From an uncultured Eubacteriales bacterium (lineage in GTDB: Bacteria; Bacillota; Clostridia; Christensenellales; UBA1242), in contig CAPRTS010000007.1 of NCBI GenBank assembly GCA_948695535.1, positions 3,164-67,163 on the forward strand: 64,000 nucleotides of DNA, in the 5' to 3' direction. The number at the start of each line of letters is the position of its first letter. Position 1 is the stretch's first letter. Shown here piece after piece: positions 1 through 64,000 of this stretch. The translations under genes and the position numbers were made by a program. Under the pieces are notes generated by a model that saw only the letters and a list, made by a program, of their open reading frames with translations, was not told the origin of the DNA and made no database searches.

Positions 1-103
1 CGGAATTGTGACGATTCCGTTACGCGGAAAGGTGAATAGTCTTAACGTGGGTAGTGCGGCGGCGATTGCTTTATACGAGGTTAATCGCCAAAGGGGTCTG
101 TAA
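1..103 (+). CDS. 3' end of a SpoU/TrmH-family RNA 2'-O-methyltransferase (RlmB/YacO-like), truncated by the window edge
   Basis: Frame 2 reads GIVTIPLRGKVNSLNVGSAAAIALYEVNRQRGL*. This contains the conserved C-terminal SLNVxxAxxIxxYE motif of SpoU methylases. The TAA stop at 101-103 abuts the GTG of the next gene. Confidence 0.6.
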   Translation, partial: GIVTIPLRGKVNSLNVGSAAAIALYEVNRQRGL

Positions 104-565
104 GTGGTAGATCGTGAGCGATTAGTACGCATGCAAGTGCGTCGTTTCGCTAATACCTGCGTTGCCGAAGAAGATTTATGGCAAGAAGGAATGTTGGCGT
201 TGTTAAAAGCCGACCAAACTTATGATCCCAATTTAGGTATTAAATACGAAACTTATGCTAGTACCGTTATTCGTAATCGCTTGATTGACGTCTTACGTGG
301 TTACAAGGCAAAAGACGAAGAAGAACCCCTGGTTGACGATCCGGTGGGTAAACCGTTAGATAACGAAATTGAACACCAACGCAAAGTGCACTTATTGCAC
401 AAGGCTTTGGGCAGCTGTACTGCAATTGAACGGGCAATCTTTAATGCCTATTGGCAAGGTTATTCCTACAAAGAGATTGGTGGTATTTTTACTGTGAACT
501 CTAAAAAAATAGATAATACTATACAAAAAATTAAAAAACTGGTAAAATCTTATGATGAAGATTGA
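104..565 (+). CDS. Small sigma-70-family RNA polymerase sigma factor (SigH-like by position after the SpoU methylase)
   Basis: 153 aa. Region 2 signature: DLWQEGMLALLKADQTYDPNLGIKYETYASTVIRNRLIDVLR. Region 4 HTH: ERAIFNAYWQGYSYKEIGGIFTVNSKKIDNTIQKIKKL. The rlmB-sigH type synteny is known from Bacillota. Confidence 0.8.
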   Translation: MVDRERLVRMQVRRFANTCVAEEDLWQEGMLALLKADQTYDPNLGIKYETYASTVIRNRLIDVLRGYKAKDEEEPLVDDPVGKPLDNEIEHQRKVHLLHKALGSCTAIERAIFNAYWQGYSYKEIGGIFTVNSKKIDNTIQKIKKLVKSYDED

Positions 566-1187
566 AACGCTTGATGGTATGTATGACAGTAACACTTACG
601 TGTGTAAGTTGGGTAATAAAGTGTTGATTATTGATAGCGGGGCCACATTGGACGACGTAGTAGCCAACGTCGGTAAAAAACAAGTGGTAGCCGTGCTGGT
701 TACGCACGAACACTTTGATCATTTAACCAACTGCGTGGCGTACGCGCGGCATTTTAACGTGCCCGTATACGGCACCAGAGAGGTTCTGGACAATTTGAAG
801 TATTATCGCGAGCAATTACCCTCGGCGGAAGAAGCGGGCGTTTATTACCCGATTGTGGGCTTTGATGAGGCGATTACTTTTAATATTATTGGTGATGAAC
901 AACCATTAACTTTGGCCGGGATTAAAGTGCAACCGTATCTTTGCCCAGGGCACAGTGCCGGTAGTGTGGTTTACCAAATTGGTGATGCGTTGTTCACCGG
1001 GGATTTGCTTTTCGCCCGTGGGGTGGGTAATGTTTATATGACCAATGGTAAACGTTATCTTTTAGCAAGTTTGGAACGTGTAAAAGGGTTGCAGTTCCTA
1101 ACGGCCTACCATGGCCATGGTGCCCCCAGTGAGTACACTGCACAGCAGAAAAATATTCAAGTATGGTTGAAATGGTTGGCCAGATAG
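552..1187 (+). CDS. MBL-fold metallo-hydrolase (glyoxalase II-like)
   Basis: 211 aa with the metal-binding motif VLVTHEHFDH, followed by PGHSAGS and TGDLLF. It overlaps the sigma gene by 14 nt. Confidence 0.8.
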   Translation: MMKIETLDGMYDSNTYVCKLGNKVLIIDSGATLDDVVANVGKKQVVAVLVTHEHFDHLTNCVAYARHFNVPVYGTREVLDNLKYYREQLPSAEEAGVYYPIVGFDEAITFNIIGDEQPLTLAGIKVQPYLCPGHSAGSVVYQIGDALFTGDLLFARGVGNVYMTNGKRYLLASLERVKGLQFLTAYHGHGAPSEYTAQQKNIQVWLKWLAR

Positions 1188-1201
1188 GTTATAATTAAAT
1201 T

Positions 1202-3766
1202 GTGTTAGAGGAAATTATTGTTACTGGCGCGAAAGAGCATAATTTGCGTAATGTTGACGTGACGATCCCGCGTAATCAGTTAGTGGTTTTTACGGGGGTT
1301 TCGGGGAGCGGTAAAAGCAGTTTGGCTTTTGGAACAATATACGCCGAAGGTCAACGGCGTTTTATGGAAAGCCTAAGTTCGTACGCACGTATGTTTTTGG
1401 GACAAATGCAAAAACCCGCGGTAGATAAAATCACTGGGCTATCACCAGCTATTGCTATTGACCAAAAAACTACCAATAATAATCCGCGTTCAACGGTAGG
1501 TACAGTGACCGAAATTTACGATTACCTACGCTTACTGTATGCCCGGGTAGGTATTGCCCATTGCCCGCATTGTGGTAAAGTGGTAGAACGGCAAACGGTA
1601 GACCAAATTATTGACCAAATTTACCGGGACTTTGATGGTCAGCAAATCCATATTGAAGCTCCCATTATTCGTGGTCAAAAGGGCAGTTTTGAAAAGCGTT
1701 TTGAGGAATTGCGCAAAAGCGGTTTTGTGCGCGTTAAAATCGACGGTAACCGTTGGACTTTGGATGAAGAAATTAAGTTAGATAAGAATCTTAAACACAA
1801 TATCAGTATAATTGTTGACCGTTTACGCGTGTCGAGTGAGGAGCGTACACGCTTGAATGATGGTATCGAGTCCGCTTTACGTCAAACCAAGGGTTTGGTA
1901 ACCATTGAATGCGGTGACGTGGTAAAAACTTTTTCCGATCAATTCGCGTGCATTGATTGTGGTATCTCGATCGCTGAATTAGAACCACGCAGTTTTTCGT
2001 TTAACAGTCCTTTTGGTGCGTGTCCTGAATGTAATGGTTTGGGTTTTGTTACTCGAATTGATCCAGTTAAATTGCAAGCTTGTCATTTTGAATCAATTAA
2101 GTACTTGACGCCCGAAGAAGTTATGGTGCGTTATCGAGCCACAACCAGTGACTATGTCCGCAACGAGTTGGCAAAAATGATTGTCGAAGATGAATGTCCG
2201 GCTTGTCATGGTCGTAAACTTAAACCGGAGGTCTTAGCGGTAACCATTGCGGGGTATAACATTGCCCAAATAACTGCGTTACCGATTAACGAAATGATTA
2301 CTGTTATTAAGGGCTTGCAACTGACGGGGGCGGCTGCTATTACCGCAGCCCCGATTGTGAAAGAAGTTTTGGCGCGTTGTCAGTTTTTGGTTGATGTCGG
2401 GTTGCATTATTTGACTTTGGCTCGTAGTGCTGGGACCTTATCTGGTGGGGAGAGTCAACGTATTCGTTTAGCAACCCAAATTGGTGCTGGGTTGGTTGGG
2501 GTGCTGTACATTTTGGACGAACCAAGTATCGGCTTACACCAACGTGATAATCAAAAGTTATTGGCAACCTTAAAACACTTACGTGATTTAGGTAATACCT
2601 TGATCGTGGTGGAACATGACGAAGAAACCATTCGTAGTGCCGATTTTATTGTTGATGTGGGACCTCACGCGGGGATCTACGGCGGTGAGATTGTGGCCAC
2701 GGGCAAAGTTCAAGATATTATTGATTGCCCACGCTCGGTTACTGGTGCCTTTTTAAGCGGTCGAGAAACTATTCCTGTGCCAACTAAGCGTCGCCCTATC
2801 GGTAAACGCTTTATAGAAATTAAACACGCGAAAACAAATAACTTGCAAGACATTGATGTCGCTTTCCCCGTTGGCGTGCTGACGGTCGTTACCGGCGTAT
2901 CGGGCAGTGGCAAAAGCAGTTTGGTTAACTATGAATTGTTGAATGGCTTACAAAATGGTGTCGGTAAAGAATATATAGACAAAATTATCCGTATTGACCA
3001 AAGTCCAATTGGTCGCACGCCCCGCAGCAATCCCGCGACCTATACCGGTGTGTGGACGTTAATCCGCGAACTGTTTGCGGCCACGCGTGATGCCAAGGAG
3101 CGTGGTTTTGGCGCGGGACGTTTCTCGTTTAATGTTGCCGGTGGGCGTTGCGAGAATTGTGAAGGTGATGGTACCAAAAAAATTGAAATGCACTTTTTAC
3201 CCGATATTTACGTGCAGTGTGACGTCTGTGGTGGTAAACGTTTTAACCAAGAAACTTTAGCGGTTAAGTACAAAGAAAAAAACATTTGGCAAGTGTTGGC
3301 TATGTCAGTTGACGAGGCTTGTGATTTTTTTGCCAATGTACCGCGAATTTACAAAAAGTTAAAAACCTTACAAGACGTTGGGTTAGGCTACATTAAATTG
3401 GGTCAACCCGCTACTGAATTATCGGGCGGGGAAGCCCAACGCGTGAAATTAGCCACTGAATTGTGTAAAGTAATGACCAATAAAACCATTTATCTTTTAG
3501 ATGAACCGACCACGGGGTTATCGACGTACGATGTCAAAAAATTGATTGCTGTATTAAACCGTTTAGTTGACGCGGGCAGCACGATGGTAGTTATTGAACA
3601 TAATCTGGACGTTATTAAAGTGGCCGACTATATTATCGACCTTGGTCCAGAGGGCGGTAATGCCGGGGGGCGCATCGTGGCCAAAGGTACTCCCGAAGCG
3701 GTTAGCCAAGTAACCGCTAGTTTTACCGGACAATTTTTACGCGATTTGTTACCCGGTGTTAAATAA
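1202..3766 (+). CDS. uvrA: Excinuclease ABC subunit A (UvrA), short 854-aa form
   Basis: Two ABC ATPase modules: Walker A GVSGSGKSSLAF twice, and signatures LSGGESQR and LSGGEAQR. Zinc modules: CPHCG, CIDCG, CPECNG, CPACHG, CENCEGDG, CDVCGG. Confidence 0.95.
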   Translation: MLEEIIVTGAKEHNLRNVDVTIPRNQLVVFTGVSGSGKSSLAFGTIYAEGQRRFMESLSSYARMFLGQMQKPAVDKITGLSPAIAIDQKTTNNNPRSTVGTVTEIYDYLRLLYARVGIAHCPHCGKVVERQTVDQIIDQIYRDFDGQQIHIEAPIIRGQKGSFEKRFEELRKSGFVRVKIDGNRWTLDEEIKLDKNLKHNISIIVDRLRVSSEERTRLNDGIESALRQTKGLVTIECGDVVKTFSDQFACIDCGISIAELEPRSFSFNSPFGACPECNGLGFVTRIDPVKLQACHFESIKYLTPEEVMVRYRATTSDYVRNELAKMIVEDECPACHGRKLKPEVLAVTIAGYNIAQITALPINEMITVIKGLQLTGAAAITAAPIVKEVLARCQFLVDVGLHYLTLARSAGTLSGGESQRIRLATQIGAGLVGVLYILDEPSIGLHQRDNQKLLATLKHLRDLGNTLIVVEHDEETIRSADFIVDVGPHAGIYGGEIVATGKVQDIIDCPRSVTGAFLSGRETIPVPTKRRPIGKRFIEIKHAKTNNLQDIDVAFPVGVLTVVTGVSGSGKSSLVNYELLNGLQNGVGKEYIDKIIRIDQSPIGRTPRSNPATYTGVWTLIRELFAATRDAKERGFGAGRFSFNVAGGRCENCEGDGTKKIEMHFLPDIYVQCDVCGGKRFNQETLAVKYKEKNIWQVLAMSVDEACDFFANVPRIYKKLKTLQDVGLGYIKLGQPATELSGGEAQRVKLATELCKVMTNKTIYLLDEPTTGLSTYDVKKLIAVLNRLVDAGSTMVVIEHNLDVIKVADYIIDLGPEGGNAGGRIVAKGTPEAVSQVTASFTGQFLRDLLPGVK

Positions 3767-4154
3767 TATTTTCCCAACTGGTGCCAAGATTATAGTGGTG
3801 AACCTTAAACAAGTATTGTAGTTTAGTTAAGGCATTCATGGTTTCCTCTTTGTTGCCAAAGTTAATAAAATTTTTGGCATAAATGATAGCGTCACTGATT
3901 TGAAACGTTTCGGTGTGTTTGACGATAAAGCACAGTGCTTGTTCGCGCTTTAACCATGTTTGCTCCATGGCGGCGATGCGTTCCTTATTTTCGTCAGTAT
4001 CAACGCTGTCGTCGCCACAAACCGAAACGCTGGCCAATAAAGTGTCCAGTTGTTGGTTTAATAACTTGAAAGTTTGATTGACGTAAACTTGTTCCCAAAC
4101 TACACCCCCAATGATTAACAGTAAAATAACCAAAGTTGCAAGCCAACGTTTCAT
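3759..4154 (-). CDS. DUF4363-like small membrane-anchored protein
   Basis: 131 aa with an N-terminal TM (WLATLVILLLIIGGVVW), a helical body and a ...WENII C-terminus. It is translationally coupled (4-nt overlap) to the upstream DUF421 gene, a pairing typical of Bacillota. Confidence 0.65.
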   Translation of the reverse strand: MKRWLATLVILLLIIGGVVWEQVYVNQTFKLLNQQLDTLLASVSVCGDDSVDTDENKERIAAMEQTWLKREQALCFIVKHTETFQISDAIIYAKNFINFGNKEETMNALTKLQYLFKVHHYNLGTSWENII

Positions 4155-4615
4155 AAAGACACCTTCTTACCTTCCCCTTTGGGAACCACCGAAATTTTGC
4201 CATTGCTTTCCAAAATAGCGTAATCAATATCTTGCAGATCAAAGACATCTTTACCGCGTAATAATTCTAGCAGTTCATCTTCGCAAATATCCAATTGCTT
4301 TAATTTCTTGTGGTCAATGCCTTTGGGCGTAACCACAATTACCGGTGATCCGGATAAAATTTTGCGTACAGTTTCGCTTTTATATTGTAACTTGACAACA
4401 AAAAAATGTATAACTTGAATTACCAGTAGCGGCAAAATTCCGTACCAAATCGGAATGGTGGGGTCAGACATCGGGATGGTCGCCAGGTCGGCAATAATCA
4501 GTGTAATGACTAACTCGAATGGCTCCATTTCGCCAATTTGGCGTTTACCCATCAAACGCATTACTACAATCGCAATTAAATAAATAATAAAAACTCGTAC
4601 GACAATCGTTAACAT
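4151..4615 (-). CDS. DUF421 (YetF-like) membrane protein
   Basis: 154 aa. LMGKRQIGEMEPFELVITLIIADLA and the C-terminal DYAILESNGKISVVPK match the YetF/DUF421 pattern. Confidence 0.8.
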   Translation of the reverse strand: MLTIVVRVFIIYLIAIVVMRLMGKRQIGEMEPFELVITLIIADLATIPMSDPTIPIWYGILPLLVIQVIHFFVVKLQYKSETVRKILSGSPVIVVTPKGIDHKKLKQLDICEDELLELLRGKDVFDLQDIDYAILESNGKISVVPKGEGKKVSL

Positions 4616-4623
4616 TAAATTGA

Positions 4624-6117
4624 TTATTGCCGTTTCTTAGGCAGAATAATCAAGTTGGTTGTCCACGCCAAAATAAAAAAAACAGTTAAGGCTAAGGCTC
4701 CGGCTAAACTTAAATTTAACCAAAGTGGCAAGATAGGGCAAAAATGATAAGTGAAGAACCCAACCGTTAACGCGGGGAGAGCAATCCCCGTATAGGCCGT
4801 AATGGTGACTAAGGTGCGGTCGGGACTGTGCCAGTCAGTATATTTACGAATGGCCATGATATTTAGGAACGAAGACACGGTCATACCTAAACCTAACCCC
4901 AGTAACACCGCATCAGCACCAATGATCGCGGGCATAAACCAAATAATAATGAACAGTAAAACGGAACCAATCGCATAATTACGAATAGCAAGACCTTCCT
5001 TGTTCAATGAGTTTAAGGTGGTATTGGTGATTTGTGATAACGATAAGGGAAGCATCGCCCATGCCGAGCGGGATAGGTAAATACCACTGGTAGCGTCAGC
5101 GTATAAAAATGTACCAATAGGTTCACCCAAAGCAATGTAAACCGGGATAAAAATAAAGTTAATGAAAATGGTAAATTGCAGTACTGTCTTGATTTGGTGG
5201 CGAATGGTACGCCATTGTTTTTGCCCCGCCATAATTGATAATTCAGGAACCAAAGCGGTAGCCAAAGACGAAATCACGGTGGACGGAATTGTCAACAAGG
5301 GATAAGTCATTCCCACGATAACGCCTAATTGTGAAATGGCGGTAACGTTATCCCAGCCCGCGGCCACAAGCCGTAACGGTAACAAAATTGAAATAAGCGG
5401 AAAAGCTAAACTGCCTAAGATACGAACACCCGTAATGGTGGCTGCTGACCTTAATAATGGTTTAACGTAATGGGGACGAGGCCCAGTGGCATGGGCAAAT
5501 TTGTTGCACTTGATAAAAATAAGTACTACCACCATTGCGGAAACAATACACGCACCACTGAAAGCCCAAGCACTCAAATGGGCTAGGTCGGCAAAGAAAA
5601 AAGTAAAACCCAAGAAAAGTACGAACAGCAGTACACGGGCAATTTGTTCAATTAACTCGGTTAGTCCCAATAAGAAAAAACGTTTTTCGCCCCACCAAAC
5701 TGCCCGCAGTACAGCGTAAACACTGCTGGCGATAATGGCAGGTAACAAAGCAATCAAAATGCCGATACTGCGGCGGTCAGTAAAAATGAAACCTAGACAA
5801 CCTTGGCACAGTAATACGATGGCACATAAAATTAATGACGCTATCACGCCAATCAGTAAGCCCGCTAAGGTAATGTGTAAAACCTTATTGCTACCACGTT
5901 CGGTTTTGGCTACTTCTCGCGAAATTACCAAGGGCAGGCCACTGCTGATAACGGTCAAGAGAATCATGAAAATACTCATTGCCATTTGGTAAACGCCCAG
6001 CATCTCGGCGCCCAAAATACGTGATAAAAAAATGCGGAAGATAAAACCGATGATGCGTGTCCCGACGGCAAAAGCGGTAATGACCAAGACAGATTTCGCG
6101 AAGGCACGCATACACAT
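4624..6117 (-). CDS. MOP-superfamily flippase (SpoVB/MurJ/Wzx-like)
   Basis: Polytopic membrane protein. The N-terminus GFIFRIFLSRILGAEMLGVYQMAMSIF is typical of the polysaccharide-biosynthesis/SpoVB family. The start was moved to an internal ATG (6117 or 6111), because the first 43 codons of the 540-aa ORF look non-coding. The start remains uncertain. Confidence 0.7.
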   Translation of the reverse strand: MCMRAFAKSVLVITAFAVGTRIIGFIFRIFLSRILGAEMLGVYQMAMSIFMILLTVISSGLPLVISREVAKTERGSNKVLHITLAGLLIGVIASLILCAIVLLCQGCLGFIFTDRRSIGILIALLPAIIASSVYAVLRAVWWGEKRFFLLGLTELIEQIARVLLFVLFLGFTFFFADLAHLSAWAFSGACIVSAMVVVLIFIKCNKFAHATGPRPHYVKPLLRSAATITGVRILGSLAFPLISILLPLRLVAAGWDNVTAISQLGVIVGMTYPLLTIPSTVISSLATALVPELSIMAGQKQWRTIRHQIKTVLQFTIFINFIFIPVYIALGEPIGTFLYADATSGIYLSRSAWAMLPLSLSQITNTTLNSLNKEGLAIRNYAIGSVLLFIIIWFMPAIIGADAVLLGLGLGMTVSSFLNIMAIRKYTDWHSPDRTLVTITAYTGIALPALTVGFFTYHFCPILPLWLNLSLAGALALTVFFILAWTTNLIILPKKRQ

Positions 6118-6288
6118 TATTATGTTGGTGAAAATCAAATATGAAAAGGGGCAGTTGTTTGAAATTGCCCGGACGTGCGGAGTTGCTCCGTGTACGATTA
6201 TCTTGGCAAATCGCTGTCGCAACGAAAATGAATTACCGGCCACCATTTATGTGCCGGTTACAACGGCAGTCCGATGCCAAGTAATTCC

Positions 6289-6702
6289 TTACCCAAAGTA
6301 ATAGATTTGTTGATTGTTATCGATAAACTTAATGCGGTTGCCAGATTTCGTGTAAACCATCACGTCACTGAATTTAGCCATTTGGTCGCTGAGCACGTTT
6401 TGTTGGCGTCCAATCGCTTGTTGAAAAGTTAAGTAATAATCATTACCTTTTTGGGTGTAGGTGCCCAGACCTAAGAAAAATAAACCCTTGTCCCGGTGAA
6501 CGATGCGAATGTGAAAAGTACCGTTGTCGTACAATTGCAGATCGGAATCTTGAAAATCGGCAGCAGTGTACTCCGTATGCTCAACGGCCGCAACGTGATA
6601 ACCGTTTTTGTTAAAAACCGTGAAGTAAACCAGTAGGCCAATGCCGACCAGTGCCACGCTTAACGAGGCAACAATAATACTCCATTTAATCCCACGTCGC
6701 AT
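6289..6702 (-). CDS. Small N-terminally anchored exported protein, function unknown
   Basis: 137 aa with one N-terminal TM (WSIIVASLSVALVGIGLLVYF) and a beta-rich body. It is the last gene of a three-gene minus-strand operon; its start overlaps the stop of the upstream gene. Confidence 0.55.
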   Translation of the reverse strand: MRRGIKWSIIVASLSVALVGIGLLVYFTVFNKNGYHVAAVEHTEYTAADFQDSDLQLYDNGTFHIRIVHRDKGLFFLGLGTYTQKGNDYYLTFQQAIGRQQNVLSDQMAKFSDVMVYTKSGNRIKFIDNNQQIYYFG

Positions 6703-7190
6703 TAGGCAACCTCCTTAGAAAATACCAAAATAGTGACCTCGTATTCTAAATAGCGTGTCTCGTCAGGATTTTCTTGGGTGATTTCAACCCGCGAAGGTTG
6801 CGTCTGACGGAAACAAATCGTAGCGTCCGTACTGGTCGCGGTTAGCGTTTGCAATTCGTTTTTGTAAATAAATTCAATATTAAAGGTTGTGTTTTTAACA
6901 CCTTCTTGATATTTGGTAACGATAAAGGGTATACGTTCGTTAGGTAAACCAACTAAGTGTAATTCGCCGGTTTGACGGTCGGTATTGATTTGCAAATAAC
7001 TTGCGTGGTTAATCGTCACGTCGGTAAAAACGTTTTCGCGAATTTCACTTAAATAATATTTTTGACCAAACTCAACAGCACCATTGATGGCACCAGTGTT
7101 CGTACAACAATACCACGTTACGCCAACTGCCGTAGCAATGATGGCTACGACTAAAATAACGATAAGACTAATTGTTGTGCGACGCTTCAT
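6702..7190 (-). CDS. Small N-terminally anchored exported protein, function unknown
   Basis: 162 aa with an N-terminal TM (ISLIVILVVAIIATAVGV). It overlaps the 3' end of the 866-aa gene by 23 nt. Confidence 0.55.
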   Translation of the reverse strand: MKRRTTISLIVILVVAIIATAVGVTWYCCTNTGAINGAVEFGQKYYLSEIRENVFTDVTINHASYLQINTDRQTGELHLVGLPNERIPFIVTKYQEGVKNTTFNIEFIYKNELQTLTATSTDATICFRQTQPSRVEITQENPDETRYLEYEVTILVFSKEVA

Positions 7191-9768
7191 CTTTAATATT
7201 ATCTACTTTTGCTGATTTTTCGGCAACAATTTTCTTATGAGTATCTTTAAGTTGCATATCACGGGCGTAGGTAGTAGTTTGGTGAGTAATGTGCTTATTG
7301 AATTTAGTACGACGCCATAAGAAACTAAATACCGCCAAAACAATTGCTATTGCGGTAATCAAAGTCGGAATCAAGTACCACCAATTTTCGCCAAAAAAAT
7401 TATTCTTATCGCTATCGTTACTATCATTATCGGTTGGTTTATCGTCAGTGGCGGTGGCAACTTTAACAAGTTTATCGTTGGCGCTTAGGTTCTTGGTTGC
7501 TAAATTGTAATCAGTCTCGGTCATTTCCGTAACCGTCAAAGCGGTTATGTACAAATGACCGTCATTAAAAGCGGTTACATCTTTGCTGCCTAAGGTAACT
7601 AATAAGTTTAAGGTTGTGGTTGTAGAAGTGGCCTGGCAGTAGAAATTATAAGTCGTCAGTGCGTCAGGGGTGTTAGCGTCGAGTTTAACGGTGAAGTAAT
7701 CATCAAAACCGTTTAATTCTATAAAAGCATTCTCGCCACGAGCGGTAAGCGAAACGCGGTAGTAATTATCGGTTGTTAAATTGTAGTCCAAGCCGTATTT
7801 GGTAACAATAGTGGTTTGTTCTTCGTTACGTAAAGTAATACCATCGCGGTCAAAACCAATAGCCAACTTGTCGGCCACAGTATTATCGGTGGTTTGCCAC
7901 AATCCGGTAAGGTTAACGGGACTGGTTAAATCAACCGTAATCAGGGTCGTAGCGTTCGCATCATCGAATGGACAAAATTCAGTATCGCTACGGAAGTTAT
8001 CTAAAAAGGCGGTACCCGCTTTTTGTAAGGTAAAAACTAATTGGTAAGCACGACTGGCTGCGTTAGCATGTTCGGTAATTGCTAATTCGTAATGACGCCA
8101 CGTATTATCTTGGATCGTAAATTTACTTAATTCCACACCATCGGTGGTTTGAAAACTGACCGACAATGGGGCAGTGTCTAGGGCATGCGCGTCAAACGAA
8201 AAGTAAGTAGTTTCGCCCGCGGTGGTGGTCAGTGTGGGACTGGTGACTTGGTTAGTGGTCGCGGTGCCGTTGTGCAACATGTAGATATTATTATTTTCGC
8301 GATAATTTTGGTTAATTTTCCCCGGATTATCCAGTCCGTTAAAATACCAAAAGGCGGTGTTGACAATGCCGTTGGTGGTTTGTTCGGTTGTCCAACTGTC
8401 GGCTTTTAAGGGGTAGGGGTAAGTGTTGCTGTTCACATTCGCAGCGGTACCTAATTCAAAATTACCATTAGCCACCGACCAATCTTCAGCACTATTCAAC
8501 TCGTTGGTGCCTTGCACGCCCAACGCGTTGGCATTGGTCACGGCGTAATCACCCGCTACACGATAAATGCGTAAATCGTCCAAAGCGACCCAACCGGTAA
8601 CTTTACCTTCGTCTTCATTGCCTAAAACAAAACTCAACATGAATTCTTGTTTAGCGTCGTAGCCTGCGGTATAGAAAATGGTATTTAATTGCCAGCCGTT
8701 ATAATTGGGGTATTCGACGGCAGTAATCTTTTGGTAAGTGTTGCCAACGCAGAAATAAAATTGTGCTAAATCACTGGGCATTAACGAATAGAATTGAAAC
8801 ATATAAACTGCGTGCGGTAACGGTTGAAAAGTGTATTTACTTAAAGTTAAACGGGTATTATTGCCGTGGGCGGCCATTAACATAACATCTCCTTGACCGT
8901 CCTTAGCGTAGAAAGTATGATGATCATCGGTAAAATTCAAACGCGTAGCGACTAAATTATTATTGATGTTATTGGTGACAATAACGTTCGGTTGGGTACT
9001 GGTCGGGGCAGTAAAGTCAGTATTGGTTACGACTTGCACTTCCTCAACGGCAGTGTGGTCGGTTAAGTTGTAATACACTTGGTCGGCACTGTCTAAGGAC
9101 GCAACGGTATTATTAAAGGTGGTGACTGGCAAAGCGGTGACGGTCAGGTCACAAAAATACGCGGCACCATAAATCTCTTGATTAGGACTACCAAAATACA
9201 GTAACGCGGATAAAGTTGTGGCGACTAAACGGTCTGTCTGGATCATGAATTTGGCAGTATGCCACGCTCCGCGGGCGTGTAACGGCAAGTCATAGTCGCC
9301 TAAATAAAAATGACATTGGTCGGCAGGGTCGCCCATAACCCAGTACTCGACAGCAATTTCGTAGTAACTGTTGGCCGCCAAAGTTATTTCATTAAGACTC
9401 AAATTACCACTGGTTTTGGTATTGGCCTTGTTTGCCAATAAAAGGTAAGGATTGCGTTTGCCAATTTGACTGCTATCCAGTGTAATGTCACGGTAGGTTT
9501 TGTTATTGTGGTAGGTGTCGTTAGTTTGATTGGTAACTCGCAGTACTGTCAAATTGTCATTAGTGTTTTTTTGCCAATTATCTAAATTGTAATCCGTCGT
9601 GCTTTGTTGGAAAGGAATTGTTTTTTGCGCCGGTGCTGTATATTGGTAAGGACTGGTCGTGGCTGTTAACGCACTTAGTCCCGTTGCCGCTAACGGAGTG
9701 ACGGGACTAAATAGTATGACGGCAATAACGATTAAAGCACTTAAAATAATAAGTAATTTTTTTTTCAT
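7168..9768 (-). CDS. 866-aa surface protein with a signal peptide, CBM-like beta-sandwich modules, and a C-terminal TM anchor with a charged tail
   Basis: N-terminus: MKKKLLIILSALIVIAVILF. NGNFELG...W is reminiscent of CBM4/9/22-type modules. The C-terminus has an acidic stalk (TDDKPTDNDSNDSDKNN), the TM WWYLIPTLITAIAIVLAVFSFLW, and an RRTKFNKH tail. There is no LPXTG. Confidence 0.8.
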   Translation of the reverse strand: MKKKLLIILSALIVIAVILFSPVTPLAATGLSALTATTSPYQYTAPAQKTIPFQQSTTDYNLDNWQKNTNDNLTVLRVTNQTNDTYHNNKTYRDITLDSSQIGKRNPYLLLANKANTKTSGNLSLNEITLAANSYYEIAVEYWVMGDPADQCHFYLGDYDLPLHARGAWHTAKFMIQTDRLVATTLSALLYFGSPNQEIYGAAYFCDLTVTALPVTTFNNTVASLDSADQVYYNLTDHTAVEEVQVVTNTDFTAPTSTQPNVIVTNNINNNLVATRLNFTDDHHTFYAKDGQGDVMLMAAHGNNTRLTLSKYTFQPLPHAVYMFQFYSLMPSDLAQFYFCVGNTYQKITAVEYPNYNGWQLNTIFYTAGYDAKQEFMLSFVLGNEDEGKVTGWVALDDLRIYRVAGDYAVTNANALGVQGTNELNSAEDWSVANGNFELGTAANVNSNTYPYPLKADSWTTEQTTNGIVNTAFWYFNGLDNPGKINQNYRENNNIYMLHNGTATTNQVTSPTLTTTAGETTYFSFDAHALDTAPLSVSFQTTDGVELSKFTIQDNTWRHYELAITEHANAASRAYQLVFTLQKAGTAFLDNFRSDTEFCPFDDANATTLITVDLTSPVNLTGLWQTTDNTVADKLAIGFDRDGITLRNEEQTTIVTKYGLDYNLTTDNYYRVSLTARGENAFIELNGFDDYFTVKLDANTPDALTTYNFYCQATSTTTTLNLLVTLGSKDVTAFNDGHLYITALTVTEMTETDYNLATKNLSANDKLVKVATATDDKPTDNDSNDSDKNNFFGENWWYLIPTLITAIAIVLAVFSFLWRRTKFNKHITHQTTTYARDMQLKDTHKKIVAEKSAKVDNIKDEASHNN

Positions 9769-9803
9769 AGAACAACTAATAGTTTATACTACAATTGCTA
9801 TTT

Positions 9804-9832
9804 TTAGCAAGGGAAAAACTTTTACATATAAT
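9804..9832 (+). promoter_or_regulatory. Candidate sigma-A promoter for the Ppx/GppA gene
   Basis: TTAGCA (9804-9809), a 17-nt spacer, then TATAAT (9827-9832), in the divergent intergenic region. Confidence 0.4.
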
Positions 9833-9868
9833 CTATACAAAAAATAAATTTTGTGTTATCATTGGAAC

Positions 9869-11365
9869 ATGAGTAAAGTTGCAATCATTGAATTAGGTAC
9901 TAACCAAATTAAATTATCCTTGGTGCGTATTGAAGAAGGTAAGTATTTTGAAATCGAAAAAGAATATGCGGAATTTGTGGGTATCGACCACCACTTGGCG
10001 GACAGTGGTTTAATTAAGACCGTTAAAATTAAAGAATGTATCACCATTTTACAAATGTATAAACAAATTGCTTTGGCAAATCACGTGGATCAATTCTATT
10101 GTGTAGCATCGGCAAATTTAACCAAAGCCAAAAATTATCTTTCGTTTATTGAAGAAACTAATGCTGAATTGGATTTGGACTTTAAATTGCTAACCCAAGA
10201 AGAAGAAATAAATTCCTTATATACTGCGGTAGTTAACACTTTGGATATCAACAAAGGAATTATTGTTTCTATTTCAACGGCCAGCACGCGTATTATCAAT
10301 TATTGTCGTCGTGTGGTCTTGAATAGCCTGACTATTCCTGTGGGTGCCGCGAATTTTACCAATGTTGAAGACTTTAAGCAGGAGTTGCAAAACGCTGGTG
10401 ACATGTTCAAACAAGTTGATCGCGAAGCTCCGATTATTGGTTCAGACGAAATCTTCACCAGTTTTGCTCGCTTATCACGCAAGAAAACTAAATACCCACT
10501 TGATCTGGATCATAATTACAACACGACCAAAGATAATTTCCAAGCCATCTTATCTTTTTTGCAAGGTTTAGATGTCGAGAAGGGCGCCAAATTAAAAGGC
10601 ATTTCGGCTAATGGTATTGGCTACATTATGAACGGCATGCAAATTGCTTTGGCGATTATGGACTTTGTTGGGTTAAGTAATATTGTGATTAACCGCAATG
10701 CCCGTAATGTTGGTTTGGCTTACCGTTTAATGATGGGGGAAGATGAACGTCCGGTTACGGATGTGTGTTTGAACAGTGTGGAAACGGTACTGTGGGCGAA
10801 TGGACTGGACATGGAGCAAGCCAAATACCATTATTTCTTAGCGACTACTTTGTATTCGCAATTAAAAGTGTTGCACAAATTACCCCGTGTCTTTACTCGC
10901 ATTTTGAAAGTGGCAACCTTATTATATAATTTAGGGCACACGATAAATCAACTGTCGTTTAATAAGATTACCTATTACGCCATCTTAAACGCTAATCTTT
11001 ACGGTTTAAGTCATAAAGAGATTGTGATGGCGGCGTTTGTGGCCAGTTGTCGTAACTGGGATGACTTTATGCTGGCAGAATGGGTTAAATACAAAGACCT
11101 GATGAACGAAGATGACTTGGTAGCGGTGCGCAAGTTGGCGATCATTGCGGCTATGGCGGATATCATGAACATGCGTAAACAAAAAGTAGTCAAAGATATT
11201 TCTTGTGACGTGTTGGGGGACAGCGTAATTATTAAATTGGTAACTGATACAGATATGAAAAAAAATAAAGTTGACGTTGATGCGGCGAAGACTGAAATTT
11301 TCTGCTTGCGTAAATTAGCAAAAGAATTTACCCGTATTTATAAAAAGAATGTTGAAATTTTGTGA
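9869..11365 (+). CDS. Ppx/GppA-family phosphatase
   Basis: The N-terminal actin-like ATPase motif VAIIELGTNQIKLSLV corresponds to the consensus DxGSNSxRL. An HD-like segment (LLYNLGHTIN) lies in the C-terminal half. The start was set at ATG 9869 (MSKVAII), not the ORF-track 9851. Confidence 0.8.
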   Translation: MSKVAIIELGTNQIKLSLVRIEEGKYFEIEKEYAEFVGIDHHLADSGLIKTVKIKECITILQMYKQIALANHVDQFYCVASANLTKAKNYLSFIEETNAELDLDFKLLTQEEEINSLYTAVVNTLDINKGIIVSISTASTRIINYCRRVVLNSLTIPVGAANFTNVEDFKQELQNAGDMFKQVDREAPIIGSDEIFTSFARLSRKKTKYPLDLDHNYNTTKDNFQAILSFLQGLDVEKGAKLKGISANGIGYIMNGMQIALAIMDFVGLSNIVINRNARNVGLAYRLMMGEDERPVTDVCLNSVETVLWANGLDMEQAKYHYFLATTLYSQLKVLHKLPRVFTRILKVATLLYNLGHTINQLSFNKITYYAILNANLYGLSHKEIVMAAFVASCRNWDDFMLAEWVKYKDLMNEDDLVAVRKLAIIAAMADIMNMRKQKVVKDISCDVLGDSVIIKLVTDTDMKKNKVDVDAAKTEIFCLRKLAKEFTRIYKKNVEIL

Positions 11366-11419
11366 TGCCAGCGGCGACAAAATTGCTTGCCATAACGCGA
11401 AATAGTCAATAAACTAACA

Positions 11420-13420
11420 TTGATGATGAAGAAAGTGGGGAAATGGGCAGCCATTGGCCTGGGTGGCTTATTAGTCTTGGCGGTCATTCTTTTAATCATT
11501 GCTAATATGATTGAGAGTCGCGACATACTCAATTTGGCGGGTATCAACAGTCCTATTTTCGGTTACGGCATGTTGTTGATTCCGTTGTTGGCGTTGGCGT
11601 TTATTTTATTTAAATATTTTGATGTGGATAGTAAAGGTAAAAGTAAAACGGGAAAAGTATCCCAGTTCTATTCTAACCGTTGGATGACTAACAGTGAACG
11701 TGATAAAATTTACCTTTACACACGGGCTTCACAGTTAAAATCAATGAACAAAACGGGGCCATTGGCACGTTTTGAAGCAATTGGCAGTGATATTCACATT
11801 AACATGATCCCCAAAGATTACCACAGTATTGTTTTAGGTACTACCGGTGCCAATAAAACCCAAGGTTATGTTTTCCCGTTTATTTATACTTTGGGCTTTT
11901 CTAACGTTAAACCTAATTTGGTGGTTACTGACCCCAAAGGGGAAATTTATAACACAATGGCCGAAACTTTGCGCCAACAAGGTTATGACGTGCAGGTCTT
12001 TAATTTAAGTGAGCCTACGCGCAGTTCGCGCTGGAACCCATTTGAAAACGCGTGGAACATGTTTCAACGTGCTCAACACATTGAACGTGAAATCAAACGC
12101 TACGAAAATGCTGATCCGGCCAAAATGGGGTTACGAGTGGTGGCGTCCAGTTATCCGCCGGTTTGGTATGCTTTTAATGGTATTGCGTTCCCCAGCAAAG
12201 AAATGGCCGAAAACGAGATGCGTCTTTTCAAACAACAACTGATTTCTGATGCCGAAACCGACATCAAAGATATCTGTGCGGGAATTTGCCCAATAGAAAA
12301 TGAAAAAGATCCCAGTTGGGAACAAGGGGCTCGCGATTTGATCCAAGGTACGGCCATGGCAATGTTGGAAGACAGTTTGAACCCCAGTTTAGGTATGACT
12401 CGTGAAAAGTTTAATTTCTATAATATTGCGAAGATTTTGTCTTTGCGGGATAACGATCCGCAAGCCATGTTCAAAACTATTAAGAATTATTTTGAAGGGC
12501 GTGATAAATTATCTCCCGCAGCCGCTTTGGCACAAACGGTTACGTCCAATGCGGAAAATACCATGCGTAACTACTTCGGTATCGTGACACAAAAATTATC
12601 AATGTTTAATGACAAGGGAATCTGCTATATTACCAGTGGTACTGACGTTCGTTTCGAAGACTTTACCAAAAAACCAACGGCCTTCTTCTTGATTATCCCC
12701 GACCAAATTAAAGTGCGTCACCCGTTGGCTACTTTATGTATCTCGCAACTATATAAAGCGTTGGTAGCGGCGGCGAATCAGCGGGGCGGTAAATTGCCGT
12801 GGCCAACTTATTTTGTACTTGATGAGTTTGGTAATATGCCCAAGATTAATGATTTTGCAACCATTGTTACTGTCGCTCGGTCGCGCCGTATTTTCTTAAC
12901 CTTGGTTTTGCAAGATTATAAGCAGTTAGAAACCATTTATGGTACCGAAAGTGCAGTTACCATTCGTAACAACTGTAACCACCAAGTGTTTATTGGGGTT
13001 AACGACATGGATACTCGTAAAATGTTTTCGGATTTAATGGGCGACATGGAAGTTACTACTGAAAGCAAAAGTATCAGTCGTAATACGGGCAAGGCGGCCA
13101 AAGATGACGCTAACGGTGGCAGTGAATCGACCAGTACTAATACGGCCAGTCGTCCGCTGTTGCCTCCTAACGAATTACTGGATATGATCCCGGGAACAAT
13201 TTATATTTACTGTTTTGGCTTCCATCCGTTGAAAAGCAAGGTTACTTTATTTTATGAATGTCTTAATAAGGGCTTAATTAAATTAGTGCCGACGCCAGAT
13301 GTTTACGTGCCGGGTAAGTTTTTTGACGAAGCCGCGGTTTATTATGATATTCGTCGCCGTAATGATATCGTAATTCGACGTATGGATACCGTACAAAAGA
13401 AAGATCTATTTGAATGGTAG
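11420..13420 (+). CDS. Type IV secretion coupling protein (VirD4/TraG/TraD family), orphan
   Basis: Two N-terminal TMs. Motifs: NTP-binding LGTTGANKT, VVTDPKGEIYNTM, Walker B YFVLDEFGNMP, and ARSRRIFLTLVLQDYKQLETIYG. These are the T4CP hallmarks. The start could be 11420 (TTG) or 11423 (ATG). Confidence 0.85.
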   Translation: MMMKKVGKWAAIGLGGLLVLAVILLIIANMIESRDILNLAGINSPIFGYGMLLIPLLALAFILFKYFDVDSKGKSKTGKVSQFYSNRWMTNSERDKIYLYTRASQLKSMNKTGPLARFEAIGSDIHINMIPKDYHSIVLGTTGANKTQGYVFPFIYTLGFSNVKPNLVVTDPKGEIYNTMAETLRQQGYDVQVFNLSEPTRSSRWNPFENAWNMFQRAQHIEREIKRYENADPAKMGLRVVASSYPPVWYAFNGIAFPSKEMAENEMRLFKQQLISDAETDIKDICAGICPIENEKDPSWEQGARDLIQGTAMAMLEDSLNPSLGMTREKFNFYNIAKILSLRDNDPQAMFKTIKNYFEGRDKLSPAAALAQTVTSNAENTMRNYFGIVTQKLSMFNDKGICYITSGTDVRFEDFTKKPTAFFLIIPDQIKVRHPLATLCISQLYKALVAAANQRGGKLPWPTYFVLDEFGNMPKINDFATIVTVARSRRIFLTLVLQDYKQLETIYGTESAVTIRNNCNHQVFIGVNDMDTRKMFSDLMGDMEVTTESKSISRNTGKAAKDDANGGSESTSTNTASRPLLPPNELLDMIPGTIYIYCFGFHPLKSKVTLFYECLNKGLIKLVPTPDVYVPGKFFDEAAVYYDIRRRNDIVIRRMDTVQKKDLFEW

Positions 13421-13435
13421 GATACCAGCATTTTG

Positions 13436-13464
13436 TTGACGATATAAAATATTAAAATTATAAT
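13436..13464 (+). promoter_or_regulatory. Near-consensus sigma-A promoter of the 2.5k-aa surface-protein gene
   Basis: TTGACG (13436-13441), a 17-nt spacer, then TATAAT (13459-13464). Confidence 0.6.
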
Positions 13465-13490
13465 TTAACCATACTATGTTGGGGGAACGA

Positions 13491-16400
13491 ATGAAATACG
13501 GGCGAGGCCGGGTAATTGCTGTCGCACTGTTAAGTACGGTGCTGGCTTTGTTGCTGTCTGGTTTCGGTTTTTTATTAGGTTTCAGTAATTTGCAAACCCA
13601 AGCTGGTGATAATGATAATTACGATCCTTATCATATTCCAACTTTTGACGAAGCCTATGTCTTTGACCCAATTACCACTTCTGGCGAAATAACCTTGGGG
13701 CAAAATGCGGGGGCGGCAACAATATTTGCTTTACGTGATGAAAGTTACCGAAGTGATAGTGTCACTGCTTTGTTTAACGCCTCCCAAAAATTAGGTTTTA
13801 GTTCTTTACGCAACAAACGCAATCGCGATCCTTACGCCTTGTTTACTGACGCTGATATGCAAAGTATTGTTAATGGTATTGGCATGAATGATTATGGCGT
13901 CAAGTACGACGATAATAATGGTAATGGTCAATTTGATTATGAAGACCAAAACGGTAATGGCCAGTTTGATGTCGGGGAAGACACGAAGCAAGATAAGTTT
14001 GTGGCTTATTGTTTGCAGACGCCGGTGATTATGTTAGATACGATTAACGTTAACCAAGCAATCGTTTTTGAATTGTTGAACTTGCCACTGGCACCGTCAA
14101 TTAACAAAATGACGCAAAATGGGGAGAATATTCCTATTAAAAATATAGTTTTGGCCAGTGGGCAAAATGCGGATCACGTTTACGGCAGCAGTTTTACACA
14201 GACCACGATGCCCATGACCAAAGAGGAAGTTAAAGCTTTTAATGACCAAAAACGCCAAGAAATTATTCAAGGTAACGTTGGCTTAAACAAAGGTGATCCG
14301 GGTTGGATTGACCCCGATGACCCCGTTAATTATTTGGATTACGACGCTATGTTGGCAAAAAATACCTACGAAATGATTGGTGCGGGGGCGGTAGCCAGTT
14401 GTGGTACCAGCCTGCGCGGGGTTTTTAATCAAGAAGGGTTGTACGAATTTGATTTTACTTTATCGGTGCCGGGAGCTAATGGGGTGATAACCGAAATCAA
14501 ATTGGCGTTTGCTTTTTATATCACTGATCGTTCGCATTATACTGCTTACCCCAGTTTCCCTGACGAAAATCGGGCCGCGGGCAATGGTAATGTTTATAAT
14601 TATTCTTTTGGTGGCGAATATCCTATGGTCACTTATAACGAAAACTACTTTGATGTTGTTATTACCAGTACGGAAAAATATGCTGACAGTGCCAATGATG
14701 ATAGTATTCAAAATGCCGGCGACGGACGCACTTTGCAGTTTTCTGCGGTGGGGGAATATACCATGACCAGTTACCTGAAAAACTATTATTTTTACGTTGA
14801 CCAAGCTGACCCGAGTAAAAGTATTTATCGCGAACTGCGGTTGCCGCGTTACCGTGCTAATGTTAGTGTTCTTTATATTCGTGGTTTCCAAGCCTATTAT
14901 GGTGGACAACACAACCAACCCGAATACAACGGCCCGTTACCATTTTACAATGCCAGCACTGTTAACAGTAACATAACGCCATGGGTAACCAATAACCATT
15001 ATAACTTGGTCGATATGGTGAAAAACAAAAATCCTGACGCCAATGCGACTCTCGCTTACGCTAAGTTATTGACTGATGTGCTTGATCGTGAAGATGCCAA
15101 AAAAGAAGATGACTCCACAAAATTGGTGCCAATTCGTACTAACTTCCCACCCGTACAATTTGTCGGCAACGTCAATCACGCCTATGGTGCCGGCTTGGGC
15201 GGGGAAAACGTGCGTTTATCGACCGTCAGTTTCAAAGGTGTCGATGATTTTTCGTGGGGTGAACCGACTACTTATGAGCCGGGAAAGCCTTTTACTGATG
15301 CGGGTCGCTACTTGGTAATGATGTATTTCTGGGTTAATAAAACCTTATGTCAACAAACCTTTTACTTTGAAATTAGTAACGCCTTAGAAATGAAATTTGC
15401 CGTTACGGGTACTGAAGGGAAAGGTTACGAGATTTTAGAATATGACGAATTAGTACGTAAGGGGGGACGAGCACAAGGTAAAGCAATCACAATTATGTAT
15501 AACGGTGCAACTAAATTAGGTGAATTTGAAGTGCCACCGACCATCACTTTGGAACGGGCGTCATTAAACGACCCACGTCATTTTACCGATATAGAAATCA
15601 ACAAGGCAACTGATGGTTCTTTTAATTTTTATTTGGCACCGGCATGCTATCGTTTAACTGTCGTTTACGGAGCCTATGGTCAAGCCGCAACGGTAATCGA
15701 ATTGTTGGTCGATAACACGTCCGCAACCAATATAACGACCACTGCGCAATACCAACAACCACGGCTAAGCAATTTACCCACCAATACAGCGATATGGGGA
15801 ATGGGAAATATTACCTTATCGTGGGATAAAAAAGTCAGTGGCATTGGTTTCCGTAACGTTCAGGTTGATTATTACCGCAGTTTAATTGAAGATGCCAAGG
15901 CAGATCCTAATGCAGCCATAAATTATACTAATTACGACCCCAGCCAAACCAATTTGTTTGCAACCACAATTTTTAGTGAAGAACGTACTGCCACTCGTGA
16001 TTATACTCCGGTGTTGGCGGACGACCGCTGGTGTTTAACGGAAAAATTTAATCAAGCCGGAGTGTATTTGATTACGTTGACTGATGACGTGGGTAATGAA
16101 ACACAATATTTATTGATCATTGATGATGCTAAACCAACGTTTGTGCAAAAGTCGCCCGCACCCGTTAATTCGTCTAATGTAGTTGCCTATGATAAAAATG
16201 GTATTAATGTCGGCTTTGGTCGCAACAAAATGGTGATGTTCAATGTTGATTTAGCCAATGATGCGCCTTTTAAGGATTGGCAACAGTTTGCTGACTTGCG
16301 TGAGCAACAACTGATTGTACCGACGGCAACTGGTAAATACGCTTTGTCAATACCGTTGGCCAAGGCCGAAATGAACGTTAATGGGGGAGTATACGAAACT

Positions 16401-19400
16401 TTAAGTCGAGCTGAGCTGGAACTTGGTTATAAAATTGTCTATAAAGATGATACTTACTACTTTCGCGTTACTGATGTCTTGGGTAACGTTAGTGAGTATT
16501 ATATTATTCTTAGTAACGACATTAGTCGGGGCATTATTTACGCGGAAGACAGCGAGCAATCGTTTTCCAGCACGCGGGGTTTTTTGGCGAATAATAAACC
16601 CAACATGATGACCAGTTTGGTTACCGCTAAGGGTGGTATGACGAATCGTAATTATTTGACTTTTTCTTTTGACCAAGTAGAAAAAGGAGCAACCGCTTAT
16701 CGGGTAAGTACAATAAAACTGGAATATTACCCATTTACCTTTGATACTAAATCACCGAATTATCCGTTCGCGGCTAATCCGGTAACTTACTTACGTGGCC
16801 GTCAAGACAGTGCGGGAATTATTTACCGAGTTGATAATAGTGAACAAGGTGATGGCAAGGGCACATTCCGTTTGGCACTTTACAACAGTGGGGAAATTAC
16901 TCCGCGTGGTTTGTTTATAATTACGCGTACTTATGAAACCACAAGCAGTGATGATACAACGCGGGCGTATTATTTTATCGTTGATGACCGACCAATGTTG
17001 TCTTACGAAGCGAACGTCTACCAAAGTGATCTGCGGATTCGTTTCGGTGCCGACGATAAAATCGCTAACGCCAAAAAGTTTGAAGATTTCCATTACGAAT
17101 TGCGTAGCAATCGCGCTGCCGAAATTGCTGGTTATAGCAGTAAGTATCATGGCACCACGCGTTATTTGGGTTACGACTTTCCGTCGTTAATTCCCCGATT
17201 CAGTTGTGTCAATAATGGTCAAACAACCAACCTTGGCGAAGGGGCAATCAACGTGGTTTTGGGTAACGAATCGACAGGTGATGTTAATTACAAATTAGTT
17301 GTGGCTGATAACGCCCGTAATTTCCCCGTCTTGTTGACTGGTGGAGCCATCACGGAAATAATTCCTACCGGCAAAAGTACAAGTGCTAATTACAGTGAAT
17401 TGTTATTGATATTGGATACCGGCTATGGTACTAAGGCTCAATTGATCAAGAACGGACAAAATAACACGCCAATTACTAACACTCAAATGGAATACGATGT
17501 TGAGACGGGCGTTTACACTTACGTTGTTGATCCCGATGACATCAAGACGTTGACTTTTGAATTTACAAGCGATCCAGATAGTCTTTATGCCGACATTGAT
17601 ATTGAGGAAACTACCGCCAGTTGGTTTACCATCGGCTTAGACCACTCAGCGTACATCGCGCCGGAAATTGACGGAACAATCTATCGTTACGACATTGCTA
17701 ATACTTTTCTCAACAGTGCCGGTTTCCGTAGTGGCGCAAGGGTTGGGGTCTCGTTAATTACTAAGGATAACCAACACACCGATTACAATATTGTTTTTGA
17801 TTTGGACGATGGAGAACCAACCTATAACTTACGCCGCATTATCGAACAAGATAATTTAGCAAAAGACTTGGCGGAAATTCCCGACGGTTATATTTACGGG
17901 TTGAGTACAAAATTTGTTTTTGCTCCCGACACTACTGGTAATCGTTATTTGGATACCAAGGAAATTTCTTACCGTGAAGTTAATTACCAAGGTGACGGTT
18001 CCTTGCCGAAAACTATTTTCCGCTTAGATTCAGGTCTAACTTTTGCCGATATTGTTGGCTTACGTGACAACGAAATGAAATACTTCCGCATTACGGAAAC
18101 TGATTACGCAGGACATGTTGATGATTACGTTGTGCAGATTCAGGGTAAAAAATACAACGGGGCTGTTACTTATGTGGGGGCTATTCCTGATAAGAATACG
18201 GACGATGGTACCGTGTTGGGAATTGAAATGCGAGTCGCGACTGCCAGCGCACAACAATTTTACCGTAATAACAATTCCTTTAAATTTGTTAATGGTGAAG
18301 AATATTATGCCGTCTACTGTGGTACCGCCAAATGGTATTTGAACGGTAAGGCAGGAACAGGAGCCAGCAGTGAAGCCGAATTAGTTGCCGTCTTGAACGA
18401 ATGGATAAACGACGCCACGGAACTTGGTCAGCGTTGTCGTTATGTGCTTTATGACCGAATGGGGGAACCTAAGGTTTTTGCTTGTTATAATTTACGTGAA
18501 GACGCAGTGAAATTACAGTTAGAAGCGTATAATCTAATTCCTGACGCAGTGGTCACCAGTCCGGTTTGTTTGCAGACTGTTAACTACGATAGCTTGCCTT
18601 TGATTTTGAAAGATCCGGATTTGGCAAAGTTTTATCAAATTAAAATTACCGATGTCGCTACGCAAAGACCACTTGATAATAACTTGACCTTTACTTTGGG
18701 GATAACCACTTTATATAATATCAGCCAAGGACAAGAACTGATTATTGAAGTTACTGACCCCTTTAACCGTGTTAGTATAACTGAGTATCATGGTCAAGAC
18801 GAGGTGGGTTTGCAATTTGCACCTTACGGTAATACGGTTGATATTGAGGGAGTGACCTATGTCGGCGACAGTCGCGGTGTGCAATTTTCGTTCTTGCGTA
18901 CGGTTTACACCATTAACGTTTACAACGCTGATACGGGAGCGTTAGTTGGTAACTTGCCGACCTTTATTCAAGGTGATAAAGTCACTTATTCCTTTGTGCC
19001 GTCGGCGTTACGCGCGGATACCACTCGGTACCGCCTGGAAGCCGTAGGGCGTTCCAGTCATGCTGTTCTATACGAAAAAATCTTTGCTTTTGATACCCGT
19101 TTACCACAAGTAATTTGGACAAAAAGTGATGACCAAGAAATTGCGGTTAACGATCATACTTTCACTGGTACAATTAATCTGCACGTGGTCCCCAATCCGA
19201 TGTTACGTTTCAGCACTACGGTAAGTTACCAACGTACGTTTAACGGTATGGTGGAACAGGTAACCTTACCGAAGGGAATAGAAACTTTCCAATTCGACCA
19301 AAGTGGTGATTACGTGGTAACCTTACGTAACGCAATTTGGGCAACTAGTGTTTATAATTTCAAAATCGCCAATACCAGTGAAGCCTTAATAAATGTTTAC

Positions 19401-21041
19401 GACGATGATCAGTTATTAACCCCCAGTACCAGTATGTACTTTTATCAAGGCGTACCAATAAATAATTACATTTTTACCATGGAAACACGCGTTAATGATA
19501 ATGGTGTAGAAGAATTGTTAGATTTGACTAATTATGAGGCGCATGGCTTACGTTTTATTCCTGCCGAAACCAGTAACCGGCAATTGGTATGGCGTAATGA
19601 AAATCAAGCGTTTCAAGAGTATGACCGTCAAAACAATACCTTGGTATGGCGTTTCGCCGTAGTGTCAAAAGATGAATTTGGACAAACGGTTTACACTAAT
19701 GATTTATATTTGGCAACTACGGGGGTTCCGCGTGCTGACATTAAAGGTTTTACGTTGGCCATTAACGAAGATAATTTGCGACCATATCACGAAACTTACC
19801 GAATTTTGACGGCTGATAAAATTCCCAGTACTGGTATTAGTTTGCGTTTGCAAACAGACAACAACAATGAAACGGGAATCCCAGATGAGTACAACACTTC
19901 CCCTGGTAATAGCGTTTTGGTTGACTGTTACCGCAATGGGGAATTGGTTAAGACTTTGACTCACGAAGAAACTTTTAACCTAACGGCGGGGGACGCTGGT
20001 TATTATCAATTCCGCGTGCACGACTTGGTAGGTAACACGTTGCAGTTTGGTAACAATGGTGCCGAACAGGATTATTATGCATTGGTAATTTTAACTAAAC
20101 CAATGGTGGTAATCAATGATGCCAATCCCGTTAAACACATGATTTATAACGATCGGGTTGAATTTAAAATTACTGATGACGTTGAGCATTTATTACAGTT
20201 AGAGTATGGCGAAGAATTTTTTAACCAATACTTTAAGATCGCCAGTTTAGAAGTTACCTGCAACGGTGAGCCGTTAACCATAGATTTAAAAAGTAATCCT
20301 ACCAGTTTCTTGTGGGATCAACAAGGTACCTACTTAGTGCGCTTAAAATACCAAATTGGTGAAACCTTACAACAAACCATTGAAGACCAATACGAATTTG
20401 AAATTATTCCGCGTTATACCGCAATGGCCAGTTGGAGTATGAATATCTATCCAGATATCCGTATTCTTTCGGTACGGCGTAACAATTATTTGCTGCGCGA
20501 CTTCGTTGAACCGGCTGTCGGAGAGGCTTTAACTTTCGCGGCTGAGGAAAATACGGGACATTACGAAATTGTTTTGCAAAGCCATGATGTGATTAACGGC
20601 TATAAAACGCATACGATTGAGTTCAACATCAATTATAAAAATAGCAATTCGTTGAACTATTTCTGGTTAGATACCGCCAGTGGCTTATCGACAACTACTG
20701 CGGTTACCCTTAGTTACCAGCCTAAAATGCTTTATTACGCACGTGGTGAATGCAGAATTACTCTCTATAAAGATTTCAAAATGGTTGAAACCCGTGAAAT
20801 TAATGCTGATTCGGTGGCCGAAATGGGAATTAACGATTTGGCGACTTTATCGGCAAGTGCTGTCGGTTTGTACACAGTTCAAGTGCTTGATGAGGAGGGT
20901 GACATTGTTTATGCTGACAGTTGGACAATTGCCAAAGGAAAAAGTTCGACAGGAATGATTATCACGGCGATTATTGCGGGTATTGCGGGGCTTGGGTTGA
21001 TTGTGTTTATTCGTTTACGTCGTAAGATAACAGTTAAATAA
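13491..21041 (+). CDS. Giant (~2,516 aa) surface protein with TM segments at both termini and repeated Ig-like modules
   Basis: Uninterrupted ORF. ATG 13491 is preceded by GGGGGAA (13481-13487); the in-frame ATG at 13476 is an alternative start. N-terminal TM: VIAVALLSTVLALLLSGFGFLLGF. C-terminal TM: MIITAIIAGIAGLGLIVFI, followed by an RLRRK tail. A duplicated NGNGQFD acidic loop is present. The module signature GxYxhxhxDxxGN recurs (see findings). Confidence 0.9.
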   Translation: MKYGRGRVIAVALLSTVLALLLSGFGFLLGFSNLQTQAGDNDNYDPYHIPTFDEAYVFDPITTSGEITLGQNAGAATIFALRDESYRSDSVTALFNASQKLGFSSLRNKRNRDPYALFTDADMQSIVNGIGMNDYGVKYDDNNGNGQFDYEDQNGNGQFDVGEDTKQDKFVAYCLQTPVIMLDTINVNQAIVFELLNLPLAPSINKMTQNGENIPIKNIVLASGQNADHVYGSSFTQTTMPMTKEEVKAFNDQKRQEIIQGNVGLNKGDPGWIDPDDPVNYLDYDAMLAKNTYEMIGAGAVASCGTSLRGVFNQEGLYEFDFTLSVPGANGVITEIKLAFAFYITDRSHYTAYPSFPDENRAAGNGNVYNYSFGGEYPMVTYNENYFDVVITSTEKYADSANDDSIQNAGDGRTLQFSAVGEYTMTSYLKNYYFYVDQADPSKSIYRELRLPRYRANVSVLYIRGFQAYYGGQHNQPEYNGPLPFYNASTVNSNITPWVTNNHYNLVDMVKNKNPDANATLAYAKLLTDVLDREDAKKEDDSTKLVPIRTNFPPVQFVGNVNHAYGAGLGGENVRLSTVSFKGVDDFSWGEPTTYEPGKPFTDAGRYLVMMYFWVNKTLCQQTFYFEISNALEMKFAVTGTEGKGYEILEYDELVRKGGRAQGKAITIMYNGATKLGEFEVPPTITLERASLNDPRHFTDIEINKATDGSFNFYLAPACYRLTVVYGAYGQAATVIELLVDNTSATNITTTAQYQQPRLSNLPTNTAIWGMGNITLSWDKKVSGIGFRNVQVDYYRSLIEDAKADPNAAINYTNYDPSQTNLFATTIFSEERTATRDYTPVLADDRWCLTEKFNQAGVYLITLTDDVGNETQYLLIIDDAKPTFVQKSPAPVNSSNVVAYDKNGINVGFGRNKMVMFNVDLANDAPFKDWQQFADLREQQLIVPTATGKYALSIPLAKAEMNVNGGVYETLSRAELELGYKIVYKDDTYYFRVTDVLGNVSEYYIILSNDISRGIIYAEDSEQSFSSTRGFLANNKPNMMTSLVTAKGGMTNRNYLTFSFDQVEKGATAYRVSTIKLEYYPFTFDTKSPNYPFAANPVTYLRGRQDSAGIIYRVDNSEQGDGKGTFRLALYNSGEITPRGLFIITRTYETTSSDDTTRAYYFIVDDRPMLSYEANVYQSDLRIRFGADDKIANAKKFEDFHYELRSNRAAEIAGYSSKYHGTTRYLGYDFPSLIPRFSCVNNGQTTNLGEGAINVVLGNESTGDVNYKLVVADNARNFPVLLTGGAITEIIPTGKSTSANYSELLLILDTGYGTKAQLIKNGQNNTPITNTQMEYDVETGVYTYVVDPDDIKTLTFEFTSDPDSLYADIDIEETTASWFTIGLDHSAYIAPEIDGTIYRYDIANTFLNSAGFRSGARVGVSLITKDNQHTDYNIVFDLDDGEPTYNLRRIIEQDNLAKDLAEIPDGYIYGLSTKFVFAPDTTGNRYLDTKEISYREVNYQGDGSLPKTIFRLDSGLTFADIVGLRDNEMKYFRITETDYAGHVDDYVVQIQGKKYNGAVTYVGAIPDKNTDDGTVLGIEMRVATASAQQFYRNNNSFKFVNGEEYYAVYCGTAKWYLNGKAGTGASSEAELVAVLNEWINDATELGQRCRYVLYDRMGEPKVFACYNLREDAVKLQLEAYNLIPDAVVTSPVCLQTVNYDSLPLILKDPDLAKFYQIKITDVATQRPLDNNLTFTLGITTLYNISQGQELIIEVTDPFNRVSITEYHGQDEVGLQFAPYGNTVDIEGVTYVGDSRGVQFSFLRTVYTINVYNADTGALVGNLPTFIQGDKVTYSFVPSALRADTTRYRLEAVGRSSHAVLYEKIFAFDTRLPQVIWTKSDDQEIAVNDHTFTGTINLHVVPNPMLRFSTTVSYQRTFNGMVEQVTLPKGIETFQFDQSGDYVVTLRNAIWATSVYNFKIANTSEALINVYDDDQLLTPSTSMYFYQGVPINNYIFTMETRVNDNGVEELLDLTNYEAHGLRFIPAETSNRQLVWRNENQAFQEYDRQNNTLVWRFAVVSKDEFGQTVYTNDLYLATTGVPRADIKGFTLAINEDNLRPYHETYRILTADKIPSTGISLRLQTDNNNETGIPDEYNTSPGNSVLVDCYRNGELVKTLTHEETFNLTAGDAGYYQFRVHDLVGNTLQFGNNGAEQDYYALVILTKPMVVINDANPVKHMIYNDRVEFKITDDVEHLLQLEYGEEFFNQYFKIASLEVTCNGEPLTIDLKSNPTSFLWDQQGTYLVRLKYQIGETLQQTIEDQYEFEIIPRYTAMASWSMNIYPDIRILSVRRNNYLLRDFVEPAVGEALTFAAEENTGHYEIVLQSHDVINGYKTHTIEFNINYKNSNSLNYFWLDTASGLSTTTAVTLSYQPKMLYYARGECRITLYKDFKMVETREINADSVAEMGINDLATLSASAVGLYTVQVLDEEGDIVYADSWTIAKGKSSTGMIITAIIAGIAGLGLIVFIRLRRKITVK

Positions 21042-21894
21042 GTACGTCAAACAATTGTCGAAAGCGATCAGTAATGTATTGTTGTGGCGCCGAAGCACCG
21101 GGTCGGTGTAAACCTAAGATGGTGAGACTGCCACCGCTGGAAAGGCAACTGCTGTCGCATAATAGACTTTCTAAATCAGTAGCAGCAGCGACGGAAATGT
21201 ATTGTGGGTCTATCAAACCCATCCGTTGCATGCAGTTATTAAATACCGTAAACATTTTATCTAAACTGTCAATTAAGATTACAACTTGTTCACCGCGACT
21301 GGCCAGTTCTTTGGCGTGGAAAAAAGCCAATAAACAAATTGTTAATTTATCGCGACTGGTTTGCGTGATTTTAGTTAAATACAGATTGCGGTAGTCCGTC
21401 AATCTTTCGGCGCGACCATCAAAAGAAAGTACAATTTGGGTAACGTTTGGTGGCAGTTGGGCGGATAAACTTGCTAAACGGTCAAGGGTGTTACTGTGGT
21501 CGTCCATGGTTAATAAAACTGTTGTGCCACAATTAACTTTACAGCCGTCCAGTTGGTAAGTTTGGGTACAGTTGACCGTGGTTACGTCATCGTAGTTTAC
21601 TTTGGTTACTTGGGCAATGTCGGTAACCAGGTAGTTATTGTAATTGGTGGCGTAATCAACAGTGGCACGAATGCGGTCGCCGGTTTGTAACTGATAATGC
21701 TGAATAAAATCACACGTTATGAAGTAGGGAACGCAATCTTCGGTAATAAAGATAGCATTACCATTGGCAAGAGTGTGGACATACCCCGTCAATTCCTGCG
21801 CATCCGGGTTCGTAACAATGCTACGCGCGTAGTTATCGTTAAGCCCGCTAATAACGTCGTCGAAAACACAAGATAGGTTGGGTAATAAAAGCAT
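21034..21894 (-). CDS. Rho-derived protein lacking the Walker A P-loop (Rho-like pseudo-ATPase)
   Basis: TGYVHTLANGNAIFITED...YQLQTGDRIRATV aligns to the Rho RNA-binding OB domain. VLSFDGRAERLTDY aligns to VLLIDERPEEVTDM. VVILIDSLDKMFTVFN aligns to VVILLDSITRLARAYN. GGSLTIL matches GGSLTII. At the PPKAGKT position the protein reads TMDDHSNT. The start was set at ATG 21894. Confidence 0.6.
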   Translation of the reverse strand: MLLLPNLSCVFDDVISGLNDNYARSIVTNPDAQELTGYVHTLANGNAIFITEDCVPYFITCDFIQHYQLQTGDRIRATVDYATNYNNYLVTDIAQVTKVNYDDVTTVNCTQTYQLDGCKVNCGTTVLLTMDDHSNTLDRLASLSAQLPPNVTQIVLSFDGRAERLTDYRNLYLTKITQTSRDKLTICLLAFFHAKELASRGEQVVILIDSLDKMFTVFNNCMQRMGLIDPQYISVAAATDLESLLCDSSCLSSGGSLTILGLHRPGASAPQQYITDRFRQLFDVLI

Positions 21895-21938
21895 AACTTT
21901 TATTTTAAGGTATAAACCAAACAAGTGTCAAACTAACA

Positions 21939-22727
21939 CTATTCAAGACAGTAGCAGTTCCCGATACGACTCTGTAAAGCAACATCGATATATAAGTCGC
22001 GTCCTTCGTGAATCCCTTGGATTGCTAAATACTGTTTAACGGTTTCGTAAGCCAAACGTGGCGTGTTGTTCTTTTCACTTAAATGCGCCAGAATAATTTG
22101 ACTGACTTGCTGTTGGTACAATTTGGCGATAGTTTTTGCACAATCTAAGTTGGATAAATGGCCACGGTTGCTTAAAATACGTCGTTTTAACCACTCTGGG
22201 TATTTGGGATTCGCCAGTAGGGTCTGTACATCATGGTTGGCCTCTAATACAACAATTTGACAAGTGCCTAAGTACGCGAGAATGGTATCGGTCATTTGCC
22301 CAATATCGGTGGCAATGCCGACCGTAGTGTTGTTGTGGGTGAAAGTGTAGCCTAAACAAAAATGGCTGTCGTGGGGAACAGGAAAGTAATTGATGGTCAA
22401 ATCACCAATGGTCGGGTTGTCGGTAAATTCCTGAAAGTAGTGGGGTGGTAATTTAGTGTAACGGCGTAAAATTCCGGTAGTTTTTTGGTGGCAATAAATT
22501 GGCGTATCATATTTAACTACAAAGTCAGCGACGCCTTTAAGGTGGTCACTGTGTTCGTGCGTAATTAAAATGCCGTCAATGCTGTTAGGGTCTATCTGGG
22601 CCTCTGCCAGTAATTTATGGGTTAACGATAATGGTAAGCCGATATCAACTAACAAGTTAGTGTTTTCGGTACCGATGAAAGTAATATTGCCTTGGCTGCC
22701 GCTACTTAACGTTTGTATTTTTAACAC
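21939..22727 (-). CDS. MBL-fold metallo-hydrolase (YycJ/WalJ-like)
   Basis: SSGSQGNITFIGTENTNLLVDIGL and ILITHEHSDHLKGV are typical of the YycJ-type MBL family. Confidence 0.85.
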   Translation of the reverse strand: MLKIQTLSSGSQGNITFIGTENTNLLVDIGLPLSLTHKLLAEAQIDPNSIDGILITHEHSDHLKGVADFVVKYDTPIYCHQKTTGILRRYTKLPPHYFQEFTDNPTIGDLTINYFPVPHDSHFCLGYTFTHNNTTVGIATDIGQMTDTILAYLGTCQIVVLEANHDVQTLLANPKYPEWLKRRILSNRGHLSNLDCAKTIAKLYQQQVSQIILAHLSEKNNTPRLAYETVKQYLAIQGIHEGRDLYIDVALQSRIGNCYCLE

Positions 22728-22748
22728 TTTGCTATTATACTAAAAAAG

Positions 22749-23339
22749 ATGAGTAAAGTTAAGAATAATTTCTTAACCGCGGGCGTATGTGTCGCTATCG
22801 CTTTTATTTGCTTGTTTGGCTATTTATATTTACAAAATATGTCTGCCGAAATCTTTATCAAACTTGGCTGGGAAACTCGTACCAGCAGTACTGACCAAGC
22901 GGCACAAATGTTCGCTAAGGGTTTTTGGTTGGCGTTTTTGTTGTATGCGGTATTACCGCCGTTGATAGAAGAATTGGTTTTTCGTTTGGCCGTCTGCAAA
23001 ACCTTGCAATGGGCACAACTTAAACCGTGGCTGATTATTAGCATCAGTGCCATATTGTTTGCGGTTTATCACCGGTCGTGGTCGCAGTTAGTTTATCAGT
23101 TAATTATGGGTATCTTCTTAGCATGGATTTTTGTGAAAACTAATAACTTAGGTTGGACAATTTTAATCCATTTTATAAATAACGCTTTTATTGTCACATA
23201 TACATATTTTGTTAGGGCCAGCAATGATGTCTTTGCCTTGAATGCAGGTAACATTATTTTGGCCATCAGTTCAGCCGTGTTGGCCACCGTTATCGTGGCA
23301 CTGTTAATTAAAAAAGGAATAACTTATGCAACCAAATAA
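22749..23339 (+). CDS. CPBP (CAAX-type) intramembrane glutamic endopeptidase
   Basis: Polytopic membrane protein with motif 1 IEELVFR, motif 2 FAVYH and motif 3 HFINN. Confidence 0.85.
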   Translation: MSKVKNNFLTAGVCVAIAFICLFGYLYLQNMSAEIFIKLGWETRTSSTDQAAQMFAKGFWLAFLLYAVLPPLIEELVFRLAVCKTLQWAQLKPWLIISISAILFAVYHRSWSQLVYQLIMGIFLAWIFVKTNNLGWTILIHFINNAFIVTYTYFVRASNDVFALNAGNIILAISSAVLATVIVALLIKKGITYATK

Positions 23340-24405
23340 ACGCTATACCGTGACCATAATCGTTTATCTTACCGCGATGGTATTATTAGTGCTGTTGCAA
23401 ATTTTGGCGTCAGTAGGTTGTTTTGCGGCTTTAAGTGACGAAGCCGTAACCATTATCGGCAGTATCTTGCCACAAATTGTAATTATGTTACTTGTGCCGT
23501 TTTTGATGCTGTTATTCGCCCAAAAGATTGGTGGCGAGCCCGTTAGTGTCCGACGCATAGTTGAACACGTTGGCTGGCACAGAATGTCGGTTAAAAATGT
23601 ATTGCTGGTCTTTTTGTTGGGGATTTGCTTATATCTATTGAACATATTTGTTGCCAGTTTCTTTGGTTTAATTTTGCAATCTTTTGGTTACCAATACCCC
23701 GATAACCCCAACGTCTTTACGGGGTGGGGGGGATTGTTAATAACACTCTTGTTAACGGCAGTCTTGCCAGCACTTTGTGAAGAATTTTTGCACCGTGGCG
23801 TTTTATTGAACGGACTGATCCCGCAGTTTGGTGTCACCCGGGCAATTCTGTTGGTAAGTTTATTGTTTGGCTTGATGCACATGAACGCAGGGCAGTTTTT
23901 TTACGCGACCATTTTGGGATGGTTCTTTTGCGTAACGGCATTGTCAGCCCGTTCGCTATGGGCCAGTGTTATTGTGCATTTTGTGAATAATGCTTTGGCG
24001 ACTTATTTCAGTTACGCCGAAGAATTGCACTTGCCCGGAATGAACATTTTAAATTATTTACTAAGTAATCCGGTGTTGGTAATTTTAACTTTATTGGTGG
24101 CTGTGGTTGCCATCGCGGAAATTCTCCGTCACTTAGCCCGTGAAAACTTTGAACGCAATTTGGATACTTATACCGTGCGTTATTTAGCGTCCCAGAACCT
24201 ATTTGACGCAAGTGATTTTGATCAAGTGAAAAATGCCTTACCCCGTGCGATTAAAAGCATGCCGACGTGGAAAGCAACCATGGCGTACATTGAAACTTTC
24301 GACGTGCCCAAGCGTTCTAAACCTTTGCCGAAAGCCTTGTTATGGGCGGTTTGCGTGTTAGGCAGTGTAATCACTATTTTATCTTTGGTGTGGGGAACCT
24401 GGTAA
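23326..24405 (+). CDS. CPBP (CAAX-type) intramembrane glutamic endopeptidase, longer paralogue
   Basis: Motifs CEEFLHR, FGLMH and HFVNN, with additional C-terminal TM segments. It overlaps the preceding CPBP gene by 14 nt. Confidence 0.85.
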   Translation: MQPNKRYTVTIIVYLTAMVLLVLLQILASVGCFAALSDEAVTIIGSILPQIVIMLLVPFLMLLFAQKIGGEPVSVRRIVEHVGWHRMSVKNVLLVFLLGICLYLLNIFVASFFGLILQSFGYQYPDNPNVFTGWGGLLITLLLTAVLPALCEEFLHRGVLLNGLIPQFGVTRAILLVSLLFGLMHMNAGQFFYATILGWFFCVTALSARSLWASVIVHFVNNALATYFSYAEELHLPGMNILNYLLSNPVLVILTLLVAVVAIAEILRHLARENFERNLDTYTVRYLASQNLFDASDFDQVKNALPRAIKSMPTWKATMAYIETFDVPKRSKPLPKALLWAVCVLGSVITILSLVWGTW

Positions 24406-24797
24406 TGGATTTTATGGCAGAGGCGGTTAAACAAGCCCGGCGGGCGGCGAAACGCGGGGAAGTACCAGTCGGTTGTGTTATTGTCCGCGAAAACCGGATT
24501 ATTGCTGCTGGCTATAACCAACGTGAACGTCGGCGTAATAGTTTGTGGCATGCAGAAATGGTGGCAATTAACCGCGCGTGTCGTAAATTAAGGTCGTGGC
24601 GTTTAGACGATTGCGTAATGTACGTGACTTTATCACCTTGTCAAATGTGTATGGGAGCGATTATTAACGCCCGCTTGCAAGCCGTTTACGTTGGTGCCGA
24701 GTCCACCAGTAACCTTAATTGGCAGACGCCAATTATTATGCAACCTAACGCCGTAGCAAAAAACATTTTAGTGGCTTTTTTTCGTGAACGGCGTTAA
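24405..24797 (+). CDS. tadA: tRNA-specific adenosine deaminase
   Basis: Motifs EVPVGCVIV, HAEMVAI and PCQMC (zinc-binding CDA fold). The start was set at the in-frame ATG 24405, which overlaps the TAA of the upstream gene. Confidence 0.9.
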   Translation: MDFMAEAVKQARRAAKRGEVPVGCVIVRENRIIAAGYNQRERRRNSLWHAEMVAINRACRKLRSWRLDDCVMYVTLSPCQMCMGAIINARLQAVYVGAESTSNLNWQTPIIMQPNAVAKNILVAFFRERR

Positions 24798-24806
24798 ACT
24801 TAAATT

Positions 24807-26327
24807 GTGAAGCAACAATTAAACAACGTAATCGCGACTTTGGGATTTATGATGTTATTTGCGGCGGCTGTTTTGGGTGTCTTGGTTGCCGTATTGTTTC
24901 TGGTTCCTGATGCCGCTTTGGGTAATATGGTGGCGGTCAATGAACGAGATACCCAAATTGTTTATTGTGACGACGTGTTAAAAACTGCATTTGCGCGGGG
25001 TAATTTTATTATCGAAAGTGATAATTGTGATGTTGTAGTACAAGTTAATACGGCAGGCTACGTTGGTGAAAGTACCGTTGTGATTAACGAAAACGCTACG
25101 GGAATCGCTTTCAACAGCCGTAAACGCACTTTGGTGGAATGGACAACTACCATGATTGAAGAAATGCCTTATTGTAAAATTCGGGTATTGGAACCAACGG
25201 GAATAGTAGTGAACAGCAAACCAACTACGGTTTATTTGAATTTATCCAGTCAAACACCGGTGCACAATTTTATTTTGCAAAATAAATACAGTAACGTGAC
25301 TTTTCGTTATGGTGATGATGTTGACCCAAACCGCGAGCATTTGTGCATTAACAATTTGGCCGTGCGCAGTGCTTCCAGTGTCACTCTACCATCTTACGAT
25401 ACAATTACAATTAACGAAGTTGCGTTAAGCTGTAACAATACTCAATTTACCTGTGGCGGTATAGTTAACGGTGGTGTTACGGTTACTGGTAACCGGGCTA
25501 CAATTAACTTTAATAACACCATTAAGGGCGATGTATTGATTAATGGTGAAATGAATAAGTTTCGAGCCAGCAAAGTCGGTAACATTGTTTTTGGTGCCCA
25601 AGAGGGTAGTTGCACCGTTAATGAATGTCAACAATTAACCGTCAATACCACCAATGCTAATATAACTGTTGACCGTATTCGGGGTGGGGTAGCAATGAAC
25701 ACCGTTAACGGCTCTTTGCAAGTTAATGAAATTACCAACGGCGGTTTGACTTTTACAGCCACAGCCACAGCCAATGTAAATGTTAGTGGTACCTTAACGG
25801 GTGATGCTGTGGTTAGAAATACTGGTGTCGGTAATGTCAATTTGCAGGGCGTTGTCGGCAATGTTGATATTGAAAGCAGTCGGGTTAACGGTGGTAATAT
25901 TGATGTTGGCTTCGGCAGTACCAAGCAATACAGCACTACGATTCGCGGTTATGACGGGGATATTACGGTACGCAATATTTATGGTGATGTGGATATTCAA
26001 GTGCGTGACAGCGGGGCTGGTGGTGCCGCAGGACGCGCCAATATTACGGCTTACTTTAACTATATTACTACCAATGCTAATAACCAAATTGTAGCAGGCG
26101 CGTACGTTAATTCGCCGTCGGGTATGGGGAATATTAACCTTTATTTACAATCTGGCTGGAATGATTTTGTTCTGTCAGTAAAAAATGCCCGTTCGGCGTG
26201 GGCCTTTGTGGGTACCAATAAGGCTCGACAATTGGTTAAGGGTGATAATGGGCTGTATGAAGGAAGTAATGTACATGTTGCGGGAAAATTAACCGTTAAC
26301 ACTCCGGCAGACTTGCGTGTGCATTAA
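24807..26327 (+). CDS. N-terminally anchored beta-helix repeat protein (DUF4097/adhesin-like)
   Basis: 506 aa with a GTG start and the TM LGFMMLFAAAVLGVLVAVLFLV. Many short repeats follow, of the type VNGG.ITV.G, GDVLING, NGSLQVNEITNGGLTF and GNVDIESSRVNGGNIDV. Confidence 0.7.
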   Translation: MKQQLNNVIATLGFMMLFAAAVLGVLVAVLFLVPDAALGNMVAVNERDTQIVYCDDVLKTAFARGNFIIESDNCDVVVQVNTAGYVGESTVVINENATGIAFNSRKRTLVEWTTTMIEEMPYCKIRVLEPTGIVVNSKPTTVYLNLSSQTPVHNFILQNKYSNVTFRYGDDVDPNREHLCINNLAVRSASSVTLPSYDTITINEVALSCNNTQFTCGGIVNGGVTVTGNRATINFNNTIKGDVLINGEMNKFRASKVGNIVFGAQEGSCTVNECQQLTVNTTNANITVDRIRGGVAMNTVNGSLQVNEITNGGLTFTATATANVNVSGTLTGDAVVRNTGVGNVNLQGVVGNVDIESSRVNGGNIDVGFGSTKQYSTTIRGYDGDITVRNIYGDVDIQVRDSGAGGAAGRANITAYFNYITTNANNQIVAGAYVNSPSGMGNINLYLQSGWNDFVLSVKNARSAWAFVGTNKARQLVKGDNGLYEGSNVHVAGKLTVNTPADLRVH

Positions 26328-26345
26328 ACATACGGCCGTTTTTAC

Positions 26346-26374
26346 TTGACCAAAGGTGAAATAAAAAATATAAT
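26346..26374 (+). promoter_or_regulatory. Near-consensus sigma-A promoter of the 6,804-aa gene
   Basis: TTGACC (26346-26351), a 17-nt spacer, then TATAAT (26369-26374). Confidence 0.6.
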
Positions 26375-26413
26375 TTATACATACTAGGTTGATGGGGAAT
26401 TGGGGGTAACCAT

Positions 26414-29400
26414 TTGAACAAACGAAGAACGCGGATTATTGCTCTGGTGATTATGAGTTTGCTCGCCGTCGTCAGTGTGGTGGGGGTGATTTTTGCGTTT
26501 AATAATTCTGGTACCCAACATGACGCTTACGGTAATATCGCTGTTTATGTGGATAAAACCGACATTGAACTGGATATTGAAGTTGAACGCGATGAAGACA
26601 GTGATAAAAAATTGCGTTTAGCCGATACACCCAATCGTTCGACCTATTTAACTATTACTGTTGGTGGTTTGCCGGACACTGCTGACCGAGGAGTAACTTT
26701 TAATGAAAGTTCCGCACGCAGTGGGGTGGTAAGTGTTGCGCTGGCTGGGTTTGACCAAAAACAAGGTATTAGTCGTTTCTTGATTACTGGACTCAATGGT
26801 GGAGCGCCGGTGACCTTGCGTTTTACCACACGTTCTGGTAACCAAACGATAGCCGTTAACGTCAAAGTCAATTTAACGGCCAAAGATTTCCGTTTGTCAT
26901 CAGGTGCTTACTTTGGTATTCGCCAAAATGGTGCTGGTTTGGATTTTAATAAAACCAGTACTTTGTCAAAACTTGATTTTTATGCTCATCCCGACGATAC
27001 TAATCAAACTTATAAACCTAATAATTTTCCACTACAATTCGCTTTAAAAGAAAATTACGCAGGTGTAACCTTGAACGACGGGGTTTTAAAAGTTAATGAC
27101 GATTTTGTGTTCGATGACGCAACCGATGGTCGTGAAATCGAAGTCTTGGCCAAATTACCAACCATGACGGAAATGGTGAGTATCCCCGTTTACGTCTTTC
27201 GTCCCGTTGATACCATTGCCGTGACAACCGATGCGTACGTGCCGACAACGACCGACGAAAACATCTATGATTTGATTTTGAATCGTGCTGAGCGTAGTCA
27301 GGCAAACTTTACCTTTGCTTTGCCCGCCAATCAAGGTGTAGTCGGTGAGAACTACAACTTTAAGCTTACGCCCCAAGATACCACTATGATCAACGTGACT
27401 AACAATGGCGAAGGTACAGGGCAATACGTATTGCGAGCTGTGGGTAATGCGGGACGTACGGCGGTAAGGGTAACGGCTTATCCACGTGCACGCATGACCG
27501 TGGACGGACAATTAAAGGACGTATGGTTTAATAACCCCGATACTGATGCTAATGTTTTTGTTGAACAAATGCTTTACTTGCGGGTGCGCAACGAATTTAT
27601 TGACCAAAATGAAACCGGTGGTTACGTTAATTGGAAATTACAATACAGTAAAGAACAACTATCGGCCTTCTATTACGAAGGAACGGGTGATGGCTATACT
27701 GACCAATTCACTATAAACACTATCAATACACAACCTATTACTTACGATAATGATATCGAATTTGAGTTAGTGGTTAAAGATGCCAGCAATCAAACTACTG
27801 TGTTTGACAAAGATACAGGGTTATTTAACGTTTTAGCGTTGTCGGTTTATCGTGACGGAGTATGGCAACCCTTGACCAGTGAACAATACATTGCCAACTA
27901 CCGTGACCAGTTCGCGGTGGCTTTGTTAAATAATACGGAATCAGAAAAGTACTTATCCGGCAATGTACAAGGTCTGTGGTTGCGTGCCAAAAGCGTAACC
28001 CCACTGAGTACCAGCACTGACGGTAATTTACGTTACGCCACTTGGGACGTGCCTTTGGTGGCGTTTGGGGCAATTGACCGTTTCCAAATTTCTAATTTAA
28101 CTACCTTGGACGATGGTACGACAGGGGTGGCGTTAGTGCATCACCAAGGCCTTAATCAAGTTAGCGCGGTGACATTGGATGTTTATGGCCTGTTGGCAAA
28201 CAATGACGCTTTTGAATACAGTGAGCACTGGGACGTTAAGGCGATTACCATCAATGACAATTTGCCCTTTACGGTAACTTATGCCGACAGTAACGTAGTG
28301 ACAAGTAATGGCCAACATGTTGCCAAACGGGCTTATACCTTTACTTTACGCAAGGGGACGAATGTTGAATATTATAATGCTTATCCCGTGACTTTTACCT
28401 ACCCCAATGGCATCAGCCAAACCATTTATGTTAAAATTTTCCCCACGGTTACTCAATTGAATATGAACGTGGTCAGTGATAATCATGGTCAAATTTACCG
28501 AACCATACAAGATGATAATGGTTACGTCAAAACTGTTTACGTTAAGCAAGGTGCTACCTACCGCATTAACGTTGCAACCGCTGACGTCAGTGTCGGTGCG
28601 TACGCAGAAATTGGTGATCAAGGTGAAAAGTCCTTTGATGCCCGTGAACTTGCCGAAGGTTGTTACACGGTGCCGGCATATTTGCACGCGTACAGTGATG
28701 ATGTTTACGTTAACCATGAGCAGCGGTTTACGGTAAACTTTGTGGTGGTGGCTCCGGTTGTTAACGTTGCGGCGCCTTCCACGATTACCTTACCGGGAAT
28801 TGGACCGTCAGTGCCAATAAAAGTTGCCCCCACCAGTGGTAGTGAGCAATATCTGCACGTTGATCCAGTTCTGCAAAACGAGAACATAGACATTAATCGC
28901 ATCACAACTACCGAATTTACCTTATCAGCTCGTTATTTAAAAGATGAACCGATAACGATTGGCTTCCGAATTTATAAACAATATAACTTTGGGATTGATT
29001 TTGACGGTGACGGTATCGACGATGTTTTTGAAATACAATACACCGCGGGTAACTTAGTTCCAATCACGGTAACTATCGCCAATACTAACCGGTTCAGCCA
29101 AGTAATTATCAATGAACAAGGCGCGGTTCGTACCGAAAAAGGGATTGGTAAATACATTGAGTTAGTTTCTAAACCGTTACCGGAAACACCAGTCAGTGTT
29201 AAGGTTACTACCTTGGGAACAAGCAGTTGTGATGAAATTGGTTTTACTTTTATTAAGTACCAAAATGGTAAGTTTGATATTACGGATAGACTGGACAACA
29301 TTAACGTAATCACGGCCGCGGAAGTTCAAGGGAACAGTTTATTGCTTACACCTAAGGCTGAGATCCGTAGTATGGGAATTTATGCACTGTTGGTCTACAC

Positions 29401-32400
29401 CAAAGATAGTTTACGTTTGGGGGCTACTGTTACCGGAAAGGTAGTTGAGATTCCGCAGACTTATGAAATTGTTCCGCTATATATTGGTACGCAAGAAGAA
29501 ATTGAAAACGTAATCGGTGAATTGAAAGATGGTATAATTCATGACGGGAATTCGGGGCAACTGAATGATTTGGGTGGTTATAACTGGGTTATGGCGGGAG
29601 AGAAACCTTATCATGCCGCTTTGTTCTATACCGTCGAAGGAACCGAGTATAGCAGTAACATTAAAGCAAATCGTTATTACTTAGATGATTTAGAATTAGT
29701 TTTAGGTAGCGACGAAAAATGGCAGCAGGCTTTGTGTTTTGAAGAATATGAATTCCATAAATTTGTTAACAACGTTGAAATTAAGGATTTGAATGACGAG
29801 GAAAAAATTTCGCGAGAAGGTTTAAGCAAAAAAACAATTCGTAAATACTTTCAAGTCGGGGATTACAGTTATGCGGGGCACGAAGTTTATTACTTATTAA
29901 GTAACGGTAACGGCGTTAATTTGTACTTCTATGTTGCGGAAAGCATAAAACATTTTGACGTAAGGTTGACCGTTGACGGCAGCAGTAGTATCGTGGCCGA
30001 GAAGAGTTTAACCACCGGCAGTATGAATTCGGAATTAGCCATAAGTACTGTGAAAGTGCAGCGCGGTCGTCCGTTTAGATTGGTTGGGGAAACGGACGCT
30101 TCGGTTAATTCCTTTTGGCAAATTGACCCCAGTGTAATTGATAATCCCGCTGGGCCGTCCTACATGGGGGGCAGTTACCAGTTTATGCCATACCTTGAAT
30201 TTGATGACGGTGGTGGTGCTAAGGAACGATTTAATTTAACGGTGTTACAAACCTTAGTAAAAGTTGGCATTACGGGAGGCGTGCAATATTTAAGTTTGGC
30301 TCAGTCGGGCAATACTTTGGACGGCGTCACAACAGCGGTCTATAACGCAACGGTGTTGACCGATCAAAGTTGGGATAAAAACATTTTGAACTACGTTTTA
30401 GATTATAACGGAGTGCGTTATCAATTGTTTGAAAATGCCGTGGGTGATATTATTACTGATGAAGTATTAATGGAAGGCGGCAATGCGGCGTTCTATTTCA
30501 AGTTGATCCCAACCAAAGGTAAACTTGACATTAATACTAACTATTACACGCATTACTTGCGTTTGGAAGTCGCGATTATTTTGAAATCGGCAGCTACTAA
30601 CCCGTTTGCTAACGTGTCAGGTGCTCGTTTGATTTTGCAAGAAAATTTATCAGGTTCAACCTTGGAGGGCAGTAAAGTCGCCCGTGAAGTTTCAGCAGGC
30701 TTAAACGTAGTACGACAGGGAATTACCAACGTGTCTATGGCTCATTTTGCGAATATTACAGTTGACACTAATACCGGTAATATCTCGCTGCCTGAAAGCC
30801 AAAGCAATACTAATATTATTTACGTAGACAACAGTGTTGTCGGTGGTATTTTGACTGTCCATCCGTCGCCTTATTACCTGGATGTTGACAGCATTGCCGT
30901 TGAATGCGTAAAGCCGGTTGAAGTTACTAAACAAATTGGTACCTCTTTGGATGGGGTGGCGGTCATGGGTACGGCACGTTACAGTATTGGCTTTATGCAA
31001 TTGGTCTACAACACTGATGAACAAGTCTACCAAAACTTTTTAAGCGGTACTTCGCCCAAAATGGTTTCGACTTGGTCGAAAAAAGATGGTTACCAATGGA
31101 ATGGTCGTTATTATTTCCGTACTTATTTGCGTTGTGACGGACAGGCCGATGCCGCAATCCCTGATGGTGCCGAATTCAAAATTGCGGTTACGATTACCAG
31201 TGAAGGGTACCAACGTATTACCGAACAAATGACAATATATGCCAAGTATAAAGACGGCATTGTGATTACACCTGACGATAATGGTACTGCCTACCCAATT
31301 AGTACCATGGTACAAACTAATTACCAAGCCGTCGGCACTTCCGCCGTTTACGATATTGCTTTCCCTGCCGGTTACTTACCTAATTATTTAGGTTACAGTA
31401 TCTATGGTGATGGTAAAGATTACGCTACTGTTGAGGTGGATGCACTTAATAAAACGGTGCGAGTGCGGTTGGCCAGTGACGTTTCGTTAATCAACAAAAC
31501 GATAGAAATTCGTTTCCCGTATCGTGCTCAAGGTGATTTTGTTAATCCCTATTTAAGCGTGGTCATTGTCCCTGTCTATTTTCAATTTACCGGTCTGTCG
31601 GTTGCTAACCATATTGAAACGCCGGTAATACTGTTAGCCGATGAATCGCCTGACAGTTTAACTTATCGAGTTATCGCTAACTATGATTCGTCCTTAGCTG
31701 TCATTACGTCGCGGTTATCGGATTTTAACGGTAATTTAGGTACTAAACGTCCTAACGAGTTGTTGCAATTTACCGACGAAGGTCATGGTAAACGTACGGT
31801 GCGGTTTAGTTATTCTTACGTTAATGGTATCCCCGTGATTATGCGGGACGGTGAACTGGTTTACGAACAAACAATTTACTATGAAGTAGCCGAAAGTCGC
31901 GATATTTTAGAACGCACGGTTTATTTGGCCATTGGTTGCACCGAAACCTATGACTTTGAGTTTGATCCTTTACGTAAACAAATTTGGCGTGTCGCCAGCC
32001 GTTCTGGTGCAGCAACCGATTTGTGGGACGTTAATATGCGCAATGATAATTCGGGCATTTTTACGGTCTCCTTAAATAACGAAGCCAATGGCGGCCTTGA
32101 TTTAATCAATGCTCCCTTGACGCTTGAAATCGGCCCACGAACCAGCTCGCAAGTGGATTTACGATTACACATTGTGCCCGTTTATTTTACGTTTAACGGC
32201 TTCAAAACGCTGGATTATCCAGTTGACCCTTTAATCGCTTTAAGTCAACCCTTTACGGTTACCTTGGCGGCGGATAATGTGGTTACTGCGGGGGGAGAAA
32301 AGGCCGTTACCGCTTTGGCAGAATTTAATGCCGACTTATTGCAAGCGCAAGAAGATGCAGACAAAAATTTAGTGAATTTTGCCCGCGTACCGAACGAAGA

Positions 32401-35400
32401 GGGTATCATAAATTTTGACTTTGACGAAACAACCCGTGCTTTGTCGCGTAATGATTTAAATAATCCCATTACGGCAACTACTCACTTGCAAGCCTCCGCG
32501 ACAATCATCTACCGCGATGGTCGTCCAGAATTAAATAAGAATGGCCAAAAGATGACTACTTATTTTGTAGTTAAAACTTACGGTTCTAATCCTGATGGTG
32601 GTAACGAAAACGAAAACCCATTAGAACCGCAACCTAGCAGCCGTTATCGCAAAGTCGCACAGGCGATTGGTACTTCGGTAACTTATAACATCGCTTTGAA
32701 AGACGTTACCTTCGATACAGTCTTGGATTGTAGTGAAACCAGTAACACTACTAATCCAAAACCATGGAGTAGCGATAGTAAATGGACGGCTAAGTTAAGC
32801 GGTAATAAAATTATTGTGGATTTACAACCGAATACGGATTTGTTTGGATTGACCTTGGTGATCAATGTTTATTCGGCAGAAGATAATACTACCCCCGTTT
32901 ACACCTTGAATATTGTCCCGGCTTACTTCACGGTCGAAAATTTGGTAGCGGTCGGTCATGCTGATGAAAATCCGTTACAAATAATCAGTCCCGAAACAAT
33001 TGATACCTTACGTGTGGATTTTGAGTCTGTTTATGGTAATCTCGATTATCCCTATCTCGACAAAATCGCAGCCTTCCGCGAAACCTTATTACATACAGAA
33101 TTATTAACCCGTATTGCAGATGGCGGCCTTTTAACTTTATTATTGGGTGTCAGGTACAATAATGGCGAACCCGAAATTGTCAGCCGAGCCAACAGCAGTG
33201 CTTTAACCGTGCAAAGCACATACCGTTACGAATTATTGGCGAACGGGCCAAAAGTTGCCACTTTGGCGCAGGCAATTGGTACTACGATACAATATGACCG
33301 TATTCCGTACGGTAAAACTATTCGCAGTATCAGTCGTTGCTACTATGATCCGGATAACCGTGAAGCCGACGAAGAAGGTTACGTTGAATTGACTTCTCGC
33401 TATGATGCGGATAAGCCTTATACTCAATGGGACGCTTACATCAGTAATAACGATAGCCGATTGTTCCAAGTGTCTTTGGCCAATACTACCGATTTGTTTA
33501 ACTATCGCTTGAAAGTGGAAGTATACACCGTCGGTGGCAAGGGAACCAGTACCCCGGATTGTAAGTTGTACATTATTCCGGCTCAGTTTGTGCTTAGCGG
33601 CCTGGCGGTCGATGGTCAAAGCGGTAACGAAATTTGGTTTGTTGCCGACAGCACTCCGGTTGATGCAAACGCGTTAATTAATAATATTTCTTACGTTGGT
33701 GTAGTTGACAGTCGTAATTTGAACGGAAGTAATATCGCTGGCCTGTTAACCAAATTTAATACTGAACAATTACGCCAAAAAGCTGACTTATTGGAACGCA
33801 ATTTTGACAGTGACGCAACCACCGGCAAATTAACTACCACGATGTACCTTAAATACGTAAATGGTGAACCAACGTTGGTGGCGACTAAAAATGAAGCGGA
33901 TATTTGCTTGCCTACCGATTTTACTTACCAAATCTACGGGCCGAGTGAATATAACCCGAATTACCCCAACTTGCCAACGGGACCGCGTACTCGCAGTGAA
34001 GTCCAAGCAATTGGTACCACGGTTCGTTACCATATTGATTTACCGACGGGACAACTGATCGATAAGAAAACGCTGGAGGACAGCAGTCTGGAGGACAGCA
34101 GTGCGGATAAATTATGGACCGCAACTTGGGAAGATGAAGAGTTAGTGGTCACCTTGAAACCTAACACTAAGTTACTGAACAATACCATTAAGTTGTCATT
34201 CTATTCGATGCTTGATCACTCGGCTAATGCTTACTTGTTTGAGTTGACGATTAGGCCAGTCTTGTTTGAAGTGGTTGGTTTTACGATTGCGGATCATCCC
34301 GAACAACCGGTAACTTTGTTGTCGGCTGACGACAAAGCTAATCTCGCAGCCGTAGTTAAACACATGGATATTTACCAAACGAATGGTGACACAACTTATA
34401 ATGCAGCCGTAAGTTTCTTGCGCCAACAATTGGCTAAGTTTAATCAACAAACCTTAGCTAGTTACGTTAAGAACGGCAATACACAGTTTTGGCAAGTTGA
34501 CGACGAATACGACAGCAATAGTAACTTTGGTTACTTGACTTTCCGGGCTGCCATTAACTACAATGATCGTAACCAACCGCGATTAGTGAATATCGACAGT
34601 AACCCATTAAGCGTTGTTGAATCAACTGTGGCTTACCAAATGGTTGCTTCGGCTGACGAAATTGGATCGACAGCTGCTTATTACCAAGCAATTGGCACAA
34701 CCGAATTTTACCCATTACCGGCGTCAGTTTTGCAAAATAACCGTTTTAAGGCAGTAAGCGGTAGTGGTGCCAGTGTTGACGCCAGTGGTACCAAAATAAC
34801 TGCTACTTATTGGCAAGCGTCCATCGTGAACAGCGGTGACCGTTATGCCGTCAAAGTTGAATTTAATGCAACTCAATATGGTACAGCCTTATTGGGCACC
34901 GACATTATTTTGGAAATTGTTGATGCTAATCCAAACCATGTCTTTACTTTGCAAATTAAACCCGTATACTTTGTGGTCGAAGGTTTTGAAGTGGTTAATC
35001 ACCCCGAGCGACCTTTGTGGTTGCTGACTTCGCCCGAAACCACCGAAAATGTATCCAGTCTACGCTTTAACGCCAAGGTGCGCCGTTCTTATGCTCCGGA
35101 TTTGCAAGCCGATATTGATGTTGCCTTAAATGTTTTCAATAATAAATTGCAAAACGATTGGTACAATGATTTAGAAATAAGTGCTGTCGGCGGTGAATAT
35201 TTGCTTGTGCGGGGAGCAGTGGCTTATAACACAGAAACAATAGGTGAGCAACTTGGTGATGGTTCGGCTAACCTTGTGCCGATAGTTACAACGGGACTTG
35301 AACGTATTCCGCTAATCCGCAGTATATTCCAATACAAAATTTATAATAACTCGGGTACACAGTTACCAGACACAGGTATTGTTTATCCCACGGGCACGCG

Positions 35401-38400
35401 GACCCGCACGGTGGCCCAAGCCATCGGCTTAACGAATAATTACACTATTGACTTAGCCGACTTGCCAAATTTCGGTACAGCACATTTAACTTTAACGGAA
35501 GAACGCCAAGATGGCACCAAGAGTGATTGGACCGCGACCAGTGGTTGGCAAGTTACGGCCGATGGTAACAGTTTGACGGTCAGTTTGGCGGCAGCATCCG
35601 ATTTGCTGGAACGTACTTTGGTAATTACCATCAGTTACAATGCTGATTACTATAACCCCGCTTACGTTTTGAAAATTAAACCGGTATGGTTCAAAGTTGT
35701 TGATATTGCCATGCAAGATCACCCAGAAAGCCCAATTATAGTTGACGACTTAAATAATTATGCTCGCCCGATTTTTGTCCCCGTGGTTGAGTACGCTCCC
35801 GAATTAACTGACGAAGTTTCTCCCAAAGTTACGGCTTTCGTTAAAAAGTTTACCAACAACATGACGTCTGTGCTTACTACCAGTCGCCGCGGCAGTGATG
35901 GTAAAACTGAATACATACGTTGTACTGCCTTTGTCGGCTATGATTATCCAGACGTGACCAATGAAGACGAAACCCTACGTCACGATGGCGTCTATCTTAG
36001 TAACAATATTGTCGATCGTTTGTGGCGCGTGTTTACCGTTCAACAAAAAGATGAAGGCCAATTGACTCCTAAACCAGCCAAAACGGTAGTGCAGGGGATT
36101 GGCAGTACCAAAGAATATTATTTAGAACTTAGTAAGTCAGTCAATAATGGAACTTATCCCAGTAACGATGGCAAGGCAACAGCCGTAGTTAAGGGCGACC
36201 AAACTACCGTAACTTTGGCGGCTGATACGGATTTAATAGGTCGTACCTTAGTGTTTGACTTAGGGGGCGCCTTTGATTTAAAAATTACTCCCGTTTGGTT
36301 TGAAGTTAAGAAGTTAGAGGTTGTGGGACATCCCGAACGCCCAGTTTGGTTATTCTCGCCAGCAACTACCGCCAGTTTGAACTACCGAGCAGTGACCAAC
36401 GCAATTCCGGCTGAATTGGGTATTGAAGAAAAAATTGCCGCATTTAACACTAATTTGAATGCGCAGCGAGCAACATTGGTTTCCGAAAGTGTTAGCGATA
36501 AATACATAACGATTAACGCGGCGGTTGATTATGTCGATGGCTTACCAACTTTGGTGCGCATTGGCGGTGATTTAAGTAACGTTGTCGAAACGGTTTTTGA
36601 ATATTACGTTTGGGCAGATTCCCGAGAACCAACCCCTGAACACCCTGCGGTTATTGCTACAACCAAGGTTAACCAAATTATCGGTGGTTCTAAAACTTAC
36701 ACTTTGCAAAACATTCAAGGTAAAGTTTATTACCAATGGCTTTGGGTAGAGGGTGCCGGACAATTAAAACAGGCTAATAATGGCAGTTTTGTGCAATACG
36801 AAGGAGTAACGGTTAATTTTGACGTAACTAAAAATTTGTTTACTGTCGCAATCGCTGCGGATGTAAATTATTTACTACAACCGATTAAAATCAATCTGCC
36901 ATATTTGGTAACAGTAGACAAACAAGAAGTTTGGTACACGCATTGTTTGGAAATTACGCCGTTACTTTTGGAAGTTTATGGTTGGCAAATTAAGCCTGAT
37001 GCAACCGCACCAATCGCGGCTTATGAATGCGTTGGCGATTACCTTAAATTAAATATTCAAAACTTGCCACTTAACGCTAATTTTGTCCCCAAAGTAAATT
37101 ATTCGTCAGCTGCTGAGCTGGCTCCCGAAATTGAGCAAGCTTTGGCTGCTTTGCAAGAGCAAATTGACGCGGACTTAACTCTATTAAATTGGCAATATCA
37201 AGGTGATTACGTGCAGATTAGTGCCAATAATAACAAATTAGTTGTAATGCAAAATACTACCGAAACCCAAAATACCGCGGTCGATTTAACTGGTCGAATT
37301 GTTTATGAAAACGGTCGCCCAACCGCAGAGAAGGACGGTGGCATCAGCGTTGCTAACCAAGTTATGGTCAGCACGGGCAATCCGCAACCTTGGCCACCCG
37401 AAGAACCATTGGTTGGCCATCAAACCATTAATCGACAAGCCATTGGCACCGAATACATCTACCACCTTGATTTTGTCGACGCCGATTATTTGCTGAATGA
37501 CGCCCAGCAGCCTTACTTAGATGTTCAGTACGACCAGATGCGAATTATGTGCGACGGGGTAGTGCTTAACCCGCAAAAAGATTATACCACCGATAACGAT
37601 GACGCTGATGATAATCGTTTCGTAATTGACGGGGAATACGATTTACTTACTGTTGATTACGATGCCGATGCGCAAAACGTCATCGTTGATTTGGCGGCGG
37701 TGTTGGCATTAACTACGCATTCCTTGACTATTGATATTCCGTATAAAGTTGATACCAACTACCTCGATCCTGACAGTAAAGCACCGGTTTATGCTACCAA
37801 ATATTACCGTTTGGCAATTGATCCAGTTAGTTATTTGCTGAATGGTTTCACCTTAGTTGGACATGTAAACAACTACGTGGCGTTAAATGACCAAGACGTC
37901 CAAGTTACTTTACAGGCCGACGTTACACGCACGGATCGCGCAACCAATGCCGTGCGTAACAGTATCAATATGGCAATCGATAATTTCGAAAACCAATTAA
38001 AAACTATGTTGCAAAACCAAAATCTTGACGATGCTTGGACGATTACTAACCTTGACGGTACAGTCAATAATTACATTGATATAGTTACCTTGGGCGGTAG
38101 TTTGTGGTTGCAACGTACGGCACCAGTAACAGCTTCTCACCGTGTCACTACGCGAGTGTATATTAATTACCAAGACGGTCGCCCAGTGTTGAGTGAAGCC
38201 AGTAAAGCTGAACTTTATTTTGATGTCGAAATTTTGGTAGATACTGATGCGAAAGATGTGGAGTTTTTCCCGGGATTAGATGACGTTAAAGAAGGTGAAC
38301 GTCGCGAGTTCCAACAAGCGGTTGGTACTTCCAAAACTTACGTAATTGATAAGACCGCCAACGCGACGGAAACTTTGTATTTCAAATGGTTAACCGTCAA

Positions 38401-41400
38401 GAATGGTGGCCCAAAACGTGATGCTAAGAATTACGAATTCTTTGATATGCAAATTACGGGTGGCAGCAATTACGGTGAAATCGTAGTAACGTTTAAACCA
38501 CAAGTCCGTTTGTTGATTAACCCGCTTGAAATTTTAATTCCGTACGCCAAATACCAAACGGCTGATGGTCAAGAAGGGGACGTGGTTTGGTATTATTACG
38601 CTTTGGTTATTAAACCGGTCTTATTTGAAGTAACCGGTTGGGGCGTTGAAAACGAAAAAGGTGAAGTGGTTGATGAATTGATCATTGACGACAGTGCAGT
38701 AGAATTGAAATTCGTGCCCATTATCCGCAGTGCTCCCTTAGACAACCAAACCTTTGTTGATGATCCCAGCGACCCGAATAATGCCGAAACCAGCGAATTG
38801 ATTTTCATCAGTAACTCAATTCGCAATTTGAAAAAACAAATTAATGATTATAACGCTGCTGTGGCTGATAAATATACTTATTTAGTGATCAACAATTACC
38901 CCGAAGAAAATCACCAAATTAACTACTCTTTATACCGTGACGAAGGCGCACAAAAGACTTACTTAATTCGCGATGTTAATGAAGATACCTACACAACTAT
39001 CGATTTGTCGGCGACTATTTCTTACCAAGTTAACAGCTTTGATACCTCCGCGGCCGACGGGGTACATGCCGTGGTCGGTTATGACGATTTGAATAACGGT
39101 ATTCGCGTTAGCAGCAGTGTTACCATCAAGACTACGGATCGCACTAAGGCTGGTAACGAAAATTTAATGGTAATCACGCAAGATAACGCTAAGGTTTTGG
39201 AAAGTTTAGCACCCGATACTGATTACATCTTGATGGAAGATATTCATTTATCAAGAGTTAGTGCCAGTGGTTGGCAGCCCGCGGTGTTCCCGACCAACAG
39301 TACTTTAGATGGTAATAATTTCAAAATCTATCTTGACGCCGGTTTTGATTTGAGTAAAACACCAGGCAATATCGGGTTGTTTGAAAGTATCCCTAACGGT
39401 TCAGTGGTTAAAAACTTACAAGTAGTTATCCCGCAGGGTACTTCGTTCGATAAGGCTCGTACTTTGGAAGTTGACCTAACTGATTATAATGAAGGTGCCG
39501 TTAATATTGGTTTATTGGCCGGTACAAATAACGGTTTAATCACTAACTGTGCTGTGCTGTCGGATTGGCAATTTGTGCAAGATTTAAGTAACGTTATCAA
39601 TCCGTTAAGCGGTAACAAATTTACCAGCAACTTGCAATTTAACATGGAAGGCTATCTTTTTGGTACCGTATCATACGATGGAGTAGAAGACACTTATTTC
39701 TTTGAAACCAGTATCAACAGCAATCAAGAAATAACTATTGAACGGGTTTATAACCGTTATGGCTACCGTTTGATTAAAAATGGCGCAAATAAATGGGTTG
39801 AGTACGTTGATAAGTACAATAATAATATCGAATTTATTACGCCCGATACTACCAGTGTGGCACGTTATGATAATTACAGTGCAATGATGAGTGATGGCTC
39901 AGCAGCAGCCCGTGTGTTGGTAAAAGGAACTAACGCTAAATTAGACGTTACTTTGGGTGGTTTAGTTGGTACAAACGCTCGCATGGTCACTAACAGTCGG
40001 GTCTTGATTGATGTTGAATTAACTGACTTGAACAATGGTGCCGACAATGTTGATGACGCAATCAGTGCTAATTCAGCGATAGTCGGGGGCTTTGTCGGTA
40101 ATAATGGTAAGACAGGTACGATAACGGCTTCTTTCTTCCGTGATGGTAACGTTATCAATAACGCGAATGTTAGTACCGCAAGCGATAATCCAATTTGTTA
40201 CTTGGGCGGTTTCGTCGGGTATAACCAAGGTAAAATTTTGCAATCTTACGCAATGGGACAATCTACTAACCGTGATAATAAAGCAAACATCAATTTCACT
40301 TCGTTGGCGGGTAGCGTCAAAACCAGCCGTAACTCCTTAGGTGGATTTGTCCACCAAAATGATGGTACCGTTACGGATTGCTTAGTTAACATGTTGATTG
40401 ATAAGGGTGGTTTGGCTGGTTTCGCGGGTGGTTTTGTCTACCGCAATACCACTAACGGCAAGATTACAAACTGCGTAGAAAATAACGTCTTGTACTTTGT
40501 CGCGGAAGATGCCAGCGGTGCTTTGTACCGACCATTTATCGCTTTGAATGCCAATATGACGGTTGATGATGCCAAAGCTGGTACTAACACGGTTTTAACC
40601 AATTTGCAAAATTTGTACTACGCTGGTAACTTGTCGGGTACGGGTGCATCGCAATTCTTGGCTCCGGGCGTGCTGACCCAATTGGCTGACGTTAATGATC
40701 CTAACGCAAATTCGCGTAAATACAATATGGTGGAAAGTTACGAAGGTTTCTCGATTGGTGAAAATAATAATGCGGATTGGTACATTACCGCCCAAAACAC
40801 AATTTGGATGATGACCGATTTAGGCCCCATGTTGCGTACCCCGAATGATATTGCCATCAGTTATCGTAAAACTATTGCGCAATCTTCACCATACTTATTT
40901 GCGCCCGGTACCGCGCGTAACCCGTATCTTATCTGGCAAAAAGACCAATTCCGTAGTTATGTTTACGCAGCCACGCCGTCGGCAACGAAAGCCGATAAAA
41001 CTGGTGCTAAACAAAATGTTGACGCTAACCGGCAAAATAACCATTTACGCTTAGTTGATGATGTAACTTTGGACGGTATCCAAGACACTTATAAGATTAC
41101 TTATACGGGTACTTTTGAAGGTAATGGCCTAACTTTGGGCGGCATTGGCCTACCTTCGGTAGCAACAACTTTGGTAACGGCCGGTTTGTTTGGTAAAACG
41201 GAATACGCCACTATTCGTAATATCAATTTTACCTTTAATAATAATATCAATTCGACTGCACGTTATGTTGGTGGTATTGCGGGTATCAGTATTAACACTA
41301 ACTATGTTGACGTTAATTTGAACGGTTCGTCATCGACTATTTTAGGTGCTAACATAGTGGGTGGCGTTGCGGGACTGATGGTGGTTAACGATTATCACGT

Positions 41401-44400
41401 TGAAAATTATAATATTAACAGTTCAATTTCGGTTCGGGCTAATTACAGTGAAGGTATTACTTCCCCTGGATCCAGTCGCTTTACTTCGGGGGAAGAATAC
41501 GTCCGACAAACTTTGTACTCGCGGGTCGAGTATCACCGTTCGCCCCGGGAACAAGCGTTTGGTACTGCGGGTGGGGTATTCGGGTTTGTAACTGCTAACC
41601 CCAACAATTACAAGGTTTTTGATAATGACGGTAACGCAAGTATTAAGCCTCGTAAAGCCGAATCACGTTATGAAACACTTGACGAAGCGGTAACTCTTAC
41701 CAGTTTCAACACTGACGCGACGATGTTCATGCGCGATCGTAATGGTAATGCTATTGATGATACAGGTATCTATTATACCGACCAAATTGTCTTACGCAAT
41801 ATCAGTGGTAAGGTCGGCGATATTGCCGCCAATGTGGCTGGTGGCTTGATCGGTATTATGGACGAAACTATTGAATTGCACGAACCGACAGTAGCCAGCC
41901 TTAACAAATTAACTGGTAAATACTATTTAGGTGGAGTGGTTGGTATTAACTTAGGTAAAATATCGGGTGGTACAATTGGTCAAATTGCTGCCGATGGTAC
42001 TGTTAATTCCTTACCTTTGAACGTTAATAGTTCGGTTACCGGCAGTTATATTTATCGTTTTGACTCTAATGCGGCAAACCCTAAACATTATTGGGGTATG
42101 ACTGTTGGTGCGGTAGCAGCGTACAACAATGGTCTTGCTGACAATAACAACAGTGGTACCATCGAAAATGTTAACGTCAATGTTAACATGCTGAACGGTA
42201 GTGCCCAAAAAATTTATGTTATCGGCGGCGTAATTGGAGAAGCGGGTACTTACAGCACCATCAGTAATACAGTTAATAATATTTATGCTACGGGTGCTAA
42301 TACGGTAATGTTCTCAGCCAGCGAATTCAACAAGATCGGTTTCTATGTGGGCAAGATCGTTGGTCGTGCGGTAATTGACCCGAACAATGTTCGTTCTAAT
42401 ATGGTTATGATGCCGGCGTCGGTCGATATCGTGTACCAAGATTGTTACGTGTCGTTAACCGATTTCGCTACGCCAAATTACAAAGTTAACAACGTTTACA
42501 CTAACGCGTTCGGTATCCAAGCCGACGAAAATGGTAACAGTATCACTCACAAAGTGCAAACCATGACTATGGACGAATACCAACAATACATCGTGGATAG
42601 TCTAGTCAGAGGGAACGCTACTATCGCGCAATTGGTCACGGCCTTAGAACCCTGGTACCGTAGTTTACCTACTTATATTGTTAACACGACAATTAACGGT
42701 AAAAACGTATTTGTTGAAAAATTAACGGCACTTGCTTATACTGAATTTGTCAATTGGTTAACGGTTAATAAGGTGTTTGATCGCTTTACTGCTTATAAAT
42801 ACAATGGCGTCGATAATACCGGAGCAACGGTTACCAAAAACCGCTTACTGAACGATTATTGCGCTTACGTTGAATATTGTGCGATTGGTAAAGTTGATGA
42901 GGGCGAAGTCTGGTTTAACGAAAACCTAGTTGCGTGCCGTAACCAACGTTACCAACTGGCGGAAGAATTCTTTGCGTACAAATCGCAAGCCGCTGATAAC
43001 AGTACGCAATATCCTGCTACAATTCGCTTTACTTGGCAACAATACGAAAACTATCGTTATTTGTTAGCGTCGCTAAATATGAAGCAAAACGAGTACTATA
43101 AACGCACTTATGGCGACGAAATCTTGAAATATGACGCTGACCTTGGCTATTTAAGCTCTTGGTTGGCGAATAAAGATTTACCGGAATTGGGTGCAACCGA
43201 CGATTACGGTACGGTTAAATTAACTGACGGATACGCTGATTTGCAAGCGTTATTGAACCACATGGTTACGGAAAACGCGGACGGCACTGTGCAAGTCGTT
43301 AACCGTTTCACCGAAAAAGACCCCTTGCAAGCCTACATGAACTATATTACTGACGGATATACTTACCGCCGCACTTTGGGTTCGCTCACCGAGAACATAA
43401 CTCATGAACAGTACGGTACCCGCGGTTCGGGCTGGTATATGACCTTGAAACAATATTTCCACTACGTAAACGACATTGCGGGTGAAACTTACGGTGACCG
43501 TGACCATCAAGGTAAATACGACGTTGATTTAATTGCGGACTATTTATACTCATCTTATACGTTGAACCAAGCCGCCAGTCCCGCCATAACTTTGGACGAA
43601 TACATGGTTTTCCGCATTGACGAAGCCCCAATTTTGCGCCAAAACGAACTTGAATGGGTAGAAAAAGGTCACCAAAAAGGTGGTGTAACGGTCAGCCTGG
43701 TGGGGGCGTTAACTATGCCGGAATGGGGCTTAACCGATACCAAAGAAGAAGCGTGGCAAGCATTATTGGCCGATACGGAAAACGTTAAACTGGTTGCCGA
43801 AAACGGCGAAATCGTGTACACGAATAACCAAGACGGGGCAGCAGCACGTAAAGTTTGGGCTTACCAAACGGCTTACACGGCTGCCCGCGCACAAGGCATT
43901 GACATCATCAAATACCAAGAAATGTGCCGACTTGGTGGCAGTTTGTACGAATTGACCCACAGCAAAAAAGAAGACGGTGTCACTTTGCGCTATGCCACTG
44001 TTGATGAATACCTATTTGCCTTAAAGGTTCCGCAGTATGGTTGGAGCGATGCACAATCCGCGTTTATTTCGGGAACTTTCGGGATCGAAAATATTCGTTA
44101 CGCGCTGTCGGCCACCTATTACGGAAACATTTTGCAACAGACTTTGGATAAAGTAATGGCCATTAAAGCGGAAAATAACCCGCGCTTAAAACATAAATTC
44201 CAAAACAAAGCCGAAGGTTGGGTCTGGTATTATGACGACGATAATAACGATTCGTTAGATTCTGGAGTTGGTGTCAAAGACCGTCGTGGTACTTGGCAAC
44301 TGATTGCGGCGGACAACTTCCATAATGGTGATGGTGAAGTTTACGAATACGTTAACCCCGGCCAAGCCATTGACTTGCGCGAAAACACCAATTCGGCACA

Positions 44401-46828
44401 AGGACCCTTGCAGGGTGCGGCGCTGTATATTGACGCGGACGATGATAAATTGTTTACTACTGATGTCAAAGGTGTGCAAGAATTGGGCAGTGGCGATACT
44501 TTGGTACTGTACGAAGTGCCCACCGTGGACGGCGCCGATTTCAAACAATTGGCCAAAGATGACGATGGCAATCCGCTTGCCGGCCAATACAAATACTTCA
44601 AAATCAGTCGTCGCATCATCGAACAAGGTACCATGCGCTATACAACCACCAACGGCCGTAACGAATATTCCGGCAATACGGCGGATTACTTGGAAGAAGC
44701 TTTGTGGTGGCAAAATCAAGGCTTTACCGAGGAACAATTTGACCAAATCAAAGCCAACGCGATGCAACAATCGGTGCCGTACGCGGGGCAAGTCGTATTG
44801 ACCAAAGAACCCGGTACTAACCATTACACAGTGGCTGACCGCGGGGTAGGCTTTGTGGTGGCCGACGACTGGTACGCGAAAAAGGGCGGTGAAGAATATG
44901 GTTTCCGCACGTTCAACTTTACCACCACCGATTACACGAATATTGCAACCAATGCCCACTATACCACCTTGACCAACCAAGACACCGGCGAAACTAAACA
45001 ATGGTGGTACAGTAACTACGCTGATTACCTTTTGTTCTGCGGCCTGTTGAACATGGAAAACACCACCACGGGCAGCACCACCAGCGACATCGACAGCATC
45101 GCCGCCCTCGCCGCGCGTTTACCGTACCCCGATAATAACCAAACGATTTGGAACACTGCGTCGACGTCCTTGCCCGACCGAACCAACTACGTTAATTATC
45201 CGTTTGTACGCAGGACAGTTAAGGAGCTATCGGATGATTTGATTTCGGAAAATGATTTGGCCGCCGCCATGGAATTCGGCAGTGACCAGGCCGCCTACCT
45301 GCAATTACTGGCGACCAAGCACACCACGGCGGATTACGTTACTTGGGCGTTTGACAATAAAACCGCGACCACCTTGGATAATAAAAACAAATACTTCCGT
45401 ATGAACCATTATTTGTATTTGCAGACCAAAAACAAAGGCGACGAATTAACCGGTGATAATTTAAAAAACTTCGTGTGGGCGTTAAACCAAAATAACCGTG
45501 CCAAAATTTATTACACGGGCGTAACCCAAGAAAGCCGTACCGACGAATTGTTGGCCTACCGCGAAGAATGGTGGAACCACGCCGACCAAGGCAACACGCC
45601 GTATATGACGTTCCGTGATTACCAAGAATGGATTAACGTTTACGCCCACGGTGACGAATATAAAATTGACCGTGGTGAATTGGCGGAAGGGGAAGAAGCC
45701 ACCGCGGAAGCGTGGTTGGATATTTACGCGTTCGCGGTTTGGAAACGTATGGAAAAATACGAAAATAACGTCGAATACATCAACAAAGGCGACCAAAGTT
45801 CGGGCATTACCCAAATAACCAACCCCATCCTGAAACGACAAATCAGTACCACCGTGTTCCCCAAAATCGCCAGCAGTGGTAACGGCAGTGGCCCCAAACC
45901 GACCTTGCCCGTGGGGTACTGGTGGGAACAAGATACGGAAAAAGAAAAAGACGGCAGTGTCAAGAAAGATAATGATGGTAACCCCATTTTGAAATGGGAA
46001 GATAAGGACAAAACGAAACCCGTCATGATCAAAGTGCCGGTGGACGGTGCCTATTATGGTTGGCCCGAAGATAAAGAGCCACCGAAGGAGCGCGTGCGTC
46101 CGTATTACGACCGTTACGAATACAACGAAAAATATTTGGAAGGTTACCGCGACGTTAACGACCCCGAAAACTTGCTGGCTTACACTGTATACGACTTTGA
46201 CAAAGGCACCTTTAACCCCGATAATATTTACAGTCTGCTTTGTGATGATAAGCCAGTATGTAAGCATCCCGAACACGCCAAGTTCCAATCCGCCCAATGG
46301 TTGGGCCGTTACACCCAAACCACCTATGTCGAAAAACAACAAGAAAAGAAAGACGCCAACGGTAACGTGGTTAAAGATGAAAACGGTAAGCCGGTTATGG
46401 AAACCGTCATGCAGGAGAAGAAAGATGCCGACGGTAATGTGGTTACCGATGAGAACGGTAACACGGTGATGGAGCCCGTCATGGAAGCCGTAGTTACCAA
46501 ATACGACGGCATCGACCGCATGACTGACAAAGCGTTCACCCAATTGTACGTGCCGTTTGATTATTTCAAACGGGCGTGCCAAATGATCCAATCGGTGTAC
46601 AGTGCCGATAACCAATACGCGGGCTACCACAACTTCATGCACTACTGGGCGAAAAACGGTAAATGGAACTGGATTTGCTTTACCACCGATGGTGGTACGT
46701 TGGCTGATGACGATCCTGTTTTTGAACAAGTGGATTACACCTATCGTGCAACCAACTTCTGGAATAACTTCGACCCCAGCCAAGGCTTACACGCGTTGGC
46801 GTCGTGTAATGACCCCATTAACTGGTAA
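26414..46828 (+). CDS. Giant 6,804-aa surface protein: N-terminal signal anchor, Ig-like region, 11 tandem modules, GLUG-motif beta-helix region, and a W/Y-rich C-terminal region
   Basis: A single uninterrupted 20,415-nt ORF. The TTG start at 26414 lies 7 nt after GGGGG (26402-26406). N-terminal TM: IIALVIMSLLAVVSVVGVIFAF. No LPXTG or C-terminal TM. A rho-independent terminator follows directly. Confidence 0.95.
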   Translation: MNKRRTRIIALVIMSLLAVVSVVGVIFAFNNSGTQHDAYGNIAVYVDKTDIELDIEVERDEDSDKKLRLADTPNRSTYLTITVGGLPDTADRGVTFNESSARSGVVSVALAGFDQKQGISRFLITGLNGGAPVTLRFTTRSGNQTIAVNVKVNLTAKDFRLSSGAYFGIRQNGAGLDFNKTSTLSKLDFYAHPDDTNQTYKPNNFPLQFALKENYAGVTLNDGVLKVNDDFVFDDATDGREIEVLAKLPTMTEMVSIPVYVFRPVDTIAVTTDAYVPTTTDENIYDLILNRAERSQANFTFALPANQGVVGENYNFKLTPQDTTMINVTNNGEGTGQYVLRAVGNAGRTAVRVTAYPRARMTVDGQLKDVWFNNPDTDANVFVEQMLYLRVRNEFIDQNETGGYVNWKLQYSKEQLSAFYYEGTGDGYTDQFTINTINTQPITYDNDIEFELVVKDASNQTTVFDKDTGLFNVLALSVYRDGVWQPLTSEQYIANYRDQFAVALLNNTESEKYLSGNVQGLWLRAKSVTPLSTSTDGNLRYATWDVPLVAFGAIDRFQISNLTTLDDGTTGVALVHHQGLNQVSAVTLDVYGLLANNDAFEYSEHWDVKAITINDNLPFTVTYADSNVVTSNGQHVAKRAYTFTLRKGTNVEYYNAYPVTFTYPNGISQTIYVKIFPTVTQLNMNVVSDNHGQIYRTIQDDNGYVKTVYVKQGATYRINVATADVSVGAYAEIGDQGEKSFDARELAEGCYTVPAYLHAYSDDVYVNHEQRFTVNFVVVAPVVNVAAPSTITLPGIGPSVPIKVAPTSGSEQYLHVDPVLQNENIDINRITTTEFTLSARYLKDEPITIGFRIYKQYNFGIDFDGDGIDDVFEIQYTAGNLVPITVTIANTNRFSQVIINEQGAVRTEKGIGKYIELVSKPLPETPVSVKVTTLGTSSCDEIGFTFIKYQNGKFDITDRLDNINVITAAEVQGNSLLLTPKAEIRSMGIYALLVYTKDSLRLGATVTGKVVEIPQTYEIVPLYIGTQEEIENVIGELKDGIIHDGNSGQLNDLGGYNWVMAGEKPYHAALFYTVEGTEYSSNIKANRYYLDDLELVLGSDEKWQQALCFEEYEFHKFVNNVEIKDLNDEEKISREGLSKKTIRKYFQVGDYSYAGHEVYYLLSNGNGVNLYFYVAESIKHFDVRLTVDGSSSIVAEKSLTTGSMNSELAISTVKVQRGRPFRLVGETDASVNSFWQIDPSVIDNPAGPSYMGGSYQFMPYLEFDDGGGAKERFNLTVLQTLVKVGITGGVQYLSLAQSGNTLDGVTTAVYNATVLTDQSWDKNILNYVLDYNGVRYQLFENAVGDIITDEVLMEGGNAAFYFKLIPTKGKLDINTNYYTHYLRLEVAIILKSAATNPFANVSGARLILQENLSGSTLEGSKVAREVSAGLNVVRQGITNVSMAHFANITVDTNTGNISLPESQSNTNIIYVDNSVVGGILTVHPSPYYLDVDSIAVECVKPVEVTKQIGTSLDGVAVMGTARYSIGFMQLVYNTDEQVYQNFLSGTSPKMVSTWSKKDGYQWNGRYYFRTYLRCDGQADAAIPDGAEFKIAVTITSEGYQRITEQMTIYAKYKDGIVITPDDNGTAYPISTMVQTNYQAVGTSAVYDIAFPAGYLPNYLGYSIYGDGKDYATVEVDALNKTVRVRLASDVSLINKTIEIRFPYRAQGDFVNPYLSVVIVPVYFQFTGLSVANHIETPVILLADESPDSLTYRVIANYDSSLAVITSRLSDFNGNLGTKRPNELLQFTDEGHGKRTVRFSYSYVNGIPVIMRDGELVYEQTIYYEVAESRDILERTVYLAIGCTETYDFEFDPLRKQIWRVASRSGAATDLWDVNMRNDNSGIFTVSLNNEANGGLDLINAPLTLEIGPRTSSQVDLRLHIVPVYFTFNGFKTLDYPVDPLIALSQPFTVTLAADNVVTAGGEKAVTALAEFNADLLQAQEDADKNLVNFARVPNEEGIINFDFDETTRALSRNDLNNPITATTHLQASATIIYRDGRPELNKNGQKMTTYFVVKTYGSNPDGGNENENPLEPQPSSRYRKVAQAIGTSVTYNIALKDVTFDTVLDCSETSNTTNPKPWSSDSKWTAKLSGNKIIVDLQPNTDLFGLTLVINVYSAEDNTTPVYTLNIVPAYFTVENLVAVGHADENPLQIISPETIDTLRVDFESVYGNLDYPYLDKIAAFRETLLHTELLTRIADGGLLTLLLGVRYNNGEPEIVSRANSSALTVQSTYRYELLANGPKVATLAQAIGTTIQYDRIPYGKTIRSISRCYYDPDNREADEEGYVELTSRYDADKPYTQWDAYISNNDSRLFQVSLANTTDLFNYRLKVEVYTVGGKGTSTPDCKLYIIPAQFVLSGLAVDGQSGNEIWFVADSTPVDANALINNISYVGVVDSRNLNGSNIAGLLTKFNTEQLRQKADLLERNFDSDATTGKLTTTMYLKYVNGEPTLVATKNEADICLPTDFTYQIYGPSEYNPNYPNLPTGPRTRSEVQAIGTTVRYHIDLPTGQLIDKKTLEDSSLEDSSADKLWTATWEDEELVVTLKPNTKLLNNTIKLSFYSMLDHSANAYLFELTIRPVLFEVVGFTIADHPEQPVTLLSADDKANLAAVVKHMDIYQTNGDTTYNAAVSFLRQQLAKFNQQTLASYVKNGNTQFWQVDDEYDSNSNFGYLTFRAAINYNDRNQPRLVNIDSNPLSVVESTVAYQMVASADEIGSTAAYYQAIGTTEFYPLPASVLQNNRFKAVSGSGASVDASGTKITATYWQASIVNSGDRYAVKVEFNATQYGTALLGTDIILEIVDANPNHVFTLQIKPVYFVVEGFEVVNHPERPLWLLTSPETTENVSSLRFNAKVRRSYAPDLQADIDVALNVFNNKLQNDWYNDLEISAVGGEYLLVRGAVAYNTETIGEQLGDGSANLVPIVTTGLERIPLIRSIFQYKIYNNSGTQLPDTGIVYPTGTRTRTVAQAIGLTNNYTIDLADLPNFGTAHLTLTEERQDGTKSDWTATSGWQVTADGNSLTVSLAAASDLLERTLVITISYNADYYNPAYVLKIKPVWFKVVDIAMQDHPESPIIVDDLNNYARPIFVPVVEYAPELTDEVSPKVTAFVKKFTNNMTSVLTTSRRGSDGKTEYIRCTAFVGYDYPDVTNEDETLRHDGVYLSNNIVDRLWRVFTVQQKDEGQLTPKPAKTVVQGIGSTKEYYLELSKSVNNGTYPSNDGKATAVVKGDQTTVTLAADTDLIGRTLVFDLGGAFDLKITPVWFEVKKLEVVGHPERPVWLFSPATTASLNYRAVTNAIPAELGIEEKIAAFNTNLNAQRATLVSESVSDKYITINAAVDYVDGLPTLVRIGGDLSNVVETVFEYYVWADSREPTPEHPAVIATTKVNQIIGGSKTYTLQNIQGKVYYQWLWVEGAGQLKQANNGSFVQYEGVTVNFDVTKNLFTVAIAADVNYLLQPIKINLPYLVTVDKQEVWYTHCLEITPLLLEVYGWQIKPDATAPIAAYECVGDYLKLNIQNLPLNANFVPKVNYSSAAELAPEIEQALAALQEQIDADLTLLNWQYQGDYVQISANNNKLVVMQNTTETQNTAVDLTGRIVYENGRPTAEKDGGISVANQVMVSTGNPQPWPPEEPLVGHQTINRQAIGTEYIYHLDFVDADYLLNDAQQPYLDVQYDQMRIMCDGVVLNPQKDYTTDNDDADDNRFVIDGEYDLLTVDYDADAQNVIVDLAAVLALTTHSLTIDIPYKVDTNYLDPDSKAPVYATKYYRLAIDPVSYLLNGFTLVGHVNNYVALNDQDVQVTLQADVTRTDRATNAVRNSINMAIDNFENQLKTMLQNQNLDDAWTITNLDGTVNNYIDIVTLGGSLWLQRTAPVTASHRVTTRVYINYQDGRPVLSEASKAELYFDVEILVDTDAKDVEFFPGLDDVKEGERREFQQAVGTSKTYVIDKTANATETLYFKWLTVKNGGPKRDAKNYEFFDMQITGGSNYGEIVVTFKPQVRLLINPLEILIPYAKYQTADGQEGDVVWYYYALVIKPVLFEVTGWGVENEKGEVVDELIIDDSAVELKFVPIIRSAPLDNQTFVDDPSDPNNAETSELIFISNSIRNLKKQINDYNAAVADKYTYLVINNYPEENHQINYSLYRDEGAQKTYLIRDVNEDTYTTIDLSATISYQVNSFDTSAADGVHAVVGYDDLNNGIRVSSSVTIKTTDRTKAGNENLMVITQDNAKVLESLAPDTDYILMEDIHLSRVSASGWQPAVFPTNSTLDGNNFKIYLDAGFDLSKTPGNIGLFESIPNGSVVKNLQVVIPQGTSFDKARTLEVDLTDYNEGAVNIGLLAGTNNGLITNCAVLSDWQFVQDLSNVINPLSGNKFTSNLQFNMEGYLFGTVSYDGVEDTYFFETSINSNQEITIERVYNRYGYRLIKNGANKWVEYVDKYNNNIEFITPDTTSVARYDNYSAMMSDGSAAARVLVKGTNAKLDVTLGGLVGTNARMVTNSRVLIDVELTDLNNGADNVDDAISANSAIVGGFVGNNGKTGTITASFFRDGNVINNANVSTASDNPICYLGGFVGYNQGKILQSYAMGQSTNRDNKANINFTSLAGSVKTSRNSLGGFVHQNDGTVTDCLVNMLIDKGGLAGFAGGFVYRNTTNGKITNCVENNVLYFVAEDASGALYRPFIALNANMTVDDAKAGTNTVLTNLQNLYYAGNLSGTGASQFLAPGVLTQLADVNDPNANSRKYNMVESYEGFSIGENNNADWYITAQNTIWMMTDLGPMLRTPNDIAISYRKTIAQSSPYLFAPGTARNPYLIWQKDQFRSYVYAATPSATKADKTGAKQNVDANRQNNHLRLVDDVTLDGIQDTYKITYTGTFEGNGLTLGGIGLPSVATTLVTAGLFGKTEYATIRNINFTFNNNINSTARYVGGIAGISINTNYVDVNLNGSSSTILGANIVGGVAGLMVVNDYHVENYNINSSISVRANYSEGITSPGSSRFTSGEEYVRQTLYSRVEYHRSPREQAFGTAGGVFGFVTANPNNYKVFDNDGNASIKPRKAESRYETLDEAVTLTSFNTDATMFMRDRNGNAIDDTGIYYTDQIVLRNISGKVGDIAANVAGGLIGIMDETIELHEPTVASLNKLTGKYYLGGVVGINLGKISGGTIGQIAADGTVNSLPLNVNSSVTGSYIYRFDSNAANPKHYWGMTVGAVAAYNNGLADNNNSGTIENVNVNVNMLNGSAQKIYVIGGVIGEAGTYSTISNTVNNIYATGANTVMFSASEFNKIGFYVGKIVGRAVIDPNNVRSNMVMMPASVDIVYQDCYVSLTDFATPNYKVNNVYTNAFGIQADENGNSITHKVQTMTMDEYQQYIVDSLVRGNATIAQLVTALEPWYRSLPTYIVNTTINGKNVFVEKLTALAYTEFVNWLTVNKVFDRFTAYKYNGVDNTGATVTKNRLLNDYCAYVEYCAIGKVDEGEVWFNENLVACRNQRYQLAEEFFAYKSQAADNSTQYPATIRFTWQQYENYRYLLASLNMKQNEYYKRTYGDEILKYDADLGYLSSWLANKDLPELGATDDYGTVKLTDGYADLQALLNHMVTENADGTVQVVNRFTEKDPLQAYMNYITDGYTYRRTLGSLTENITHEQYGTRGSGWYMTLKQYFHYVNDIAGETYGDRDHQGKYDVDLIADYLYSSYTLNQAASPAITLDEYMVFRIDEAPILRQNELEWVEKGHQKGGVTVSLVGALTMPEWGLTDTKEEAWQALLADTENVKLVAENGEIVYTNNQDGAAARKVWAYQTAYTAARAQGIDIIKYQEMCRLGGSLYELTHSKKEDGVTLRYATVDEYLFALKVPQYGWSDAQSAFISGTFGIENIRYALSATYYGNILQQTLDKVMAIKAENNPRLKHKFQNKAEGWVWYYDDDNNDSLDSGVGVKDRRGTWQLIAADNFHNGDGEVYEYVNPGQAIDLRENTNSAQGPLQGAALYIDADDDKLFTTDVKGVQELGSGDTLVLYEVPTVDGADFKQLAKDDDGNPLAGQYKYFKISRRIIEQGTMRYTTTNGRNEYSGNTADYLEEALWWQNQGFTEEQFDQIKANAMQQSVPYAGQVVLTKEPGTNHYTVADRGVGFVVADDWYAKKGGEEYGFRTFNFTTTDYTNIATNAHYTTLTNQDTGETKQWWYSNYADYLLFCGLLNMENTTTGSTTSDIDSIAALAARLPYPDNNQTIWNTASTSLPDRTNYVNYPFVRRTVKELSDDLISENDLAAAMEFGSDQAAYLQLLATKHTTADYVTWAFDNKTATTLDNKNKYFRMNHYLYLQTKNKGDELTGDNLKNFVWALNQNNRAKIYYTGVTQESRTDELLAYREEWWNHADQGNTPYMTFRDYQEWINVYAHGDEYKIDRGELAEGEEATAEAWLDIYAFAVWKRMEKYENNVEYINKGDQSSGITQITNPILKRQISTTVFPKIASSGNGSGPKPTLPVGYWWEQDTEKEKDGSVKKDNDGNPILKWEDKDKTKPVMIKVPVDGAYYGWPEDKEPPKERVRPYYDRYEYNEKYLEGYRDVNDPENLLAYTVYDFDKGTFNPDNIYSLLCDDKPVCKHPEHAKFQSAQWLGRYTQTTYVEKQQEKKDANGNVVKDENGKPVMETVMQEKKDADGNVVTDENGNTVMEPVMEAVVTKYDGIDRMTDKAFTQLYVPFDYFKRACQMIQSVYSADNQYAGYHNFMHYWAKNGKWNWICFTTDGGTLADDDPVFEQVDYTYRATNFWNNFDPSQGLHALASCNDPINW
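31320..38640 (+). repeat. Array of 11 diverged tandem protein modules (about 200-290 aa each) inside the giant gene
   Basis: Each module opens with a QA(I/V)GT-x3-Y motif. These lie near nt 31325, 31925, 32660, 33270, 34005, 34685, 35415, 36095, 36675, 37435 and 38320. Each module closes with h-x-I-x-P-V-x-F-x-V-x-G, near nt 31575, 32180, 32920, 33580, 34255, 34960, 35680, 36290, 36955, 37825 and 38615. Confidence 0.75.
34073..34102 (+). repeat. Perfect 15-bp tandem duplication inside the giant gene
   Basis: CTGGAGGACAGCAGT occurs twice, at 34073-34087 and 34088-34102. It is in frame and encodes LEDSSLEDSS. Confidence 0.95.
46346..46489 (+). repeat. Two 72-bp (24-aa) tandem repeats near the C-terminus of the giant protein
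   Basis: KKDANGNVVKDENGKPVMETVMQE is followed by KKDADGNVVTDENGNTVMEPVMEA. The two DNA copies differ mainly at synonymous or conservative positions. Confidence 0.9.
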
Positions 46829-46863
46829 CCCGTGGGCGATTAGCCGAGTAGGGCAGTACCACT

Positions 46864-46895
46864 AAAAAAGCAACGCGAATCCGCGTTGCTTTTTT
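46864..46895. terminator. Bidirectional rho-independent terminator between convergent genes
   Basis: A-run (46864-46869), stem GCAACGCG (46870-46877), loop AATC, stem CGCGTTGC (46882-46889), T-run (46890-46895). Confidence 0.8.
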
Positions 46896-46917
46896 AATGC
46901 TTAGTCTTACACAACGA

Positions 46918-47907
46918 TTACATCGTACGGTCGTCAATTTGTTGCACTTGGTGGTATTCCACTTCATTTATATAAGCAATAAACTCATGGATCTCAAAGC
47001 AACCATACTTACCAGCCAAAGCCTGGTAATTATAGTTCCTTTGAGAGCCAAGACCGATGTTGCCAACTTTGGCCGCGGTATCGTGTAGCCCGTGCAAACT
47101 TTCGTTATACAAGGCTAACTCAATAGTTTTTTTAATTAAGGCGGGGTTAACGTTGGTCGTCTCGCCAATAGTGCTTAACAAATTATCCATCTTGTCGCGA
47201 ACAAAATCACCGTTCATAGCGTCGTAGGTTAAATCTGTTCTACTTAAATGGCTATCAAAAATAGAACTCTTGGTTAAATCGGTGTCAAAATCTTTACTAT
47301 TTTTGTAATTGCCTAATGATTTTTTGTAGGCATCAACCGCCAAGTATTCGTAACAAGCATTGAAAGCAAAGAAATCTTTATCGTCAACAAGTGAATCGCG
47401 CAAAGGGTACATAATGTTGGCGTAGGCTTCGTAATTGTTTTTAACATCATCACCAACATAGGTGGTGTTATTGTTTTGGTTACGGCTGTTGGCCAAATTT
47501 TGTTTCATCAAAGCAATGTATTCGTTTTCGTATTCGTTGTCCAAATCGTTTTGCAATTCGGCCACCATTTTGTCCATGATGATTTTCGCGTCATTGTATA
47601 ATTGCGGACCTTTGGCTTGGTCGTCGGTTCGGGCAAAATCAATGTTGTCCGGGGCAAAGGCGATACCGCTGTAATCGCTGATGTTATATTGGGCACGGAT
47701 TTCGTCCGCGGTCATGTCCTTTAATGTTTTTGTCTCTTCCTGAGTGTGGTCTTTGTCGGGGGTAGGGTGGTATTCTTCTTCCACGGTGCTGCCGCCCGCG
47801 TTGTTACCGCAACCCGCGGTACCCAGCATTAACGCGGTCGCCAAAACGCCCGCTTGTAATCCTTTCGTAAAATATTTTCCTAATTTTTTTAATTTTTGAT
47901 TTTCCAT
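46918..47907 (-). CDS. Putative lipoprotein, function unknown
   Basis: ATG 47907 is preceded by AGGAAGT. The signal peptide with lipobox-like ALMLGTAGC is followed by a Gly/Ser/Glu-rich linker. The first 21 codons of the ORF-track model were discarded. Confidence 0.7.
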   Translation of the reverse strand: MENQKLKKLGKYFTKGLQAGVLATALMLGTAGCGNNAGGSTVEEEYHPTPDKDHTQEETKTLKDMTADEIRAQYNISDYSGIAFAPDNIDFARTDDQAKGPQLYNDAKIIMDKMVAELQNDLDNEYENEYIALMKQNLANSRNQNNNTTYVGDDVKNNYEAYANIMYPLRDSLVDDKDFFAFNACYEYLAVDAYKKSLGNYKNSKDFDTDLTKSSIFDSHLSRTDLTYDAMNGDFVRDKMDNLLSTIGETTNVNPALIKKTIELALYNESLHGLHDTAAKVGNIGLGSQRNYNYQALAGKYGCFEIHEFIAYINEVEYHQVQQIDDRTM

Positions 47908-48110
47908 ACTTCCTATTTTACGCTCTTTCCCGCCAAAAGTCAAGATAAATCCGCTAAATTCTTTTGCCAAATGTTACCAACGACCGTCGTCCGCCGACCG
48001 TAAACCTTTGACCCACAAAATACAGTGGCTATTATCCTTGCTTAACCACATTTTGCGGTGGCGGTGCGGGTTTCCCTTGTCCAAAGTGCCAAAAAGCGCT
48101 ATCATATTTT

Positions 48111-50306
48111 ATGATTATCGAAGCCGTCGTCGCGTCCGTGGTGTACAGCAACGCCGAAAGTGGCTATACCGTGTTACGGTTGGACAACAATTTGACTGCC
48201 GTCGGGATTGCACCGTTCGCCGCGGTCGGGGCGGGGTATCGTTTCGTTGGCGAGTTCGTGAACAACGCTAAGCACGGCAAACAATTCGCCTTTAAGGAAA
48301 TCACGTTGTTGCCACCCGACACGGAAGCCAAAATTTTGGCGTTCTTGGGCGGTGGCTTATTACCCGGAGTAGGCCCCGCGACCGCGCGCAAAATTGTGCA
48401 ACGCTTCGGCGCGCAAACGTTAGACATAATTGCCAACGACCCGCAAGCCTTGTCGCAAGTGCGGGGTATTTCGCCCGTTAAAGCCCAAACCATTGCCGCG
48501 AACTACCGCAGTATCCGTCAAATGCAAGACGTAATGATGTGGTTGTACCGTTTTGAAATCAGTTTGAACTTGGCACAAAAAATCTACCAATATTACGGCG
48601 ACGACACGATTGCCACCGTCGCCAAAAACCCGTACGCGCTGATTGAAACCATTGACGGGATTGGCTTCACCACCGCCGACAACATGGCCAAAACGCTGGG
48701 CGTCGCCTATAACGGCACGTTCCGTGTGCGGGCGGGGATAGTGCACACTTTGAAGGTCAGCGCCGAAACCGACGGGCACACTTACGTGACCTTGCCCGAT
48801 TTGGTCGGCAAGGTTTGTCACTTGTTGCGCATTAAAATGGCAGAGTTAACCCCGACCTTTAACACGATTATCAACGAGTTATGCATGGATCGTGTCGTGG
48901 TGCCGGTCACTATTGACGGTGAGCAAGGTATCCAGTTAATCCGCTTCTTTAACGCCGAAAAATCCATCGCGCAAAAAATCCGCTTGCTGATGCAAGAGCC
49001 GAAAACCCCCGCGCGCGTGGACGAGTTAATCGCCCATTACGAGCAGTTGCGGGGGATAACTTTCCACGCGACCCAAAAGCAGGCCATCAAACAAGCGGTC
49101 AGTGGTGGCGTCACGGTGATCACCGGGGGGCCCGGCACGGGGAAGACGACGATTATCAACGCAATTTTGTACATTAACCAAGCCAACGAGTTGACAACCC
49201 AGTTGTTGGCGCCGACGGGGCGGGCGGCCAAGCGTATGGAAGAGGCTACGGGACAGCAGGCGATGACGATTCACCGTTGCTTGGATATGGATTACAAAAT
49301 GGGCGCGGGCAAGTTTACTTACGACGACCCGAACAACTTTATCCGGCAAGACATGGTGATTGTCGACGAAGTTTCCATGTGCGATTGTCTACTGACGGCG
49401 TCGTTATTGCGGAAAATCTTGGTTGGCACGAAGGTGGTCTTCATCGGCGACATTGACCAGTTGCCCTCGGTGGGGGCGGGAAACGTCTTGGCCGATATCA
49501 TTGATTCGGGCGTGGTGCCGACAACGCGTTTGACCCAAATTTACCGCACAGCCGAAAACGCCACGATTGCCGTTAACGCTCACCGCATCAACAATGGTGA
49601 AATGCCGTATCTCGATAACAAAAGCAGTGACTTCTTTTATTGCAATGTGGAAACACCAGATTTAATTAAAGATGAAATATTGGGGTTGTGTTTAACACGA
49701 TTACCACAATATCTTGGGGTTGATCGTAATAAAGTGCAAGTTTTGGCGCCGATGAAGTTGGGCGCGGCCGGGGTTATCAATTTGAACCAATGCTTGCAAG
49801 CGGCCTTAAACCCACCTGCCCCCAACAAGGACGAATACACTTATGGTAGCACTGTATTTCGTTTGGGTGATCGCGTGATGCATACGGTTAATAACTATCG
49901 CCAAGAATGGACGAAAAATCACGAAACCGGCAAAGGGATTTTTAATGGCGATATTGGTAAAATTGTTGCCATCAACGCGGCGAACGGGGAAATTACCGTG
50001 GAATTGGAAGACGGTCGGGTCACGATTTACCCGCGCACCGAACTGAATGCGTTAACTTTATCTTACGCAATTACCGTTCACAAAAGCCAAGGCTGCGAAT
50101 TTGACGTGGTGGTTATCCCCGTGGTGGCGGGGGCGTACATGATTATGACCCGTAATTTGCTGTATACGGCGGTAACGCGCGCTAAACGACTGGTAGTCTT
50201 GGTCGGGAAAACGGAAAATATCCAAAAAATGGTGGCGAACACTTACACCAAAAAACGCAACAGTTGCTTGAATAAATATTTACAATATTTTACCGATATG
50301 GCATAA
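48111..50306 (+). CDS. recD2: RecD2-type (YrrC-like) SF1B ATP-dependent DNA helicase
   Basis: 731 aa with Walker A GGPGTGKTT, Walker B MVIVDEVSM, and VFIGDIDQLPSVGAGNV. The C-terminus has SYAITVHKSQGCEF and LLYTAVTRAK. Confidence 0.9.
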   Translation: MIIEAVVASVVYSNAESGYTVLRLDNNLTAVGIAPFAAVGAGYRFVGEFVNNAKHGKQFAFKEITLLPPDTEAKILAFLGGGLLPGVGPATARKIVQRFGAQTLDIIANDPQALSQVRGISPVKAQTIAANYRSIRQMQDVMMWLYRFEISLNLAQKIYQYYGDDTIATVAKNPYALIETIDGIGFTTADNMAKTLGVAYNGTFRVRAGIVHTLKVSAETDGHTYVTLPDLVGKVCHLLRIKMAELTPTFNTIINELCMDRVVVPVTIDGEQGIQLIRFFNAEKSIAQKIRLLMQEPKTPARVDELIAHYEQLRGITFHATQKQAIKQAVSGGVTVITGGPGTGKTTIINAILYINQANELTTQLLAPTGRAAKRMEEATGQQAMTIHRCLDMDYKMGAGKFTYDDPNNFIRQDMVIVDEVSMCDCLLTASLLRKILVGTKVVFIGDIDQLPSVGAGNVLADIIDSGVVPTTRLTQIYRTAENATIAVNAHRINNGEMPYLDNKSSDFFYCNVETPDLIKDEILGLCLTRLPQYLGVDRNKVQVLAPMKLGAAGVINLNQCLQAALNPPAPNKDEYTYGSTVFRLGDRVMHTVNNYRQEWTKNHETGKGIFNGDIGKIVAINAANGEITVELEDGRVTIYPRTELNALTLSYAITVHKSQGCEFDVVVIPVVAGAYMIMTRNLLYTAVTRAKRLVVLVGKTENIQKMVANTYTKKRNSCLNKYLQYFTDMA

Positions 50307-50315
50307 TGGAAAGTA

Positions 50316-51317
50316 ATGGACATACTTAACGAACTGGCAAAAATTAAGGACGAAAACGCTTTGACGGCTTTCCACAAAAAGTACTTGTCGAAAACAGGTG
50401 AATTGACCGCACAATTACAGAATTTGAAAAATCTACCCGCTGACCAACGGGCCACGGAAGGTAACCGCATCAACGAACTTAAACGCAATGTTGAACGCGA
50501 ATTTTTCCGTAAGCAAACCGCGTTGCGCGAACAAGCCATTAACGATCAGTTGCGGGCAGATCCATTAGTCGATATTACTATTCCGGCAATTAACGTTCCA
50601 CAGGGCAGTTTGCACCCGATTACTTATTTAATCCGTCGTGTGACCGAAATCTGTCGTTCAATGGGGTTCTTGGTGGTGGACGGTAACGAAGTGGTGACCG
50701 AATACGAAAATTTTGACGCGGTCAATGTGCCGGCCGATCACCCGGCTCGTGATATGCAGGACACGTTCTGGCTGACTAACGGTAAATTGTTAAAGACCCA
50801 AACTTCGGCCATGCAAAACGAAATTTTACGCAAGCACGGCCCCGTAGTTTCGGCGATTTTTCCTGGCCGTTGTTACCGTAACGAAGCCACGGACGCCAGT
50901 CACGAATTTGCCTTTTTTCAATGCGAAGGCATGATGGTGGGGGAGAATATCTCGATCGCGAATTTGATTTACGTGATGAAAAAAATCTTATCGGGCGTTT
51001 ACGGTAAAGATATTGATGTGCGTTTGCGGCCAGGCTACTTTCCGTTTGTTGAACCCGGGTTTGAACTGGACGCCAGTTGTCCGTTTTGTGAAGGAAAAGG
51101 GTGCAGTGTTTGCAAACATTCGGGGTGGATCGAATTTTGTGGTTGTGGAATGATTCACCAAAACGTATTACGCCAAGCCAACGTTGATCCGGAACGGTAC
51201 CAAGGTTTTGCTTTTGGTTTCGGCTTGACGCGGATGGCAATGATGCAGTACGCCATTAGCGACATTCGCCTACTGAACTCGGGTAACTTAGAATTTTTGC
51301 GAGGTATCAAACGATGA
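50316..51317 (+). CDS. pheS: Phenylalanine--tRNA ligase alpha subunit
   Basis: Class II aaRS motifs: HPARDMQDTFW, RCYRNEATDASHEFAFFQCEG and GFAFGFGLTRM. Confidence 0.95.
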   Translation: MDILNELAKIKDENALTAFHKKYLSKTGELTAQLQNLKNLPADQRATEGNRINELKRNVEREFFRKQTALREQAINDQLRADPLVDITIPAINVPQGSLHPITYLIRRVTEICRSMGFLVVDGNEVVTEYENFDAVNVPADHPARDMQDTFWLTNGKLLKTQTSAMQNEILRKHGPVVSAIFPGRCYRNEATDASHEFAFFQCEGMMVGENISIANLIYVMKKILSGVYGKDIDVRLRPGYFPFVEPGFELDASCPFCEGKGCSVCKHSGWIEFCGCGMIHQNVLRQANVDPERYQGFAFGFGLTRMAMMQYAISDIRLLNSGNLEFLRGIKR

Positions 51318-53629
51318 AAATTTCGGTTAATTGGTTAAATGATTATGTTGATTTGTCGGGAATTTCCGCTCAGGAAATTGCGGCTAAGTTGACGCAAATT
51401 ACCTGCGAAGTGGAGGAAGTTATTTCGGTTGGTCGGGGACTAGACACGGTAGTGGTGGGCAAAATATTAACGTGTGAAAACCACCCACAAAGTAACCACT
51501 TACACCTATTGACCGTAGATGTTGGCCGTAAACAACCACTACCCATTGTTTGCGGGGCACCGAACGCGCGGGCGGGCTTAACTGTGGCAGTTGCTACCGT
51601 CGGTACGGTAATGCCTAATGGCATGCAAATCGAAGCCGTTAAACTGCGTGGTTATGACAGTTGTGGTATGTGTTGTTCCTATGCCGAGTTAGGCTACCAA
51701 GAAGACAACGATGGAATTATCGAATTGCCCGCTACCACCAAAATTGGCACCCCGATTACCGCGGTTTTACCGGGCTTGGTTGATGATATAATTGATATTG
51801 ATAATAAAAGTATTACTAATCGTCCTGACCTTTGGGGACATTATGGTATCGCTCGTGAATTGGCGGTAATCTTTGACCGTCCGTTGCGTGCGATTAACAC
51901 AACGAACTTACAAGCCTATAATAATTTACCGCCATTAAGCATTAAAATTGAAAATGACTATTGTTTAAGTTACGGTGCAATTAAAGTTGCCCGGGTTGGT
52001 GGTTATGCGTCACCCGCTTTAATCCAAAATCGCTTGTATAAGTTGGGACATAACAGCCACGGTTTGTTGGTGGACTTAACCAATTACATAATGTTGGCGT
52101 TTGGTAACCCATTGCACGCGTTTGACGCGAACAAAATGGGAAAAATCAGTATTGGCGCCGTGCCGTCGGGAACTGAATTTACCACTTTGAAAGACAATCA
52201 AATTACCGCCACTAAGGACATGTTGTTTGTTAAAGCCAACGGTAAGCCCGTGGCCTTGGCCGGTATTATGGGCGGTAAGAACAGCGAGATTACTGATGCT
52301 ACCACCGACGTAATTTTTGAAATTGCAACTTTTGATGCCGCGAATGTGCGTCGCACTTCGGTAACGGTGGGCATTCGCAGTGACGCCAGTATGCGTTACG
52401 AAAAAGCATTGGATCCGGAAACAAATTGGCTGGCGGCGGCAGAATTATTGCGTCTGTTAAAAAAATACGCACCACAAGCTGCTGTGGTTTCGTCCTTTAC
52501 GCGCGTGATGAACGCCAAGGCTGAACGCCCCGTGCAAAAAATTGTAGTGTCCAAACAACGCTTATGCAGTTTTACCGGGGTAGACTTTACCGACCAGTAC
52601 GACTTGGTGCAACGCAAGTTAACGGCCTTGGGTTTCAAGCCGAAAATTACCGCTAAGGACATTACGGTAACGGTGCCGTCGTGGCGCAGTTGGAAAGATA
52701 TTACCACGCCTGCCGATGTGATCGAAGAAATTATCCGTAACTATGGTTACCAAAATATTTTACCAGTAGCACCTACTGCGGAATTATCTCCGTTGCCACA
52801 TGATCCCTATGCCACGGCCAAAGACCAAATCAAAGATACTTTGGCGTGGCAATACGCATTTAGTGAAGTGCATACCAATCTTTGGTACGACACTAAGGCC
52901 TTAAAACGGATGGGGTTAACGCCGGCTACTTACGCCACAATCGCGAACCCGTTTAATCAGGACGATAACCAAATTCGCAGTGCTATGTTGCCCAGTATGC
53001 TGACCGTAGCAGTGAACAATAAGTTACAAACGGCGGTACGTGTCTTTGAGATTGGGCGCGTGATTAACGCGGACGGCAGTGAAAGTGAACACTTGGCCGG
53101 GGTAGTGGTGGCGATGCCTTATCTCGCGGTAGCACAACTGTTAACGGCGACGTTCGACCGCTTGGGTTTCAAGTTGGACTATAAACTTAAGACTTTGAAC
53201 GAACCAACTTTTCACCCGACTAATAATGCCGAAATTTGGTGCAATGGTCAGTTAGTTGGCAAAATTGGTATCATTCATCCGCACGTGATTACTTACGCCC
53301 CGGCTGTTGGTTTTGAAATCAATTTGTCGGCCATCGCGTGGGGCAGTGTTCCGCAAAATTTAGCACCCGTGTTGTCCAAATTCCCCAAAACGGAACTGGA
53401 TTTCACCTTCGTTTGGGACGGCATTTATGCCGAGTTGGCAACTATTATGGCGGGTTTCAAACACCCGTACGTGACGGGACAACGTTTGACGGCCGTGTAC
53501 GAAAACCGTTATACCTTGACCTTTACCGTTTCTTGTCGTGAAAAAACACTTGACAAAGAAGAAATTAAGCAGATTCACCAAGAAATTGTTGACTTTGCTG
53601 CTAAAAATAGTGTACATCTTTATCAGTGA
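51314..53629 (+). CDS. pheT: Phenylalanine--tRNA ligase beta subunit
   Basis: 771 aa. It has the N-terminal tRNA-binding OB domain (MKISVNWLNDYV...VVVGKILTCENHPQSNHLHLLTVDVG) and B3/4 and B5 domains. It overlaps pheS by 4 nt. Confidence 0.95.
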   Translation: MKISVNWLNDYVDLSGISAQEIAAKLTQITCEVEEVISVGRGLDTVVVGKILTCENHPQSNHLHLLTVDVGRKQPLPIVCGAPNARAGLTVAVATVGTVMPNGMQIEAVKLRGYDSCGMCCSYAELGYQEDNDGIIELPATTKIGTPITAVLPGLVDDIIDIDNKSITNRPDLWGHYGIARELAVIFDRPLRAINTTNLQAYNNLPPLSIKIENDYCLSYGAIKVARVGGYASPALIQNRLYKLGHNSHGLLVDLTNYIMLAFGNPLHAFDANKMGKISIGAVPSGTEFTTLKDNQITATKDMLFVKANGKPVALAGIMGGKNSEITDATTDVIFEIATFDAANVRRTSVTVGIRSDASMRYEKALDPETNWLAAAELLRLLKKYAPQAAVVSSFTRVMNAKAERPVQKIVVSKQRLCSFTGVDFTDQYDLVQRKLTALGFKPKITAKDITVTVPSWRSWKDITTPADVIEEIIRNYGYQNILPVAPTAELSPLPHDPYATAKDQIKDTLAWQYAFSEVHTNLWYDTKALKRMGLTPATYATIANPFNQDDNQIRSAMLPSMLTVAVNNKLQTAVRVFEIGRVINADGSESEHLAGVVVAMPYLAVAQLLTATFDRLGFKLDYKLKTLNEPTFHPTNNAEIWCNGQLVGKIGIIHPHVITYAPAVGFEINLSAIAWGSVPQNLAPVLSKFPKTELDFTFVWDGIYAELATIMAGFKHPYVTGQRLTAVYENRYTLTFTVSCREKTLDKEEIKQIHQEIVDFAAKNSVHLYQ

Positions 53630-54669
53630 ACGAGAACATCTTTTACATTGATGCTAAGACCAAAATTGTCGATTTTTTGACGACAGAATTTTCTGGTACG
53701 TTCCCGATTAAACTACAAAACCGTTTCTTGAATTTTTTCCCGCAAATTACCAATTATGAAGAAGAAGGGCATAAGTATAAGCCCGCGATTTTCTTTACTA
53801 ATAACATTGATGCGGTTGTTAAAAATGTGCCCAATGCGACCAAAATCGTGCTGTTTAACGATATTAACGAAAACATGTTTGCTTCTCGTTTGAAGAGTTT
53901 GATTCCGTTTTGTAACTTGAATTGGTGTGTTTACGTTTCCGTTTCGGACGAGAAAACCGAGTATGGTATTTTCCGGATTATCAATAGTATCAAGGACGAA
54001 AGTTTGGAAACAGTGTTGTTTAAGTCACAAACATTGTTAGACAAGAGCAACAAACTGTTTGGTATTTATGTTTATGCCGAAAATACTTGGACCATTACGA
54101 TGCGCAGTTTAAAAGGGCGCATGGTGAACGTTAATTTCGCGTTAGACATTAAAGTGGTTAATAACTGGGAAGACGAAATTAAAGAATTTGTTGATGCCAG
54201 TTTTGCTAAATTGCGTACCAGTTCCAAAAAACTGCAAGACATTAAGAACATGTACAAAAATATCTTTAAAAATGTGATGCGTTCAATTGATGGTACCATT
54301 TGTGTGGTCGTTGATTCTGAATACAAGCCCGATGCTTTTTTTGAAGATGGTATTTGGCTGACGGAACCGATTAACTTGTCGAAACTATTTGCCCAAACCA
54401 ACCAATATAACGAACAAAAATTGACGACCATTGCGGATGTGTTTATGACCATGTTGAATTTTGACGGCATAACCGTAGTGGATAACATGGGACAAATTCG
54501 GGCGTATAACGTGTTTATTGAAACTAACTTGAAAGTTGCTGGCAATATTATGGGCGGTGCCAGAAAACGGGCTGCCTATACAATTATTAACAGTAAACGC
54601 CCTAATATCATTGGTGTTTATTTCCAAAGCCACGAAGGCGAAATGTTTTACGCACCCGTTAAAAGGTGA
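53626..54669 (+). CDS. Protein with a divergent diadenylate-cyclase (DAC/DisA_N) fold C-terminal domain and an unknown N-terminal domain
   Basis: The GTG start overlaps the pheT stop (GTGA). The C-terminal half aligns to the DAC pattern: DGTICVVVD, FDGITVVDNMGQIRAYNVFI, GGARKRAAYTIIN and IIGVYFQSHEGEMFY. The DGA motif is changed to DGI, and RHR to RKR. Confidence 0.5.
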   Translation: MNENIFYIDAKTKIVDFLTTEFSGTFPIKLQNRFLNFFPQITNYEEEGHKYKPAIFFTNNIDAVVKNVPNATKIVLFNDINENMFASRLKSLIPFCNLNWCVYVSVSDEKTEYGIFRIINSIKDESLETVLFKSQTLLDKSNKLFGIYVYAENTWTITMRSLKGRMVNVNFALDIKVVNNWEDEIKEFVDASFAKLRTSSKKLQDIKNMYKNIFKNVMRSIDGTICVVVDSEYKPDAFFEDGIWLTEPINLSKLFAQTNQYNEQKLTTIADVFMTMLNFDGITVVDNMGQIRAYNVFIETNLKVAGNIMGGARKRAAYTIINSKRPNIIGVYFQSHEGEMFYAPVKR

Positions 54670-56144
54670 AAAATTTTCTGTAAGCGTGGCATAATGTCGG
54701 GGAGGTGTTCGCAACCCAACGGGTGTGGCCACTGGTCATTACCAATTTCAACAGTAAACGCGGGTATGCCCATTCTTAAAGCCAAGTAATCAGTTAACCC
54801 GCCGTACGAATTTACGGACATGACGGCGCGATATTGAGTTAACTCGGCAATGTTTTGGGCAGTGGTTTGGTCGGCCACCCGACTGTAATAGATAACTTCA
54901 CCTTTACTGTGTAAGGCTAGGCTAAGCGTTGGGTGGAAAGTGTTGATTAGTCGTAACAAGGCTTTGGTTTCCGGTTCACTGTGGGGGCGTCGCCCAATGT
55001 AGTTAGCAGGAGCGGGAGTAGTTAGGTTGCTGTGACCTTGCCCCCAGCCCGCGTCGTAATTGACATTCAAATCAACTGCGCGGGCGTTAGCTTTCCATAG
55101 ACTAAAATCAGTACTACCAAGATTGATACGTTGTAAGCGTTGGTGATAACGGCGGGGTACAGTGGTTAACCCTTGGGTAGCCAACGCGACACCATCGGGG
55201 TTACAATTTGGTACTAAAATTACCGCTACATCGTGGGGTAGATCACGGCACAACGGCAAAAGACCGTGGACAGCATTAACAGTCAACCACTCGCGCGCGT
55301 GCATACCACCGGTAATTAACAGCCGTTGTTTAGCCGATGGCTCGCCGAATAGGTAGGCAATCAGTGGCCGGTGTAAAACACTGTAACCAATAATATTGAT
55401 TGAATCTAAGTATTGTAGGTCATGATAATCGCGTACGCCGTCGGGGAGTGTATCTGTTCCGCAAAAGTCTGTGCCGATTTGTAAATGTTGACGTCCAAAA
55501 TGTTTAATAAAGTACAAATAGTGTTTTACAAAATCACAAAAACCACAATGGGTTGTGTTTTTAGTTAAAAACTTGGGTACTAAACATAAACCTACGGTGC
55601 CACCAGATTTGATGATAGTGCGCACTTGGCGGTTGGTTAAATTGCGTGGGTGGTGGCAAAGTGTGTTTAAAGCGGTGTGGGTGCAAAGCATGGGTTGTGT
55701 GGTTACGCGGGCAAACTGGTAGAAACTACGACGGTTTAAGTGGGCAGTGTCAATTTGAATACCTGCATCTTCCAAAGCCTTTATGACTTGGTACCCCCAC
55801 CGGGTAATGCCGCGGCGACTTTTGGCACCACCCGCCAAGGAGTTAGCGGCGTTCCACGTTAAACCGACGCTGTGGGGGCGCAATTTGAGAAAAGCCTCCA
55901 AATTATCAGGCGTTAAAAACCAAGCGTCTTCAATGTGTAAACGACATACGGGATAGGCAGAATCGCGGTTTAATTTATCTATCAAGCGCTTTTTGACTTT
56001 GATGGTGGCCATCGGGTCAGGCAGGCGGGTAGTCCAAACCGATAACCAAATTTCACTAACACCGTCGCTTTTGGCTTTTTGTAAATAAGTGCGCAACTTG
56101 CTGGCGGGTAGGGCTAACAATGCGTCATTATGTAAATCAATCAT
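54648..56144 (-). CDS. Fusion of an M19 (renal-type) dipeptidase domain and an M14 (gamma-D-Glu-mDAP peptidase-like) carboxypeptidase domain
   Basis: N-terminal half: IDLHNDAL, VGLTWNAANSLAGG, IQIDTAHLN, CTHTALNTLCHHPRNL (M19 pattern). C-terminal half: LITGGMHAREWLT (the HxxE zinc site), VPNCNPDG, VDLNVNYDAGWG, PHSEPET, ALHSKGEVIY (M14 pattern). There is no signal peptide. Confidence 0.8.
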   Translation of the reverse strand: MIDLHNDALLALPASKLRTYLQKAKSDGVSEIWLSVWTTRLPDPMATIKVKKRLIDKLNRDSAYPVCRLHIEDAWFLTPDNLEAFLKLRPHSVGLTWNAANSLAGGAKSRRGITRWGYQVIKALEDAGIQIDTAHLNRRSFYQFARVTTQPMLCTHTALNTLCHHPRNLTNRQVRTIIKSGGTVGLCLVPKFLTKNTTHCGFCDFVKHYLYFIKHFGRQHLQIGTDFCGTDTLPDGVRDYHDLQYLDSINIIGYSVLHRPLIAYLFGEPSAKQRLLITGGMHAREWLTVNAVHGLLPLCRDLPHDVAVILVPNCNPDGVALATQGLTTVPRRYHQRLQRINLGSTDFSLWKANARAVDLNVNYDAGWGQGHSNLTTPAPANYIGRRPHSEPETKALLRLINTFHPTLSLALHSKGEVIYYSRVADQTTAQNIAELTQYRAVMSVNSYGGLTDYLALRMGIPAFTVEIGNDQWPHPLGCEHLPDIMPRLQKIFHLLTGA

Positions 56145-56169
56145 TGGTTATGCTTATGCGGGGAAGCAG

Positions 56170-56199
56170 TTGCTAAACACTACTAAATTGTGGTATATT
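56170..56199 (+). promoter_or_regulatory. Candidate promoter for ssrA
   Basis: TTGCTA (56170-56175), an 18-nt spacer ending in TGG, then TATATT (56194-56199). This is an extended -10 type, about 25 nt upstream of the mature 5' end. Confidence 0.45.
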
Positions 56200-56223
56200 G
56201 ATAATAGGACTAACACAAGCCGT

Positions 56224-56586
56224 GGGGGCGATTGGCTTCGACGGTTGGCGGGCGGTTCGTTAAGCATACCGGCGGGGAAACCATACGTTAATTGGTTTCA
56301 AAAAGACAAATGCAAGTCCCAAAAATGCAAACTTGGCTTTGGCTGCGTAAGTAGTTAAAGAACCAACGAACGACGCGTTTAACCCTTTTAACGATCGTTC
56401 GCCAACAAAGGGTGAATGGGACAGTATCTCCTTGGTTAACGGAAATATTGTTCGGCACCAAAGTTAACCCTAACCGTATTACTTTGTCGTTAATTTAGCG
56501 GTTGGTAAATAAGATAACGACTATGTATGTAGAAGTACGAACCAGAAACCAATCGGACCCGGGTTCAATTCCCGGCGTCTCCACCA
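56224..56586 (+). ncRNA. ssrA: tmRNA (transfer-messenger RNA)
   Basis: The 5' end GGGGGCGATTGGCTTCGACGG pairs with the 3' end CGTCTCCACCA, including the G3:U pair. The T-arm is CCCGGGTTCAATTCCCGG, and the CCA is encoded. The tag reading frame is GCA AGT CCC AAA AAT GCA AAC TTG GCT TTG GCT GCG TAA (56312-56350), which encodes ASPKNANLALAA*. Confidence 0.9.
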
Positions 56587-58120
56587 CAACAGGGGTATAC
56601 GCACACCTTTTTGAAAGAGAAATCGCTTTGACGGTTTCTTTTTTGTTTGTATTGTTTATTTCATCGTTTCCGTCAGGGTAATCGGGGAAGATTAAGTTCA
56701 TCAGCAGTTCTTCTTTTTGTCCGCTTTTTAGATGAAATAAAATTTTTATTTTGTCTTCATATAGAATTACGCGGTAGATTAGCGTGTTAATTAACGCCTT
56801 GCGATTTTGGAAATTGTCATAATCAAGGTTGCGGAAGTGCTGTAACCATTGCCGAATATCAGCGTAACTATAATCAATTTGCATAGCTTTTTCGGTATCA
56901 ATTGTCGCGGTCAGTTCTTTGTTTTCTGTCTCCAATTTTTCAACCTGTGCCAAAATGGCGTCGGTGGCTCGGCCGTGCATTAACGCTTGCATGAGGTTGT
57001 CGATGGACTTTTGATTAGACGCGATCAAGTTCTCTAAACGTTTAATCTCGCTGTCATTTTGTTCCGCTTTAATGAGTGTGTAAGTCTCGGCGGCGACCAT
57101 GTCGATAAACTCATCGGTTAGAGTGTGAACGATTTCCTGCACAACGGCGTCTTCAATCTCTTTTTTACGCACAGCACGTTTGTCGCATTGACGCGATGGA
57201 AGCACATTAACACAGCGATAATAATGGTGCAATTTACCACTTTTGCTGGTCGCACTGATTCCCGTCATCTTGGCGCCACATTTGCCACAAATCAATTTAT
57301 CGGAGAGTAGGTAAGGAACTTTCGCTTTACCACGAGCCGGTGCGGTGGCGTATTTAGCCAGCACCTGTTGTACTTGCTCAAATAATTCATCATCAATAAT
57401 TCGCGGAATTCCACCGTCGGTTTCTTGACCTTGAAAAATATATTTGCCTAAATATCGGCGGTTGCCGAAAATACTGCGAAAACTGTTCTTGTTCCACTTC
57501 GCTCCGTGGGCGGTTTTAATGCCACGTTCATTTAGGGAATTACCAATTTGCACATAGTTATATCCATTGGCCAACATTTGAAACATTTGCTTTACAATCG
57601 GGGCAGTGTTCTCGTCAATAACAATATTTTTCTCGGTGTCAACCTTGTAGCCGAGCGGTACAGAGCCACCAAAGAATTTGCATTTAGACGCCGAGATCGC
57701 AATCCCGCGTTTGATCTTTTGAGCGAGTTCAGCGGAGTAGTATTCCGCCATACTTTCTAAAACGCCTTCAATCAAAATACCACTGGCATCATCGGTAATG
57801 TTCTCTTTGGCGGATAATACCCGTACACCATTTTTCTTTAACTTAGATTTGTAAATTGCACTATCATAGCGGTTACGAGCAAAACGGTCTAATTGGTAGA
57901 CAATGACAAATTGAAAAGCCTTTTTCTTGCTGTCTTCAATCATTTGTAAAAAGTCGGGGCGTTTGTCCGTTGTCCCGGTTAAGTCACGGTCAATGTATTC
58001 GTGAATAATGTGCAAATCACTGCGTTTGGCGAATGCGTAACATTCGGCCAACTGTCCTTCGATAGACTGTTCGTTTTGTCCGTGCGAACTGAACCGTGCG
58101 TAAATTACTGCATTTTTCAT
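56495..58120 (-). CDS. Large serine recombinase (integrase)
   Basis: The N-terminal resolvase catalytic domain is AVIYARFSSHGQNEQSIEGQ, with Ser in the YxRxSS context. A recombinase domain follows, then the zinc ribbon CGKCGAKMTG...YYRC and a coiled-coil region. ATG 58120 is preceded by AAGGAG. The last ~31 codons are antisense to the ssrA 3' domain. Confidence 0.9.
   Translation of the reverse strand: MKNAVIYARFSSHGQNEQSIEGQLAECYAFAKRSDLHIIHEYIDRDLTGTTDKRPDFLQMIEDSKKKAFQFVIVYQLDRFARNRYDSAIYKSKLKKNGVRVLSAKENITDDASGILIEGVLESMAEYYSAELAQKIKRGIAISASKCKFFGGSVPLGYKVDTEKNIVIDENTAPIVKQMFQMLANGYNYVQIGNSLNERGIKTAHGAKWNKNSFRSIFGNRRYLGKYIFQGQETDGGIPRIIDDELFEQVQQVLAKYATAPARGKAKVPYLLSDKLICGKCGAKMTGISATSKSGKLHHYYRCVNVLPSRQCDKRAVRKKEIEDAVVQEIVHTLTDEFIDMVAAETYTLIKAEQNDSEIKRLENLIASNQKSIDNLMQALMHGRATDAILAQVEKLETENKELTATIDTEKAMQIDYSYADIRQWLQHFRNLDYDNFQNRKALINTLIYRVILYEDKIKILFHLKSGQKEELLMNLIFPDYPDGNDEINNTNKKETVKAISLSKRCAYTPVVVETPGIEPGSDWFLVRTSTYIVVILFTNR
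56562..56606. repeat. Predicted attL (attB left arm + core + attP right arm)
   Basis: GGTTCAAT (56562-56569), N10, TCCACCA (56580-56586), N10, ATACGCACAC (56597-56606). Confidence 0.55.
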
Positions 58121-58180
58121 TTTTTACTCCTTTTTTGCCTTAAAAGGCAATGGCTCGCCATTGCTGCTTGGTTACCCGTC

Positions 58181-58285
58181 CCACTGGCGACAGCAAGGAC
58201 AGTCAAGGGTCTGCCACACAGTGGACGGCGTTTTATGCCTAACGGGAGATAAATCGCCGCCCTTGACGGTGCTTGCCGCCAGTGG
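58181..58285. repeat. GC-rich nested inverted repeats (long imperfect hairpin) upstream of the serine recombinase gene
   Basis: The outer arms CCACTGGCG (58181-58189) and CGCCAGTGG (58277-58285) pair. The inner arms GTCAAGGG (58202-58209) and CCCTTGAC (58260-58267) pair. Smaller hairpins, such as CCACACAGTGG, lie inside. Confidence 0.6.
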
Positions 58286-58421
58286 TAGCAGAGACAAAAC
58301 ATTGTTTTACAGTAGATTTAATTCACTGATTTAATTTGTGGGTTTTTGTCGTAATCTTGTGTAACTTGACGATTATAAGTAATTTATTGTAAAACCGTGA
58401 ACTTTTGCCTTCGCTCCTGCC

Positions 58422-58541
58422 TATAGTTAGGGGGTAAATTTTATAAAAACCTTGATTTTTACCACTTCTCGTGGGTATAGGTAGGGGCTATTAAAAAATA
58501 AAACCTTAACACCCCTGTCCCTAAGTGTTTATAAGTAGGGG
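58422..58541 (+). repeat. Three direct repeats TATA(G/A)(T/G)TAGGGG spaced exactly 54 bp apart
   Basis: TATAGTTAGGGG at 58422-58433, TATAGGTAGGGG at 58476-58487 and TATAAGTAGGGG at 58530-58541. The first two copies are also followed by a related ATAAAA(A)CCTT segment. Confidence 0.85.
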
Positions 58542-58638
58542 ATCGTGTGGGCAAGGCGGCTGCGCCGCCATTGCCCACGGGCGTGTATAGTATTACCACG
58601 CCACCCCGTAACACTGTAACAACTTAAAAGGAGTGAAA

Positions 58639-58836
58639 ATGAGTAAAACAAGTCAGTTACAATCATTACCAAGTCCATTTGACGGCATTTCGGTTATTTA
58701 TTTTGATGATGAAAACCGCAATCATCATGTGCGGTTACCAGCAGATAAAAAACTAGCCAATCAGTTGGCTAAATTGATTTATCATGATGCCAAAATCGCA
58801 ATCAGTGAAAATTACCAAAAGGAGCAAACAAAATGA
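58639..58836 (+). CDS. Small (65-aa) protein translationally coupled to the tyrosine recombinase; possible accessory or DNA-binding factor
   Basis: AAAGGAG (58627-58633) lies 5 nt upstream of ATG 58639. The stop overlaps the recombinase ATG (ATGA). I recognised no family. Confidence 0.5.
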   Translation: MSKTSQLQSLPSPFDGISVIYFDDENRNHHVRLPADKKLANQLAKLIYHDAKIAISENYQKEQTK

Positions 58837-59768
58837 ATTATTTAACTTGGTTAAACGAGTGGTTGGAAAATTATGTAAAGCCAACTCATAAGGCACGGAC
58901 TTACGAGCGTTATCAACAAATTGTTAATACGCACATATTGACAAATTTAGGGGATTATGACTTAAACGCAATCACGCCCTTACTTCTGCAGAAGTACATT
59001 ACCAACTTGTTGCAACATGGCAATCGACTAACTGGACAGGCATTATCCGCGAATACTGTCAATGGTATTATCTCCATTTTACAGTCGTCATTGAAAATGG
59101 CGTATACTTTGGGTTTGTGTCGTGAATACGTCGGTAACAAAATTGTGCGTCCCAAAATCACCGAAAAGCAAGTTGCGTGTTTCAGTTTGACAGAGCAAAA
59201 AAAAATGGAGCAATACATTTTAACCAGTAAAAAATACAAGCTTTATGGCGTGATAATTTGTTTGTATACGGGACTGCGGATTGGCGAATTGTTAGCGTTA
59301 GAGTGGGCCGATCTCGATTTTAGTAAAGGCATTTTGACGGTATCCAAAACCGCATACGATAACCACGGCCAACGCTATATTGACCGCCCGAAAACTGCTA
59401 ATTCGCATCGTATGATTCCGCTGCCCAAACAATTAGTTCCCGTGTTGAAAGACTTGAAAAGAAATACGCAATCTAACTGGGTAGTGGTGGACAAGAATAA
59501 CCAGCCAGTATCGGTCCGCAGTTACCAACGCAGTTTTGAATTATTGCAATACAAATTAAAAATTGCTCATAAAGGTTTCCACGCTTTACGGCATACTTTC
59601 GCCACGCGAGCGTTAGAGTGCGGTATGGACGTAAAATCACTTTCCGAAATTCTTGGACACAAAAACACTAATATAACACTAAATCGTTACGTACATTCGT
59701 TGTTGGAACACAAGCAAGAAATGATGTCAAAATTGGGTAAAATTTTGACATCCGCGCCAGAGAAATGA
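58833..59768 (+). CDS. Tyrosine recombinase (phage-integrase/XerD-like family), candidate invertase
   Basis: 311 aa with an N-terminal SAM-like core-binding domain. Catalytic motifs: TGLRIGELLAL (Arg), HALRHTFATRAL (HxxR) and LGHKNTNITLNRYVH (His, Tyr). Confidence 0.9.
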   Translation: MNYLTWLNEWLENYVKPTHKARTYERYQQIVNTHILTNLGDYDLNAITPLLLQKYITNLLQHGNRLTGQALSANTVNGIISILQSSLKMAYTLGLCREYVGNKIVRPKITEKQVACFSLTEQKKMEQYILTSKKYKLYGVIICLYTGLRIGELLALEWADLDFSKGILTVSKTAYDNHGQRYIDRPKTANSHRMIPLPKQLVPVLKDLKRNTQSNWVVVDKNNQPVSVRSYQRSFELLQYKLKIAHKGFHALRHTFATRALECGMDVKSLSEILGHKNTNITLNRYVHSLLEHKQEMMSKLGKILTSAPEK

Positions 59769-59797
59769 ATAAACTGAGAAAACTGTTATGAAATTGT

Positions 59798-59824
59798 GTT
59801 CATCAAATATTTTAATCGGTGTAC
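59798..59824. promoter_or_regulatory. Candidate recombinase core site L (arm-spacer-arm)
   Basis: GTTCATCAA-ATATTTTAA-TCGGTGTAC. The first 19 nt are the exact reverse complement of 59934-59952. Confidence 0.6.
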
Positions 59825-59838
59825 ATCTTACTGTAAAA

Positions 59839-59868
59839 ACTATACCATAACCACCCATAAATTGTAAA
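59839..59868 (-). promoter_or_regulatory. Strong promoter-like element inside the candidate invertible segment, currently facing away from the methyltransferase operon
   Basis: On the minus strand: TTTACA (59868-59863), an 18-nt spacer ending in TGG, then TATAGT (59844-59839). This is the extended -10 type. Confidence 0.5.
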
Positions 59869-59925
59869 TCTGTTATTAAAATTGTACATTTACACAACAT
59901 TTACCGCCACAAAATTCTAAGTTCT

Positions 59926-59952
59926 GTTCATCAATTAAAATATTTGATGAAC
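59926..59952. promoter_or_regulatory. Candidate recombinase core site R (arm-spacer-arm)
   Basis: GTTCATCAA-TTAAAATAT-TTGATGAAC has perfect 9-bp inverted arms. Its asymmetric 9-bp spacer is the reverse complement of the site L spacer. Confidence 0.6.
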
Positions 59953-59991
59953 AAAATTTTTTTATTGTGTGCATGAAATAGGAGTTTACAA

Positions 59992-60930
59992 ATGGCGAAT
60001 CAATCACTTAATAAGGCAAAAATTGAAAAAAACGATGAATTTTATACGTTGATGAGTGATATAGAAAATGAATTATCGCGCTATGATTTCGCTCAATTCA
60101 AAGATAAAATTGTTTATTGTAATTGCGATGATCCAACTTGGAGTAATTTTTTTAAATTTTTCACTAAATGGGGAAAACGCATGGGAATTAAAGAAGTCCA
60201 TTTTACAAATTACGCTAATACAAAAAGAAAATGGAATAAACAATTAACACTTTTTGAAGCGCTTGACTTAAAAGAAAGTGCAGAAGATGATAGATGTGGT
60301 ACTGCACATCACTGGACATTTTATCCAGATTCTAATCGAATTGTTAAAAAAAGTCTTAAGGGGAACGGCGATTTCCGCAGTCCTGAGTGTATTGAAATCT
60401 TAAAAAGGTGCGATATTGTTGTGACTAATCCACCATTTAGTATTTTTAATGACTTTCTAAAGTTACTAATTGAATATAAAAAATATTATTTAGTCATTAG
60501 CGATGATAATAAACTATCTAATATTGATATTTTCCCTTTGATTAAAGATAATAAACTTTGGTTGGGTTATACTCGTGTAAAAAAATTTTTGCAACCAGAC
60601 GGCACATATAAAACTTTTGGTAATAAATGTTGGTATACTAATTTAGAAGTAACCTACCGTAGGCAACCGATTGTCCTTCATGATCAAGACCTAACTCAAT
60701 TCAAAAAGTATGATAACTACAACGCTCTTGAAATTTCTGAAGTTAAGTATATTCCTGATGGATATTATGAGCCCATCGGATTACCAATAACATTTTTGCA
60801 TAAATTTTGTCCTGAGCAGTTTGAAATAGTTGGTATGTCTGGTGTTGATATAAAGATTAAGGGTGGACGATTTTATGTAAGTGGCAGACGCTTACAGCCA
60901 AGATTAGTTATTCAAAGGAGAAAAGCATAA
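59992..60930 (+). CDS. N6-adenine DNA methyltransferase (EcoRI-methylase-like family)
   Basis: The N-terminus is NDEFYTLMSDIENEL...IVYCNCDDP and the catalytic motif IV is VVTNPPFS. AGGAG lies 8 nt upstream of the ATG. Confidence 0.85.
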   Translation: MANQSLNKAKIEKNDEFYTLMSDIENELSRYDFAQFKDKIVYCNCDDPTWSNFFKFFTKWGKRMGIKEVHFTNYANTKRKWNKQLTLFEALDLKESAEDDRCGTAHHWTFYPDSNRIVKKSLKGNGDFRSPECIEILKRCDIVVTNPPFSIFNDFLKLLIEYKKYYLVISDDNKLSNIDIFPLIKDNKLWLGYTRVKKFLQPDGTYKTFGNKCWYTNLEVTYRRQPIVLHDQDLTQFKKYDNYNALEISEVKYIPDGYYEPIGLPITFLHKFCPEQFEIVGMSGVDIKIKGGRFYVSGRRLQPRLVIQRRKA

Positions 60931-60931
60931 G

Positions 60932-62008
60932 ATGCAATATCAGATCGCAATTAGAACAATTAAAGATTTGCTAAATGACAAGGTTTATTTAACCAATATT
61001 AATATGCAAAGGAAGTATATTTATAATCATGAACAGGCTTCGCATTTACTTGATAGTATCCAAAAGGGGATCCCAATCCCAGCAATTTATTTGTGGGATA
61101 ACTGTGATGGCACTTATGACGTATTAGATGGGAAACAGAGAATAACTGTCATGCGTTTATATGTTAATCCTAAATACTTACCTGGCGGTGTCCATAACTT
61201 TTTTATTGATCACATGAACAGTAATGATTTTGAAAGTTATCAAATCCCAGTGATTATTTGCTCGGGTACGGAAGAAGAAAAGGTTGAAACATTTAAGCGA
61301 ATCAATACAACTGCAGTGGCCTTAAAAGAGTTTGAAATTTACAATGCATTGTATCAAGGAACTTTTGTTGAAGAACTCGGTAACTGGGGTATTGGCTTAT
61401 CTCCAAATGAAGAATTATTCTTCGGCAAAAGTATTAGGGGTGAAAACTGTATCAGGGCAGTAAAATTATTTACCGAAAGACTAGAGGATTATTTTAAGCA
61501 CAATCGTAATCAGTCTTTTGTGAATGGTTTGAAGAAGCAAATTGATGTTCTGGTTAAAACCACACTTGATTTATTTAATGATTACGGAAATGATTATTAT
61601 ATTTTAGCCAAAATTGTACTTGAAAATATTAATAACAATTCGTTAATTGCCAGTTGGAAATTAAACCAAAAAACAATTAATGATTTGTTGGTAGAGTATG
61701 CTAATAATGGTGAATTAGCCAACGCTCCAAGTCGCGAAAGTTTTTATAAAGAATTATTGGGTTGCTATACAGTTACTGGGTTAGACGGTAAACGCTTCTT
61801 TACGAAAGATGATAAAAAAACTTTGTATGAAAAATTAAGTAAAGGACTAAGTAGCGGAAAAAGGATTTGCCCAACCTGTGGTAAAGAGTTTAGTTTTGAT
61901 CAATTTGAAGTTGACCACGTTTTACCTTGGAGCAAGGGTGGCAAGACGTGTTTGGCTAATGCGCAGTTATTATGCAAAAGCTGCAATGTAAAAAAAAGTA
62001 ATCAGTAA
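60932..62008 (+). CDS. DUF262 (ParB/GmrS-like) - HNH nuclease fusion
   Basis: N-terminus: IPIPAIYLW...VLDGKQRIT, a DGQQR-type DUF262 motif. C-terminus: CPTCGKEF...EVDHVLPWSKGGKTCLANAQLLCKSCNVKKSN, an HNH domain with two CxxC pairs. The gene starts 1 nt after the methyltransferase stop. Confidence 0.85.
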   Translation: MQYQIAIRTIKDLLNDKVYLTNINMQRKYIYNHEQASHLLDSIQKGIPIPAIYLWDNCDGTYDVLDGKQRITVMRLYVNPKYLPGGVHNFFIDHMNSNDFESYQIPVIICSGTEEEKVETFKRINTTAVALKEFEIYNALYQGTFVEELGNWGIGLSPNEELFFGKSIRGENCIRAVKLFTERLEDYFKHNRNQSFVNGLKKQIDVLVKTTLDLFNDYGNDYYILAKIVLENINNNSLIASWKLNQKTINDLLVEYANNGELANAPSRESFYKELLGCYTVTGLDGKRFFTKDDKKTLYEKLSKGLSSGKRICPTCGKEFSFDQFEVDHVLPWSKGGKTCLANAQLLCKSCNVKKSNQ

Positions 62009-62058
62009 TAAATACAAGGGACTTATAGATAAATAAAAATCGCTAATGATCTCTCACC

Positions 62059-63144
62059 CTAGAATGGCAGATAAAATTCGTCAGGTGAATTAATTTTCTC
62101 ATCAGAGGGCACATCTTCGAAAATACTTAATAACATATTGATTCTTTCTAATAATTCGTCATAACAGATAATACTTATAGAACGTAACTCATTCCTAAAA
62201 TTCTCAAAACTGTTCTTCGCATCTGGTGTAAGTGTGGAGTAATTACCAACCAACAAGATACAGTGAATGTTGTTTGCTTCTACATCTAATTTTGAATTAA
62301 CTTTAAGAGAATTAAATTCTTTATACAAGGAATCTTTTTGTGAAAGTAATTGTATTAAACTACCTGTTAGCTCGGTCGTAATTGGTAAAATCCCAGCACG
62401 ATATGAAGTATTTTGAGTTAGTGTAGTAACTGGCGTTTTTATCTCAATAATGGATACGTTTTTTGTTATCCCGTTTTGGTATATAAAATCAGGCTTTTTT
62501 CCACCATTAAAATCAAAACTCTTTCCGCCAACATAATGACATCCTTGCATAATCATATAGGGGGTGTTGAATAATTGTGATAGTATCCATGAGTTTTTCT
62601 CAAATAAAGGTTGCCAAAAGCCAACTTCGTCGCTGTTATTTAGATTATTTTTTATTTCTTCCTTAATTCGTTTAAGATATTCAATATTTAATGCCCAATT
62701 GATATTGGTTAAATCAACTGATTTTAATAACTTGACTAACTCTTCCTTGTTTTTTAGCAGTTCTTTGAACTTATCATATTCTTCATCTTTTAAGGTGTAA
62801 GTTACTTCTTCCCATGGTGTGTTCTTATCTTTTACGAGTTTGTATCTCTCAGTTAATGCTTGCCATAATTTGTATGTTTGGCTGCATGATAAGGCAAGCT
62901 CAAAACTTTCACCTGATTTAATCGACCTCTTGTTTAATGAGATAACATCATTAAAAGTGCTATCACTCTTTTTTACAGTATAGATGAACTTTCCACGTAA
63001 TTTTTCTTGATAGTTTTTTGGATTATTAATTTGTTGTAACTCAAAACGGACTTGGGAACGACCTGATTCGTCTAAAATAACAATTGGTGTAACATCGGCT
63101 GTAATGTATGATGTTGGTGTAATAGTAATTTCATTATTATCCAT
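62059..63144 (-). CDS. Shedu-like defence nuclease (DUF4263, PD-(D/E)xK fold)
   Basis: 361 aa. The C-terminal domain reads GGKKPDFIYQNGITKNVSIIEIKTP (D...ExK), followed by LIQLLSQKDSLY and HCILLVGNYSTL. This matches the DUF4263/SduA pattern. Confidence 0.7.
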   Translation of the reverse strand: MDNNEITITPTSYITADVTPIVILDESGRSQVRFELQQINNPKNYQEKLRGKFIYTVKKSDSTFNDVISLNKRSIKSGESFELALSCSQTYKLWQALTERYKLVKDKNTPWEEVTYTLKDEEYDKFKELLKNKEELVKLLKSVDLTNINWALNIEYLKRIKEEIKNNLNNSDEVGFWQPLFEKNSWILSQLFNTPYMIMQGCHYVGGKSFDFNGGKKPDFIYQNGITKNVSIIEIKTPVTTLTQNTSYRAGILPITTELTGSLIQLLSQKDSLYKEFNSLKVNSKLDVEANNIHCILLVGNYSTLTPDAKNSFENFRNELRSISIICYDELLERINMLLSIFEDVPSDEKINSPDEFYLPF

Positions 63145-63238
63145 GATTTATTGTAGCATATAATATTGTGAATGACTATTTAAGTGTGTAATGCTAACCT
63201 GACAATAGAAGTTGGTCCTATTAGCAATCAATATTGTA

Positions 63239-63289
63239 GTGTGCGTATTCAAGGCGTGCAGTTCCACCAAACGTACCAAAGATTGAACC
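63239..63289. repeat. Predicted attR (attP left arm + core + attB right arm)
   Basis: GTGTGCGTAT (63239-63248), N14, TCCACCA (63263-63269), N12, ATTGAACC (63282-63289). Confidence 0.55.
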
Positions 63290-63550
63290 TTTCAAGTTAA
63301 GGTAACGCCTTATGACCGGGAATTTTACCCCGGCGGGTTCTGTCACTGTGTGCCAGATAGCTCGCTCACTACGTTCGCTCGCTATCACTTCCCGCTATTT
63401 CTACCACAGACAAATAATCCAAAATTCGTCGCGTAGCGGAACTAGAATGTTATTTTATCGCATGTGTTTTATGCGTAGAACTGTTTGGGGATAGTAATGA
63501 AATTTTGCAGGTAATTTTTAGTGGCAGTAAAACGCCCGTTTCCGTAAATT

Positions 63551-63778
63551 ATGGGGAATAAACTGCGAACAAATGTTGCTGACCAATGGTATGCCTTACG
63601 CAATGCACCCAAAAAACGTAAATTCCAAAAATGGTGTCGCGAGAACAATATTTTTGGGCTTGACGTTGTTGGCAGCAAACGGGTTGACTATGACGCACTG
63701 CAACGTGATCTTCAAGGTGTCATAGCCGAAGTTGACGCCACCAATTTAGCGGCTGCTGACGAAAAGGGTAACGGCTGA
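63551..63778 (+). CDS. Hypothetical 75-aa protein
   Basis: An ORF with plausible composition (basic N-terminus, acidic C-terminus). I recognised no family and no clear RBS. Confidence 0.3.
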   Translation: MGNKLRTNVADQWYALRNAPKKRKFQKWCRENNIFGLDVVGSKRVDYDALQRDLQGVIAEVDATNLAAADEKGNG

Positions 63779-63798
63779 TTTTGCTCACGTTCTTTTCC

Positions 63799-63827
63799 TT
63801 GAATAATGGGTAGTTGTGTGCTATAAT
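63799..63827 (+). promoter_or_regulatory. Candidate promoter giving a near-leaderless transcript
   Basis: TTGAAT (63799-63804), a 17-nt spacer ending in TGC, then TATAAT (63822-63827). ATG 63837 lies only about 10 nt downstream. Confidence 0.4.
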
Positions 63828-63836
63828 ATTATTTGT

Positions 63837-64000
63837 ATGGATAACAGTAATAAGTTAAAACAATTCAACCAAACGGCGAACTTGCGACCGAAAGTTACGT
63901 TGCCGACGGCGGCAGAAATTGCACAAGTTCCTTATTTCAGTTACGAACTAACCGACTTCGCAATGTTCAGTGGCGCCCGTCAAGTCAGTGAATGTTACGA
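63837..64000 (+). CDS. 5' part of an unidentified gene running off the window
   Basis: Open frame MDNSNKLKQFNQTANLRPKVTLPTAAEIAQVPYFSYELTDFAMFSGARQVSECY... with no stop before the window end. It is absent from the ORF track because it is partial. Confidence 0.4.
   Translation, partial: MDNSNKLKQFNQTANLRPKVTLPTAAEIAQVPYFSYELTDFAMFSGARQVSECY

Follow-up and report, generated by a model that had tools for sequence, protein, structure and literature searches.

In the EcoRI system the restriction enzyme, R.EcoRI, is a PD-(D/E)XK enzyme, and by the textbook definition a Type II enzyme cleaves at or near a fixed sequence, needs only Mg2+ and is blocked by cognate methylation. Other nucleases are built on the ParB-like domain DUF262. 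GmrSD and BrxU, which combine DUF262 with DUF1524, are solitary and attack modified cytosines (PMC10952713), and the DGQQR motif of their nucleotide pocket is shared with SspE (PMC4619093, PMC10952713). The characterised DUF262 nucleases attack modified DNA, as GmrSD and BrxU do, except for SspE. This DUF262/His-Me nuclease acts in concert with a DNA-modification module of the host and serves as a precedent (PMC10952713). NsnA of Menshen and PD-T4-2_A were described without the DUF1524 nuclease domain (PMC10952713). In the literature, including that on GmrSD phylogenomics, HDRM, conserved domains and Menshen, we found no published account of a methylase paired with a DUF262-HNH protein, and no published mechanism for a ParB-like/HNH nuclease as the methylation-blocked half of a restriction-modification (R-M) system.

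We analysed a 64,000-nt stretch of contig CAPRTS010000007.1 from an uncultured Eubacteriales bacterium (hereafter the window), which carries such a pair with the following gene-level features.

59977–59981, plus strand: Shine-Dalgarno sequence AGGAG of the methylase gene, read from the sequence, 10 nt 5' of the ATG at 59992
59992–60930, plus strand: EcoRI-family N6-adenine DNA methyltransferase gene, 312 aa (stop included)
60424–60438, plus strand: catalytic motif IV of the methylase, TNPPF (aa 145–149), read from the sequence and aligned with DIVVTNPPFS of M.EcoRI
60915–60920, plus strand: Shine-Dalgarno sequence AAGGAG of the nuclease gene, read from the sequence, within the 3' end of the methylase gene and 11 nt 5' of the ATG at 60932
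60932–62008, plus strand: DUF262(ParB/Srx-like)-helical-HNH endonuclease gene, putative restriction component, 358 aa (stop included)

The junction reads TAA (60928–60930), g (60931), ATG (60932–60934), in agreement with the initial annotation, which had placed the two genes 1 nt apart; both lie on the same strand. The G+C content is 32% across both genes, against 41–45% in most of the window, and chance would not be expected to leave open frames of this length in DNA so rich in A+T. The methylase precedes the nuclease, whereas the nuclease comes first in EcoRI plasmids. The methylase would be translated first and the nuclease from the same message by way of the closely spaced stop and start, an arrangement that would favour protection ahead of restriction. 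An upstream palindrome, TGTTCATCAA-N10-TTGATGAACA (59924–59953), is not kept in the closest relative, L001, and for that reason we rejected its reading as a conserved operator. Counts of internal promoters and terminators were not above those of shuffled sequence. The pair sits on a mobile island at the tmRNA gene, with an integrase and an adjoining Shedu gene as neighbours, and the equivalent island slot in one relative holds other defence genes.

The methylase matches the Pfam family EcoRI_methylase (PF13651; 4.7e-83, aa 6–286) and the PADLOC profile MTase_II (3.4e-74). It aligns over its full length with the authentic M.EcoRI encoded on an E. coli EcoRI plasmid (E 6e-65) at 38% identity, a value that puts the two in one family and leaves the specificity of the predicted enzyme unfixed. 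The proteins share the NPPF and VYCNCDDP motifs and, given the full-length family match and the aligned NPPF, the catalytic motifs of the methylase appear intact. The Pfam match and the M.EcoRI alignment bear out the original call of an EcoRI-like N6-adenine methyltransferase with a TNPPF motif. Searching by sequence, we found no solved structure for the methylase, and NCBIfam holds no family for either protein, returning just weak Cas9d/IscB HNH matches. We looked for a recognition site through palindrome avoidance in the window; many palindromes are depleted and none points to the pair, which weighs against an R-M reading. GAATTC occurs 10 times against 17.8 expected (z = -1.9) and is not distinctive among palindromes. 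The window pair is also like the EcoRI system in being a two-gene mobile cassette, but the nucleases are unrelated (BLASTP E 3.4): a ParB-like domain and an HNH domain stand where R.EcoRI has its PD-(D/E)XK fold. With an R.EcoRI-type partner absent, we rejected membership of the EcoRI R-M system.

The nuclease divides into three domains, as follows.

60932–61321, plus strand: N-terminal DUF262/ParB-like nucleotide-binding domain, aa 1–130, assigned by conservation and profile match
61127–61141, plus strand: DGKQR motif, aa 66–70, assigned by sequence and conservation, counterpart of DGQQR in GmrSD, BrxU and SspE
61322–61831, plus strand: all-helical middle domain, aa 131–300, a candidate specificity element proposed from its variability and the structural model
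61832–62005, plus strand: C-terminal zinc-ribbon HNH nuclease domain, aa 301–358, assigned by the Pfam HNH match and conservation

Like the Pfam match of the methylase, those of the nuclease to GmrSD_N/DUF262 (3.8e-18, best stretch aa 10–80) and HNH (2.4e-14, aa 313–358) far exceed what chance would give. They confirm the fusion of DUF262 to HNH described in the initial annotation, and the C-terminus matches the HNH families PF01844, PF14279 and PF13395. Across 70 homologues, with identity down to 25%, Q26 and D66-G67-x-Q69-R70 are invariant, and R27 and K68 reach at least 90% conservation. N125, which does not vary in a set of 22 homologues, is conserved in at least 90% of the 70; L131 and E135 are invariant. 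In the HNH domain, no variation was seen at C313, C316, D328, H329, N343 or N352, and C348 is present in at least 90% (70 homologues), and the window nuclease has both CxxC pairs (C313/C316 and C348/C351). The predicted active sites are intact in this protein, comprising the DH..N..N residues with the cysteine pairs and the DGKQR pocket. The middle domain is the most variable, with a mean pairwise identity of 35% against 51% for each flanking domain. The best PDB fold matches of an AlphaFold2 model of the nuclease (mean pLDDT 89.5) are BrxU (7p9k; the top match), ParB/Noc N-domains and Gme HNH, and solved structures match at the level of domains only. Searches with the family profile gave 2e-4 for the N-terminus of BrxU and 1.2e-7 for the Gme HNH nickase (4h9d).

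Like GmrSD and BrxU, the window nuclease has an N-terminal DUF262 with a DGQQR-type motif, then helices, then a His-Me nuclease, and the top rank of BrxU among the structural matches upholds the likeness to GmrSD noted at the outset. The same layout and fold match are what one would expect if the nuclease were a GmrSD/BrxU-like modification-dependent enzyme (Type IV or IIM), its methylase being unrelated or loosely associated, for example an orphan or a counter-measure. The window nuclease is, however, about 220 aa shorter, and it carries a canonical zinc HNH (PF01844) rather than DUF1524 (PF07510), the domain that defines the GmrSD nucleases, for which we obtained no match at E ≤ 0.01. A methylase is moreover always adjacent in its clade. 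We therefore rejected membership of the GmrSD family of Type IV enzymes: DUF262 and the DGQQR-type motif are present, but DUF1524 is absent and the gene is not solitary. The DUF262 part of the nuclease also matches Menshen NsnA (1.2e-22) and PD-T4-2_A (3.5e-9). No NsnB/NsnC or PD-T4-2_B partner genes lie near the pair in the window neighbourhood, and membership of Menshen (NsnABC) was rejected because the match to NsnA is confined to DUF262 and the neighbours are the methylase, the integrase and Shedu.

In 47 of the 80 best loci from GTDB species representatives, the gene immediately upstream of the nuclease, in the same orientation, encodes an EcoRI-family methylase, and these 47 are all the untruncated loci with at least 28% nuclease identity. 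The junction falls between -32 and +4 nt in 39 of them. The linked hosts include Clostridia, Bacteroidales, Spirochaetes, Mycoplasma, Actinomycetota and Paenibacillaceae, and the candidate phyla radiation is represented by Staskawiczbacteria, Yanofskybacteria and Saccharibacteria. We found the same gene order in three annotated plasmids, an upstream methylase for the majority of the 40 full-length plasmid homologues that could be matched, and one in all eight main-clade places inspected. The methylase was likewise upstream in those metagenome loci whose upstream DNA is present. A metagenome scan that took the single protein as query gave 7 loci only. Plasmids with the cassette include carriers of the resistance genes optrA, erm or mef/msr. 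Outside enterobacteria, few contexts of EcoRI-family methylases are as common as this pairing. Enterobacterial plasmids themselves were rejected as further examples, since the small E. coli (pMB5823_5), Klebsiella and Raoultella plasmids that we opened carry EcoRI-type systems; the Klebsiella plasmid matches to the nuclease have partial coverage. The neighbourhood check proposed in the initial annotation thus found the pair conserved in GTDB loci, plasmids and metagenomes, and the description of the pair as unusual found no support, as it occurs in many phyla and on many plasmids.

The two genes also diverge together. Pairwise distances between methylases correlate with those between nucleases at r = 0.95, a value reached by 0 of 2000 Mantel permutations. 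Among the nuclease domains it is the helical middle domain whose divergence follows that of the methylase best (r = 0.95), which is what matched sequence specificities would produce. In a neighbour-joining tree, 49 methylase-linked and 32 unlinked DUF262-HNH proteins form two exclusive clades, the unlinked clade consisting of longer proteins without a fixed methylase. Its members stand alone or within loci of the Type I, Type III or MmeI-like kind, a setting often seen for Type IV genes, and in this respect the sister clade favours a modification-dependent nuclease with a loosely associated methylase. Constant linkage, overlapping junctions, the correlation of 0.95 and joint transfer as a cassette would nevertheless be unexpected for unrelated neighbours, and we regard that explanation as highly improbable.

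Homology of L002 and L003 to the window is confined to the two genes, and one identical nuclease (P0260) occurs in four different neighbourhoods with the methylase present each time. The pair therefore moves as a minimal two-gene cassette, and its genes behave as a single unit in inheritance and evolution. Two loci show decay: L086 retains an intact methylase next to a split nuclease, whereas L087 has a fragmented methylase and a nuclease without its HNH domain. We saw no intact nuclease beside a broken methylase. This pattern, from two loci, would be expected of a toxic nuclease. The mobility of the cassette, and its frequency on small plasmids, resistance plasmids and islands, would also suit a mainly selfish addiction module that stabilises its island or plasmid by post-segregational killing and contributes little to phage defence. 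Addiction is, however, compatible with restriction, since both roles are open to every Type II R-M system, and the position next to Shedu, in a slot that holds other defence genes in a relative, is a defence-gene context. We give a mainly selfish role very little credence.

The initial annotation named no characterised system with this exact pair. The idea that the pair lies outside known catalogues is not supported, as the PADLOC REase_II profile PDLC03418, a "Type II restriction enzyme" model, matches the nuclease family end to end. Its scores are 453 bits for a Macrococcoides canis plasmid protein, 381 for Enterococcus dispar, 303 for E. faecium and 285 for Cohnella (the M. canis plasmid pMiCAN82a carries the pair WP_188020217.1 / WP_188020218.1), so that standard tools already file the family as Type II R-M, although the seed enzyme of the profile was not identified. 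The window nuclease is a distant member, with 27–30% identity to those plasmid proteins, and its own match is moderate (3.6e-31, 107 bits, aa 24–358), which weighs against the R-M reading. The PADLOC paper has no description of R-M models; Oliveira 2014 drew on REBASE gold standards, yet relied on BLAST for Type II enzymes. Among 120 close homologues of the top-scoring protein, the sole names in use are "DUF262", "HNH endonuclease" or "GmrSD ... domain-containing".

The R-M logic could also be served, in place of a classical double-strand cutter, by an effector of the SspE type, one that nicks unmethylated DNA or arrests its replication with little sequence specificity, sensing the presence or density of m6A instead of a strict site. 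SspE, of the SspABCD–SspE system, is likewise a DUF262/His-Me nuclease tied to a host-encoded DNA modification. It differs in that the modification predicted here is N6-methyladenine from one methylase rather than phosphorothioation by four proteins, and its structure matches the nuclease model weakly (6jiv, E 0.33). The closest solved HNH by sequence is nevertheless a nicking enzyme, Gme HNH, and Pfam and fold searches recognised no obvious sequence-reading domain in the helical middle. The one DUF262 nuclease characterised as acting alongside a host modification, SspE, is a nicking enzyme (PMC10952713). Against such an effector stand the close agreement between methylase and nuclease divergence, which is greatest for the middle domain, and the REBASE-derived Type II profile that spans the nuclease family. 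On balance an SspE-like mode of action seems unlikely.

We conclude that the pair is probably a two-gene R-M module of classical logic, in which the methylase protects and the predicted DUF262-HNH nuclease restricts. The features that point to Type II are adjacent separate genes, joint evolution, intact methyltransferase and nuclease motifs and a match to a profile of catalogued enzymes. The attack of GmrSD and BrxU on modified DNA counts against this reading. An R-M logic built on a DUF262-HNH effector was one interpretation offered in the initial annotation, and it is the one best supported by conserved synteny, co-divergence and decay patterns, shorn of the claim that the arrangement is unusual. 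In the proposed mechanism the EcoRI-family methylase would place N6-methyladenine on a defined sequence of the host, protecting its DNA, and the DUF262-HNH protein would cut or nick DNA without that mark. Reading of the target and its methylation state would fall to the helical domain, perhaps together with the ParB-like domain, a nucleotide bound in the DGKQR pocket would gate the HNH domain, and the HNH domain would do the cleavage. Judging from motif conservation, the nuclease may be nucleotide-gated, and such a need for a nucleotide, suggested by the conserved DGKQR, would not fit the textbook definition of Type II. More tentatively, and with some doubt, the DUF262-HNH partners may form a mechanistically distinct and very widespread set of GmrSD-like nucleotide-gated nucleases of reversed polarity, which act against unmodified DNA and are silenced by cognate m6A. 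If so, the ParB/Srx-like domain would read methylation state, and the class would bridge Type II and Type IV.

Two-gene cassettes of this kind make up a very large family, found in Firmicutes, Bacteroidota, Spirochaetes, Mycoplasma, Actinomycetota, candidate-phyla-radiation bacteria and on many plasmids, and the window pair is a divergent member from gut Clostridia. The pairing is known to detection tools as Type II R-M and is common across bacteria, not rare. GmrSD and BrxU share DUF262 with the proposed methylation-blocked nuclease yet act in the opposite way, and biochemistry of any member would tell whether DUF262 senses the absence of the mark and whether restriction needs a nucleotide; it may also yield a new specificity for EcoRI-family methylases. 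Genome annotators should treat a "DUF262 domain-containing protein" directly 3' of an "adenine-specific methyltransferase EcoRI family protein" as a putative restriction endonuclease.

The methylase and nuclease genes are adjacent on the forward strand, and the two-gene pair with single-nucleotide spacing described in the initial annotation is real: both reading frames, their domain matches and the junction were found.

59992..60930, forward strand: ORF1, EcoRI-family N6-adenine methyltransferase, 312 aa
60915-60920, forward strand: AAGGAG, inside ORF1, 11 nt 5' of the ORF2 ATG
60932..62008, forward strand: ORF2, DUF262-HNH nuclease, 358 aa

The junction reads TAA-g-ATG in the sequence. Because the AAGGAG lies within ORF1 so close to the next start codon, translation of ORF2 can be coupled to that of ORF1; an AGGAG also precedes the ORF1 ATG. 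The G+C content at the pair is 32%, compared with 41–45% over most of the window. Just 5' of the methylase ribosome-binding site is a perfect 10-bp inverted repeat, TGTTCATCAA-N10-TTGATGAACA (59924-59953), followed by a T-run, with a half-site copy at 59797-59806, 128 nt before it. The repeat is not conserved in L001, a locus from a related Clostridia MAG (91% protein identity); there, the start of the methylase ORF seems to fall within the right arm.

The pair had been described as unusual, which it is not: the two genes are very strongly conserved as neighbours, and the family is very abundant and already catalogued. Among the best 80 loci from one-genome-per-species contigs, 47 have an EcoRI-family methylase as the next gene upstream, in the same orientation, and these comprise every untruncated locus with a nuclease identity of at least 28%. 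Their hosts include Clostridia, Bacteroidales/Prevotella, Treponema and other Spirochaetes, Mycoplasma, Staskawiczbacteria, Yanofskybacteria, Saccharibacteria, Actinomycetota, and Cohnella. Junction lengths run from -32 to +4 nt in 39 of these 47 loci; an exception, L023, has an 832-nt gap. One Bacteroidaceae locus (L006, 3759-5869) has two tandem EcoRI-family methylase genes, then a 128-nt gap and the DUF262-HNH gene. A full-length nuclease homologue is present in 40 plasmid records, and most of those that could be matched list an "adenine-specific methyltransferase EcoRI family protein" directly upstream of a "DUF262 domain-containing protein". In the other direction, most plasmid-borne EcoRI-family methylases have a DUF262-HNH partner, except on the enterobacterial EcoRI-type plasmids. 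On the Enterococcus dispar plasmid pK205-4b-C (L081, 61-4699), optrA, an oxazolidinone/phenicol resistance gene, is inserted between intact methylase and DUF262-HNH genes. Related pairs adjoin other resistance genes: erm(A) in the case of E. faecium megaplasmids, and mef(F)/msr(G) in that of a Macrococcoides canis plasmid.

An exhaustive search returned 548 nuclease-family clusters at 50% identity (E ≤ 1e-10). The main, Macrococcoides-type clade has at least 8000 matches, and its range covers Bacteroidales, Spirochaetes, Anaerolineae, Echinicola, and ocean samples. Its members (P0241-P0360) are exactly 360 aa long and 70–74% identical, and all eight of the places inspected (L097-L104) have the methylase upstream, with a junction that overlaps or spans 2 nt. 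Such uniformity across distant phyla and environments is unusual for a restriction enzyme. One protein recurs unchanged in four different neighbourhoods, which, together with this uniformity, suggests recent and wide horizontal spread. Its neighbours there include an integrase, mercury-resistance genes, and MmeI-like genes.

ORF1 matches Pfam EcoRI_methylase at 4.7e-83 and is labelled MTase_II by PADLOC; its homologues number more than 8000, a lower bound. Aligned over its full length, it shares 38% identity (E 6e-65) with an authentic M.EcoRI, the one whose gene adjoins that of R.EcoRI on an E. coli plasmid; this level of identity does not fix the recognition sequence of the window methylase. 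The two enzymes have the motifs VYCNCDDP and DIVVTNPPFS in common. Site-avoidance statistics in the window were uninformative on the recognition sequence. Several short palindromes are strongly depleted in the window relative to Markov expectation (AGCT 0.38, CTAG 0.29, TTTAAA 0.34, and ATTAAT 0.41), which hints at other restriction pressures on the source genome.

The nuclease bears no similarity to R.EcoRI. Its Pfam matches are GmrSD_N/DUF262 (3.8e-18, best stretch aa 10-80) and HNH (2.4e-14, aa 313-358). In an alignment of 70 homologues with identity down to 25%, Q26, D66-G67-x-Q69-R70, L131, and E135 are invariant, N125 is nearly so, and conservation of R27 and K68 is at least 90%; we take the Q26/R27 and D66–R70 motifs, N125, L131, and E135 to be DUF262 signature positions. 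D66–R70 corresponds to the DGQQR nucleotide-pocket motif in GmrSD, BrxU, and SspE (PMC4619093, PMC10952713). The HNH domain has six invariant residues (C313, C316, D328, H329, N343, and N352), and C348 is retained in at least 90% of the homologues; both CxxC pairs (C313/C316 and C348/C351) are present in the window nuclease. A confident AlphaFold2 model (mean pLDDT 89.5) has three parts: a mixed α/β N-domain, a middle (about aa 131-300) made up entirely of helices, and a small ββα unit at the C-terminus. The family sequence profile matches 4h9d (1.2e-7) and the BrxU N-terminus (2e-4). Foldseek against the PDB placed BrxU, of the GmrSD family, first (1e-4), followed by ParB/Noc CTP-binding N-domains and then the Gme HNH nickase. 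That the effector is a nicking enzyme of low specificity is unlikely.

Methylase and nuclease have diverged in step. Their pairwise distances across 49 loci correlate at r = 0.95, a value reached by none of 2000 Mantel permutations. The middle helical domain of the nuclease is the most variable, with a mean identity of 35% where each flanking domain has 51%, and tracks methylase divergence best (r = 0.95); a specificity element would behave in this way, although the evidence is purely correlative. The other DUF262-HNH proteins in the set of 80 loci, 23–27% identical and with a median length of 442 aa, lack an EcoRI-family methylase and lie in varied settings, beside Type I HsdM/HsdS, Type III, MmeI-like, or unrelated genes. 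Midpoint-rooted neighbour joining separates the 49 linked proteins from the 32 unlinked ones, each group making up a clade of its own, so the methylase partnership is a clade-defining trait, and it separates the linked clade from relatives that resemble Type IV enzymes. A true modification-dependent nuclease beside an unrelated methylase is, we consider, very improbable.

Decaying copies were also seen. L086 has an intact methylase and a nuclease split into DUF262 and HNH pieces, and L087 has a fragmented methylase and a nuclease without its HNH domain; an intact nuclease beside a broken methylase was not seen in the small sample of loci inspected. This pattern is predicted, within so small a sample, for a nuclease that is toxic without its methylase. 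There is only the slightest chance that the pair is purely a selfish addiction cassette.

The pair lies in a mobile island at the tmRNA gene, with the following features around it.

56224..56586, forward strand: tmRNA gene (ssrA), tag ASPKNANLALAA
56495..58120, reverse strand: serine recombinase gene, 541 aa, overlapping the tmRNA gene 3' end
58833..59768, forward strand: tyrosine integrase, followed by the pair
62059..63144, reverse strand: Shedu SduA gene (PADLOC 1.2e-104), converging on the pair

The island is integrated at ssrA, and the overlap of the recombinase with the tmRNA gene is its left boundary; the right one falls outside the window, in which no att repeat was found. L001 is collinear with the window from 54817 to 62008, ending exactly at the nuclease stop. 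There, Shedu is replaced (L001 7252-12504) by a McrA-like HNH gene, a GHKL ATPase, an unknown gene, and a C5-cytosine methylase, and homology returns near 63200-63550. Shedu SduA occupies a variable slot beside the pair, flanked by homology on both sides. In L002 and L003 the homology is limited to the two genes, so the pair by itself is a unit of transfer. Between the recombinase and a small ORF, a non-coding G+C-rich stretch (58125-58320) forms a long imperfect hairpin (arms ~58181-58209 and ~58261-58293; RNA fold -76.2 kcal/mol, z = -4.4, none of 200 shuffles as stable), and another G+C hairpin is located at 58549-58576. Rfam has no match to either. The region is ~80% conserved in L001 and could be an ncRNA, a recombination site, or terminators.

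PADLOC labels the nuclease REase_II. Family members are covered over their whole length by the 372-position PADLOC profile PDLC03418 ("Type II restriction enzyme"), with scores of 453 bits for Macrococcoides canis, 381 for E. dispar, 303 for E. faecium, and 285 for Cohnella; the window nuclease scores only 107. Such PADLOC restriction-modification profiles presumably descend from REBASE reference sets. REBASE "gold standards" were used by Oliveira et al. 2014. NCBIfam has no family for either protein, hundreds of homologue names gave nothing beyond "DUF262", "HNH endonuclease" and "GmrSD domain", and we found no paper on the methylase and DUF262-HNH pair. The Menshen paper offers only the general idea that ParB-DUF262 domains beside lone methylases might target unmodified genomes, and among characterised DUF262/His-Me nucleases only SspE acts in concert with a host modification system (PMC10952713).

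The initial annotation weighed restriction-modification against self-shielding from a modification-dependent nuclease, and the former is the best reading. The pair is Type II-like, and it is not a GmrSD member because the nuclease lacks DUF1524, the domain that defines GmrSD (none was detected by Pfam domain search), and is not a solitary gene. Its polarity is probably classical: the methylase would mark self DNA, and the DUF262-HNH protein would attack DNA left unmarked. The methylase-first order and coupled junction favour protection before restriction. Within this restriction-modification reading, we tentatively propose that cleavage may depend on nucleotide binding through the invariant DGKQR pocket, as in BrxU, GmrSD, and SspE, which, if true, would set the window nuclease apart from textbook Type II enzymes. 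The pair belongs, as a divergent representative from gut Clostridia, to a family that is very abundant and already catalogued but apparently unstudied, and what is new is its unexplored enzymology, that of a ParB-like/HNH nuclease whose polarity would be reversed relative to GmrSD and BrxU.
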